Position numbers and translations under genes: made by a program. The notes below the pieces were generated by a model. The model was not told the origin of the DNA. It worked only from the letters and a program-made list of their open reading frames with translations, and made no database searches. Source: Vicugna vicugna (lineage: Eukaryota). From it: 64,000 bases of DNA. Shown here piece after piece: positions 1-64,000 of the stretch. The DNA lies in the NCBI GenBank assembly GCA_013265495.1, contig MU057640.1:124001-188000 (forward strand). The letters are read 5' to 3'. Position 1 is the stretch's first letter, and every line of letters starts with the position of its first letter.

Positions 1-447
1 TTTTAATCTTCCCAAATCTCTAATTAATATGATACAGTCACAAGAGTAACAACAAAGGGGACCCACACTAAACTTAAGAGATTATATCACCATTTTACAG
101 GTCAAGAAATGGAGGCTTCGAGAAGTTGGATGATTTGCCTAAGGTCATGAAGCCTGTGAGTTTTTCCAACTAGACAGACCCTGGGCTATACCGGCAAGAT
201 CTGATGGAGATCCAGGCGTCACTATCCACTGACTGCCTGACCCTGGGCAAGTCTCAGGTCTCTGAAGCCTGAGCTTCCCCATCTGTAGAATGGTGGTAAC
301 AAGGCCCTCCAGGCTGGGCTGTTTGGAAGATTACAGGTTAGGGATGGAGACGAAGAGCCAGCTGACCTCAGGGTTTTGGCTCCAACAGGCTCAGCCCCCG
401 GCCCCGGATCCCTGTCCCACCCCCAGTCTGGGGAGGAGGGGCCTCAC

Positions 448-925
448 CTGTAGGAGGAGCTGTGGGAGGGTGGTGCCGGTCGGCCTGCGTCTCTGCTCAG
501 TCCAGGGGCACTGGGCCCAAGCTCCTGGCCCCGGGGCTGTTCTCCAAAAGCCTGTCTGCGGTCCACTGCCCCTGGCCCAGGCTCTTGGTCTCGCCACCAG
601 AGGCCACCAGAAGGCAAGGGCTTTCTCTGGACCATGGGCCCCGTCCCATGTCGGCTGGCCTCCTGCCGGCCCCTAGGACCACTGCCGTCACCATCTGTGT
701 GTGTGCTCTGGCCAGAGGTCCCAGGCTCAGGTCGGCGGGGCCTGTGTTGGGCCCCCCGACAGCTGTTCACACACTCCTCCTCCGAGGCAAAGTTATTGGC
801 GTTGCCGTGGCAGCCGCCGTACCAGAAGCGGTTACACTGGCCCACGGAGGCGATGAAGTACCAGCGGGCAGCCCAGTCGGTGCAGGAGCCGTGGGCACTG
901 GGCAGCAGGCACCGCACGGGGTATG
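448..925 (-). CDS. PAPLN: PAPLN exon 19: Kunitz/BPTI domain plus linker
   Basis: ctcag|CA TAC CCC...TAC AG|gtgag; YPVRCLLPSAHGSCTDWAARWYF...FWYGGCHGNANNFASEEECVNSC; 478 nt. Confidence 0.96.
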
Positions 926-1912
926 CTGAGGGGCGGGGAGGGCGCAGGTCATCAGGCCCAGGAACGAAGCTGCAAATGCTGCCCAGCAGAGCCCTGCCGG
1001 AGAGCGCCCTCCATCCCCTCGGCCCCAGAATTAGGAGAGAGGCCCTTCCCAGTTTAAAGAGCATGCCTACACCCCCACCTGGCCCCTGACCGGCCTTGGG
1101 CTGGGACTCTAGCAGCCTCCAGAATCAGTCCTGTCCACCTGCGCCCCCAGAGCAAGAGCCCTCCAGAAGGTCAGGGCCATGAGCTCCCCGGACAGGCTCC
1201 CTCATGCCCCTCCCCAGCCCCCTAGCGCCCCCACAGAGCAACTTGAGGGCTAAATCTTGCGAGCTTAGCTGACAATAAGGACTCAGCCCTGAGCCCCCAG
1301 AGGCCTTTGAAGATGCCCAGCGAGGGGCCTGCCCTTGTTCCCAGGGCCCTTCACCAGCCTCTGAACCTCCTCCAGCCCCCAGCCTGCCTGTAATAACAGC
1401 CTCGCCTCTCTGCATTCAGATGTGACCACAGCTGGCTCCTGCTTAAAGCCTGTCCAGGTGCCCAGCCTTCTGCAGACTCTGACCACTAGCCTGTCTGGCT
1501 TTCAACGTCCCCATGATGCTCCCTGGCAGCTCCTCCTGTGCACCCTGTGCTTTGACCTCAAAGTCCTCCCTCTAGGACTCATCCCAGGTAGGGTGGAGAC
1601 ACTGACCACCCTGCCTCTGGAGGGGGCTGAGCCCAAGGGCAGCACAGGCCTTCCTTCTCCATAGACTCTTCTCTGACAAGTCTCCCCAGCTCCCATAAGC
1701 AGCCAGGCAGCCTAACTACAAACTGTTGGACACGAGAACCATCTGACACCATTCTCTGGCCTGGCACCTAGTAGATGATCAGTAAGTATTTGTGGAAGAA
1801 ATGAACAAATAACTGAGCTGGTATTGTCTTTGGCTCTGGGTGGAGTGGGGTGGGGGACACAGTGGAACAAGCGCCAACCCACCAGGAAGGACGAGCAGGG
1901 GCACCCACTCAC

Positions 1913-2036
1913 CATAGCTGGGCTGGCCCACACAGCCTTCCCCAAGAGGGCCGGCCGCAGAGGCCACGTTGTCATAGCAACAGCCGAACCGGGAGCCCCG
2001 GCATTCACTAGGCTCATTCTGCTGGGCCTGGGGAGC
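1913..2036 (-). CDS. PAPLN: PAPLN exon 18
   Basis: ccccag|GCT CCC CAG...TAT G|gtgag; APQAQQNEPSECRGSRFGCCYDNVASAAGPLGEGCVGQPSY; 124 nt (acceptor slightly less certain). Confidence 0.9.
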
Positions 2037-2372
2037 CTGGGGAGGAAGCCCAGGGTTAGGAAGTTGGAAACAGATCTGGCTATAGGTTGCTGAGGGGCAG
2101 GATGGCAGGAAGAGAGAGGGACAGAACTGTGAATCCATGGTGCATAACCCCAGTTCTGGGAGGAGATGAGAGGTCAGGAGAACGTCAGATGAACCCCCCA
2201 ACTCCAGCCCAGGCCTGTCACTGAAGCCCTGTGCCCTGGAGAGGGTGGCCCAGGCCAGCAGGCTCCAGAGCCCTCCTTTCTCCAAGGCCAAAGCTGCAAA
2301 GAACCTGGGTCACAGTGGCACTGAGCAGGCTTGAGGGCTGGACTTCTGCCCCTCACATGACCAGACACTTAC

Positions 2373-2493
2373 TATGGAAGCCACCGCTCTCGACCCTGGC
2401 CTGCTCCCGGTGTTGTCACCTCCATAAGACCTTGCACAGCCAGCTTGATGGGGCCCCTCAGCCACAGACACGCCGTCAGAGCAGCACCCGAAC
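2373..2493 (-). CDS. PAPLN: PAPLN exon 17
   Basis: tctag|G TTC GGG TGC TGC...TCC ATA|gtaag; FGCCSDGVSVAEGPHQAGCARSYGGDNTGSRPGSRAVASI; 121 nt; not in the ORF track. Confidence 0.93.
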
Positions 2494-3507
2494 CTAGACA
2501 GACATCACACAGCCCTCCCCTCACCACCCAGGCCTGAACCCTACCCTACCAGGGTCCCTGAGCTTCCAGCATCCCAGGATTCCAGGCCCTGAGGCTCCCT
2601 GAGCTGGGAGCTCATCTGGCAAAGACCTGAGTGGGGACAGTCTGTCCCTGTATGCAAGGGGAAGCATTTTGCTTACCCCAGTCTGTCATGTCCACTGGCC
2701 ACCTAGGGGCTACCAAAAAGGGCAGCAGTAACTCAATAAGCAGAGCTGAACTCCCAGTAAATGACAGATTCTCAACTCAAAAGTCCCACCGTAAAACAGA
2801 GGAGGGGGATGTTCACCTGAGCCTGCCCAAATGCCAGGTTCCCAGGGAGTTTTTACAAAATAGCAGCAGATAGGAGATGGGGCAGAAAAGGGTATCAGAG
2901 GAGCCCACCACTTATCTCACCTCCACCAACAGGAGTCAGGAAGGAAGTTGAAAGAAGGAACGTATCAAAGTGCTGTCTATGTGCCAGGCACATGTGATTT
3001 GTTTCATCTTGACAGTAACCCCAGCCAGTGGCTGTCATTGTTCCCAATTCTCAGCAGAGAAAGCCAAGATCAGAGAGGTTAAGTAAGTTTCTCCAAGTCA
3101 CCCAGCACATAGCTGGTAAGTGGCTGAGCTAGGAATCACCCCCAGGCTGCTGGCCCAGAAGTCTAGGCCCTTAGCACCCAGCCCCTGAGGGAGTGGGAGC
3201 CTGGTTTGGATCTGAGAGTTAGAATCATACTCCATTTGTCTTCCCAGCACTTTAGGCTACATCTCAACAGTCTGACTTCTTTAGAGACGGCAAGGGTTTT
3301 CACACCGCCTGCTTAGCACATTAGGGAGCTCAGCAAGAGGAAGCCAAGTCCTCAAATGACACGATCGGAGCAGCTCAGAGTCCCGTTCCTGAGCTCTGCT
3401 AACCCACCCCACCCCTTTCTGAGCAGAAACACTGTCCACCCCATCATACACCCCACAACCAAGACACACCTCCCATTTTGACTTGGTGAGGAGGAAGAGG
3501 CACCCAC

Positions 3508-3763
3508 CTGCTCTGCTGACATGAGGCCCCCAGACAGCCTTGCCACTGTGGCCCAAGAGATGCAGTGTGGCCATCAGGGCAGCACCCATAGGGGCTGTGT
3601 CTGCAGTCACGGGGCCCTGAGCCAGACCGCAGGGTCTGCTGGTGTGAGGACTGCTGCGGAGACAGGGCTGGGCCCAGGGCTGGCAGATGGGAGCTCTGGT
3701 CTCCTCTGGGGTTACCCTGAATTGAGGGTTGCTCCTGGGATGCCCACCACTGATTTCTGGAAT
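3508..3763 (-). CDS. PAPLN: PAPLN exon 16
   Basis: tctag|AT TCC AGA...AGC AG|gtggg; SRNQWWASQEQ...DCRHSPYGCCPDGHTASLGPQWQGC; 256 nt. Confidence 0.94.
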
Positions 3764-3929
3764 CTAGAAAGAAGAAGGGAACAAAAGACATATGATGTAT
3801 CTGCCTGGCTCGTCACCCTCCACCTGTGTCTACATCACCTACCTATCTCCATGCCCCAAAACCACTTGCCCCCACCCTCCACCTCCATCTCCAGGGCCTG
3901 AGGTTGGGGGCTTCCCCTGAGCTTCTCAT

Positions 3930-4010
3930 CTGAGGCAGGGGTCTTCCGAGGGCCCAAAGGCATCTAGGGGTTCCTGGGGCTGGTGCGCACATCCTGTGCG
4001 CTGGGGACTT
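3930..4010 (-). pseudogene. PAPLN: Degenerate PAPLN exon 15 (pseudo-exon): in-frame TAG and donor GT>AT
   Basis: ctgcag|AA GTC CCC AGC GCA CAG GAT GTG CGC ACC AGC CCC AGG AAC CCC TAG ATG CCT TTG GGC CCT...TCA G|atgaga; resembles recalled human EVPSMQDVHTPASNPWMPLGPQESPASD; 81 nt, phase 1-1. Confidence 0.85.
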
Positions 4011-4949
4011 CTGCAGGGAGCCGAGGCAGTCAGAGCAGAGGGAAGGAGGAGAGATGGGCCCGGACAGCGGCCACCCCCACCAATGTTTGCTCCCACCCCA
4101 CTGCTCAGACAGGACCTGGAAAACCCAGGACAGCAGAAGTGACAAGGAGCAGATTTGTATTTTCGTAAACACCCTTCCCAGGTTTCAAAAGCGTCTTTAA
4201 TCACATAGAAAATACTAATACTACATGTTTAGCCGAAAAGAAAAGCCAGATATAAAATTAGCATCTATGTTTGATCCCAACTATATAAAACAAACAAAAA
4301 TGATACACAAATATTTTCCAACTAGATTGATGAAAAGACAAACAATCCCGTTAAAAAATGGGCAATGAACTTGAACAGACCCTTCTCCAAAGAAGATAAA
4401 TAAATGGCCGACAAGCACATGAAAGGATGTTCAGCAGCATCAGTTGTGAAGGAAACGCAAATCAGAGCCACAAGGAGACACCACTTCACATGTAAACGGA
4501 AGGCTCTAACGCAAAAGACAAGTAACAACTGTTGGCGAGGGTGCAAACAAACTGGAACCCGCAAGCACTGCTGGTGGGAATGTAAAACAGTGCAGCCACT
4601 GTGGAAACAGCCTGGCTGTTCCTCATAAAGTTAAACAGAGTTACCATGTGGCCCAGCAATCCCAATTCTAAGTCCGCACAGACACTGGTACGTGACTGTT
4701 CATAGCAGCATTCTTCATCATAGTCCGAAGGTGGAAACAACCCAAACATCCATTAACAGATGAATGGACAAACAAATTGTGGTACATCCATATAATTCGG
4801 TGTGATTTAGTCATAGAAAACAAATGAATAAATACTGATAAATGCCACAACTTGGATGAACCTCAAAAACATTCTTCTAAGTGAAAAAAGCCAGGCACAA
4901 AAGGCCTGCTCATTCCTTTTTATATGCCGTACCCAGAATTGGCAGGGAG

Positions 4950-4986
4950 GCGCTGGTGGTATAGTGGTGAGCACAGCTGCCTTCCA
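4950..4986 (+). pseudogene. 5'-half tRNA-Gly(TCC) tailless retrocopy
   Basis: GCGCTGGTGGTATAGTGGTGAGCACAGCTGCCTTCCA, 2 differences from the recalled tRNA-Gly-TCC 5' half; 12-bp direct repeat ccagaattggca at 4933-4944 and 4984-4995. Confidence 0.88.
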
Positions 4987-5282
4987 GAATTGGCAAACCC
5001 ACAGAGCAGATCAGGTTACCAGGGAAGAGGACTGGGGTTAACGGGCAGTGATTATTTAATGGGTACTAGATGCGTTTATGGGGTGATGAAAATTTTTGAA
5101 ACTAGAGGAGAGGTGGTGGTCGTACAACATGGAGAACACACCAAATAACAGCACACTGTGCCCTCCAGAACGCCCACTGTGTGTGATGTGAATTTCACCT
5201 CAATAATGAGTCCATATTAAAACCGACTGGACTGATAGATGAAAAGGACAGACAGAGAGTAGATGATGAAAAGGCAAACATA

Positions 5283-5366
5283 GGGGGAGGGTATAGCTCA
5301 AGTGGTAGAGCCCATCCTTAGCATGCACAAGGTCCTGGGTTCAATCCCCAGTACCTCTAATTTAAA
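5283..5366 (+). mobile_element. tRNA-derived SINE (camelid Vic-1-like)
   Basis: ggggagggtatagctcaagtggtagag...ggtcctgggttcaatccccagtacctc with A/B boxes; TSD gaaaaggcaaacata / gaaaaagcaaatata. Confidence 0.85.
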
Positions 5367-6149
5367 GAAAAAGCAAATATATGTGTACACACTTATCAAA
5401 ATTCATCAAATTGAACATCCAAAATATGTGTAATTTACTGTACAGGAATTATACCATAATAAAATTGTTTAAAAAAAAGAAAAAGAAAATATAACAAAAT
5501 ATTGACTGTGGAACTTAAATGATGGGCACATGGCTGCTCACTACAGTTCTTCAACTTTCCTGTACGACTAAAATTTCTCACCATCTCACTGTCTAATCTG
5601 GTAAATTTACTAAAAAGCATGAACTGTACCAGTAGAATGAGTGAATTTTCTGGTATATGATACTTGACCACTTCAATAAAGTTCTTAAAAAGACTTTTCA
5701 TCATAAAATGTTAGAGAAAAAAATGCAGAAGGCTGAGTAGAGAAAATGAGGACAACAGTTATTCTTTTTTTCATGATGCACAAAAGAAGGCTAGCAGGAC
5801 ACCCCGAGAGTGCTCACAGTGAAGTGGCTGGGCACTTCGTGTCAGGGTTGGGGGTGGTCCTTTCCTGCTATTTGTTAGTGTCTCTCAAATTTTCCACAAT
5901 AAGCACATTACTACATGGTGGAACAAAGTTATGAAAAATAAAATAATTGAAAATTCCATTCCCATATGGACATCTTGCCAGTCCCCAGGGGGATATTTTA
6001 AAAACAATAACTTAGGAGGCATGTGGTAAAATCTTGGTTTTCACGTTATCGCCTATCCCACTCAGGCCAAAACCTCAGGCAAGGCTGGTTTAAACTCTCT
6101 CCCGGGTCCTGAAACCACTTGGGTAAGTGAATCTACGTTTTCAACTGGA

Positions 6150-6465
6150 CATTTGATGACATCTAAATCCAGATCAGGTATGCCAGCGAAATTTTAGCAC
6201 CTGAACTGAGGTGTGCCGTGAGTGTAAGCTATACATTGGATTTGGAAGATTTCATTTTGTTAAAAAAATCTTGTGGAAAAAGAACATAAAATACCCCATT
6301 CGTAATTTTTATATAGATTATATGTCAAAAATACTTTATTGGGTTAAATAAAACATATTATTAAATATAAATTCACTTGTTTCTTTTTACTTTTTCAAAT
6401 GTGGGTCTTAGAAAATTTTAAATGACATATGGGGCTTGCATTCTCTGTCTTTTGGCCAGTGCTGC
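6150..6465 (+). mobile_element. hAT Charlie1/MER33-like DNA transposon fragment
   Basis: ttagcacctgaactgaggtgtgccgtgagtgtaa...ttggccagtgctg resembles the recalled Charlie1 end. Confidence 0.65.
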
Positions 6466-8033
6466 CCTACAGGCCAGAAAAAAAAAGGCAGCAGAGTTGT
6501 CTGTGTGTCCAAGGGACACCCAGCCCTCAGGGGGCCTCCTCTTCCCACTCTCAGCCCCTCCCTGCAGGTGCTCGCCAGTAAGCACTACAGCACTGGTTTC
6601 AGTACCCCAGGCCCCAGAAACCACCTAAATTCTAAATTCTCACCCACCGTGGGCCCACCTAGAAAGCACAGGACGAAAATGTTCACACACCAGATGGCAT
6701 TTAGTGGCGACAGTAGATACAAAATCACACTTACAAGGAAGTTCAGGAAAGATTTATCCCAACACCGATGGGATCAAGGGCAATTTAAGTTTCTCGCTGT
6801 ACACTCCTTTTCTAATTTCCCCAAACTGTCCACAATGACCATGCATTATTATTATGCTTATGAAAACAGCGGTGAAGGTTATTTCTTTTACAATTCAGCC
6901 TGGTCTGAAGTTCTCTTTCCACTTCCTTCCTTTCTACCTACTGCAAATGCCTCTCTAGGGCAAGACCAGGGCTGCCTCTTCCAGGAAGGTGTCCGGGGCC
7001 CTGGGACACTGAGTGGCTCCAGGGGGCTGGGCTTGGAAGAGCTCGGGGATCCTTCTGCTCATGCACCCCAAGGGCCAGGCCCAGGCTGAGGAGCCCCAGG
7101 AGCCACTGCTGCTGACCCTTTGCTCATCGGGTACTGTGTGTTCCTGGCCAAGAGATCACCACAGGCCTGAAAAGTCACTCTTACCAACTCATTATACAGA
7201 TGCACAAACTGAGGACCAGGGAGGAGAGGCACTTGCCCAGCCCCGCAGCCCTTCAGCAGTGGAGAGGAGATTTGAACCCAGGCTAGCTGTTGACTCCAGG
7301 CCATTGGTTCTCAGCCACCTTACCACATGCCTCCATAGGAATCCTACCCCTCCCCCACCTTGGGCACGTCAGGGCCACACACACCTCTCTGCAGTATCAC
7401 CTCCAACTGCCCCTGCCCCAGCTCAGCCCCAACCCACAGCTTTCCTCAATAACACTTCCTCACACCAAGTTAAGTGCTGGCCTCCGTGCCCTTCGTCCTG
7501 CAGCTCCTCATGACTGGGCACCGTCGTTCCCAGTGGGGATGGGAGTGAGGGGAAGTGGGGAAGACAGGAGCAATGTACGAGGACAAGCTTTCCTGGACCA
7601 CCTCTCTCTCTGTGCTCGGTCACACGGTCATTCAACAAACATTTACTGAGTACCTACCACATGCTAGCAAAGTTCTGGGTGGAGGGGGTTGCGGACAGGG
7701 GTAAAACAGAAAGAAGGAAGTCAAGGTCCTGGCCCCCAGGCAGCTCCTAGCTAGTAGGCCAGCCTAACCATATACAACCACTGCAGCTCAGAACCAACCT
7801 AAGAGTGACAGCAGTTACAATGAGCTATGTGAGGTGGGGACAGGGCTGGCTCGGGAGGTTGCCTAGAGCTGGACTTCAGGGGTGGCAAGCGCTTCAGTAG
7901 GTGGAGATGGGGGAGAAGGGCGGTCCAGGAGGCAGACGCAGCACAGGCAAAGGCCCAGCACAGGAAGTGCTGGCCAGGTTTACGGTGGGGAAAGAGGTCA
8001 GGCCAGGCTCCGCCCCGCCCGTCCTGTCCTTAC

Positions 8034-8175
8034 CTGGAGGAAGATGGCAGGGCTGCGTGTTACAGGGCTCCGCATCTGCAGGCTTCGACGGCAGCAGGCT
8101 CTCGCAGTGGCTGGGTGGCCCAATGGCACAGACCACCTGGCGCCTCCGAGTGCCTGAGCTGCAGCTCTTGGAGCA
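8034..8175 (-). CDS. PAPLN: PAPLN exon 14 (TSR)
   Basis: ccag|TGC TCC AAG...CCA G|gtaag; CSKSCSSGTRRRQVVC...CNTQPCHLPP; 142 nt. Confidence 0.95.
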
Positions 8176-8377
8176 CTGGGGCCGGGGCGGGAGTGGGAAG
8201 AGAGAACACGCCCGCATCAAGAGACAGACCTTGAGGCTGGGGGTGGGGACACCCAGAAGGCAGAGGGGAGGTGCCTGGTCCCGCACGACAGACCCAAGGA
8301 CAGGCACAGGCACAGCTCCTGTCAGAGACCCAGGCAACCAGGCCTGGGCAGCAGGTATGGGGAGAGGAAGTACTCAC

Positions 8378-8557
8378 CAGACCCCAGGCGCCTACGTGCC
8401 AGGCCTGGTTGCTGAGGGGACAGTCGTCACGCACACAGGGCTCAGTAAGGGGGGGACGGTCCTCCAAGGAGCACGCCGTGGCATGAAGCAGAGACCCCTC
8501 GTCACCCCGGCAAGTGATGCTCCGCCTCCGGACTCCAGCACCGCAGCTGACAGAGCA
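8378..8557 (-). CDS. PAPLN: PAPLN exon 13 (TSR)
   Basis: tacag|TGC TCT GTC...CTG|gtgag; CSVSCGAGVRRRSITC...WHVGAWGL; 180 nt. Confidence 0.95.
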
Positions 8558-9029
8558 CTGTAAGGACCGGGCTGTCAGCAGGAGCTGGCCTTCACCCAGA
8601 GGAGCCATGCCAGCTCAGACAGCTGGAGGCCCACTGGCCTGGCATGGAGGGCAGACAGCACCCTGTTGCCCACATTCAGACTGGGGCTGCAGACACCTGG
8701 CTGAGGTGTAAAACACGTTCCCTCATTTGCAACCAGAACATATGTAGATGCTGGAAGCAGTGACCAGCAGCCCCAGGAGTGTCAGCTCCTCCCTTGCCCC
8801 CCAGAAATGTGCCCAGCTTCTTCTTTCCCTCTACTAAAGCCTTTCCCACCCTGCCTGGGACCCTAGAGAAGGAGAAGGAGCACTGGAGCAGGAGTCCAAG
8901 CCCCTGCTCCTAGTCCCAGCCTTGGCCACAGCTTCCAATATGATCAGCAGGTCACTTTACTCCCCGGATCTGTTTCCACAGTGGAGGACAGGCCTCCCAG
9001 CCCTGCCCCAATCCCAGCGGGGGCCTCAC

Positions 9030-9237
9030 CTCCCCCCAGGGCTCCACACTCCAGGATGCACAGCGCTGCAGGTTGCAAGCCTGCGTGGTAGGGGGCTTCC
9101 CCGGCAGGCCCGCACACTCGATGTCCTCGGCAGCCTCCTGGACGCCAGCCCCATTGGACGAGACGCAATAGACGGAGCGAGACTGGGAGCCGCCCCCACA
9201 GGAGGCCGAGCAGGGCGCCCAGGGCCCTGTCTTCCAG
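9030..9237 (-). CDS. PAPLN: PAPLN exon 12 (TSR)
   Basis: gccag|C TGG AAG...GAG|gtgag; WKTGPWAPCSASCGGGSQSRSVYC...WSVEPWGE; 208 nt. Confidence 0.95.
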
Positions 9238-10182
9238 CTGGCAGGAAACAGGAAGCCGGTGAGGCTGGCCTGGCAGCAGGGGCCAAGGCCCAGGCCTGAG
9301 GGGGTACCAGCTCTCACACGCAGGCAGAGGGGGGACCCTGACCCAGCCCATCCTCTGAGCATCGGGCCGTGCAGGTGAGGAGCAAATAGCTTTGCACAAA
9401 GGCCAAAGTCCAGCCCAGGTTGCTGTCTCCTACCACTGTGTGCTGGTCCTGACAACATGGAGCCGGCTGCCTCCCTCAGTGTTCCTGTCCTCACCTGCAT
9501 CCCCCCCTCTTCTCTCCAGATCCCCTGTCACCCCTAACCAGACTCCATTCCCTCCGGGTCAGACCTTAGGGGCGTCTCCCTGAGGGGCCGTGCTCACCCG
9601 GGTGTGTGGAGTGGCTCTGCCTGGCCCTGGGGCCCAAGGACCCAGAAGAAAAGGCCACCCACACTGCACATGCAAAGCCAAGCCCACCACCATCCCAAGA
9701 GACCAGCTGCCACCAAGGCTACGGGGTGGAAGGACTACACAGCCCATCAGGGAGCCTGTGGCCATCGGATTACCTGTTCCCGCACACACGCTGGGCCCCA
9801 GCAAGGTGCCACGCTCTGGGCCGGTGCAGGTAAGAGGTCCTTTGTGCACGAACAAAGGCATTACCAACACCTTGGCATCTGACAAGTTCCCTGCTGGCTC
9901 AAACGGGTTCCTCCGGTACCTCCCCAACCCTCCTGCCACCAGCCTGGACATTATAGGCACTGTGTGGACTCACAAGGGTGGACAGAATAGCCCGGGGTCT
10001 CGTGCTCAGACCCCTCCACTGCCTCCCCGCTGACAGCTGCCTCTTCCCCACTCCAGCCACTTCTGTGAGGAGCCCCTCAACCTCTTTCTTTGCTCCACAA
10101 CTAAAGCAGCTGAGGGACCCCACTCCCTTCCCACCAAGAGCTTGGACCCCACATGGGCAGAGGGAGCTAGCAAGGGCCTCAC

Positions 10183-10309
10183 CGCTTGGTGTGTGGACAG
10201 GGATGAGGGTTGCAGGGCCGGCGGTCAGCAGGCCGCGGCTGGTGCTGGCACATGTGGTCGGGGTAGGCCTCATTGTCGACGGAGCAGAAGACCAGGCGTG
10301 TCTGGTGAC
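10183..10309 (-). CDS. PAPLN: PAPLN exon 11
   Basis: tgcag|GT CAC CAG...AAG CG|gtgag; HQTRLVFCSVDNEAYPDHMC...CNPHPCPHTKR; 127 nt. Confidence 0.94.
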
Positions 10310-10740
10310 CTGCAGCGGCCCAGCCACAGTGGGCAGCCAGTCAGTCAACATTCACTGAACGCATTCTCTAGGCCAGGCACCATTCTGGACACCTCCCAAG
10401 TATCATCTTGATTAAGCCTCAAATGACCCCCTGGGGTAGGTGCCATCATTGTCCTCAGTTTACAGATGAGGAAACTGAGGCTCAGAGAGTTTTGTTTATA
10501 GGGGATGAAGCCCCACTCTGACACCCAGTCAGCAGCTCCAGGCCCAGCCTCTGCTGCCCATGGAGCACTGTCTCCTATGAGATGCCACTGCTTCGGGGAA
10601 CCCTGACCCCTGGTTTCTGCCCCCAGTCACCCCAAGGTGACCTCCGTGACATGCAGCTGTCTCGTCTACTTGTCCACCTCCCACCCAAGGCTGGAGTGCC
10701 CGCACACAGCCGTGTGCCCTCCCCAGGCCGCTGCCCTCAC

Positions 10741-10864
10741 CTCCGCCACACTCAGCGCTGCAGTCGCCCCACGAGCCGTGGCTCCAGCTGAAGCCGGGCC
10801 GGGGGGAGCTCAGGGGCAGGTGGTACTCGAAGCGCACACCGGGGTTGGGCTCCTGGCTGATGAG
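10741..10864 (-). CDS. PAPLN: PAPLN exon 10 (spacer end/TSR start)
   Basis: cacag|CTC ATC AGC...GGA G|gtgag; LISQEPNPGVRFEYHLP...WSHGSWGDCSAECGG; 124 nt. Confidence 0.95.
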
Positions 10865-11001
10865 CTGTGCAGGAGGGTCCCCTCTGAGCCTGACGCCAGG
10901 GGGGCCTCCCTCACTTGCGCCGCAGCCCTTCCGCTGGCCCCCTGGGGGCCGCCAGGTGCCCCCACTCACCCCTGAGGCCCTCTCCTGCCTGCCCCACTCA
11001 C

Positions 11002-11174
11002 CTCAATGACCAGGGGCTCTGAGGTGGGGCCGCGGGCATGGAGCCGCTCGGGCGCCAGGTCCCCCTCGGCTCCCCGCTCATAGTGCAGGATGGTGCTGGC
11101 CACGGGCAGGGCCCGGGCGCCCTCGATCGTCCAGTGCCCATTGAGATAGTATTCACCATGGACGCTCTTCACCG
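11002..11174 (-). CDS. PAPLN: PAPLN exon 9 (ADAMTS spacer)
   Basis: cacag|CG GTG AAG...GAG|gtgag; VKSVHGEYYLNGHWTI...GPTSEPLVIE; 173 nt. Confidence 0.95.
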
Positions 11175-11273
11175 CTGTGCAGGGTGAGTACCCTAGTCAG
11201 CTGCCAGGGCAGGACACGCCTCCCAGCCCCAGCCCCAGCCCCAGATTCACCCCAGACTCAAACATGCACTCAC

Positions 11274-11354
11274 CCAGGAAATTCCTGCTGGCGGCCACCT
11301 CCTCGATGTGGATGCTGGTGGCCCCCACAGGAACTATGAGGATCTGGTTGTAGC
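11274..11354 (-). CDS. PAPLN: PAPLN exon 8
   Basis: ctcag|GC TAC AAC...CTG G|gtgag; YNQILIVPVGATSIHIEEVAASRNFL; 81 nt. Confidence 0.94.
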
Positions 11355-11812
11355 CTGAGGGGCAGAGATACTCTGGGACCACCCAGGCACAGGGAGGATT
11401 TGGCCCTGAGGATGCTAAGTGCCTGGCAGAACAGATGGGGTGAGGGGAGGGCAAGTAGGACACAGCAGGGTTGGGTGCTTGGTGTTCCTGAAGGAAGAAA
11501 CAGCTTTATAAAGGCCAGAGGGACAGGCAGGCTCCAGCACCCAAATGGGGTGAGAGAGGAGGGGACAGGTGGGGACGATGTGGGAAGAGATGAGGCAGCC
11601 AGGTGGTCACCGGATAGGTGGGCCGAGACCTGAGTATCAGCCCACAGGCTCCTGGGCAAGGGTTTGGCCTCCACCCTGAGGCATGACCTAAGTGCCAGAT
11701 CAGACCCTCTCAGAGCCACGAGAGTGACTCAGCCAGCACAGGAGACAGGCAAGGAAGGGGCAGGCAACAGACCCTTGTCTCAACTGTCTGTGGACCCTGG
11801 GAGGACCCCCAC

Positions 11813-11936
11813 CTCTGCTGAGGTCATTGGCATCAAAGACGCCTGTGATGGGGTAGCAGGTTGTGCCGTCACCCCCACACTGCAGACACTTGTCCTCCTG
11901 CTTTGATGAGTCCAGGTTGTGGTCACAGCCGACAAC
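11813..11936 (-). CDS. PAPLN: PAPLN exon 7
   Basis: ggcag|GTT GTC GGC...AGA G|gtggg; VVGCDHNLDSSKQEDKCLQCGGDGTTC; 124 nt. Confidence 0.95.
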
Positions 11937-12735
11937 CTGCCAGGCAGAGATGAGGGGAGACAGGAAAGACCAGAGGAAGTCACGGTCACCCTGGGACTCG
12001 AATCCAGGTGGCCCGGCCAGGTCTGGGAAGAGCAGTAACCATTTACTAGCCATGGGGGCAAGTAAATGGTGACTGACAATCAATCCACCTCTTCCACCTG
12101 CTTGGCATCCGTGTCCCCTTCTCTGGCAACAACACGTCATTTCCCTTTGGAAGCCACCTCTCCTACTGAGTTTGGATACAGCTCCCAGCATAGGGGTTGG
12201 GTCAATCAGTGGGTTGTACACCTTGCACAAAACGTACAGGGGGAGGCCCAGGTCAGGACAAACCAGAAGCAACCCCAGGTCGCTAGAATTCCTGGGAGTC
12301 CCAGGGGGTTGCCAGGCTGGGACAGCTGATGTCTGGAGCTGCTGGTGGCCATCTTTATACCTCACCAGAAGAACCTGCCTGATGCAAACGCGGACCCAGA
12401 GGAGAGGAAAGCCAAGAGGTAGGGAGATGTTTCCAGCAGTGTCATTCAGGAACCCGCAGCCAGCCAGCCCATGCCTCAGTGGCTTTTCTTTTTCCCTTAA
12501 GTCAGTTTTAGCTGGGTTTCTGTAACTTGCCACCCAGAGGGTTCCTTTTATTGTGGTGCTAGAGTTTTCAAAGGGCAAAAGTAAGAGGGTCGCAGGGCAT
12601 CTGTGATGCAAGGCACCTTAAGAAGCCAGTCTTGAGAAGACATCAAGGTCTGGCCACTGGCTCAGGGAAGGGAGACATCCTATAATAAAGCCCCAAGCCA
12701 GCTCAGGGGGTGGGGGTGGGTGGCACACAACTTAC

Positions 12736-12866
12736 CCGGCAGCTGCCATCCACACAGATGTCCTGTTTGCCAGGCTCACAGGGTGTCCCATCTATGACAG
12801 CCTCCCTGTGCTTATAGTAGAAGTTCTCCCCCTTGGGAATGCAGTTCAGCTCACACTTGTTTGGGG
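12736..12866 (-). CDS. PAPLN: PAPLN exon 6 (Cys-rich)
   Basis: catag|CC CCA AAC...CGG|gtaag; PNKCELNCIPKGENFYYKHREAVIDGTPC...CVDGSCR; 131 nt. Confidence 0.95.
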
Positions 12867-14313
12867 CTATGGCAGGCAAGATGGGAAAGTTGAGAGCCTG
12901 AGCAATGTTCAAGGCCTCTCCTAGCAACAGCAAAGCATGGCAGGAGCCAGAAGCACACATCTAGCTCGGAGAGAAAGTCCTACAGCATCCCCACCCCCAG
13001 TGGCTCCGAATCCCACCCCCAGCCCATGGAGAAGGGATGCTCTCCATGCTCCCCAAGGGACACTGCTGCATCTCTGGGGACCAAGTCAAACAAAAATCCC
13101 AGAATAAGGAAAAAGCCAGATACTTGAGGAGGTCTATCTCAGAATTATGTATAATAGTCCAAGAGTTAACAATCAGCTACTCTTTAACTATTATCTATCA
13201 CTAGGCTACTATGCATGTTGACCGTGTTGTTAAAAATTATGATACAAAGACTATACGTAATGTGGGAAGATGCTTGTAACACAGAAAGCAAAGTGATACC
13301 ATGTATTAATTACAAACATGTAAACGTAGAGAGAGAAAAAATAATATGAAATAGGCTAGAAAAATGCTAGCAATGATCCTATGAAAGAAGTGGGGTCATT
13401 TTTTTGTTTCAGTTTTTGTATTTATCTAAATATTATACACGCATTGTTTAAATAGCCTAGAGGTGCTAATAGGGTTGCAATCACAAAGAAGGTACCCCTT
13501 TCTCAATCTTTCCTCTGTTCTAATTTGTCTACACTATAGATTTCCAACATATGTTTACCTTAGGATCCAGAAGGAACAATGACTACTCACTGGGGCCACC
13601 CCCTTTAGCCCAGACCCCCTCCCCCCACCCCCAAGGCATACACAGGACATGACCGTTCACTGAGTTGGAATCCAGAGTGCCACTGAGTTTCCAGGAGTCA
13701 TTTACAGGGAGCACTGAAAACTAGTACTCAGAAGGATTAACCTAAGGTATCTTCTGACTCATCCAAAAATGTTCTAATTACACAGATGCTAGTATTTTTT
13801 TTTTCTTGAACTGTATTGCTCTAAAAATTAATGACCTACAGCTGCCTCATAGTTACCCAGAGAGCAGGCCTCCAGCCCCAGAGGTCCTGAGAGAATGAGC
13901 TCTCGCCCCACCAAACCCCTTGGAGACCACCCTGCAGTTCAGTGGGATAGCATCCCCCCGACCCCTGCCCTGCAACTCCTGCCAGGTGAGGAAAGCTTCA
14001 GGAGTAGGCCAAAGCAACGCACAGAACAAGGCTCAAAACGGCACAGACCCGGGCATGGCTTTGTTTGCATCCAGAGGGAAAAAGGGTGTAAAAACCTCAG
14101 AACGATCAACACTGTTGTGTTGTAATGGATACGTGCCTGGGGGTACTGGTGGGTTTTTTTTTTTTTTAATGTATTTGACACCGCATCTTTAATATAGTAA
14201 TGAAAACTGTGAAATGCAAATTGTGAAATTTGTTAAAGAGATCCGCAAAAGATGGGGCCCAGCACTGGACAACCGCAGGGTGTCGGGGGTGGGGCGGGGA
14301 CCTGCGCACTTAC

Positions 14314-14416
14314 CCCCATAGTAGGGCAGCCACTTGTACCGCCGCCCCTGGAACTCCTGGCCATCGAACTCGGAGCACTGCTCTGCCCGGAAGTCGTGGG
14401 CGCCGTCTGGGCAGCT
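14314..14416 (-). CDS. PAPLN: PAPLN exon 5
   Basis: cccag|AGC TGC CCA...GGG G|gtaag; SCPDGAHDFRAEQCSEFDGQEFQGRRYKWLPYYG; 103 nt. Confidence 0.94.
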
Positions 14417-14689
14417 CTGGGGGGTGGGGGTGGGGAGTGGGCACGTGAGTCCGCTGCTGGGGTCCCATTGGGTGCTGCCCCACCATGCCAGCTGCGGCTT
14501 CTGGGAGGCTCAGAGGTGCCCCTGGGCTCATGACCCCCCTCGGGGGGGGGTTGGGTGCGGGGTGTTTTGGGTGCAGGGTGAGGAAGGGGCTTCTGGAGTT
14601 CGGTCCAAGCACAAACAGAAGGGCACTAGGATATCAGCCGAGTAGGGGTTCTGGGAAGCTGTCCCCCATCCCTGCCGGCCTTACTTTAC

Positions 14690-14750
14690 CTCTGTCCGGC
14701 AAGAGCGGTGGCTCCGGGTGGGGCCCACGCAGCTGGAGCCCCCATCTCTC
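14690..14750 (-). CDS. PAPLN: PAPLN exon 4
   Basis: tgcag|G AGA GAT...GAG|gtaaa; RDGGSSCVGPTRSHRSCRTE; 61 nt. Confidence 0.94.
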
Positions 14751-15668
14751 CTGCAGGGCAAGAGCACCAGGAAGACCCAAACCCCCATAACTAACACCCC
14801 GCCCCCCTGGAGCTCTTCCACAGGCCCCCCAGCTACGGATGGGCTCCATGGTGGGCAACCCTCAGCCAGAGGGGCAGCAAGGAGAGGAGGGGTGTCCCCC
14901 AGTACATAAATCCCCTTAGGTAGATGCAGTGAGCCCATATTTATACTTGGGAGAAGCCAGATGCAGGAGTCTAACTCTTCTGGAACTTGTCTAACTTGAG
15001 GCCACTCTGCCTCTTGAAGCAAATTCCCAGAGAAGACTCAAATTCTGCCTTTGGAGATACAACAAGATGTAACATATACCCACTTGGTAAGGTTATCCTG
15101 CCACTTAAGGAGTAAATGAGTATAAGGCACTTAGAACAGTAATCTCATTGCTCTTCCTCGTCACACAGTTTTCAGGAACTAGTTAACCCACCGACAGGCA
15201 GTGTCTTCACGCCCCCTTTTGGGTGCTAAAGTACCTGTCAGAGTGCGGGGCACACAGCAGGTGCTTAATAAGTCACTTAGACTGGGAAACACCTATACTT
15301 GACAAAGAGGCTGACGGTAGAGAAACTGCACAGGTTAAGAATTGCTGAAGATTATTCATTAATTCAACACGAATTCACTGCACCTGCCACATGCTAGGCA
15401 CTGTGTTAGGAGCTAGAGACTCAAGGGTGGATGAAGCGGACGTGGCTCCAGCTCCCCTAAAGTAAGGTGGCTGTTGCAATCAGTGCATAAGCACATGGGA
15501 AATGACTCCGTTTCAAGTACTCCACCAATACTTTTCCCAGCACAAATCTATTGTGTGGTGGGTTCTGTCCGTGTGGCCTAGCACTGGCCCAGGGCTCCTA
15601 GCCCAGGATCCAGCCGCTCCCGAGTGCTTGCCTTCTTTTAACAACCTGGCCCATTCTTGCCTCCCTAC

Positions 15669-15784
15669 CTCTGGGAGTAGCAGGGGCGCTCCCGGAAGCT
15701 GACGCCCCCTCCGCAGGTCCGGCTGCAGGGGCTCCAGTTGCCCCAGGAGCCCCAGGTGTCGCTCTGCCGCCTCACCTTCGGAGC
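15669..15784 (-). CDS. PAPLN: PAPLN exon 3 (TSR1)
   Basis: tccag|GCT CCG AAG...CAG AG|gtagg; [38 protein letters not shown]; 116 nt. Confidence 0.95.
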
Positions 15785-16579
15785 CTGGAGGAGGAGATGC
15801 TCAGGAGTGGAAGTCAGCACTCGGAGCCCTCACAAGAGCTCTCAGGGCTCCCCCAAGTTCCCCTGCCTACAAACACAGCCCTCCTTTGCAAGGATCCTGA
15901 GATTGTGTTTCCTAGAGTCAGCCCTTCAGGACTACAACATCACCAGGCACTTGAACGTACTCATTTGTGGAATTAGCCAGCTTTCACCGTAAGAAGCCCA
16001 ACCTTCGCATCTGTCAAAGCCACTGCCACTAGAAGCCCCTGCTATTTGCCAGGTACAGTGAGGAAACCACCAAGCTAGGGGCAGAGGCGCTCTCTCCTGA
16101 CCATGATATCCTCTGGCTGGGCAGAGTCTGGTTTGAGATCCAAGAAATCTGCAAACAGTGCCTTGAATGGAGCCCATGGATCAGCAGAGCATACCTTCCA
16201 GGAGGGAGACATAAAAGGGCAGGAAGAACAGCGTGTTCTCAAGTAGATATGTCTCCACCTGTGCAGGGAATGTCACCCACCAGCAGTGCCATGTTTTTGT
16301 ATTAAAATAAAAACTTAATCTAATCCTGCATGTGTGTGTGTGTGTTGGGGGTGGGGTGGGTTGTGGTTTCTTCCTGTCAATCTGTGGCTGAGACTCCCAG
16401 GAATCCTCCAATGTCCATCCTCCCCTTCTCCCACTAAAGGAACCCTTGACTCTAAGTTGGATACCTGGCTGCCCCCTGTGAAAATTCATTTCCTGGATTT
16501 CCTGCAGTTAACCGTAGCTATATCACTAAATTCTTTTCAATGAGATATAAATAGAAGTGTTTTGCAGCAGCCTCCAGGA

Positions 16580-17088
16580 CAGGCATACCTGAAAGATATT
16601 GTAGGTTTGGTTCCAGAACACCAGAATAAAGCAAATATTGCAATAAGGTGAGTCACATGGATTTTGGGGTGCATATAAAAGTTGTTTGCACTATACTATA
16701 ATCTATTAAGTGTGCAATGGCGTTGTCTTTTTGTGTGTTTTTTTTGCATTGTCCTAAAAAACAATATACATACTTTAACTTAAAGGTATTTTATTGCTAA
16801 AAATGCTAATCATCTGAACTTGCAACAAGTCCTAATCTTTTTGCAATAGTAACATCAAAGATCGCTGATCACAGATCATCATAACAAACATAATGATGAA
16901 AAAGTTTGAAATATTGTGAGAATTACCAAAATGTGACTCATAGACATGAAGTGAGCAAATGCTGTTGGAAAAATGGAGCCAACAGACTTGCTTGACACAG
17001 GTTGCCACAAACCTTCAATTTGTTTAAAAAAAAATGCAGTATCTGCAAAGCACAATAAAGCAAAGTGCAATAAAACAAAGTGTGCCTA
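16580..17088 (-). mobile_element. Internally deleted Tigger1 (Tigger1a-type) nested in an MLT1-like LTR (~16380-17390)
   Basis: Both Tigger1 termini present: caggcatacctgaaagatattg... and ...caataaaacaaagtgtgcct. Confidence 0.8.
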
Positions 17089-19874
17089 TAACCTCCTTAG
17101 GAGATTGCTTGCATGTGTATTTGTCCTCTTTCGTCTCCCTCCTGTACCCTTCCTGCTAGTTGGAAATCAGATGTGATGGCTGGAGTTGGAGCAGCCTTAT
17201 AAACTATGAGGTAATTTGAGAATAGAGGCTTCAAACAGTGAAGCAAAGATAGAAGGATCCTAGAACCTGGGAGTACTTTGTAAGACAGACCATCCCTAGA
17301 CTTCTGACCTCTGTGTTTATGTGAGAGAGGGATCAAGCCTCTCTTGCTGAAGGGCTGTCATTTGGGACTCCATAACTGGGATATAATCCTAATGGATAGT
17401 TTCCCACCAGAAAGATCTGACACCCTGCAGCTGGCATCAGAAGCCCACATGCTACACACATAATCTCTCATTTAACCCTCAGAACAACCTGACAGACACC
17501 AGTGCATGGATAAGAAAAGTGAGGCAGAGGGAGTGGGAGCCACGTAGCCATGTGTGGACATAGCAGCAGGTTGGCTTCACTCCAGACCTCTGCTCTTATA
17601 CTAGGTTCCCACCGACCTCACCTGAGGAACCAAAGGGGAAACTAGATGAGTCCCAAGGAGCTGGACAGGTGTTAGACCTGATTTCTTGTTGGGAGGCAAA
17701 AGGGGGACTGAAAATATGTCCTGTTTGCCAGAAGGGGACTTTATTTCAGGGCATCGCCACATAAAAATCTCTAGGGGAAAAAAAAATCACTACCATTTTC
17801 CAGAGAAAGAACTTGAGTCCTAACATGGAAAAGCACGCTCTTCCGCCTGCTGTAAGCCTCCAGCCACGTCACCACATTTGGGCTGTAGATGGAGGTCTGT
17901 GCGTGCACGGATTACTCACTGCGTACTTCTAGCCCCCCAGTGCCAAACATCTAGTTATCCTTGTTTTATAAATAAAATCAGAACCCTGAATCAGAACAAA
18001 TCACACACACTTGCTGAACCACATACAAAACCAAGAAGGAAGGGCCAGCCAGACTAAAGGTCTGAGGTTTCACTCTTCAAATCATTTACCCTTCAGTTCT
18101 AACTGAGCCAAAATCTCCAAGCTTCCAAAAACCAGTGAACCAAAATGTAAGTGTTCTCTTGATAAAATTTAAACTGAAATTTACTGGGATCAGTTTCTAT
18201 TTTAAAGGGGAAGATACTGAGTGCCAGGAGGGTGACTTTCCTGGGACAACCATCACCCCCTACCCCCACCCCAGACTCATCACCACATTGTAAGAATTCT
18301 GGAAGCAGCCCACGGGGACTGCTGCTTTCTCATCCTGCCAGCCTCAGCCTAGCTAATTACCTCAGCCTAGCTGCTAATTACCTCTGACCAAAGCCTGTTT
18401 GGATGTCAGTCTTGCTCCTGAAGCACATGACCTGACCCTCCCCAAACCACCCTGCCCTGGGGTGGGGCTGGGCTTACCAGTGTGGGTAAGGCAACAAGGG
18501 GCACCCCTGCCACGCAGCCACCTTGTGCCATCAGGATGGGGTGGGGGGTGACTCACCCGAACAGAGGGCCCTCTAAGTACCAAGCCTTGCAAACATCCCC
18601 TCGTCCCCTGCCCCCAGCACCTGTGAGGCAGGCATCCTAGAGCCAGGCCCTGCCTAGTACTCAAGTCTCTCTGATGAAAGAAAACACATTCAGCCAGAAG
18701 CAGCACAGACACATCTTGTTTCTCTATAATTACCCAAGCCACGTGCTGCAAGATGGTGTGAAGCCAGAATGAGCTGGTCCAGTCCACCCTCATGCTGGGC
18801 CTGTCTTCACCTGCCTCCTGCCACTCTCAGCACTCGACTTGCTCCTTCTGCAACCCCCGTGTGAGGCAACTCAGGAGCCCCCTTTCCTGCTGCACTGTTC
18901 CTAGGGGATCAGCTGCCTGGTGTGCATGGGTCGGGGGGTTGTTATGGGAGTGGGAACAGAGGAAGAGATGAGGAGACTGGAAGGCCCCCTCAGGAAGCCT
19001 CCCCCGACCAGCCTAGGGGGTGGTAAGGGGCGTGGAGGTAATGCTATATCTCAGCTTCATTCCTCCTTAATCAGCTACTCATTCTGCTCAAGCTGACCCC
19101 TGTCAGCACTGAAAATGAGCTCACAAAGTGCTGGGGATCCAGAGGGGGGGTCCTGCCCCCCAGCTAGAACCAGCCTCGGTTACACCCCTGCCCCAGACAG
19201 TGGAGGGGTTAAGAGAGTTCTCAGCCTGGCCAGGTCCAGCCCCAGCTGAGCTCAGCATATGAGTAGGAGGCAAGTGAAGGCTACCCAGGTGTTTCTAAGG
19301 AAGAAAGCACCTAATAGGACCCGGGTTGCTTTGGATACCTTGACTCATTTCATCTGCATGCAACCTGTGGGTGGGTGTCATTACCCCCCCCCACCTCCAC
19401 CAATTTAAAGGAAGCTAAGACCTGTTTGTTTGCTTAGGGACATAGCTGTTAGGTTTTCATTCTGGGGTCTTCCCCTCTCCGCCCTTCTCATCCTCCACTC
19501 ACATTTCTAGTGGCAGCATTTCCCCTGCCCTCCCTAAGGCAGCAAATAATTTGAGTCTTTTCTCAGGGTCCTCCTGCCAGCCTCAGAGGATTGGGCAGAG
19601 CTGTGGGTCTTCCCCGTGGAAAGCTGTCCAGGGGCAGGGCTTGGCTGCCTCTGTGACCTCCATCCTGTCAACGCAGGAGAAGGCTGGCAGGAGCAGCCTC
19701 CAGGGCCAAGCCCAGCTCTGCAGACCATCTTCTCCCCAAAGGTGGGTCCAGCAGTCTAGAAGATTCCCTGTACCTCCTCAGAATCCAGGTATGTTCTTCG
19801 GGGCCTCTGTTAATGAAACAGCTACTCTGATCATCAGCTGGCTTCCTGTGTCTACTATTCACTCTCTAAACCTG

Positions 19875-20072
19875 CACTAATGCAGCAGCCACTAATCACA
19901 CCTGTGGCCATTTAAATTTACCTTAATTGAAATTTAAAAATTCAGTTCCTCAGTTGCACTAGCTACATTTCATGTGCTCAGTAACCACATGAACCGAGCA
20001 GCTATCTACCTCATTGGACAGCACAGATATCAAATATTTCCATAGTCTCAGAAGTTTCTATTGGACAGCCCT
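19875..20072 (-). mobile_element. MER3-like hAT MITE
   Basis: aaaaattcagttcctcagttgcactagctacattt...tttctattggacagc. Confidence 0.75.
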
Positions 20073-20533
20073 GCTCCATATGTTAACCCCCAGAGCAGTG
20101 CGGAATTGCTGGCAGCCCAAACAGCCCCAAACTGTCAGCTGAGTTTGGCCCTAGGCAGGTAGCAGACGTGTGGTGGGATGGGCCACCTAGCCCTGCACCT
20201 TGGCTGGTGTCATCACTGACCCCCTCTTCCTTCCGCCCTGGAAGACCACCAGGGCAGAGGTTCCCAGCGTTAGTGAACGGGGAGGGCGCTGGGAAGGTGC
20301 CATTTCTGCAAACTGCGCCCCGCAGCCAGGCGGGAAGTTCTGGGCACCTTGGCCAGATGGCTTCAAAAATCTAACCCCTCTCTGAAGGTGCTGGGGACCA
20401 GGAATCACCTCCTTCCATTCCACTTTCCCCGACCTTGGCCCTTTCTAGCCCTCGGGGGGCTCGAGCCCACGGAGAGGCTGTCACCCCCCTCCCCTCCCAG
20501 GAGGGTCCTCCCAAGGGGCGGGGCCGCACTCAC

Positions 20534-20587
20534 CGAGGACCCGGGCGCAGGGGCCAGCAGCAGAGGCACGAGCAGCAGCAGCCGCAT
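20534..20587 (-). CDS. PAPLN: PAPLN first coding exon (signal peptide); exon probably begins at 20598
   Basis: ccgcag|gcctggccgagATG CGG CTG...TCC TCG|gtgagt; MRLLLLVPLLLAPAPGSS. Confidence 0.94.
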
Positions 20588-21529
20588 CTCGGCCAGGCCT
20601 GCGGAGAGGCCGGGGTTGGAGGGGGCGGGGCAAGGACCCGGCAACGCCCCACCCCGAGCCTCATGCTCCCAGCCGTCTCCTGGGCCCGCGCGGCGGCAGC
20701 GTGTCCCTCCCTCCCCCTGCCCACAGGTGACCCGGAGACACGCTGGAGGGACGGGAGAGGATGCCGTGGGGTGCAGCGGAATGGCCGTGCCATTCACACA
20801 GCGAGGGAGGGAAGGCCTGTCTACAACTGGCTTCTAAAAGTTCAGGAGTTTCAGGGTTTGAGGGGAGAAAAGAGGACAATTAAATACTTCTTTGTTGAAA
20901 AACAGCTCAGAATCGAAGCAATCAGACTCACTGTTTTAATTCAGCAAGAGATTCCTTTTAAAAAGCCATTACACTACTTGTTTAAAAACTCGTTAATATA
21001 GATGTTTTAAATTTTTTAAGGAACTTTCCAAATTCAAATGATTTTAAAATGTTAGTTGTATCTTACTTGAAACCCAAGCCAGCATTTCTGCACTGGAGAA
21101 GCTCCACAGTCTGGGTCCAGAAGTGGGTCGTGGGGGGAGTGTGTGTGTGTGTTTGTGGACTGCCCGTGTGGAGTTTGGTATGTGCATGCATGCGAAGTGG
21201 GAGAGTGCAGTGTGTACAGAGTGTAGTCTGGTGCGTGGGTGCAGTATGTGTGCATGTGTAAACATGTCACTGTACTGGAAAATGACACAATGTGCCCCGT
21301 TCAGTACAGAACGTTAAACAAGTACTGGCTTGTATGCTTAAAATTTAAAATCTGTAATTCTACTAAAGTTCTCTTTAATTTTTTAAGCATAAAATGACTT
21401 CAGTTTACAAGAATAAAATAGCATACCTAATACAACCTGGCAAATTTAACGACGCACATGGTCTGTTAACTTAGCACCAACAGTGTTTCATGTTATCATT
21501 TTCACCGCAAACCTGAGGTTCCCAGGGCT

Positions 21530-22450
21530 TGGCGGGGTGAGGGCGGTGGGGTTCGGCCTCACCCTTCCCACCGCCGCGGCCCAGCCTCACTCTGAGGCCC
21601 CTCCTGGAAGAGCCGTGGGCAGAAGGGGAAGCCGCGGCGCCCGGGGACCCTTGTTCTAGGACTAATAACGAAGGTGATGCTCTAGAGTAGAGACAGCCTT
21701 TCAAGGGAGGGGATGAGCATCGGTTAGGGTAGAGACGGCAAGAAGGACAAGAGGGAAAAACTATATAGTTGCCACAAGGGGCTGGCAGGCGGGGCGGGTC
21801 TGCGGCTCCGCGCCAGGCGTGCCGGGGGCGGGAGTGTAGGGTCCCCGCGCGTCCTCCCCGGCCGCCCCCAAAAGAGGATCACCCCGCGCCCGCCCTGCCC
21901 GAGGAACGCGCCCATGCAGCCCCGGAGGCGGGAGATCCGGCTTCGGACATGGGATGCGGGGCTGGCCCGGCAGGAACCCGGGGCTCGGGCGCTCCAGGCC
22001 CATGGCCGCAGAGATACGGAGGAGGGACTGCGCTGGTCTCGGGGCTCTGCGCCAGGAACTGCGCCCGACGGAAGGCAGCGCTGAACCCCGCGAGGCTGCC
22101 CTGGTTGCCTCCGACCGCCCGGCCCCAGCCCTATTCCCGGCTCCCAGCGTTTCCTTCCCGCCGGCGACCTCCCACCCCCGCCCGAGGGCGCGGAGGCGGG
22201 GTCTCCTCCCGGGCTCCCACTTCCTTCGACGCCGCTCTCCCCGCGAGCCCGGCGGGGCGAATTCCTGCAGCAGCCTGGGGGTGAGCCGCCCGCGCCAACG
22301 TTCCTATTCTTCTACCTCCTACCTGTCTCCGGGAGTCCTGGGCGCGCAGGGCCAGTAGGGCCGCTCCGTCGGTGTCCGTCCCAGCCTAAGCCTAGGAGGT
22401 CAGCCCGGCCACCCGGAACATCTGCGGAGGTTGGACTTTCTCTCCCCGCC
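21530..22450. promoter_or_regulatory. CpG island / PAPLN promoter (second CpG-rich patch at ~20440-20800)
   Basis: Dense CpG and GC boxes (e.g. GGGGCGGG at ~21791) upstream of the PAPLN ATG. Confidence 0.85.
22323..22400 (-). other. PAPLN: Probable non-coding PAPLN exon 1 (5' end uncertain)
   Basis: Donor-like CAG|gtagga at 22323 at the upstream edge of the CpG island; GC box GGGCGG at ~22467-22472; inferred without transcript data. Confidence 0.5.
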
Positions 22451-25400
22451 GCTGTCTGTCTTCCTTCCCGCCCCATCTCCCCCACACCCAGCCCTGCTGA
22501 CATCCATCCCTGGTGACTAGCGATGCCCAGGGCCTCCATTCCTTTGGCTCTGTGCCAAGGCTTGGCTTGCCCTCCACTCTGTGCTGGCACCAGCCCCATT
22601 TCTTCTGCGCCCGAGCCTTCCAGTTCTGTGCCATCCCTCCTACACATCCCTGCGTCCACCTACCTGCTTGTCTTCTACCCCTGTATTCTATGATTGGGCC
22701 ACAAATGAGTTGCTCCACACAAATGCTGCTCTTTCCCACCTCCCAGCCACCTTTTACCACTGCCTAAAATGAACTCTGGAAACCCCCACTCCCTTGCAAA
22801 CTCCTACTCATCCCTCAAGACCCTGGTCAAACTCACCTCTAGAAGCTTTCCTCACACCACCCCAGGCAAAGTTGGTGGCTCCCTGCTCCCTGAGTCTCCA
22901 CCTCTGTCTGCTGTAGTTCTATGATGCATCACCCTGTGGGAACTGGAGTCTCCCTAACTTAGCAGTGAGGTCCCTGAGGGTAAAGCTTGCATCCCTATCT
23001 CCTGTGTCTAAAGCACTAGTTGGGATCAAGGCAGGAACTCAATAAATGGGATAAAATTAATTTCCTTTCCTAGTTGGCCTTCTTTTCTCCAACCTTGCCT
23101 GCCATCTCTTTTTTGGAACTGGAAATCACTTCTTTCCAGAAAAAGAGCACTGGCCCTGGGGCACATGGGAGGTAGGGAGATCACAAGGCTGGTCCCTTGC
23201 CCCCATCCTCTTCTGCCTTAAGCCCCTTTCCTAGCCTGGCCATTTGGCATTTTCCCCCTGGCCTCCTTTGGGGCAGAGAAAAGTCACCATGGGGAGCTCA
23301 CCCCCTATATTGACCTCCAGCTCCTGCAGCACATCTCCCTGGGCCATCACTGATGCTCAAACAAAATGCTTATTAAAACATAAACATGTTAAATCTGGCC
23401 CATTTCTTACCTATCAGTGAAGAGAGGAGAAGCAGCAGCTGTGTAGCAGGGGCCCCTGGGAAGTTGTGTGAGTTCTTAGGCAAAGATAAAGTTTGGCAGA
23501 AAAAAGGGAATGGAATTACCCAAAGCTTGTCTAGAAAAGGAAAAGTTTCTTCCATTCAAAAACCCTACTCCCTGCCCCCATCAGCCAGGAGTTTTCTGAG
23601 CTTGGTCAAAGGTCCCCGTGAAGTGGGAGGCAGCGGCCTCTCCTGCCGTGGGGGGTGGGCAGCCAAGGCACCTTCCTGGTCTGCTCCTATTTTTCCTCCA
23701 TGATCCCTTCTTCTCAGACACCCAGGCCCATAATTCCTTACTTCTCACCCCAAATGCAAAGGAGACCCAGAGGTTGGGGAGGCAGAACTCACACAATGTC
23801 GCTGGGACCCACCAGCCAGGCTCCAGCAGTCACTGCCCAGGTCAGGCACTTGTCTTCAAGCCTCATGTCCCACCACCTCAGAGGGACATGTAACTACTAA
23901 GGCTGTTTTCAAGCTACCGAGGTAATGTCACTAACCACAGAGTTGTGCGGTCAGCTCTCCCAAGCTGTGGGCTCCAACACATAGATCGTCCGCGCTTGGG
24001 GAGTTTACTTTCTAGTAGGGCACTGCATTCTTCCCTTGTGTGTGTTAATTTAGAATAAAACAAATCTTACAACCTGGATATTCAAGTATTTCCACAATAA
24101 ATTTCCAACCTATGCTACAGCCGAATCCAAAAGGAAAAAAGAGCACTTCACATTTGAGGATTTCTCCATTTATCTCTCTACTGCCTCCTTACCCTCCAAC
24201 ACATATATCCATTTCCCTTGATATAGTCTTTCAAAGTGTGGGGGGCGGGCAGGGGGCTGCTGGGAGGAGAGTGTTCTCTCAGTGTCAGTCTGCAACCCCC
24301 ACCCCCCGTACCAATCCTCCTTCCTCCCTTTGCTGCTGCCATATTCAAGTCAGGACCTTGAAACACCAAACGTGACTGCAGGAGTGAGACGTGCAAAGCT
24401 CAGTGTGGCTGATGAGAGGCTGTCATACACCACCTGTATGGGAGTGTATGGACTTTGGAGGGGAGTTTTATCCCCAAAGCTGGGACAGAAATACAGTTTC
24501 CTCGACCCTTCCCACAGACACAAGGGCCCTCCAGAGGGAAAGAACAGAATTCCTGGGATGTCGTTCAGTGACATGGGGCCTGAATCCAGATCTTGGGATA
24601 CGGCCCCAGGAGGAGGGTGAGGCCACGAGGAACGTGGGTGTGGGCAGGACACTGCCCTGGGGCAGGAGGCCTGGGGCAGGAGGCCAGAGACAGGAGAGCA
24701 TCAGAAATGGCAAAAGAAGGGGTTTTCTGGAAATCCTGTCCTGATTGGCTCCCACCCAGCGGCTCGAGCCTTAGAGAGCTCATCCCCTTCCTTCCACATG
24801 GACACACCACACACTACAAGGATCTGGGCTACAGTCTTCTCTGGAGAAGCCAACAGCCTGAACTCCTGGAGACATTAAGGGAGCTGGTGTGTGGAGCGCC
24901 CCCTTCACCCACTCTCCACTTCTTAAGTGGGAGGGGCTCAGGCCCAGGCCCCCACAAAGGCCAGTGTGGGGTGTGGGACCTGCCCGTAGAGCACAGGCTG
25001 GAGGGTCCTTCTCAGCCCAGCGTGGACAGCCTGGCCTCCAGAGCATACCTGGTGTCCTGTGGCTGAACAGGGTGGCCTCGGTGCCTCGGTTGTTGCAGAG
25101 AGAGGGCAAGGTGTTACCCTCTTGTTGCAGGTCCTGACATCTGGCTTGGCATCTGCTGCTCTGCAGCTGCTGTCCCTGTGGGCTGCCAGGAAGGGGTCCC
25201 GGAGTGGGACCCCCAGAGGCCGGCAGCCAAGTCTCCTGCAGTCCTCTCTTCTTGGTGCCTCCATCACTCTCCCAGGGCATTTCTCATCTCCTCTGCTGCT
25301 TCAGCCTCTGTATTTGGATGACTCTCAGCCCAGAAACTGAGAGGTGTCTATGCCTGTGGCAAAGACCTGGAAACTTCACCTAGAAAGTCAGAAGACCAGC

Positions 25401-25559
25401 ACCTTGCAATTCAGAAACAGACTTTCCAACACTAACTTTTTGTCTTTTTTTGTGGTGCTGTTCTAACCAGTAAATTTCAGACCCATCATCCCAGACCCCT
25501 ATCTTAGAGTATAATTCCACTTAAAGACAAATGATGCTGTGGTTACTTTTCTATTAAAA

Positions 25560-25935
25560 CAGACATACAGACTTACAACATGGATAAACCTTGAGAACAT
25601 GGTGTTAAGTGAAACAAGCCAGACACAGAAAGACAAATACTGTATGATTCTACTTATATGAGGTACCTAGAGCAGACAATTCAGAGAGACAGAAATCAGA
25701 ATGGTGGTCACCAGAGGCTGGGGGAGAAGGAATGAGGAGTTAGTGTTTAATGGGCACAGAGTTTCAGTTTCGCAAGATAAAAAAAAAAGTCCTGGAGGTG
25801 GATGGTGATGATGGTTGCACAACATTATGAATGTACTGATACCACTGAACTGTACATTTTAAAATGATTAAGATGGTAAATTTTATGTAATGTGTATTTT
25901 ATCAGAATAAAACAACATGCACTATGAAATAAAAT
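25560..25935 (+). mobile_element. L1MB-type 3' UTR fragment
   Basis: gtgaaacaagccagacacagaaagacaaatactgtatgattc...ggtgatgatggttgcacaac. Confidence 0.8.
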
Positions 25936-28900
25936 TAAAACTTTTGTTTTCTTAAAACTCTGGAGACATTTCTGCCTGTGGCTGCCACTTTGGGCTGTGT
26001 CCCAGACCCTCAGGGTCTCTCATGTTCCCCTGTTGTTTGAGCAGCTTTAGTTAGCACACTGGAGAAATGTTGTCTGTATTTTACAGAAGAGAAACCAGAG
26101 GCCCAGAGAGGTGGTTCCATTCACAGCACCCCTCTGTCCTGGAGGCAAGCCGCACCGGCTCCGGCTAAGCAGTCAGACTTCTCAGGGCTGGGGCAGCCTC
26201 TTCTGCTTTTGTTGCTGTGTGTGTCTGGGACTGTTACTCATCTTCTCAAAGCCTCCATTTTTTCACCTGTAAAATGGGGATAATCCTACTCACAGGCTGG
26301 AGGAGGATGACCTGAGACAATGCTTGTGATGGGCTCAGCATAGGGTCTGGACACGTTGATAACAAATGCTCAGTGGACAGTGGTTTTATGGGGCAAGTAC
26401 GTTTCTCCGGGGCTTTTCTTGGTTAAATGAGGGGTAAGTAGAAGTATTAAGAACTGCACTATCCTTTATTCCTCCTGCACTCAACGTGGTGACTTTGAAT
26501 GGGGACAAACCCATATGTCTCTCAAGATGTCACAAATGTGCTCTAGGGGAGGAATCCTGTTTGGATTCAACCTGGACCACTTGTTTATAAATACTGGGTC
26601 TCTTAAGTGGGTAAGGCCAATTGACTTCAGCCTCCAGAGTCTCCAGCAAAACCCTGTAAACAAGGGCAAAACTGGTTAATATTTGTTCTTACTTAAAACA
26701 CATTCCCACACATGTGCCCTGTTTATGTCATCCTGCACGGAAATCCCCTCCCGGGGACCCCTAATCCACCCATGACTTCATTTATTCACTAAACACTTAT
26801 TGAGCAATTCCCAGGAGCCCCAGGGTGGGTGGCTGCATGCACCCAGCTCCCTCTTACCGCTCAGGCTGGGCTGGTCCCCACACATTGGGGAGCAGGAGGT
26901 TTTGGGCAGTTGGGTGGCCAGACAGAAGGCACACCTCCGTGGTCTGTGTGAAGGTGCCCACACTGGCTTCCCTCATCTGGCTCAGAGGCACCAGGATGAG
27001 CTAGACAGTTTCCTCTGCCAGCTTCCCTGTCCAGAGAGCCAGTCTGCAGACAAGGGTTGTTTTCTCTGAGAATAACAAAGGAGTGTGTCAAAGAGGGTGC
27101 AGGGAGCCGGTGGGATGCCACACCTCAGGTAAATTGAGGGAAGAAGCAGGTCCTCGGCCCTCTGCCAGCCAGAGACAGAATCCTGGGGCAACATCGTCTG
27201 GGAAGAAGGGGCTTGTCTCGTGAGAAACTGCAGAGGTGGGGTGATCAGGGAGGGGCTGCAGGAAACAGCTGGGTTGGCTGCGTTCCCGGTGGGGAGATGG
27301 GGCCAGACTTGTCTCCAGCCCCAGGGGCAGGGGCCTTCTAAGGGGGTGGCCAGCCTTCGCCTGCCGGAAGGCTGGAGCACTGCCAGGAAGAGAGAGGCAG
27401 GGCCTTCCAAGTCCCCAGGACGGATGGGGCAGGAGCCCATAGTGCTACTGGCCGTCCACGTCGGCCCAGCCTGGCAGAGCGGTGGTAGCTCCCAGGCCTG
27501 GTCTCCGGTGAGCTCCATCTGGCACAGGCTCTCTCTGGGTCAGATCACCCAAATCTCCTCATAAAAAATGTTCACCAGTGCATTTGACTTAAAAACAAAA
27601 GTCAATTCATGCAGCAATTATCAAATGCTTGGAGTGCCTTGGTAAATCATTTCTTTAATGACAAAAGTTGCATAATCACTTGTAACAAGTCTATGACTTT
27701 ATTATTTACTTATTTAAGTCATGAATTGATCTATTGTGCAAGTGGACAAAGGGGGACTTCTAATCTTTGCTGGGTAGAAAGAGATCCCCAAAGGATAACT
27801 TGCTGCATGTGGACAGGGGCAGGGAGAGGACCCTGTCTCTCCGGAGGGTGGGCTGCTCTGAGGCCATTGCCATGGGCCCATCTGACACAAAAAGGGTGCC
27901 CTGGCTTAGATGGCCGGAACCTACATCACCAGTCAAATGGGTGATGCCATCAACAGCACATTAACCCGTGCACTGTAGGATTCCCACAAAGGCTGAAGGC
28001 CCTTAATGAACAGCCACGGACTTCACTTCCAAATGCCTAATGAAGTAGCCTGAGAGTCAGAGCAGCCACATGAACCAGCATGAAGTCTAGCCCAGCTCTC
28101 CCAGCCCTGCCTTATAGGACTGAGGAAATGAGTGAGAACAGACGCTCTCTTGGCGTCCTCAGACTGTACCCCCAAGCCCTGCGCAGCTTGCCCAGGACAG
28201 AAGAGCCCTTTCCCCTCCACTGGGGTGTTACATCACTCACATCTGATGACGTTTTCAAACTGGATCACTGTCTGGCCGCACAGACCAGAGAAGACCCCTC
28301 ACCAGGAGAGAAAGGGCTGGGGGGAGCTGGGTTAGGACTCTCAGAAACAAGATTTGACAAGGAGATTTCCAAAACAGCAAGGGTGACATGGAGGTCATTT
28401 TCAACATTTCAGAAACACGGAAGAAATCACACTTTCACATCTATCAAGGTTAAGCAAGCTAATGCTGAGTCATCGCACTACACATTTATGCTATTTTATA
28501 GCAGATGTAGGTAAATCCAGTTAGTAAGCAGAAAAACAAGTTGTTTCCTAACAAGTGGACAAAACCTCTGAAAAATCTAAGTGCAGGATAAAGTCCCAAA
28601 AACCTCTCCTCAGTTTCCTCAGCAGATATCTGAGAGACTACTACGTGTCCATCTGTGATCACCATGTCGGGAGAGGATGCACCAGCCCTTAAAAAACTCA
28701 CTTAAGTTCAGTTATTTAGGCATAGTATAAATATATTTATCTAGCTCCCAGTGTTGTTTTCACTTTTAAATCATCCTTATATGTGAGTCTAGTGGTTCTC
28801 GACTAGGTCTGCTACCCAAGAAAACTAATCTAAACAGAATTTTATCTGTGATCCACCTTGAGGTGTGCTATGGATGAAAGGATAACAAAAGCCTTTCCTC

Positions 28901-30062
28901 TCTTGCATAAGGAATTGACCTTGGGTTACTATGTAATTAAAATAACTTCAGGGGAAAAATAAAAAGAAACAGAGAAGAGTATGTCACCTTTTCTCCCAGG
29001 AATTAAGACTCCCACAAACCTGGTTTCTGGGGCTCTTCCATCTCCCCTCTTTAGAGGGCACGGCATACCAGGCACAGAAGGACCAGCCCACATAAGATAA
29101 TCTTTGCCAAGAACAAGAGGCCCAGTGCTGAAAGGCCCCCGTGGTAGGTCAGGTCATCATTCTCCACGGTTTCTCCAAGTCATTTAATGAAGAGGGTATA
29201 GACTAAGTAAATATGGAAACAGATTCAGTTAGCAAATTAGGTTTTCCTCTGAACAAATCATCACTTTAATTCAAAAACCAATTACCCCTGGGTGTCTCCT
29301 ACATATTTCATTTTGTTTTTAGCATATGCTCTTTTGTCTTCTTGCCAGTTCAGACTCTTCTCTTCTTCCCAAGCTTGCTTCAAACCTTACGCTGCTGGAG
29401 AAAACTCCGCTCTTAAACCCTGTCTTTTGTAGATCCCTCCTTCACTCTGCCTTCCCATCCACACCACGTAGTGAGTCTACACTGTCTTGCTTGTACTCAA
29501 GCATGCTGTCATTTCACTTCTAAACAGATACTAAGCTGTTGGTGGGCAGGGTCCCCTAGCTTGGCACACAGAACAATCCCCAGAGAGAATGGCTGGGCTA
29601 CAAAGAGCTGCAGTACTTACCTACTGATGTAGGAAATTCAGCCTCTTTACTCCTGCTTCTCAATCTGCTCGAAGACATTCTTCCATCAGGAGCACCTCTG
29701 TTAGGGTCCCTAAGAATCAGAAACCCCTCCCAGCTGATGAGAACAAATCATGATGCTTCTGTGGCAGACTCTAGCAACACTGCCTACAAGATTCATTAAA
29801 GCAAACGATGCCTCTGATTCCCAAAGGAGGGAATGAATGCCTTCCCTGCTTCCTGATGCCCTTGGCCAGCATACCCAGGAACACATCTCTCCTATGTTCC
29901 TTCTGAAGACAATGGGCCAACTTTGGGTTTTCTGCCACAAACTTATTTTTGATCAACAATTCCAACACTGTGTGCAATTTCACTGTTTAGAAACAAAAGA
30001 TATTGTAGGATTTGGGGATGGAGTGATAGGATCTACATAATTTTTAAAGGATAATCATCTAG

Positions 30063-30166
30063 GAGGGTGGGTTTAGCTCAGTGGTAGAGTGCACACCTAC
30101 CATGCACAAGGTCCTGGGTTCAATCCCCAGCACCTCCACTTTAAGAAATTAAAAAGTAAAATTTTA
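30063..30166 (+). mobile_element. tRNA-derived SINE (Vic-1-like)
   Basis: A/B boxes, A-rich tail, TSD gataatcatctag on both sides. Confidence 0.85.
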
Positions 30167-30510
30167 AAAAGATAATCATCTAGCACTTGAAATATCTGTA
30201 CTGTGTAACATACATGTCCTATAAGTTCTAATTTTGACAGTCTTTACATTAATTTGAGATATTTTCTAGAAAAAAATATTTTTCAGAAACTAAGTATTAA
30301 GGATAGTTGCTTTGCAATTTCATAAACAGACTTAATATCATACCCTTCAGAGGTGTGGTCTGCTGTAATCCATGCCACTTTATTATGAGTGAAGGATGAA
30401 AACAACGCATTTGTGTTTCTAAACTGTTTCTTGATAAATGCCGAACAATTCTCACAGGTACACATTATACTTACACGTAAGAAAACTAGCACAGTTGGAT
30501 TCATGCAGTC

Positions 30511-30516
30511 TTTATT
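30511..30516 (-). terminator. Candidate distal PSEN1 poly(A) signal AATAAA
   Basis: AATAAA ~4.1 kb after the stop with downstream GU/U-rich sequence; fits the known long PSEN1 3' UTR. Confidence 0.55.
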
Positions 30517-31722
30517 AATTTGACAAATACAGGGAAATCTGCAATCATCTATCAAAATTGTATCTTACCAAGAATTTGAAAGATATTTTAAAAAGATGTA
30601 TTCACAGTCTGTCTGAATCATGTACAAAGCAGTGTCTGTAGAAGCAAAAGCCAGACAATGAACACGTGAGGGTAAATGATCCGGCTGAAACCTGAATCCA
30701 GCACCTCCAAATGCACAGTCAGTGTGACAGTCTTGTATCTGCTCAGTTGACTCTGAAGCTACCCTGTTGCAACACACACTTATTTTAAAAAGAAAACTGC
30801 TTTCTAGGAAATATTTCCTATTACAGGGACCAGGCTGAAGTGCTAACACCAGATTCCAGGGCCCAGGGTGGATCCAACTACTTCCGCAGGGCAATGCGAA
30901 GCTGTCGGAGGTCCTGGGAAATGGCTCTGACATTGGAGAAGGGTTCGTTTCAGCAGCAGGCTGATTTTTAACGCACAAATCTGAGGTGTTTCCTGCCCGA
31001 GGAGAGAACTGTTTGATACGATGCCATCCAGATGATTTGGGATGTGAATTTGAGGACGGACTTGTTGGGACACTGCTCTGCAATTTCAATGAGGGTTGTG
31101 AAGAGCTGAAACCTTTGTTCCTAATCTCCTGTCTTTGGGAAGTTTAAAGAGGCAAGAAGATCACAAGGATCACTTTTAGGCTCAAATTTATGATGATATT
31201 GTTTCATTCCAGGGCAAAACCGAATGTCCAGTTTTCAAGTCTCTTGCCAAACTCAGCGCTCAGGACACCCTTGGAGGTGAGAAGGATGGCAGGTCAGACG
31301 GTTTTTATAGACTATCCAAAAGCAAACTTTAGAGAAAAAGGAGTACTTTATTGAAAGGACTGGCTTCCGGAAGAATCAAGTCACCTTTGCAACATCAATT
31401 TTATAAGCCCTCAATAACAGTAACTGTGAAAAGGGGTAATTGAAAAGTATACAGCATTTTGGAGAAGTTTAAGTTAAGATGGTATATACCGGAAAACAAG
31501 AGACTACAGCTACATTCTGAGGATGTATCTTATTCATCTTTACATCTTTAGACTCCAGCACCTCTCCAGGAACACAAAAGACATCAAACAAAACTTTTCA
31601 CAGTGGTTTCTGTGCTCTTTTTCTTTGGGGCTAGGTCACGAACGGGCAAATACGCAAGGCCAGGCAGGCACTGGGGGTCAGGATCAGAGACTTCCTTGAG
31701 ACGTCTGGCCCTGGAAGATCTT

Positions 31723-31762
31723 ATGTGGTGGTTTCACATCTCATGTGGTGGTTTCACATCTC
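31723..31762. repeat. 20-bp tandem duplication in the PSEN1 3' UTR
   Basis: atgtggtggtttcacatctc x2. Confidence 0.9.
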
Positions 31763-32026
31763 TCTCACATTCTACAAATTATTATCAAGAACACATGTAT
31801 AAGGTTTTTTTGAGGCCAAGTAAAGGGCAAGTACTAAACGTTACTTGTTTGGGTATCTGTTATGGAAGGAGGGTTTTTAAAACCAAGGGACAGTTTAACA
31901 AACGGAGATCCAGATTTTATTAGCTGTTGCTTCTACAGTGAAATTAATAAATTGTTCACTTATAAATTTAGTCATTTACAGTGAGAGCTGTGATCCTAGG
32001 ACCACACACTTTGAAAAGACTCTACA

Positions 32027-32059
32027 ATCGCTTCTCGGCCTTTTGGCTAAGATCAAGTG
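32027..32059 (+). pseudogene. 3'-truncated U2 snRNA retropseudogene (nt 1-33)
   Basis: ATCGCTTCTCGGCCTTTTGGCTAAGATCAAGTG is the U2 5' end; flanked by near-direct repeats gaaaagactctaca / gaaaactctaca; no poly(A). Confidence 0.93.
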
Positions 32060-33603
32060 AAAACTCTACAAATCTTCCAAATTTTTTTTTTCCCATAGGC
32101 TAGTTTGTGGCAACATTCTGAATGTAAACTCTTTATTCTGTAGGCAAATCAGGCCCAGACATCAGCGGTCACCCTTCCTCCAACTGCCCTCCCCCTTTTT
32201 ATACACAGGTCGGCCGAGCTGGTCATGCTTTGTCACTTGCTCTGCCTGCCTCCACAGCCACCTCTAGCCCTGTGTGAGGGCACATCCTCCCAGTGGAATT
32301 GCTACTGTCTTCTCTGGTGACAATCTATTTTTCATGGTGGAGGACTAGCATTTTGATATCTCAGAAACAACTGAATTAGACTCTTCTAAGAAGACGTTTC
32401 AAAGGAAAAGTTCTGCATCTGAGACTGGTGATTTAAAGAAATAAGATGTGTTCCCTATGCTGAGATGTGGTTCCATGTTGTAGAAAGTGACAGATCTATT
32501 GCAATCTTTCTACACAGGACAGATTTAATCTTAAACACAACCACACAGACCACATATCCTCTTCAGAGATAAACCCTTCAGAAAGACACAGCACACTGGG
32601 ACCCTTGTGCAAGTCAACCACTCTAGATCAGGGCTCCCTTCAGGACTGCTTCACATCACAAACTGGTGTTCAGGTGGCTTTGTTGTAGCTGCTGAATTGC
32701 GAATCCTTCCAGAAGATAATACCCACACTGTCACATACATGAGGAGAAAAAGACAGACTCTCGGGGAAGGGTGGCTAAATGAAAAAAAGAGATGCGAGAA
32801 CCTACTATAAAAGCCCCACCTTCTTGGCACAGCTCTTATTTTTCCTGCAGTTCTCACGGTCTAGCACGAGCCAGGTTTTATACACAGGGTAGTACCAGCA
32901 CATTACTCCTAAAGTTAGCTTCTTATAAGAAAACATTCCATGACAGAAAACAAATACTCTACACTCCAAGGAGAACCCCAAACCAGATCAAATGATGGCT
33001 GGAGAGAAAGCAGCAGGAAACAGGTGAAAAGCTGGCCCCTCTTCAGCCACAGGGGGAAACGAAATTTCTCACAAATGCTTAGTCTGATCGCTGCAGCCGA
33101 GGGCTGGCCATGCTAAAAGGGCTGCACCCCAGCAAAGCTTCACTAACAGGTGCTGTGTACTCGCAGGCTGGCGGCCCTGTTTATGCACATCTTCCATCTG
33201 AACCGCACAGGGCCTGAACTCCATGGCCCAACTCATACTAAGGTACATTGAAACGAAAGGTGAATTGGAAGGGAAAACACAAAACACCCATGGTGAGGTT
33301 CCTGAGGAGTCACTTGGATCCCCTCCTAAACATCTGCCCATGGGACATTAGCTCATGCGGTCCCACTGCTGTCAGAGGCCCCTTCTCTCTTCTCTCGGCA
33401 GCTGGTTCTCCCAGAGCTCAGCAAGCGAAGTACCAGCTTTCTCCAAGTTCTTGCTTTCTCCTGATACGACTGACTCAAACTTTATAAACCACCAGCTTTT
33501 GGCTACTGGTTCAAATTCTGACCTACTGTCAGAGGCAATGGGTTGTAGTTAAAAAAAAGAAAAATGAAAAACCAGGCAAAGTGCTTCACCAGCCATTTTA
33601 CTC

Positions 33604-33609
33604 TTTAAT
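33604..33609 (-). terminator. Candidate proximal PSEN1 poly(A) signal ATTAAA
   Basis: ATTAAA ~1 kb after the stop, followed on the minus strand by a U-rich tract (plus-strand A run ~33551-33571). Confidence 0.55.
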
Positions 33610-34644
33610 TCTACCATCTTTGGGCACACATTGCATTTGCTGTTGAAGAAGTTACGACAGCAAGGCTGAGAGCACAGATTCGTAACACATTCTTTGTACC
33701 ACACAAAGAGCAAAACCCTAGAGTAACTGGATCCTTTGCTACCACAACGGAGCTGTCTTATTCGCTGTAGAGGAGAAGTGCTTATGAGGGGAGTGAAGGG
33801 AGACAGGGAACAAGGGAGGGGGCTGGGGAGCCTGGAGAAAAGTTATGAATCCAGTGGAAAAGGGTGATAAGGAACCGTCGAGTTATAGTTCCATTATTTC
33901 CAGAAAGTACTGAATTTGGAACCTGAGGTTAGGCTTTTAAGATAAAGCAACCTCAAATAACTTCAGACTGGCCTTGGGAAGAAATGGCAACCATAGATGG
34001 TATGAGTTTCAGTGCTTGAGAAAAAAACTGTCAAAATCAGCCTACACATCTGACTCGACTCAAGGTGAAAAAAGTCTTATTTAAAAATGGTAAGTCTGCA
34101 GCAAAAGAGTCTGAAAGTTTGAGCCCCTTTCCATCTTTTCATTTTGCGGCTGGTGCCTGCTCTCCTCACAGTATCTCCTGAAAAGGTTCAGAATTCAATA
34201 CAGATTTATTAGGTTGGCTTTCAACATGTAGTTTAAGATGAAGAGTCTTGTTTGGTTTAAATCATTTCATTTAACTCCTGGTAATGGTAGTCCTGAGAGT
34301 CTGCAGTGTTGGTAAAGTCCACCTGCGACTGTGGGTCAAACTGCTGATGGCAGCACAGCCACTTGTTGGCCCGTCACTTTTCCTTGTCCTTGTCCCTCAA
34401 ATCTGGTAGTTTTTGCACTGAGGGACTCGGTCACAAGGACTTATATTCAAAATCATTTTCTGTAGACATCTCCTTCCAACGCCCAAGAGTGCAGGTGGTC
34501 AGGAAGACTTGGAAGGAAGCTGTAAAAAGTCCAGCTGGGAATCTTGACTTTGTTAGATGCGGACACAGGAAAATCACCTTTGTCCTCCCCCGATTTTATT
34601 ATAGTTAAAGGAGAAAAATCCATGAGATTCTAACTGCAAATATG

Positions 34645-34800
<156 letters not shown>

Positions 34801-35885
34801 CTATGGAGAAGAGGGGGAAAGACACAAACGCAGACATGATTATGCAAGCATTTTGTGCACAAGAAACAATCACAAGTCTTGGTTTTAATTTGGTTAACTG
34901 AATACGATCCTTTGAGTTTTAATTTTAGAACAAATTTTTTTCATTAAATCTAGAAACAATTATTTTCCTTTGCAACAGAGTTCATCATGCATACGTTGTT
35001 CATATTTCATCCTCTAATTTTAGGTAGGGAATAGAATCTGAAAATAAGTAAAGTTATTTTTGAAAACAATTAAACAATACTGAAATTTCTATCTAAAATA
35101 TTGAGTTGGCTACTATAAGTTTAGTTTGACTAACTTAAATCCCAGAAGCGAAGAACATTTTTTATGGTGTGTAGGGACAAAGAGGTGCTCATGGAATAAA
35201 CCAATAAAAGCTGTTTAGAAAGTGTATACTGCTTTCTTGTAATCACAGAGCAGCCAGATAATACAGTCCATTTTTTCACCCTAGTTACTGAGATACTGAC
35301 TATACAGTCTGGAGGCTGAACTTCATTTCAGGTTTATCCACAATAAGTAATTTTCTTCTTAAAAAATACAACATCCAGAACACTAATATCAAAAGAGAAA
35401 TAAAATAAATGAAAATTGTAACTTGTCATATTACCAAGTATAAATCGCAAATGTAATCACAAAATAAATGCATACGTAAAGGCTCTTGTCTAAGCTCTCA
35501 TCTGACTTCACATATATCAAAGATATCACATCTTTAGCAAAAATAGCAATAAGAAATATGACTTATTTACTTAAATCAATCACAGCTCTGAAAGCTTCCG
35601 CTTCACGCTGTGACACCATTAGCAAAATCTTTGTAGGACCATGCACTGTGTTAGCTTTTCTTGCCTCATACTTGCTGCCCCAAGGAACACTGCGTGCTGC
35701 AGGTTGTGGCCTTAAACACAAAACCACCACCAATGTCAGACTGTGTGAGCATCTGCCCACCCCACTAAGACTTAGCTAGCACAGCAATTCCTCACATCAT
35801 TTACGCTGCCAAGCTTGAAGCACTGGTTCCTAGGCAGAGGTACTTGCCAGAATTTCCTGGGGACCCTTAAAAAAATACACAATTA

Positions 35886-35974
35886 TATATGTTCATCTAT
35901 AACTGAAAAATTGTGCTGTACACTGGTATTTGACACAACATTGTAAAATGATTATAAATCAATAAAAAATGTTA
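35886..35974 (+). mobile_element. Short 5'-truncated L1 3' end inserted in a MER5-like element
   Basis: tgctgtacac...acaacattgtaaaatgattataaatcaataaaa; TSD aaaatacacaatta / aaaatgcacaatta. Confidence 0.7.
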
Positions 35975-36148
35975 AAAATGCACAATTAAAACAAATTATA
36001 TAAGAATATCTCAGGGTGGAGACAGTTCTAAAAGCTTTCAGGGGATTTTAGTATGTGGCCAGGTGAAGAACTACACAGGTGAGATCCAATTATCTGTGTT
36101 TTTAAAAAGCCCCCCAGGTGACTGGAATACTCAGCCTAGCTGGGGTTA

Positions 36149-36370
<222 letters not shown>

Positions 36371-36669
36371 CTATGATTTCACAATTTAAAAATATCACTG
36401 CCCCCACTCCATCCTACGCTGAATGAGAAGTCAGTAAATGATATCATACAAAATTAGGCTTTAACTGGGTTTTCCCTTTCTTCGTTTTTTTTGATTTCTG
36501 TAACAGGAGGTTCAGATGCTATGTGGCTGACTCTGGAGTCTTTTAACAGTAGATGCTGCTGTTATATATCAAAAAATAACAATAAATAGTATCTGTTGAA
36601 TGCCTAGTTTATACCTGCCAGCTGTTTTAATGAATCCTCACAAGATAGGCATTTACCTCCTTTTTTCAG

Positions 36670-38595
36670 AAAACAGCTTTACTGAGGTATTTCATAAAAT
36701 TCACCCACTGTAAAATGTACAATTCAATAACCCATCACCCAATCCACATTTCCACCACCCCACTAAAATAACTTGTGCCCATTTATAGTTAATCCCCATC
36801 ACATCCCAGGTCTTAAGCAACCACAGACCTGCTTTCTATTTCTATCAATTTGCCTTTTCTAGACGTTGCATAGAAATGGACTCACACAATATATGTGAAG
36901 TCTTTTGTCACTGGCTTCTTTCACTTAACATAATATTTTTGAGGTTTACCCACGATATTGCATGTGTCTGTAGTTTGTTCCTTTTTACTGATGAAAAGCT
37001 TTCCATTGTATGGATATACTATATTTTGTTAAGATTGTTTTCAGTTACGGGCTATTAAGAATAATGCAGCTGTGAACATCAGTATGTACATCTTTGTGTG
37101 AATAGGTTGTTTCCATTTCCATCCGGGAGATTCCTAGGAGTGGAACTGCTCGGTTATATGGTAAGTTTATGTTTAGCTTTTAAAGAAGCTGTCAAATTGT
37201 CTTCCATGCTGGCTGTCCCAGTTTACATTCTCACCAGCAACGCATGAAGGTTCCGGTTTCTTAAATCCTCAGCAGCACTTAGCATTGCTGTCTATTTGAT
37301 TGGAGCCATTCTGATTCATGACATTGAGTATCTTTTCATGTGCTTATTAGCCATTATATTTCTCCTTTGGGGAAATGTCTATCCAAAGTTTTCCCTATAA
37401 TCCAATAATAGGATTATCTTCCTATTATTGAGTGGTAAACATTCTTTACATAACTTAACTACAAATTCTCCAAACAGGGCTTGCACCATGATTTGCAAAT
37501 ATTTTCTTTCAGTCTTTGGCTTCGTCTGCTTTCCTTAATTGTGGTAAAATAGTTGTTTTTTTTTTTTTAAATTGTGGTAAAATACACAGTTCAATGGCAT
37601 TAAGTACATTCACATTATTGTCCTACCATCACTACCACCTATCCACAGAACTCTTTTCAGCTTGCAAAACTGCAACTCTGTACCCATTAAACAGTAACTC
37701 CTCCTTTCTCCCTCCCTCCAGCCCCTGGAAACACCATTCTACTCTCTGTCTCTGAGTTTGACCATTCTACGTACTTCACTTAAGTGGAATCATACAGTAT
37801 TTGTCTTATTGTGACTGGCTTTTTCACTTAGCATAATGTCCTGGCTCATTCATGCTGTGGCACGTGTCAGAATTTCTTTTCTTTTTAAAGCTGAATAATG
37901 TTCCACTGTGTGTATACACATTTTATTTACCCAGTCATCTGTCAGTGGATACTTCAGTTGTTTCCACCTCATGGCTATTGTGAAACGGTATCTTAACGAT
38001 ATCTTTTGAAGTGTGAAAGTTTTTAATTTTGACAAAGTCCAATCTATTGATTTTCTTCTTCTATGTATCAGTGCTATATTAAGGAACTCTTTGCCCAACC
38101 CAGGGCTGTGAAGTTTTTCTTCTGTGTTTTCTTCTAGAAGTTTTATAGTTTTACCACTTACATTTCAGTTTGTGATCCACTTTGAGTTAATTTTTGACTG
38201 TGCATGATGGACAGGGTGAGGTAGGGGTTTCTGTCCATTCTTTAGCATGTGGATATTCAGCTGTCCCAGCACTATTTGTTGAAAAGATTATATCCTTTCC
38301 CCACTGAGTTATTTTAGCACCTTTGTAAAAAATCATTGACCATAAATGTCAGGGTGTGTTTCTGAACTCACAGTTCTGTTTTACTGATTTATGTGCCTGT
38401 CCTTGTGCCTGTCTTGATTACTATGGCTGTAGAGTAAGTTTTGAAATCAAATGGTGTAAGTCCACCAACTTTTTTCTTCTCTTTCAAAACTGTCTTGGGT
38501 ATTCTAAGTTCTTTACATTTCCAAATAAATTTTAATCAGCTTGTAGAAATTGACAAGCTGATCTTAACACTTACACAGAAATGCAAAGGTCCTAG
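36670..38595 (-). mobile_element. Old L1 with a nested second L1 3' end (~37530-37985)
   Basis: Reverse-strand L1 motifs: tttacattctcaccagca, aagtggaatcatacagtatttgtc, ttctagaagttttatagtttt. Confidence 0.8.
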
Positions 38596-38931
38596 GTTTT
38601 CTGTTGTTAAACATTATTTTTAACCTTTCAAGTTTTTTTAAAGTGATAAATAATCAACCAAAGGCTAAACTACAGATTAAAAAATATGCTTTCACTTGGG
38701 GTCCAACAGTAACCCATAAAGCTTTACAACTGGCTTTCAACTTTCTGGTTGTTAAGTAACTACTCCCAACTGAAGTTTGATCCTGGTCTTAAAGTTTTGT
38801 TGCCTGGGTTAGAGAAACCACTTCTGGAAGATAGGGGTTGAGGGCCCTGAGAAGCACGGTCTGCTCCACATGTGCAGGAGAAAGGAACAGCGTGCTGGTT
38901 AGTAAGATCTTACTGAGAAACCAGTGTTCTT

Positions 38932-39069
38932 TTTATTTTTGTTTGTGAGGGTGGTTGGTTGGTTGGTCGGCTGGTTGACTGACTGATTGGATAGGTGGTA
39001 CTGGGGATTGAACCCAGGACCTCGTGCATATATGCACACACCCCACCACTCAGCTATACCCTCCCCCCT
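38932..39069 (-). mobile_element. tRNA-derived SINE (Vic-1-like) with microsatellite tail
   Basis: Reverse complement of the same consensus; TSD cagtgttctt. Confidence 0.85.
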
Positions 39070-39519
39070 CAGTGTTCTTCTTAAATCCTGGGAAGCCACA
39101 GTGAAGTCTTCCTTAATAGAAAAAAGTTAACATATGACACATGAAATCTGATGCTATGAATTACACGGTCAGTTACCCTTTAACTTGCCAACCTTCCCAG
39201 ACTGACAAATATTTTCACCAGTTTCAGGCGTGCTAAAGAGCCCAGCTCTACTATTTAGTTACTTGGGTGATCCAGGGCAAGCTGATTTACTTCTTTAACT
39301 CCCAAATTCCTCAGCTGTAAGATGGGGATTACAGAGAGATTTCACAGGATTGTTGAGAATTAAAAATAATACAGGGAAAGTTCTTGGCACACCAAGAGAA
39401 TAAACAAATGATAGCCTTAGAAAGACTTTTGATTCCAAATATTAAGAGCTATGAGAAACTAAGTTCTTTGAGAAAAAAAGCTACAGAAATGAATTTTTAA
39501 AAATAATGCAGGAGAAAAA

Positions 39520-40550
39520 TTCTACATTTATCTGATAAGAAATACATAAAGAACTATTACAATTCAATGATAAAAAAGATAAATAAAAAATGGGCAAAGG
39601 ATCTGGAAAGTTCCCCAAAGAAAATGTACAAATGACCAAAAAGCACACAAAAAGATACTCAACATTATTAATCATTAGGGAAATGCATATCAAACCCACG
39701 ATGAGATACAACTTTATACCTACTAGAATGACTATAATCAAAAAGACGCAAAATAACAAGTGTTGGTGAGGATGTGGAAAATTGGAACACTGACACACTG
39801 CTGGTGGGAATGTGGTGCAGACACTTTGGAAAATAGTGTGGTAGTTTCTCAAAAAGTTAAACACAGAGTTACCACATGACCCAGCATTTCTACTCGTAGG
39901 TATATATACCCAAGAGAAAAAAAAACATACATCCACACAAAGGTATATATGAATGTTATCAGCAACACTATGTATAGTAGCCCAAAGTGGAAACAATCTA
40001 GATGTCTATTAACTGATGAATGGATGATTAATGTGATATATTCGTACAATGGAATATTATTTAGCTATAAAAAGAAACGAGTACTAATACATGCTACAAC
40101 ACACGTGAAACTTGAAAACATAATGAAAGAAGTCAGTACAAAGAACCATATATTGTATGATTCCATTTATATGAAATGTCCAGAAGAGGCAAATCTATTA
40201 AGATAGTTTCTTAGCTGGTTTTGGGAGGCATGAGGATTAATGGGTACAGGCTTTTTTTCTGAGGTGATGAAAATATTCTAACATTAGCTTGTGATGATGG
40301 TTGCACAACTCTGTGAATATAATAAAAACTACTGCATTGTACACTTTAAATAGGGGGAAGAGGGATGAGAGGGCCTGGAGAGGTGACAGTTTAAGGAGTG
40401 TGAGGTTTCTTTTTGCGGTAATGAAACTTTTAAAATTAATTGTGGTGATATTTGAACAATTCTGTGAATATACTAAAGCTACCGCTTTAAATGGGTGAAT
40501 TGTATAGTGTGTGAATTATGTCTCAACAGAGGTATCAAAAAATAAAAATA
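39520..40550 (+). mobile_element. L1M ORF2 end and 3' UTR
   Basis: aatgggcaaaggatctg...aataacaagtgttggtgaggatgtgga...gtatgattccatttatatgaaatgtccag. Confidence 0.85.
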
Positions 40551-42299
40551 ATGTATTGAATCAAGCTTTAAACTAATGGCCTCATGTTTCTTTCATTTAA
40601 AAACTTACGTTTGCTTAAATAATAGCAATATTATGGCAAATGCTATAGTTATACTTCACAGAATTCATTTTAATGGAGAGAGAAATAGAGACATATTTAA
40701 TTAGCAAAATTAAAATAGAGTCAAAAAACAAAGAAGTAACCACCATTTTTTTCTTTAGGCACTTACTGAAGCAACAAGTTTTATTTCACAACCAGAAGAG
40801 ACCGACTGAATCAGTTTATAAAACCTAAGAAAAATCATGTTGCTCAGGAATCTGTTTTCTTTAAATAGCTTCTTTGATTTATTCAATGAAAATATGCTAT
40901 GGCCAAACAACTAAAATTACAGCAATGGAAACTGCTGAATTTAGACATAGTGAATTAACAGCATTCCACTGCCAAGTGCTAATGCTGAGATTGGCTGCTG
41001 GTTATTTTACTGCTATTTGCTAATGGTAATGTAGGTCTATTACTGTTTTGTTTTGTTTCTGCCAACTCTGAAAAATAATTTTAAGTAATTATGGTGCTCC
41101 TTTAATATTAAAAGGGGCATTTGCAGGTATACCAAACACAAGACATGGTGAAGATAATAAATGATGGTGAATATTTTCTTAAAAGATTTTGCTGAACGAC
41201 CCCTGGCAGAATAGATGCCTAGATTAAATGTTACAGTAACATGAAAATAATGAATATTTCCTATCATCTTTTACATAAACATACAAAAAGCTTCTTGAAA
41301 TGTTTTTTTTACCTCTTTACTGCTAAAATCTCCTCCTCCACTAGAAGTAAATAGCAAAATCTATTTCCCACTCTTCCATAGAGGTTATAGAAAAAGAACC
41401 TCTATAAGTCTAATTTCCACTCCTGGAAATAACAGGTTAATTTCACTACTCTGATAAATGTTTAATCTATCAGTGGTACACTCAGGACAAGCTTGTCATT
41501 GGCATGATGTCTGAAAGAAGTATATTTTGAAATGCACTAGGAGACCAACTGCACACTGAATAAATATGGTTTACATTTCTAGTTAAAAACTGTGTCCAGC
41601 TTTCTGATTAAATTCTGGTTTTTAAAAGACTGTTCTGGAAGACACATGTGACTTATATATCAAATTCTAGTGTAACTGAGACTTTTCTGTATGTAAACAG
41701 AAGCCTTGTTTAAAACACTAATGTAGTCAGAGATGGTTAATGTGCGTGTTGGATGCTAAGATGAGGAAAGAATGCCAATTATTAGTTTATATTGGTCCCA
41801 GATAAAGAAAATATTAATCTGAAGTTGGAAGAGGCAATATTTGGGTCTTCCTTAAAAAAGAAAAAAAAAGGTTAGAGATGAAGACAAGGACATGAAGAGA
41901 TGCTCAGGAGAATCTTCAGGACAGAAAGGCAGTCACGGAGAATTATGCTGCTGCTATGCTCAGCAGCTACTTTACTGCTGTCTTTTGGCTCTACACACCT
42001 TGAGAAAAGAGGAGAGGAACAGGAGAGGCAACCTAGTTACAGTGGTAACTTTGCACGAGGAGAAAACACCAGCCAAGGCAAGCTCGAGCCTGGCTGCAAG
42101 GGGAGGCCACTGTGTCTGGTTTCCCAGAAGTGCGAAAGTAGCAGGCTACAGCTGGCTCTAACATCTGGAAAACTCACCCAGCTCCAGAGTCATGGATATG
42201 CCCAGGTTCTGATCCAGGTAAAAGACTAAGGATGAGCTGTAAGAAGTGTTCTGCTCAAGCTGAAGGATAATGCAAGGTCACAATTAACAGTGATTAGAG

Positions 42300-42388
42300 G
42301 TGGGTGGGAGTTACTCAGTGGAGGAGCGCATGCTTAGCACGCAGGAGGTCCCAGGTTCAATCCCCAGTACCTCCATAAAAAAAAAAAA
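42300..42388 (+). mobile_element. tRNA-derived SINE (Vic-1-like)
   Basis: ggttcaatccccagtacctcca plus poly(A); TSD agtgattagag. Confidence 0.85.
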
Positions 42389-42631
42389 AGTGATTAGAGA
42401 AGCTAAGGAATCTAGGTGTTTTGTTTCTTTGAAACTACTTAACATATTTGCTCTAATGTTTTAATCAAAAGTTTCACTTTTGTGAAAATGAAACAATTGA
42501 GGATAATTTATTTGGGAAATATGCTTATCTCTTAGTTAGAGAGTTTTTAACTCTTTAAGACTAAATGAAGAGATGGCTGAGCCTGAACTATGGCTAACAG
42601 CCTAAAAAGCCTCAGGTGCTGACCTGAATCT

Positions 42632-42753
42632 AAGTGACAACACACCTCAGACACTGAAGAAACTCTTATATTTCTGCACAGAACCTAAATCCAAGTGACA
42701 ACACACCTCAGACACTGAAGAAACTCTTATATTTCTGCACAGAACCTAAATCC
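42632..42753. repeat. Perfect 61-bp tandem duplication
   Basis: aagtgacaacacacctcag...gaacctaaatcc x2 (42632-42692, 42693-42753). Confidence 0.95.
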
Positions 42754-43155
42754 CTTTGATTTTCTTTAAAATTAATATAGTACTTGCCAACAACACGAAT
42801 AATAATGTAAAAGGTCGAAACATTTAAATCCATAGGTCTCTGTGCAGCGAAGAGTGAAATATATTAATGAAATTTTTGTACACATGCTGTCTAACCAGAA
42901 TAATAATATTTACAAAATCTTTTGCCTTATAAAACAAATGCCAAAGATCAGGCTGTAGAGAGGTAATTTTAAAAATCTGAGGGGCAGAATTTGGCCCATT
43001 AACAAATTTAATTATGAAAAAGCACCAACTATTGTTATCTGCCACTAAAAGCTGCACTTAGACTGAACCACTTTGATTCGTTTTATTTGGGGAGAGTTTG
43101 ACCATGCAGCACCTAAAGGAATTCATGACTTTCCAATGTAGAGAAATGCACGTAC

Positions 43156-43329
43156 TTTCCTCTGGGTCCTCACTGGCTAGGATGCTGCTGGAAAGTTCCT
43201 GCACAGCAGACCGAGACTCTGGTGTAGAGTGATGAGGCCCTAGGCGACTGTCCCTCTGGGCTTCCCACTCTTCACTGAAGCCACCGTCATCACTCTCTGT
43301 CACAGGGTCTTGGGACTCACTTTCTGTGC
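43156..43329 (-). CDS. PSEN1: PSEN1 exon 10 (cytosolic loop)
   Basis: ctcaaag|GC ACA GAA...GAA A|gtacg; [31 protein letters not shown]...EDPEE; 174 nt. Confidence 0.96.
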
Positions 43330-43444
43330 CTTTGAGAAAAAGTGGAAATCACAGTTGTAGTACTAGAAAAATTTCTTAATACCTGTAATAAAACTGCATG
43401 GAAACAGTAATTACCTGTCATTGTAACCAAGTGGGTTCGCTGAT

Positions 43445-44010
43445 TCTTAAACCACAAATTGTGGGCTGCAGCAGCACCTGTTGGTTGCTTCCCCAAAAGC
43501 CATTTCTCCCCTTATTTCCTGAGAGCAGAGTCCTGATGTACTTGGGTGCCCACCTCTCAGCCACATGACTCTGGGGTAAACCCTCACCAATCCGAGCTGA
43601 AGCACGGACATCCCACCATTCTTCCTCCCAAGGAGAAGCTCTAAGGCTGTGGGGTTGGGACTAGTCGATGTGTGATAAGGCAAAGTCTGCTGGAAACTTG
43701 GGAGAAATGTTTCTCACTCTTCAAGAGAGACTTAGGAAGACACAAACAGTCCTTTTCTTCCCCTGGGTGTTGTGTCATCTGGGTATGATGCCTAGAACTC
43801 TAGTTGTCATCTTGTGACTATGAGGAGCAGTGGGAGGACCAAGCCCATATTTAAGGATGGCAGAGCAGGAAAACAGAAAGAACTTGGGCCCTTGATAGTA
43901 TCAATGAGTGATAAAATTAGCCAGCCGTACAAATGCCTACACCTCAGACTCTGGCTCATGTGAGAAGATATTTCTTCTGATCTTTGCAGCTGACGGCACT
44001 CACCACTGGC
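43445..44010. mobile_element. MLT1-like (ERVL-MaLR) LTR remnant
   Basis: gtcatcttgtgactatgagg...aaggatggcagagcaggaa...cagactc motif order typical of MLT1. Confidence 0.55.
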
Positions 44011-44667
44011 TTTAGTGACTAAGTTACAAAAGTGGACCACTACTGGGTGGTGGGAGGAGGGGAAAGGAGGGAGTGAATTTTTTTATGGGCTACTCATTTT
44101 GTTATAATGTCTCAGTCTGACTGAAAACTCTGAGCATAACATGACTGTCTCGAGAACTTTCCATACATCAAGGATAATTAAAATATGTAAGTAAAGCTTT
44201 TTTTTTTTATAAAAGTAATATATGTTCATATTTATTCATTCACCATGAGAGCATGTAAGCTTCAGGCCTCTCACTTATATGGATTTTTTTTTTTCTGGGA
44301 GGGGCTCTAGCAGTTTTGTCTTTGTATTTTTTTCTTAACCAGATCTCCACAAAACCTAAATCTTCCCTGGGTCAGAGTTTATAAAATCATAAAAGCATAA
44401 GATTTAGAAATGAAAACAGCAGTCCCTGCTCTGCCCTATGCCTTCCTCACTCCCAATCCTCACCCTACCTTCAACCCTTTCAGTTATTTCTTTTGGTATT
44501 TACCTCCACATTTAATTATAATTAACATGCTCATAGTGCTATATCTTGATGTTTTTATTTTAGGCACTTGCTCAGATAACCTCTGAGTTCTACTATTTTT
44601 TCCTTTACAGACATCCCTCTTGGAATCCTACAGCCTTTGTTCCAATCAAACTTATAGTTCCTTTAAT

Positions 44668-44852
44668 ACAGTGGTTTTCAAAGAATACCTCCCATCCATG
44701 GAGTGTTTGGAAATAACTAGGATGGAGGGGTTTCTGGTTACTGCAACCTCAAAGCCACCATTGGCATTTAGTGGGTGAGGGGCCACGAATGCTGGACATT
44801 CTGTGCCGTGAGGGGAAGTCCCGCAGTGAAGATCGCCCACCTGAAATACCAG
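44668..44852 (+). mobile_element. MER20-like hAT MITE
   Basis: cagtggttttcaaa...tggcatttagtgggtgaggggcca...gctggacattctg. Confidence 0.65.
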
Positions 44853-46200
44853 CCGCACTCCCACTGAGGGCTCTGCGCTTCATCCAGCCCCTTCTCACTT
44901 CAAGGCCCTTGCCCACACTGCTTCCGCTTCTGGAAAGCTCTCCTTCCACTCTTCACTGGCCATCTCCTACTGTCACTTCCTCAGGGAAGCCTTCCTGACT
45001 TTCCGGAATAAATGAAACTCCTCTACTATAAACTTTCACAGCAACTGACACTTCTCCTTTGTAGTGCTTATCACAAACTGTATGAATTACCTGTGGAATT
45101 ATTTGTTGAACATGTGTTTCTCCCCAAACAGGCTATAACATAAGCTCCACAGGTATGGGATATTGCATGCAGTGCTAAGTGCCCAAGTGCCTAACAAAAC
45201 ACCAGGCACATAATTAGGCGCTCGATCAAAATTTGTCAAAAAAATAAAATCATGATGCACTAAAAACACAAACTCATATATATATACATATGTACTCATA
45301 GATAACCAACCTTTTAATTTCTTTTAGTTTAACACAACAACCAGACTTGTGGCAACTGTCTCCTAGGTCTACACTGGTCTAATGCCTCGCTCACTGCAGA
45401 ATGGGTCTAATATTTTTGGGTCCCCAATATGAATTTCCAGTTCAAAGTGTCCTTCTCGTGGTGACTCAGATGCTAAATCAGCAGTTTTCTTGGCTCTATA
45501 AAACCTTAACTCTCCCTTTCCTGACAAATAGCAACTCAATGAAGGCCCTTTTTTCTTCTCTGACTAACCTTTATTCTATCTCTGTTTTTTAGCTTTCTCA
45601 TAAGGTTAGCCCTTTGTTTTCCTTTAAAAAAAAAGTTTCCTTTCTTCTTGGCTATTGATATTGTGCTGTTTCCTCAACTCTTCCTAATAACTCCTCCTAA
45701 CGTGTGTTCACCGTAAAGTCTCTGTAGTATCCACAAGTGAGCCTTTCAGTCTCCCATCCTAGGTCACCAGTCACCATTATTATCCTCTTCCAGAAAGTCA
45801 CGTCCACCTGGAATATTTTATCTTCTCGGCATAAACATTGTAATATTGCAAATCATATTATATTCAAGTTACTCTGGCCTTGTCAAACAAGAGCTTCTCA
45901 TTTTTATACAGGTTTGAAGAGAGTGCCTATTTTACTTTTTAAAATCACAGCCTCAACTGAAACATTTCCAGACTGGTATTAATGGTGCTCAATGGCAGAA
46001 ATTCTTAACCTAGGGTACCTTGGCTGCACTACTGGGTTTGGAGCACTTGAACTCCTCAAATATTTACCTGTGTTTGCTGGGTATTCTTTGGTACATGACC
46101 AAAGAAAGCAGTTAAAAACCATTGCTTTATAATCCATCATCAGCCTACAAGATGACAATGACCCCCAAAACCAGGGAATTAACGAATAAAAGTCACCTAC

Positions 46201-46287
46201 TTTGTGCATTGTAACTGGTGTTTTTGGATACCTTCCTTTGGGCTTCTGGGTCTCCTTCTGCCATATTCACCAACCATACCATTGTTG
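46201..46287 (-). CDS. PSEN1: PSEN1 exon 9 (endoproteolysis region)
   Basis: caacag|CA ACA ATG...CAA A|gtagg; [28 protein letters not shown]; 87 nt. Confidence 0.96.
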
Positions 46288-47059
46288 CTGTTGAGAAAGA
46301 CAAAAGTACAGGTAAGCACTGGAAACACAGAAGGAAAGCTTACGAATAGATAGCAGGTCATTATTTCTCCATACTAATCACCAATCTTCTTAATGTCACC
46401 TTAAGAATCCTTAACAATCAGAAGTAAATCTATATTAACAACCATAAAAGGTTCTTTCTGATTTTCACAGATAAAAGAAAAATGTTTACTGCAACATTCA
46501 AACTGCAGCTGCTACTATAGAATCGTTCATTGTCATTTATAGCCCCTGAAAAGTAACCAGGAGGAAAACTGTTCAGGCCAGTAAGCCTATACTGAAACCA
46601 CAGCTGGACTAATTGAAATCCTAAAGTAGTATGAATTCACTGATACAAATTACTTTTTATAACTACATTAGAGGACAAACTAGGGCTCATATCCATTTTC
46701 CTAATACTCAAAGGCTTCTTGAAAAACTTATGAGTAACACAACAACAGAGGATGAAAATCCTGTAATAGCTGCACTTACTCATTCATAGCTTTGTAATTC
46801 TGAAGTCAAACAAGTCTCATTATACGATAACCAGAATAACTGAGCAAAGCCAATGTAAGCCAGGCAGGCGGTTCACTGTCAACTAAATTCAAACCCAATG
46901 AAAGGGAAACAGAAAGACAACCACCATGTACAAGGTTTCTGTAGCGTTCTTGGTAATGAAGGCAGCAGGTTATTTATTTGACTTTTTTTTAAATGTAAAT
47001 ATAGGGGAAAAAAAGCTACAAAATTTTTTATTTTAACACTTAATATTACCATGGAAGTC

Positions 47060-47245
47060 AGAAGTCAGCAAACTTTTTCTGTAAAGAGCCAGAAAGTAAA
47101 GATTTCAGGCTTGTGGGTCACATCTGGTCTCTGTCACAAAATTCTTCTTTGTTCTTTTCTTTTTTATTAGCTCTTTAAAGATGCAACAACCACTCTCAGC
47201 TTATAGGGCTGTATAAAAACAGGCCAAGGGCCAGATCTAGCTATA
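47060..47245 (+). mobile_element. MER58-like hAT MITE
   Basis: gtcagcaaactttttctgtaaagagccag...aaaacaggccaagggccagat. Confidence 0.7.
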
Positions 47246-48064
47246 GGTAGTATGTAAATTATCATGAGCAGAATATGTATTTGTTGAACGAATTAATATT
47301 ACTATAGTAATATCTAAAAACCCCACTTTCTGAGCTTTCAACTTAACACTGAACATCTTAGATCAACAGAAAAACATGCAAGTTAAAAATAAACATAATC
47401 TAAAAATTTTCCAAACTGATATGAAGTCAGAGAAAAACTTTACATAAAATAGTTGACCTCAATGAATTGTTACTTTTGTTCTTTGATAAGCTACCAAAGT
47501 AGGTCACTACCAGGGAAGAATGATTTAGTTCAGAGGGTAGGTGTCCATTTTTCCTGTCAGAACACAGGACATAGAAAACCAACAAAAATGCTCACAAAAA
47601 TGCCTGAGGGTGAGATCCTTTTGCAAACTGAATACCCTTCCTTAACTGGGGAAGAGTATACAAATGTATAAAAGGATTGTATTTTTAAAGGACAAATAGC
47701 TGAGAGGACTGACTTAAAACTTTACCTATTCATGATTATATTCATTTCAGGGGAAAAGTACTGATTAATATTGCTATTTTTGTCTATTTTGTTAAAAAAA
47801 AAAACTCTCAAGCTCAGTGATTTATAAAATCCTCACGAAAGATTCAGTATTTCATGAGAACAGATACTTTCTTGAACATATTTCATCTACGCAGGAGGTA
47901 AAGGTTTATGCTCATACTTTCCCCATATATGTGGAATTACTACAAAAATATCTCAGAATATCAAATGTTATACAGACTTGAGTTTTAAAAGATATTATAT
48001 ATGAATGATTTTTTAAAAAATAGAGTAAATACTTTTTCTTGAGTATAAAATTAACATACACGTT

Positions 48065-48480
48065 AATGTTGTGGCAGACTGAAAGACCCCTTCTTCACCC
48101 TTCATGCACTCACACTCTTGCTGTGGCCCCATCGTGACTGGAACGTAGTCTTCCTCCTCCTGACCAGGGGCTCAGCTATGTGACTCGTGTCAATAAAGGG
48201 CATGTGGGCAGAGGTGACAGGGGACTAATACTGAGCCCAGGCCTCAGAAGGCCTGCTGATCTGCTGTTCCCCTAGACACCAGAAGAACAAGTCTTCAGCT
48301 AACCCGCTGGTCCAGAGAGGATGGGGGAACACATGTAGCAGAGCTGCCACAGCCAAGACAGATCAGCAGGGTCAACTGACCTGCAGATGCCGGAGTGATG
48401 GTAAATCATTACATTTTTAAGGCACTGAGTTCTGAGGTGGTTTGTTACACAGCATTATTGTGGTACTAACAAGAGACACA
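48065..48480. mobile_element. MLT1-like LTR remnant
   Basis: tgtggcagactg...ttttaaggcactgagttctgaggtggtttgttacacagcattattgtggtactaac. Confidence 0.65.
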
Positions 48481-49145
48481 ATAGTAGAACAATGTAAAAT
48501 CCTAAAACTAAGAAAAATTGTAAAACTCACAATCCTTTCACTTTCACATGCACAATTAACTTTTAAAAAAGTATACAGTACAGTTAAAACCCTACAAGTA
48601 GAGAATGATACAAGGAAAAGTGTAAAAGTTGTCTCAATCTCTAAATCCCACTATTAATATATTATCAGCTTTTAAATGTATTATTGGGATTTTATACATA
48701 TACACACACATCTATATACAGCTCCTTTCTCCCACTCCTTCCATAGGATATTGCATGAATTGTTTTAAATCTTGATTTTTGTAGTTAATATATAATCTGA
48801 CATTAAAAAAAACTGAACATATATATAGCTACTTCATTCTTTTAAATGGCTACACAACTAGCCATTGTACGAATGTAGCATAATCATTTGAAAGTGTCCC
48901 CTTTGACAGGCACAGGTTATTTCCATCTTTTTCTTAATATAACCATTGCTTCTGTGAACATCTTTCTATATTTTTACAATATATACCTTAGTTTAAATTC
49001 CTAGCGTTCACTATTAACATTTGGTGTAACATTCTGTATGCACAAATACAAAATAAATAAATTTTAATTTCCAGGGATAACACAGAAAAAGCTCATACCC
49101 AAATGCTCATTAAGAGGAAAATGCTGATGCTTAAAACCTCATCTG

Positions 49146-49274
49146 AGGGTGTGGGTATACCTCAATGGCAGAGGGCATGCCTAGAATGCACGAGGTCCTG
49201 GGTTTAATCCCCAGCATCTCCATTAAAAATTAAATAAACCTAAATACTTCCCCCCAACAAAATTAAAACAAACG
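49146..49274 (+). mobile_element. tRNA-derived SINE (Vic-1-like, long-tail form)
   Basis: Same body plus tail aaataaacctaaatacttcccccc; TSD aacctcatctg. Confidence 0.85.
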
Positions 49275-49859
49275 AACCTCATCTGTTCTTTTCTGCCGAA
49301 AAACACAGTAAGCATGTGATATAATAAATTTATCTTGGAAAAAAAGTAAGAGAAATGTTCTTGCATTTCAGACACTGGGTGTTCTAAAACTTTCCCAGAC
49401 ATCTCTAGCTACAAGCACAATCCCTACCCTCTCCAAGTCCCATAGATGCTTTAACATCAAATTCACAAGAAAGACTGAGTCAACTAACATGTACTCCCAA
49501 CTTGACCTCTCTCTACATCTCACTATCTTCTGCTTTTGTCTTCCTTTTCCTTCCTTCCAGGTCTTTCCTCTGTTCTCATCTAATTTCTCTTCCTGAACTC
49601 TTAGAGCAATTTTTACCTGCTTCGTTTATTACTTTGCTCCAGTAATTACATTATTTATTATAATTACATACTATAATAATTATTATAAAGAATTGTCTTC
49701 TTGCTGGACTCTTCAAAGCCTTTCTCTATTTGCTCCTTTCCCTGAACCTTAGAAACATGACTAAATCTTCTCTCTCCCGAAACACCTTTCCCCAAAACTG
49801 CTTTCTTAAGTCACCAGTGCTCTGCCTATGAGACAGGAATCTTTAAAGTAATACATAAA

Positions 49860-51650
49860 ACTTACCTTTCCTTCACCACTCATTCTCTGTCCGCTGTATC
49901 ACTTCCATTGCCAGTGCCAGTAGGAGCAAAACCCAGACAGTCAGACACACCCCCTATCAACCCAGTGAGATGCACACTTTCCTCCCATTGGAATATTGCT
50001 TTTGTCCTATCATTCTATTCAAATTGCTCATTTAAATATCACTAACGATGTCTTAAACACCAAATTCTATATGGTTTACTTAGTCCTCATTATCTTTGAC
50101 TTCTTTATAGCATCTGACATTTTCTCCTTCTGGAAACTCTGCTTTTTCAATAACTCAACAGAAAAGGCAAAAAGGCAAAAAGTCCACAAGGATATATATT
50201 AAACTGATAACAGTGGTAAGTAAATGCTTGGTAAGGTATTAAGATTGTGGATGACAATTATAGTGAAATTTAACTTCATCTGTAATTTAAAAATTTGTTT
50301 CAAGGATAATGCATTAATGTATTACTTGCATAATTAAAAATTAATTCTGAAAATATGGAAAAGAATATTATACCAAGCCAGTCATAAAACAAGAAATTTA
50401 AAGGTGTGGCTAAAAAAATACACAAAGAAGTCTAATCACTAACAGTTATTAGTTAACTGGTAATTTCATGTACTGATATGAAAAACAATCATGATATTGC
50501 TAAGTGAAAAATGCTGGCTTTCCCAATTTTCTGATAATTTCTTCTGTTCCCTTTATTATTTTCTCTCTCCATTTTCTCACTCTCTAAACACAGTAGTTGA
50601 TGAAGATCTGTCCTTGGCCTCCTCTCCTCTTTTTACTTGAATCACTCATCCACTCCCGCAGCCGTGTCTACCATGTTCTTCAGTTTTGCGTCTCTATCAT
50701 TTTCCTTTATCTTTTCCTATGCACTGGTACTTCACTTGTAAACTCTTGCTGGAAATTTCTACATGGATGGCTCACAAGTCCTGCCAACAAAATTAGATAT
50801 GGGCCACAGGCAACACCATAGATTTCTCCAATAAGAAAAACATCTCTACTTTATCATCCTTCCTTCAGGCTTTAAACTCTTAGTAGTTGGAAACTACTGA
50901 TGCTACCTCCAGAAACTCTCATCAGGCCTTTGCCTTGACTGCCATTACCAATACCGTAACTCAGACCCTCAGTATTTTCTACTTAGATCATGGCAACATC
51001 TGCTTATTTATAATTCCCATTATCTCAGTTCCCACCTGCTGCCGTTCATCTCACATCATGTTGCAAGCTTCCAAAGGCACATCTCTGATCACATTAGTCT
51101 CCTATTCAAGAACCTTCTATGATTCCCAAGCAGTCATGAATAGCATACAGAGATCTAAACCAGTCACTCAAAGCTATTCTTGATCTTGCCCTAATCTGCC
51201 CTTTCCAAACTCATCTCCTAGTACTTGCTCCATTCTGTACTCCATGCTCTAGTCAAGCTGAACACTTGAAATTTGATAAAGACTGCCCACACTTATGTCT
51301 CTAAGCCAGTCTTTGTGACAAGACCATTTCTGGAACTGACTCTTCCATCTGTGCTTACTGAAATCCCACCCACCCTTAAAAGGTTCAGTCCAAATGCTGT
51401 CTCTTCCACAAAGTCTTCCCCAGCCAGATTTTCCCTATTTTGAACTCTTTCTGCATTTTGATTGTGTTTCTTCTGAATGTGATAACATTCTGCCTTGAAT
51501 GCTGCTTAGCTGTATACTTGTCTTATTTGACCTCTAAACTGTAAGCAAATGAGCTCTGACGGAAGTCAAAGTATCTTAGTCATCCTTTCGTCCTCCACAG
51601 TGCTCTGGGGAGCAGATCAGGCTGATGCCCAGTAAATATCTGACTTTAAA
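49860..51650. mobile_element. Degenerate L2 fragments
   Basis: Pyrimidine-rich L2-type motifs (tagcatctgaca, aaatgctgtctcttccacaaagtcttccc, taaactgtaagc); boundaries approximate. Confidence 0.5.
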
Positions 51651-52008
51651 ACAAAAAAAGGGCAAACACATTCTGAATGAATAGTACAATTCTTTCAACA
51701 AGCTAATGCAAATTCACCTGCAATATATGTATGTAACAGGTACTCAATAACTCTTGACTAATAAGATTTTAAATAAGAATACTGGCTCCCCAATCTCTAA
51801 ATATTTCTTCTATCTCTATACATACTGAAAACGCTCTTGAACCAATGTTAGGCAAAAGACAATCATTTGCAAGGAAACAGAGTAGCCATAGTTCTATTAA
51901 TGTTATGTACTGAAGACAAGCATCATGATAAAGACCACAATTACATGTGTTTGCATCTCTATAAATTCTAAGCTGTTCACTAATTTAAGATCATTCCAAA
52001 ATACTTAC

Positions 52009-52107
52009 AGGAATAAATAAGAGCTGGAAAGAGAGTTTCATTTCTCTCCTGAGCAGTTTCAACCAGCATACGAAGTGGGCCTTTTGGACACAGAACAGCC
52101 ACTAAAT
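52009..52107 (-). CDS. PSEN1: PSEN1 exon 8
   Basis: tctag|AT TTA GTG...TCC T|gtaag; (D)[32 protein letters not shown]; 99 nt; completes the first catalytic Asp codon (G|AT). Confidence 0.96.
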
Positions 52108-53084
52108 CTAGAAAAAGAAAAATAGAAAAGACATCTGAAAACTGTACTGGCTAAACTTGTAAATAGGTGTCTTAGGGAGGAACTAACCAATTGAGAAGGT
52201 TTAATTTTTTTTTTTTAACACAAAAAGATGTTGAATGAAAATGAAATAAACAGCAGGTAAACTGGAGGGGGTTGGGGAGAGAAAACAACCTAAACAAAAT
52301 ACACAAAACCGCACAGAAGATATGTGCAAATTTCACTTTAGTCTGACTGCTGTTTTGGTTAGTTTACAGTGTATCATCACTGGGTTCTAGGAGTTAGTCT
52401 TCCCAGTTTAAAGAAAAGAGGCAGAGATAATGGTAAGACAACCAGAGCAGCTGGAATTTCCAGTAAGCAAAACCAGGAACATGCCACTGCCTAACATATC
52501 ATAACGATGAGCCACAAACTGAAGCCTGACTTTAGGAGGGATGTGATAGAGGGGATTTGACTGAACTTTTCAAAATACAAAGAACAGAGTAGACGAGATT
52601 CCTCTTCTCCAACTTTTGAAAATAGTATATGAACTACTTAGGGATACTTGACATAAGAGGGCAGCAAATTTAAACAAAACAAACTAACAAACTTTTTGCA
52701 AGAGAACATTTAGCATTTCTTTAGTTTTCTCATCAAAAGCACTTCACAAATATTCATCTCAGAATGTGGTACTGAAAAGTAGCTTATTTTACAAAAACAG
52801 CATCAGAGGAGGAAGCAATATGTCTAAATGATTATTGATTCTATCATCATCTCCTTCCATCAAATGCAATTTTTCTTACATTTGCTGTGTGAAGAGAATT
52901 CAGAATACAGAAACATTTAAAATAATTTTAAACATTTTAAAAAAAGTAAAACTATACAAGTACAGCCAAATTTGTAAAGGAAGATTTGATACCTTGTGTT
53001 GACATTGTCATCATTCAGAAGCATTTAAGTAAAGAAACCCTCACGCTAGCAAGAGGTCATGTCTTCTTTTATACTACTACAATA

Positions 53085-53086
<2 letters not shown>

Positions 53087-53119
<33 letters not shown>

Positions 53120-53127
53120 GAGAGAGA
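53087..53127. repeat. (CA)n followed by (GA)n microsatellite
   Basis: Direct inspection. Confidence 0.9.
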
Positions 53128-53899
53128 AAGAAATTTCTCCTCTCACTGCTTCCCCTGTGTTATGGATGAGAAAAGGGAAATTTGCCATGCTCTGAAATAA
53201 TGAGATTTTTTTTCAACGTGTTTGAAGCTGCAATGTCCTGTAACTAGGTTTTAAGACATACTCCTACTTATAGAACTGCTAATTGATAAACTCCTTTATT
53301 TTTAGAGCAGTTAAAGTGAATTAAAATTAATTGTTTTGAAATTTTTAGAACCACCTTTGTGACAAATTAAACATCTTAAGACCTTGTGAAAATGGCATTA
53401 AGAATCATTATTCTAAATATTAGACACAAAAGTCTCTTATTTTAAAGGAGCTCAAAGGTTTGTAAAGATGATAATTTGTACATGTACAGAGGGTTGATGG
53501 GAGAAGCAGTGTGATGTAGCAGAAAGAATACAGGACTCGGATTCTAGACAAAATGGCCTAAGCTTGGGCAAATACTTCATCTCTATAAACTTCAGGTTTC
53601 TTGGCTGGAAAACAAGGATAACTGCCTTGCTTACTTCACAGGATTATATATTTTTAAAAAACAGCTAATATTTTTAATACTAATACTGTTCCAAGTGTAT
53701 TATATGCACTGTTTAATTTAATCTTCACAGTAACTAAGACTCGGGTTGAGTAATGTGTCTGTGGCCCCATACCCATTAAGTGTTAGGAGTAGAAGAGTCT
53801 GGATTTAAACCCAGTCTGTCCCCAGAACTGGCACTTTTTTTTTAATATAAAAAAATGGAATCAGACTCTTTATTATGATTCACCCCCAATGTTTGATGA

Positions 53900-55450
53900 C
53901 AAATACGCCATTTTCAGTTAATTAAGTTTTAACTTGCTCTACTATGTTGTAATGGTGCCCTATGAGGCCTGGAGCATGAACCAGTAAGTCTGGTGGAGGT
54001 TCCACTGAACACCTTGTTCAGGAGCCCAGCATTCTGCATCTTTAGAAGTAAAAGGGTCACTATTAACAATGCTTAGAACTCCAAAGTGGATAAAGTAAGG
54101 AGGCCTGTATCGTGGCTATAATACACAGAGAGACATGCATAACTTTGATCTATGTTTTTGGTATCTGTGAGGCAAGAGAGTCTCACAGTTATTGTCCCTA
54201 AAGACAGAAACCTTGGATAAGAATTGCTGTTGCTACCACTGGCAGTAGCAGGTGGCTAGATCACTGGCCTAAGAGTCTGTAAAAATGCACAGATGGAGCC
54301 AATTGTTGGCCAGGGTAAGATGACTGCCTAAAGTTTAGCTAAGTTTGCTGACCCTTGGATCCCATTCTTTGATCAAGGATGCCTGGATTAAGGAATAAAA
54401 GCGCAGCTCTCTAACAAGCTCCATCACATGTAGTTTGGATGCTGTCCATAAAGTGTGTAAACTCCCACTGCTGTTTGGTCACTCATTTGATCCAAAAGGG
54501 CTCCCGAGGCAGCCAGGGGTCCAAGAGAGGGGCAACCTGTAGCACCTTGTCAACTGGCAAGAGACAGAAGAAAGAAGAGGCCACCCTCTCCTGCAGGTGG
54601 CATACTCTCGAGGACCCAGACTTAGTTCCATCATACAGATAACATTTCTGTCTTAGTAGGAAGGCCCTGGAGGCTGTGCTGAGCTGGTAGAATGCTGCCT
54701 CCATGATATGGAGATACGGAGCTTCACAGGTTCACGGCTTTGAGAACCGTTTCTAGGAGAGCTCAGTATGCAGTCAGAAATCACCATTCTGTATACGGCA
54801 TGGGACTCAGAGGGGTAGTTCCTCACACCAGAAATCCACGGGCAATTTATGATCATAGTGAGTGGTCCAGAGATTTTAGAAGGTATGAAAAGAGGCTGCT
54901 AACGCCTCTAAGTGAATGGTTCTCTGGGGGCAGGGAGAAGAGACACTAATGGGAGTAACTATTGTATTACAATTTGGACAGATTCTAGAGACCTTTGTTC
55001 TGAAGGGCCCCAATTCAAGGTGTGTCAACTTGCAAAGGCTTAAGTAAAATTTGGAAGTGAAGGGTCTGTTGTCTCCAGATCTCAAAAAGGCCTAAAAGAT
55101 ACTGGGCTTCTTTTAACATTGTGGGTGCAGAGAGTGTCAATTGCTATTTCTTGACAGTGTCAGAGATGCAGAAGCCTTCAGCTTACCAAATAATTTTCAG
55201 GAATTTAACTAGCGTGACAGAGCCTTGCAGTACATACGGGGAAATGCCATTCCCCCTTTATGAGCTCTTTTGGAATATCTGAATGTTCTCAACAAGTAGG
55301 TCAAATGAATTTCTTCAAAGGATGATATGATCAGTGTTGTCTGTGCTCCTGGAGAAAAGTCGGATGTGGTTAAATTCTAGCCTGCAAAGATTAGGTGCAA
55401 CAGTAGGGCTGCTAAGTAGCTAGGCAAAGACATATGTATCAACCAAAGGT
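53900..55450 (-). mobile_element. Degenerate ERV-L (class III) pol remnant: RT, RNase H, integrase pieces
   Basis: Minus-strand translations: YLSSPTVAPNLCR; LQGSVTLVKFLKIIW*...LSAPTMLKEAQYLLGLFEIWRQQ; LCIFTDS*; QWNLH...APGLI; colinear with recalled ERV-L Pol motifs. Confidence 0.75.
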
Positions 55451-55565
55451 GAAGGCAAACTATGGCTGTTGGAAAAGGCACTGAACAGAAGAGTATATTG
55501 GTAAAATCTCTGACTGCAAAATATTAACCAGTTTCTTATTGGATGGAGTCTACAAAGGCATTCTT

Positions 55566-55689
55566 GGTTGTTTTTTTTGGGGGGGGGAGTAATTCAGTTT
55601 ACTTATTTATTTGTTTATTTAAGCAGAGGTACCAGGGACTGAACTAGGACCATGCACTCTACCACTAAGCACCCCCTCACCCTAGAACT
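55566..55689 (-). mobile_element. Diverged tRNA-derived SINE (long-tail form)
   Basis: Reverse-complement tail resembles the 49146 copy; TSD gcattctt. Confidence 0.7.
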
Positions 55690-56643
55690 GCATTCTTAAT
55701 CACAGCTGTGCAATAAAAGATGAGTACTTTGTAAACCATCAAGTACTATATAACCTAAGGCCATTATGAAAAGTCAGGCACAGAGAATGTAAGACTTCTA
55801 TAGTTCTATGACTGACTGCTCAGATATGAGAACAGAACCAATCCAATTCTATTTCCACAAACTTATTTTTTCATCAATCAAATGGGGATGATGGGGTTTC
55901 CTACTACGGGTCATCTGACATTTTAATAAGCACTTGAATAGGGATGAATGAGCCTGCACAGTTATCATATAGGGACCACATACTGACCTCTGAAAACGGA
56001 GTTTTTGGCTTTTGTGCAGGGCGATAGCTAGAGTTCACACCTGTACAGCTGCCTTGGTTACTCATGGCTAGGGCATATTCTGACTTCTCAGGACCCATGT
56101 CACACTGGTTGCTAATACATTTGAACCTCACATTGCCTAAATATGTTTTATGTTTAAAAGAGTAATTCTATCCACATTTCCTTGTAAAAAGTAGGTAACC
56201 TAATTTTTATATTAAAAGTTAGGTGAGCATTTTATGTGTGTCAAACACCCTGCTAGTGCTTTTTAACTCATATTCTGAACTCTTTTACAACTCTGAGAAG
56301 TACTGTTTCCATTTTCCAAAAGAGAAAACTGAAGCTCAAAGAGCCCAAGTCACCTTCCCAAGGTCACAAAGGCAGTGAGTGGTACAGATGGGATTCAAAT
56401 CTAATTCTTACAACCAGCAGTCTACGGATACTTCCTGAGTTAGACTGGGGCAATAATAAAACATTTTTAAAGAGCTTATATCTCAAAAAAATTGAAATCT
56501 TCATATGAAGAAGGTACTATAGCTAATTAATTATTTACTGAAAAGCTATGAGACATTCCTGTTATCATCCTCCCTAAGCCAAGATAACTGAAAGAGGAAG
56601 GAAAACACACCAGTGAGGTATTTCTGTGACGAACAAAATGTCA

Positions 56644-56925
<282 letters not shown>

Positions 56926-57899
56926 TCAAAACACTGTCTGTCTAGAACTATGATTCCCAAACATGAGATACTCATATCTCACCTTCATACTTTTACCATA
57001 TCTTAAATCAACTGTGCTGTTATTTAACAACTTTTCTTTAAATTAATTCACTTTTTCCCCTCAAGTTAAGCTTATTTTAACAGAAAACTCTGTAACATTC
57101 ATATAAATGGGAAACCAGTATCACAGGCCAGAGCTATAGAAATAAGTACAAAAACTTTTAAGAAGGCCATATAACACCTAAAATGCCATTCTGTATTTTG
57201 GGAAACCCTTGTTTGAAGTATCTAAAATTGGAAAAAATTAAACATGCACAATAAATTTTAGAATTAGGACATATGTTATTTTCATAAAATTAAACTTAAT
57301 ATAGCTATCAAATATATATATCTTTTTATACACACATAAACATGGAATACGAGCATGAAACACTATTACCTAAAAGAAATGATTTCATTTACATGAAATA
57401 GTATATAAGAAGAGAGAACAAGAGATGGCTATATTAATTTCAAAAAAGACACAGGACTTACCTCCAAGTGATAGGAATCTGGCCATATTTTACTTTTCTT
57501 CTTTATAATCTTAAAAAATATCTTTTTGTTTTCCTTTTTTCTTTTCTTTTTTATTTTACTTTCTTTCTTTCTTTCTTTTTTTTTTTTTTACAATGAATGT
57601 TTAGCATTTTTATAAAGAAGAAGAACACTTTTAATTTGGGGGGAAAAATTTCACCATCTAATAATATAGAATACGCTCTGGGTAACTGAGGAGAAAGACA
57701 GCACTCATTTAAGCACGAACTGGGTTCTGGGGACTCTCCAGAAAGATGATTTTTTCATTTTGAAATTTCAAAATAAATGTTGAAATTTCTAAACAATGTA
57801 GTTATTTGCATTAAGCATTTCAGACATCCTAGCACTCAAAACAAACAAACCATTTTTAATCTTTGACTAAGTAATACATGCATAAAATACATAACATAT

Positions 57900-58789
57900 A
57901 CTGTGAAAAGTAAGTACCTCCCCCCAAACCTTGTCCCAAAGTTCCCTTCTCCAAAGGAAAGTACTATTATTAATTGCAGGTATATTCTTCCAGAGAGTGT
58001 CCATATATCTTATACATACTTTTTTATTGGGTACAAATGATAGCATACATACTGTTCTAAACCACGCTTTTTTCTCCTAATGATATTCATGGAGACCTTT
58101 CCACATCACTTTATCAGAACTGTCTTATCGTTTTTAATGGCTTTATTGTATGGATGTACCATAAGTTACTTAACCAGTTTTCTACTGATGGACATTTAGA
58201 TTGATTCCATTCTTTTGCTGTTAGAAACAATGCTGTAATGATTATCCTCACAAATTACTAGGTTCAGGACATACACATTTAGAGTTTTAAGCAGTATGTC
58301 AAATTGCTCTTAATGAAAGTTATAAACCAATTTGTGCTTATTTCCCTGCAACCTTGCCAAATTAGAATAGTTACCCAATTATTTAATCTTTGTTAATCTA
58401 ATACACAGCTTTAATTAGCATTCATTTTATAAGGAGAGTGTGCATGTTTTCATATATTTAAAAGTAACTTGTGTTTCTGTTAACTATTTTTGCGAATCCT
58501 TCACCCATTTTTTCTGTTAGGTTGTTGGTCTTACTGCCATGTACATTTATATATAAAGTAAATTAGCCTTTGTCTATAAAATAAGTTGAAAATACACTAG
58601 CAGTTTGTCATTCATCTTCTGAATTTTTCTCATGGTGTGGTTGGTTGGCTGGTTGGTTATTCTGGGTTTTGTTTAAAAGGTCCTTCCTTAATCCAATGTT
58701 TTATATATATAGGTGAGTATATATACATGTATTTTAAAAATAATGCAACTTAAAAAGTCCTTTCTTAATCTAATGTTTTATATATATTT

Positions 58790-58837
<48 letters not shown>

Positions 58838-60530
58838 CGTGCGTATGTGTGCGTATAAAATCAAATTCCCCATTTCCCATAGTTTCCTTTAGTCCTTTTA
58901 TGGTTTCACTTTCATATTTAAAATTTTAATCCATTTGGAATTTATCCTGGTATAGATACAAGGAAGAAGTCCAAATTTTTCCCCCAAGATGATTACCCAA
59001 TTATCCCAACATCAATTACCAAATAATCCACCTATGGCCTACTAATTCTATACTATCTTTACCACAGATTAAATTCCTTTATATATGTTTAAAATTCCTT
59101 TATATATTAAATTCCTATATGTATTTGAGCTTTTTTAAGCCTTTCTAGTATTTTCTACAGATCATCTATTCATGGTACAGGTGACCCTATTTTAATTATC
59201 GTAGTTTTATAATTTCATAACAGGTAGGACTAGTACCCCTTCATTTTTTTTTCTTCTTCACAATTCTTTGGGTATCTTCACTTACTTATTTTTCCAAATA
59301 AACTTTAAGATCATCTAGTCCAGATTAAAAGTAAATTCTATTCATATCTTTATTGAGTTTATATTAAAATTTAAAATAAACTTAGAACTGATATTTTTGT
59401 GACATTCTTTCTATGTCACCTGGTATAATTTTCCATTATGTTTAAGTCTTCCAAATTTTAATCCCTTAAGAAGCATTTAAAAATTTCTTAATAATACATC
59501 TTGCACAATTCTTGTTTAATCCTAGATATTTTATCTTTCCTGATGCTACCACAAATGGGATTTTTTCTTTTCATTAAGTTTTCTGACTAATTATTTATGT
59601 GATGACTATTGATTTATGTTTATTAATTTTGTATTCAGTTGCCTTACCAAATTTACTTAATGATTCTAAGTGTTTTTTGGTTAGTCCTGAAACGAAGTAA
59701 ATAATCATTTTATCTTTGAACATAACTTAATCTTCTTTTCCAAATTGTATAGCTCTTATTTCTTTCCCTCATTTACTTATGTTCACTAGCCCCTCCAGAG
59801 CAATGCTAGACAACAACAGTGATAGAGGAAATCTTCATCTTGTCCTGATGTTAACAGGCATGCTTCTAGAGTTTTCCTAAGGGGATGACACCAGCCTTAA
59901 GAATGAGAATCACATTTTATCATGTTAAAGAAGCAATCATCTGTTTGTCTTAATACAGAATTTGATCAAGGGCAAGGGTTGAATTTTATCAAATGCCTTT
60001 TAGCCTGTACGAGACGATGACCTAGTAATATGGTGATTTATATCGATATTTTCTAGTAATGAACCAATCTTCCATTCTGCAGACAAACTCCACTTGGCAT
60101 AATGTATTACTTCCTCAATGTGTTGTTGCTGAATCTTGTTTGTTAATATTTAGTTATTCTTTTGACATCAATAAATAGGATAGGTTTATAGTTTCTTTTT
60201 TCTTGATAATTTCTAAGTTTTTGGTATCAACGTTATGCTGGCTTCACAAAACAAATCTGGAAGCTTTTCATTTTTTTATATGTTCTGGAGTACTTAGAAT
60301 AGTATTAGAGTTATCCACTCCTTAAAGGTTTAGCAGAATTTCCCTATGAAACTATGGGCCTGGTATTGTTGTTACTGGTGGAGGTGGGATGAGAACCTCT
60401 TCCAACAACTTTTGTATTTTTTCTTTGCTTTACTTAAATTTTCTGTTGCTTCAGTGGTCAGTTGTGGTAATGAATTTTCCCCTAGAAAAATCATCCATTT
60501 CATAGAGATTCTCACATTTATTTATTTTGT
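57900..60530 (-). mobile_element. Ancient L1 (L1ME-type) remnant
   Basis: gatggacatttagattg, aatccatttggaatttatcctgg, gttgaattttatcaaatgcctttt. Confidence 0.7.
58790..58857. repeat. (TA)n(TG)n(CG)n alternating purine-pyrimidine microsatellite
   Basis: Uninterrupted purine/pyrimidine alternation for 68 bp. Confidence 0.92.
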
Positions 60531-61188
60531 CTATGGTTATTCCCCCTGCTTCTACCAAAGAATTAACTCTTCAATTTATTTTTTAGTTTTACTGCTTTTG
60601 TTCCTAATTTAAGAGTTAATGCAATGGTTCATAACAAACTGTATTCTGCCACTGGGGCTGAGAGAAAGGACAGGCTGACAAATCTCTGAGCCTCTCTGTT
60701 CTCTTCAACAGAGCAACTTCACTTTTTCTATTTTATATACGAAATTTTCATGTAAGATTTCATTTGAAAGAAAAATGATGAAACAACAGAAAAGTTTGAA
60801 AACCAATTAATTCATGTTTATATACATGCTTGAGTACTTAAATATTCTGATTCATAGATTTCTACTAGAAGAATATAATAATTTTTACTTAAAAGGGCTT
60901 AAAATGAACTAGTCTTGAATTTTTTCAGTTCTGCTGATTATAAACAAGGATCAACAAAAGAATATTCCTATAATATCAACTAGTTTTTTTATTGAGGTAT
61001 AGTTGACTTACAATGTTGTGTTAGTCTCTAACTAGATATATATATATATATTTATATGCCAAATATGACCTATGTATAAAAACAACTATAATTTAAGAGT
61101 AATTCACAACAAAATACACGGTTTTAAATGACAGTTACAGAGCCCAGAGTTCAGTTCTGAAAAATAGACCAAATAGTTCACCACTTAC

Positions 61189-61256
61189 CCTAAGTAAATG
61201 AATGAGAAAAAGAACAGCAACAATAGGGATGAAATAATAAGCCAGGCATGGATGAC
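61189..61256 (-). CDS. PSEN1: PSEN1 exon 6
   Basis: tttag|GTC ATC CAT...TTA GG|gtaag; VIHAWLIISSLLLLFFFSFIYLG; 68 nt. Confidence 0.96.
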
Positions 61257-63477
61257 CTAAAAAGAAAGTGTTTCAATATAATTAACAGATCCCATAACCC
61301 TAAAATAGTCCAAATTTTTTACTTCAAAAATAGTGTATTATTTCTATATATGTTACGATATTCAAATGGCAGGGCAAAAATGGCTTTGGGATCTGTAAAT
61401 ACTTAGAACTCTAGTGCTGAACTACTCACAACAGAAAATAGAAATTTCAGCAAGACATATATAGAGCCTTGTTCCTTTAGAAACAGGTAAAATTTTAAAA
61501 AGAAAAAGAATGCATTCTAAAATACCAAATTATCGACGAAGCCAACAATTGGCTTTAAAATAGCAATATTTTCAATGGAGGAATTTTGTGTGTTTTTGAA
61601 ATAAACAATAAATAAATTGAAAAAAATAATAAATAAAATTCAATAAAACTGAAAGTCAGATATGCACTTAAGAAACCTATGTATACATACATTAATGGTA
61701 CAGAGAAATTATGCCTTCTAAATATAACCATTTGACAAAAGAATATTCAGAATCTGAGGTTTCAGGAAGTATTGCAATGCTATGTTTATTTCACCTGGTT
61801 CATTAATAAGTATCAATATTACAAATTCTTTGAAACACTTAAAATCAGTTCATTATCATGCAGAATTCATAAAGGACTATATAATATTAGTCACTAACTC
61901 AGGAACAGCTAGCTTATTAATATGAGAGAGAGAATCAGAACTTGATTTTTATAATCTACTATACAAAATAAAATTTTTTAATAATTTTATGCAATGAGTC
62001 TACTTGGGAAAATGCTACAACCCAAGGAGTCTGGAGCTTTAAAAAAATAGAATGGAGAAGCACGATAAGTTGTCAAGTAATTTCTAACAAAAAGTAAAGT
62101 TATTTTGAAGTGGATATACTCATAATATGCTTTAATCTTTCAATTAAGTAGCTCAGAAGGAGCTACTTAACCAACAACTTAAACTTATCTCTTAACCTGA
62201 AAAGATCAAAGCAAACCTTGAAGAAAGGAAGAAAAGAAAAGCTCCAAATCAAGAATATTATTTTGTCCTCTTTTTTTCCCTAAATCTCCCACACCAACCT
62301 CCCAGGTCCAGCTATTTCAATCGTCCTGCTCCAAAGCTATCAAAATCTCATTGCGATTAGAATCCATGTTAATTTTCTCTTGTGTTTCTGTCTTGATCAC
62401 CCAAGGTGATCTGTGATTGTTAATTTCTTTGAAAGAAAATTTTCTTATAAGTTCTCGCTGCTTCTCTTTCTTTAAAACAACCTTATGAAACGTTAGAATT
62501 TGGGAAAAGGTCAAAAGAGTAGCTTTACAAGGAAGTTGTTATTCCTTGGACAACTGAATACTCTAAATTAACCATCCAAACACAACAAATTTAATTTCTG
62601 GTGCTTTTTTGCAAAAGCTTCCCTTAACATTTTATTATAAAAATTTTCAAACACATGGTGAACCACTGCCCACATACCACCTAAATTTTACCATTCACAC
62701 TTCGCTGTACTTGCTGTGTAACATTTCTATCCACCTCTCCATCCATTAGTCCATTTTAATACACATCAAAATAAACTGAAGACACCTGTAATTTCTAAGT
62801 ACTTTATGTTTAGCAAAGAATTTAACCTTAGCAAAATATTCTAAAGGGAGCCCTTACTCTATTTCAGCAAATAAACCAATAAGGCTTAAGCAGAAAGGTC
62901 TCTTCCCACCTGCATCCCAGTCCACATGATCACAAGTCTCAGCTTTAGAAATATTCCAAGTTATAAAACTGAAAAGTATGTAAAATATTACAAAATAGAA
63001 AAGCTTTAAAGAGTGGGAGATATACACTGGTATTCCATATTAAGCTCCAGACAAAGGGCTAGAGTAAATATTACATACTAGAAATTCTCAGCTTTCTTGA
63101 GAAATGCTTTTTCTTTTTTTATCTTTTTTTGGGGAGGGGGTAAGGGAACATGGGAATGTTTTTTATTTTAAAAAACCAGCATGCTTCTGAATACAAAAGT
63201 AACATATGCTTATAACATTTAGAAAATATAGAAACACTAAAAAAAGAAAACAATTCCCACTGACCAATGAGGACCAAGGTTGATACTAACATTTCCTTTT
63301 CAGACATGTTTTCTGTCTGCATGTATAGAGAACTTTTAAAAAATTAGGATCAAGTAACATAAGATTTTATGTTCTGCTTTTTAAACTTAATATTTTATTA
63401 CATATTCTTATGCCACCAAATTTTTTTAAAATGATTTTTAAATGACTAAATAATAGTCTACTTATATACATGAACCC

Positions 63478-63684
63478 ACAATTCAACCTAATTTGTGGTA
63501 TTTTCCTTTTTTTTCCCGATTGTATTTTATGCTAGATGAATATCCTAGTATGTAAATTTTCTTCAGCATTTTTCTTTCTTACAATTCAACCTAATTTGTG
63601 GTATTTTTCCTTTTTTTTCCCGATTGTATTTTATGCTAGATGAATATCCTAGTATGCAAATTTTCTTCAGCATTTTTCTTTCTT
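63478..63684. repeat. ~103-bp tandem duplication
   Basis: acaattcaacctaatttgtgg...catttttctttctt x2; one T indel and one T/C difference. Confidence 0.95.
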
Positions 63685-64000
63685 TGGGATAAATCATGAA
63701 AGCAAAAATTACAGAATCGAAGTGTATAGATGTCTTCTAATTACTGACTACTGATATATATTAGCTTAGTCACTTCACAAAAAAGGTCTGATTAATCTTT
63801 AGTAAGTTAAATGTTAATTTGTTTTTTTAACATATATATATATTTTTTTTTTTGACTAGTGAGGAAATACACATACACATCTCTCCTTATCTCCTTCCTC
63901 CTTCTCTCTCTCCTCTCTCTCCTCCTGACCATCTATATTTCCTTCATAATTTCTCTGCTTGGGTTTTTTAAATTTCTTATTAGTTTTAATTTCTAATTAG

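Follow-up and report, generated by a model that had tools for sequence, protein, structure and literature searches.

A probable pseudoexonised cassette exon in an otherwise intact papilin gene of South American camelids

Exon 3 of TNNI3 is reported to be pseudoexonised in shrews and moles and alternatively spliced in bats, and the authors of that work propose that skipping came first and decay after (bioRxiv 10.1101/2023.05.19.541292). According to the same preprint, known phosphorylation sites lie in that exon; the loss was verified at both the mRNA and the protein level and linked to heart rate. More generally, weakened splice-site recognition has been reviewed as a standard route of exon loss and splicing evolution (PMC12992808, citing Wang et al. 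2015), and the case described below is one instance of lineage-specific exon loss, the general class treated in that review. Mutations of canonical splice sites are reported to give mostly single-exon skipping, and strong sites to favour splicing at cryptic sites (PMC6060985). Our locus encodes papilin (PAPLN), in vertebrates an ADAMTS-like matrix protein (PMC10850197).

Like TNNI3 exon 3, the PAPLN exon considered here is a small in-frame exon with both splice-site and coding lesions in a gene that is otherwise intact, skippable in related lineages and apparently lost more than once. It is a coding exon in the outgroups, its lesions lie in the exon and its splice site, and the rest of the gene is sound. 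Unlike TNNI3 exon 3, it is known from sequence and annotation, and the function of the motif it carries is a guess. We consider it probable that this exon is a pseudoexonised cassette in a working papilin gene. The earlier note that drew attention to it overstated its novelty, since the skip is already present in the RefSeq models and six mammals other than camelids and bats also have annotated skip isoforms. What appears to be known already is the set of RefSeq skip models; a literature search at the level of titles and abstract starts brought up no paper on this exon or on camelid PAPLN.

The PAPLN coding region occupies positions 448–20587 on the minus strand of the window (the whole 64,000-nt stretch that was analysed) and comprises 17 intact modelled exons and the dead one; eight more exons lie past the low end of the window. 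The gene model consists of 18 segments counted from the ATG at 20587. A GT donor follows each of the 17 other modelled exons, and AG precedes each of the 16 that follow an intron, the first exon being counted from its ATG and therefore not scored for an acceptor. The upstream neighbour of the dead exon (8034–8175, minus strand), which carries the last thrombospondin repeat, ends in HLPP and forms the donor side of the skip junction; the downstream neighbour (3508–3763, minus strand) starts with DSRNQWW and forms the acceptor side. Splicing of 8034 to 3763 yields HLPP-DSRNQWW and 867 stop-free codons to the end of the window, and inclusion of the dead exon puts a single stop at codon 557, ahead of 12 further coding exons. 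The earlier description of a frame-neutral skip among otherwise intact exons therefore held in full.

The skip model equals the alpaca protein XP_072819476 at 867/867 residues within the window, and the remaining 378/378 residues map exactly onto the eight exons past the window on the same contig. By protein comparison, the downstream exon is 100% identical to Vicugna pacos papilin and 96% identical to Camelus ferus papilin. Pfam searches of the protein returned the full papilin set: TSP1 repeats, ADAMTS cysteine-rich and spacer domains, Kunitz, Papilin_u7, Ig and PLAC. Vertebrate papilin has the same domain set as found here; both alpaca isoforms are without the 27 aa that follow the last TSP1 repeat. 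A genome search, the tally of which is a lower bound, found no second close PAPLN copy. As judged from these alignments, the locus is PAPLN of a South American camelid, and its reading frame is complete at 1245 aa once the dead exon is skipped.

Several other features of the gene model were noted. A 66-nt cassette exon at 9774–9839 (minus strand) supplies the 22 residues by which alpaca isoform X1 is longer (TSYLHRPRAW...). This exon, open and followed by a GT donor, lies outside the main gene model and is present in Camelus and cattle models too. Where exon 1913–2036 (minus strand) begins, camelid papilin lacks five residues that the human and cattle proteins have (ASI-APQAQQ versus ASTVHNTHQPQAQQ), which suggests an acceptor shift or a small deletion common to alpaca and Camelus. 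Near residue 481, exon 8378–8557 (minus strand) shows a deletion of one codon in comparison with Camelus. The 4-kb intron that lies upstream of the dead exon holds, at ∼5280–5350 (minus strand), a short interspersed element of tRNA-like type, which we take to be the camelid Vic-1 SINE.

The dead exon itself (3930–4010, minus strand) spans 81 nt or 27 codons in phase 1-1, lies directly after the last thrombospondin repeat and translates as VPSAQDVRTSPRNP*MPLGPRKTPAS, the asterisk marking the stop. All elements reported earlier for this segment were re-read exactly. The in-frame TAG (3964–3966, minus strand; codon 557 of the included form) stands where Camelus and human have Trp, and the human peptide quoted in the earlier note agrees with two human database proteins, P0044 and P0119. 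The donor (3928–3929, minus strand) reads AT for GT in CAG/ATGAGA. Using the U1 pairing energy, a crude proxy for splice strength, we obtained −4.4 kcal/mol for this donor versus −7.5 to −12.5 kcal/mol for 18 other PAPLN donors, and the AT donor retains 6/9 matches to the consensus. The acceptor ...ctccctgcag (4011–4035, minus strand; AG at 4012–4011) is intact, with CAG at its end, 14/20 pyrimidines upstream and a CTGAC word that resembles the branch-point consensus. The segment differs from the Camelus coding exon at only 2/27 residues, so that its likeness to an exon is not due to chance. We infer that the ancestral donor was GT, because Molossus models that read through the boundary have Gly, as expected for G/GT, where the window gives Asp.

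Across 88 distinct versions, mean identity to Camelus is 61% for the exon versus 79% upstream and 71% downstream, which makes it less conserved than the exons on either side; it has no cysteine. No Pfam family covers the exon in the Camelus protein among the best stretches listed. The two changes in 27 codons compare with 0.35 expected at the gene average (P ∼0.05), one of the two being the stop that drew attention to the exon. In dog, fox and muntjac models the exon is extended by 29 residues upstream via another acceptor; in the window, within 4011–4120 (minus strand), a similar TTTTCCAG is present ∼105 nt upstream.

Assembly errors at one or both lesions would provide a trivial explanation, which the sequencing runs make highly improbable. 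The share of 387 sampled 31-mers over 400–4100 that was present came to 1.00 in 13 sequencing-run rows of the main organism, whereas a run without both lesions would show a share of ∼0.98. These rows represent 11 samples from seven studies; nine are flagged as a possible source of the DNA, and four, from two studies, are unflagged. The probability that word sampling missed both lesion sites is 0.008, and 0.15 for either one alone, so that the test has only ∼85% power per single site. DNA of a second organism gave a share of 0.99, which fits the absence of one lesion or an unrelated variant and excludes the absence of both. Moreover, both alpaca RefSeq isoforms read HLPP-D-SRNQ, with the exon skipped and no low-quality label. 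They are placed on a 96-Mb contig versus the 2.3-Mb contig here and thus come from a different assembly, although such XP models, being predicted, may have taken the skip over from other species.

To place the exon among other papilins, we collected 417 proteins, of which 51 missing one flank and two short ones were dropped. Among the 364 informative proteins, 324 carry an insert of 24–33 aa at this position, 11 skip it and 29 are otherwise different (P0372, an alignment artefact, is tallied under the last class). All 15 listed Camelus models, from three species, include the exon with its Trp, so the stop is younger than the Camelini–Lamini split, as a lesion specific to this lineage, the earlier proposal, would be. 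Camel and alpaca are reported to have separated ∼16.3 million years ago (PMC5577142), and the donor change is presumably younger than this split, too. The deer papilin P0054 belongs to a protein cluster that also contains presenilin-1, and its 290 members are not a papilin count.

The dominance of inclusion in the 15 Camelus models is also what could speak for a gene that is effectively dead or strongly hypomorphic, with skipping too rare to sustain it and PAPLN at an early stage of pseudogene formation. We regard this as very unlikely: the 1245 codons and the splice sites that were examined showed no further lesion. Of the 36 differences from Camelus ferus over 1245 aligned residues, 13 fall to the alpaca side, 17 to that of the camel and six are unpolarised, which indicates no excess decay of alpaca papilin. 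Neither unavoidable lesions nor gene-wide decay, the marks of a unitary pseudogene, were seen, and on this evidence PAPLN here is not a pseudogene.

The 11 skip forms, all annotated predicted models, are from alpaca (two), Eptesicus fuscus, Pipistrellus nathusii, P. kuhlii, macaque, warthog, pig, gray whale, minke whale and Peromyscus californicus. Including isoforms also exist in warthog, pig, minke whale and Peromyscus, and in gray whale as a partial protein. This distribution suggests a cassette that was skippable in the ancestor and mostly included. Skip proteins outside camelids and bats amount to six among the 364 informative ones; with skips so rare elsewhere, ancestral skipping may have been minor. 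A 1251-aa primate isoform was considered as a further skip form and rejected, as it is another 27-aa exon that the orangutan protein of 1251 aa is missing.

Bats merit separate mention. The Eptesicus and Pipistrellus models lack the exon (vesper bat set: P0018, P0085, P0132, P0131, P0022 and P0133–P0137), a Cnephaeus model has unrelated filler at its position, and in six Myotis models the exon start is altered and four residues longer. A second, independent loss or decay of the exon has probably occurred in vesper bats. In 6/12 listed Molossus and 6/10 informative Rousettus models, the donor lies 60 nt further down, which points to instability of this donor in several lineages. The normal exon end seems changed in Rousettus, where the junction residue is Asn or Ser (Rousettus and Molossus proteins: P0055, P0259–P0267, P0029 and P0287–P0297).

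Our preferred reading, a pseudoexonised cassette, would unfold as follows. In the South American camelid lineage, a +1 G>A change would have removed U1 recognition of an ancestral cassette that was presumably already skippable, and TGG>TAG would have taken away the coding capacity of the exon. Productive mRNA would join 8034 to 3763 and encode the 1245-aa papilin, in which the linker from the last thrombospondin repeat to the first CC-DG repeat would measure 57 instead of 84 residues and be devoid of the VPS(M)QD motif. Transcripts that use the intact acceptor, through a cryptic donor or a retained intron, would carry the stop and be subject to nonsense-mediated decay, the usual fate of such transcripts when the stop lies far upstream of the last junction, as codon 557 with its 12 downstream coding exons does. 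Two observations run against this reading. The intact acceptor together with a strong in-frame donor 87 nt downstream argues against a clean skip, and the deep conservation of the motif speaks against the exon having been dispensable in most lineages. RNA rows gave word shares of 0.47, 0.45, 0.38 (kind uncertain), 0.24, 0.19 and 0.19; they were left out of account, since the shares do not tell skipping (0.234 expected), inclusion (0.248) and retention (0.301) apart. A search of shorter proteins gave 20 matches, with best identities of 60–86%, and no run-derived camelid protein across the junction among them.

The downstream donors bear on a second reading, the main alternative, in which the loss is leaky and has created a new poison exon: the acceptor would be used with a cryptic donor or a retained intron, a substantial share of transcripts would carry the TAG and be degraded, and the dose of papilin would be lowered in addition to the shortening of the protein. 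Two cryptic donors lie in frame, a GC donor 60 nt downstream (GGG/GCAAGT, 3864–3869, minus strand; U1 duplex −6.7 kcal/mol) and a GT donor 87 nt downstream (TAG/GTAGGT, 3837–3842, minus strand; −11.0 kcal/mol). The resulting exons of 141 and 168 nt contain no stop other than the TAG, so loss of the regular donor by itself need not have silenced the exon. The +87 site comes close to an ancestral-type donor (−11.1 kcal/mol) and exceeds the median of the real donors (−10.3 kcal/mol); its use would, however, leave an intron of just 79 nt, and the corresponding extension is absent from the 364 informative proteins. The +60 position is the one employed in the Molossus and Rousettus models mentioned above, but it offers only a weak GC donor here. 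Moreover, the stop is lineage-specific and not conserved. In classic regulatory poison exons, the stop-bearing state is conserved across species; here the exon is coding in Camelus and other mammals, and by this comparison the PAPLN exon is not a conserved poison exon. Old exons that trigger nonsense-mediated decay are reported to be regulatory in some instances (PMC2697156). Overall, we view a newly arisen poison exon as conceivable but rather unlikely.

Occasional inclusion could also be envisaged if the AT donor were still used as part of an AT-AG intron, or if A-to-I editing restored both G>A positions. AT-AG introns recently derived from GT-AG introns, and edited AT donors, are described in human (PMC4176328), and each of the two lesions, read on the sense strand, is a G>A change. 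The U1 pairing of the AT donor is, however, far below that of every real PAPLN donor, and unedited inclusion through it would yield only the stop. With respect to editing, we found no convincing duplex partner, as 3/20 and 1/20 shuffled controls equalled the best candidates, and 0/3 inverted repeats touch either lesion site. Rescue of this kind is accordingly most improbable.

Within the reading as a pseudoexonised cassette, the earlier note had put donor loss probably first and the stop second, an order that the data do not favour over its reverse. Under assumed branch lengths of 0.01–0.03 substitutions per site, the neutral probability is 2.5–8% for a stop and 4–11% for a change in any of the four bases that make up the splice dinucleotides; with such similar odds, neither order is favoured by chance alone. 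A point for donor loss first is that a stop would be close to a null allele as long as the exon was mostly included. If, on the other hand, a fallback donor such as those at +60 and +87 was used after the regular donor died, the stop was not neutral then, which counts against donor loss first. The reverse path, with the stop first and donor loss then selected for forcing productive skipping, is equally open.

The start of the lost exon is an exception to its lower conservation. The earlier note had described the loss of a Pro/Ser/Thr-rich linker; the lesions were confirmed, but the term linker undersells a segment whose first residues are conserved as far as ray-finned fish. Positions 3991–4010 (minus strand) hold the relic of an (E)VPS(M/I/V)QD motif, here EVPSAQD. 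In 104 distinct mammalian linkers, positions 6–11 after the cysteine of the last repeat are V in 97, P in 104, S in 102, M/I/V in 91, Q in 92 and D in 89. A search with bonefish papilin recovered the motif in 103/120 proteins, nearly all from fish and including bichir and sturgeon, and in the same register, at position 6, in 102 of the 103; the query itself carried the motif, which biases this count, although the searched region also held flanking domains and recovered motif-less proteins. Asp at linker position 11, found in 89/104 mammalian linkers, also occurs in 101/112 proteins of the fish search with PS at positions 7–8. No tail like VPS(M/I/V)QD follows the other repeats of human papilin. 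At the hydrophobic motif position, Camelus has Thr and this genome Ala; together with the altered exon start in Myotis, this may mean that constraint had eased before the loss in both groups.

The Gln-Asp pair makes the motif a candidate site for BMP1/tolloid-type proteinases. BMP1 is reported to prefer Asp at P1' (PMC3186203) and, in LTBP1, to cleave an L↓D bond that lies in a flexible hinge as well as a Q↓D bond (PMC2064503). The papilin motif shares with the LTBP1 sites an Asp as possible P1' residue, its position after Gln and its location in a segment between domains of a matrix protein that is secreted. Its weak points are that a P1' Asp is a weak signature and that ruminants have MPE, squirrels VQN and pangolins MQA at the corresponding positions. 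A title-level search found no paper on papilin as a BMP1/tolloid substrate; cleavage sites in papilin may figure in degradomics tables of proteases. For a human papilin isoform, the AlphaFold model is of low confidence throughout (mean pLDDT 40.8) and uninformative about the linker, and the best 60 PDB matches listed include no papilin structure.

On this basis we put forward, as a speculation with a small chance of being correct, that the lost exon was a proteolytic switch dating from the bony-vertebrate ancestor, with a BMP1/tolloid-type cut at VPS(M)Q↓D freeing the N-terminal, ADAMTS-like half of papilin from the Kunitz/Ig half. If so, optional skipping in other mammals would produce an uncleavable isoform, which South American camelids and Eptesicus/Pipistrellus would have fixed independently. 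A stop-bearing transcript that escaped decay would then encode a 556-aa secreted protein that ends nine residues past the predicted cut and is thereby nearly the same as the released fragment. Equally well, the motif could serve in glycosylation or binding, or form a structural tail to the last repeat.

As an event, the loss is ordinary: in-frame exon loss is a recognised process, and the RefSeq alpaca protein is already without the exon. The concern of the earlier note that homology-based annotation could miscall the gene was overstated, given that RefSeq skips the exon in 2/2 isoforms and does not label them as low quality; pipelines projecting a reference isoform could flag PAPLN as an uncertain loss, a class taken from the TOGA2 preprint. 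The value of the case lies in a natural deletion in mammalian papilin, a little-studied protein, in which the removed piece opens with a motif kept from bichir and sturgeon to human. Camel and alpaca form a ready pair for addressing the function of this motif, and vesper bats seem to provide a second, independent loss.
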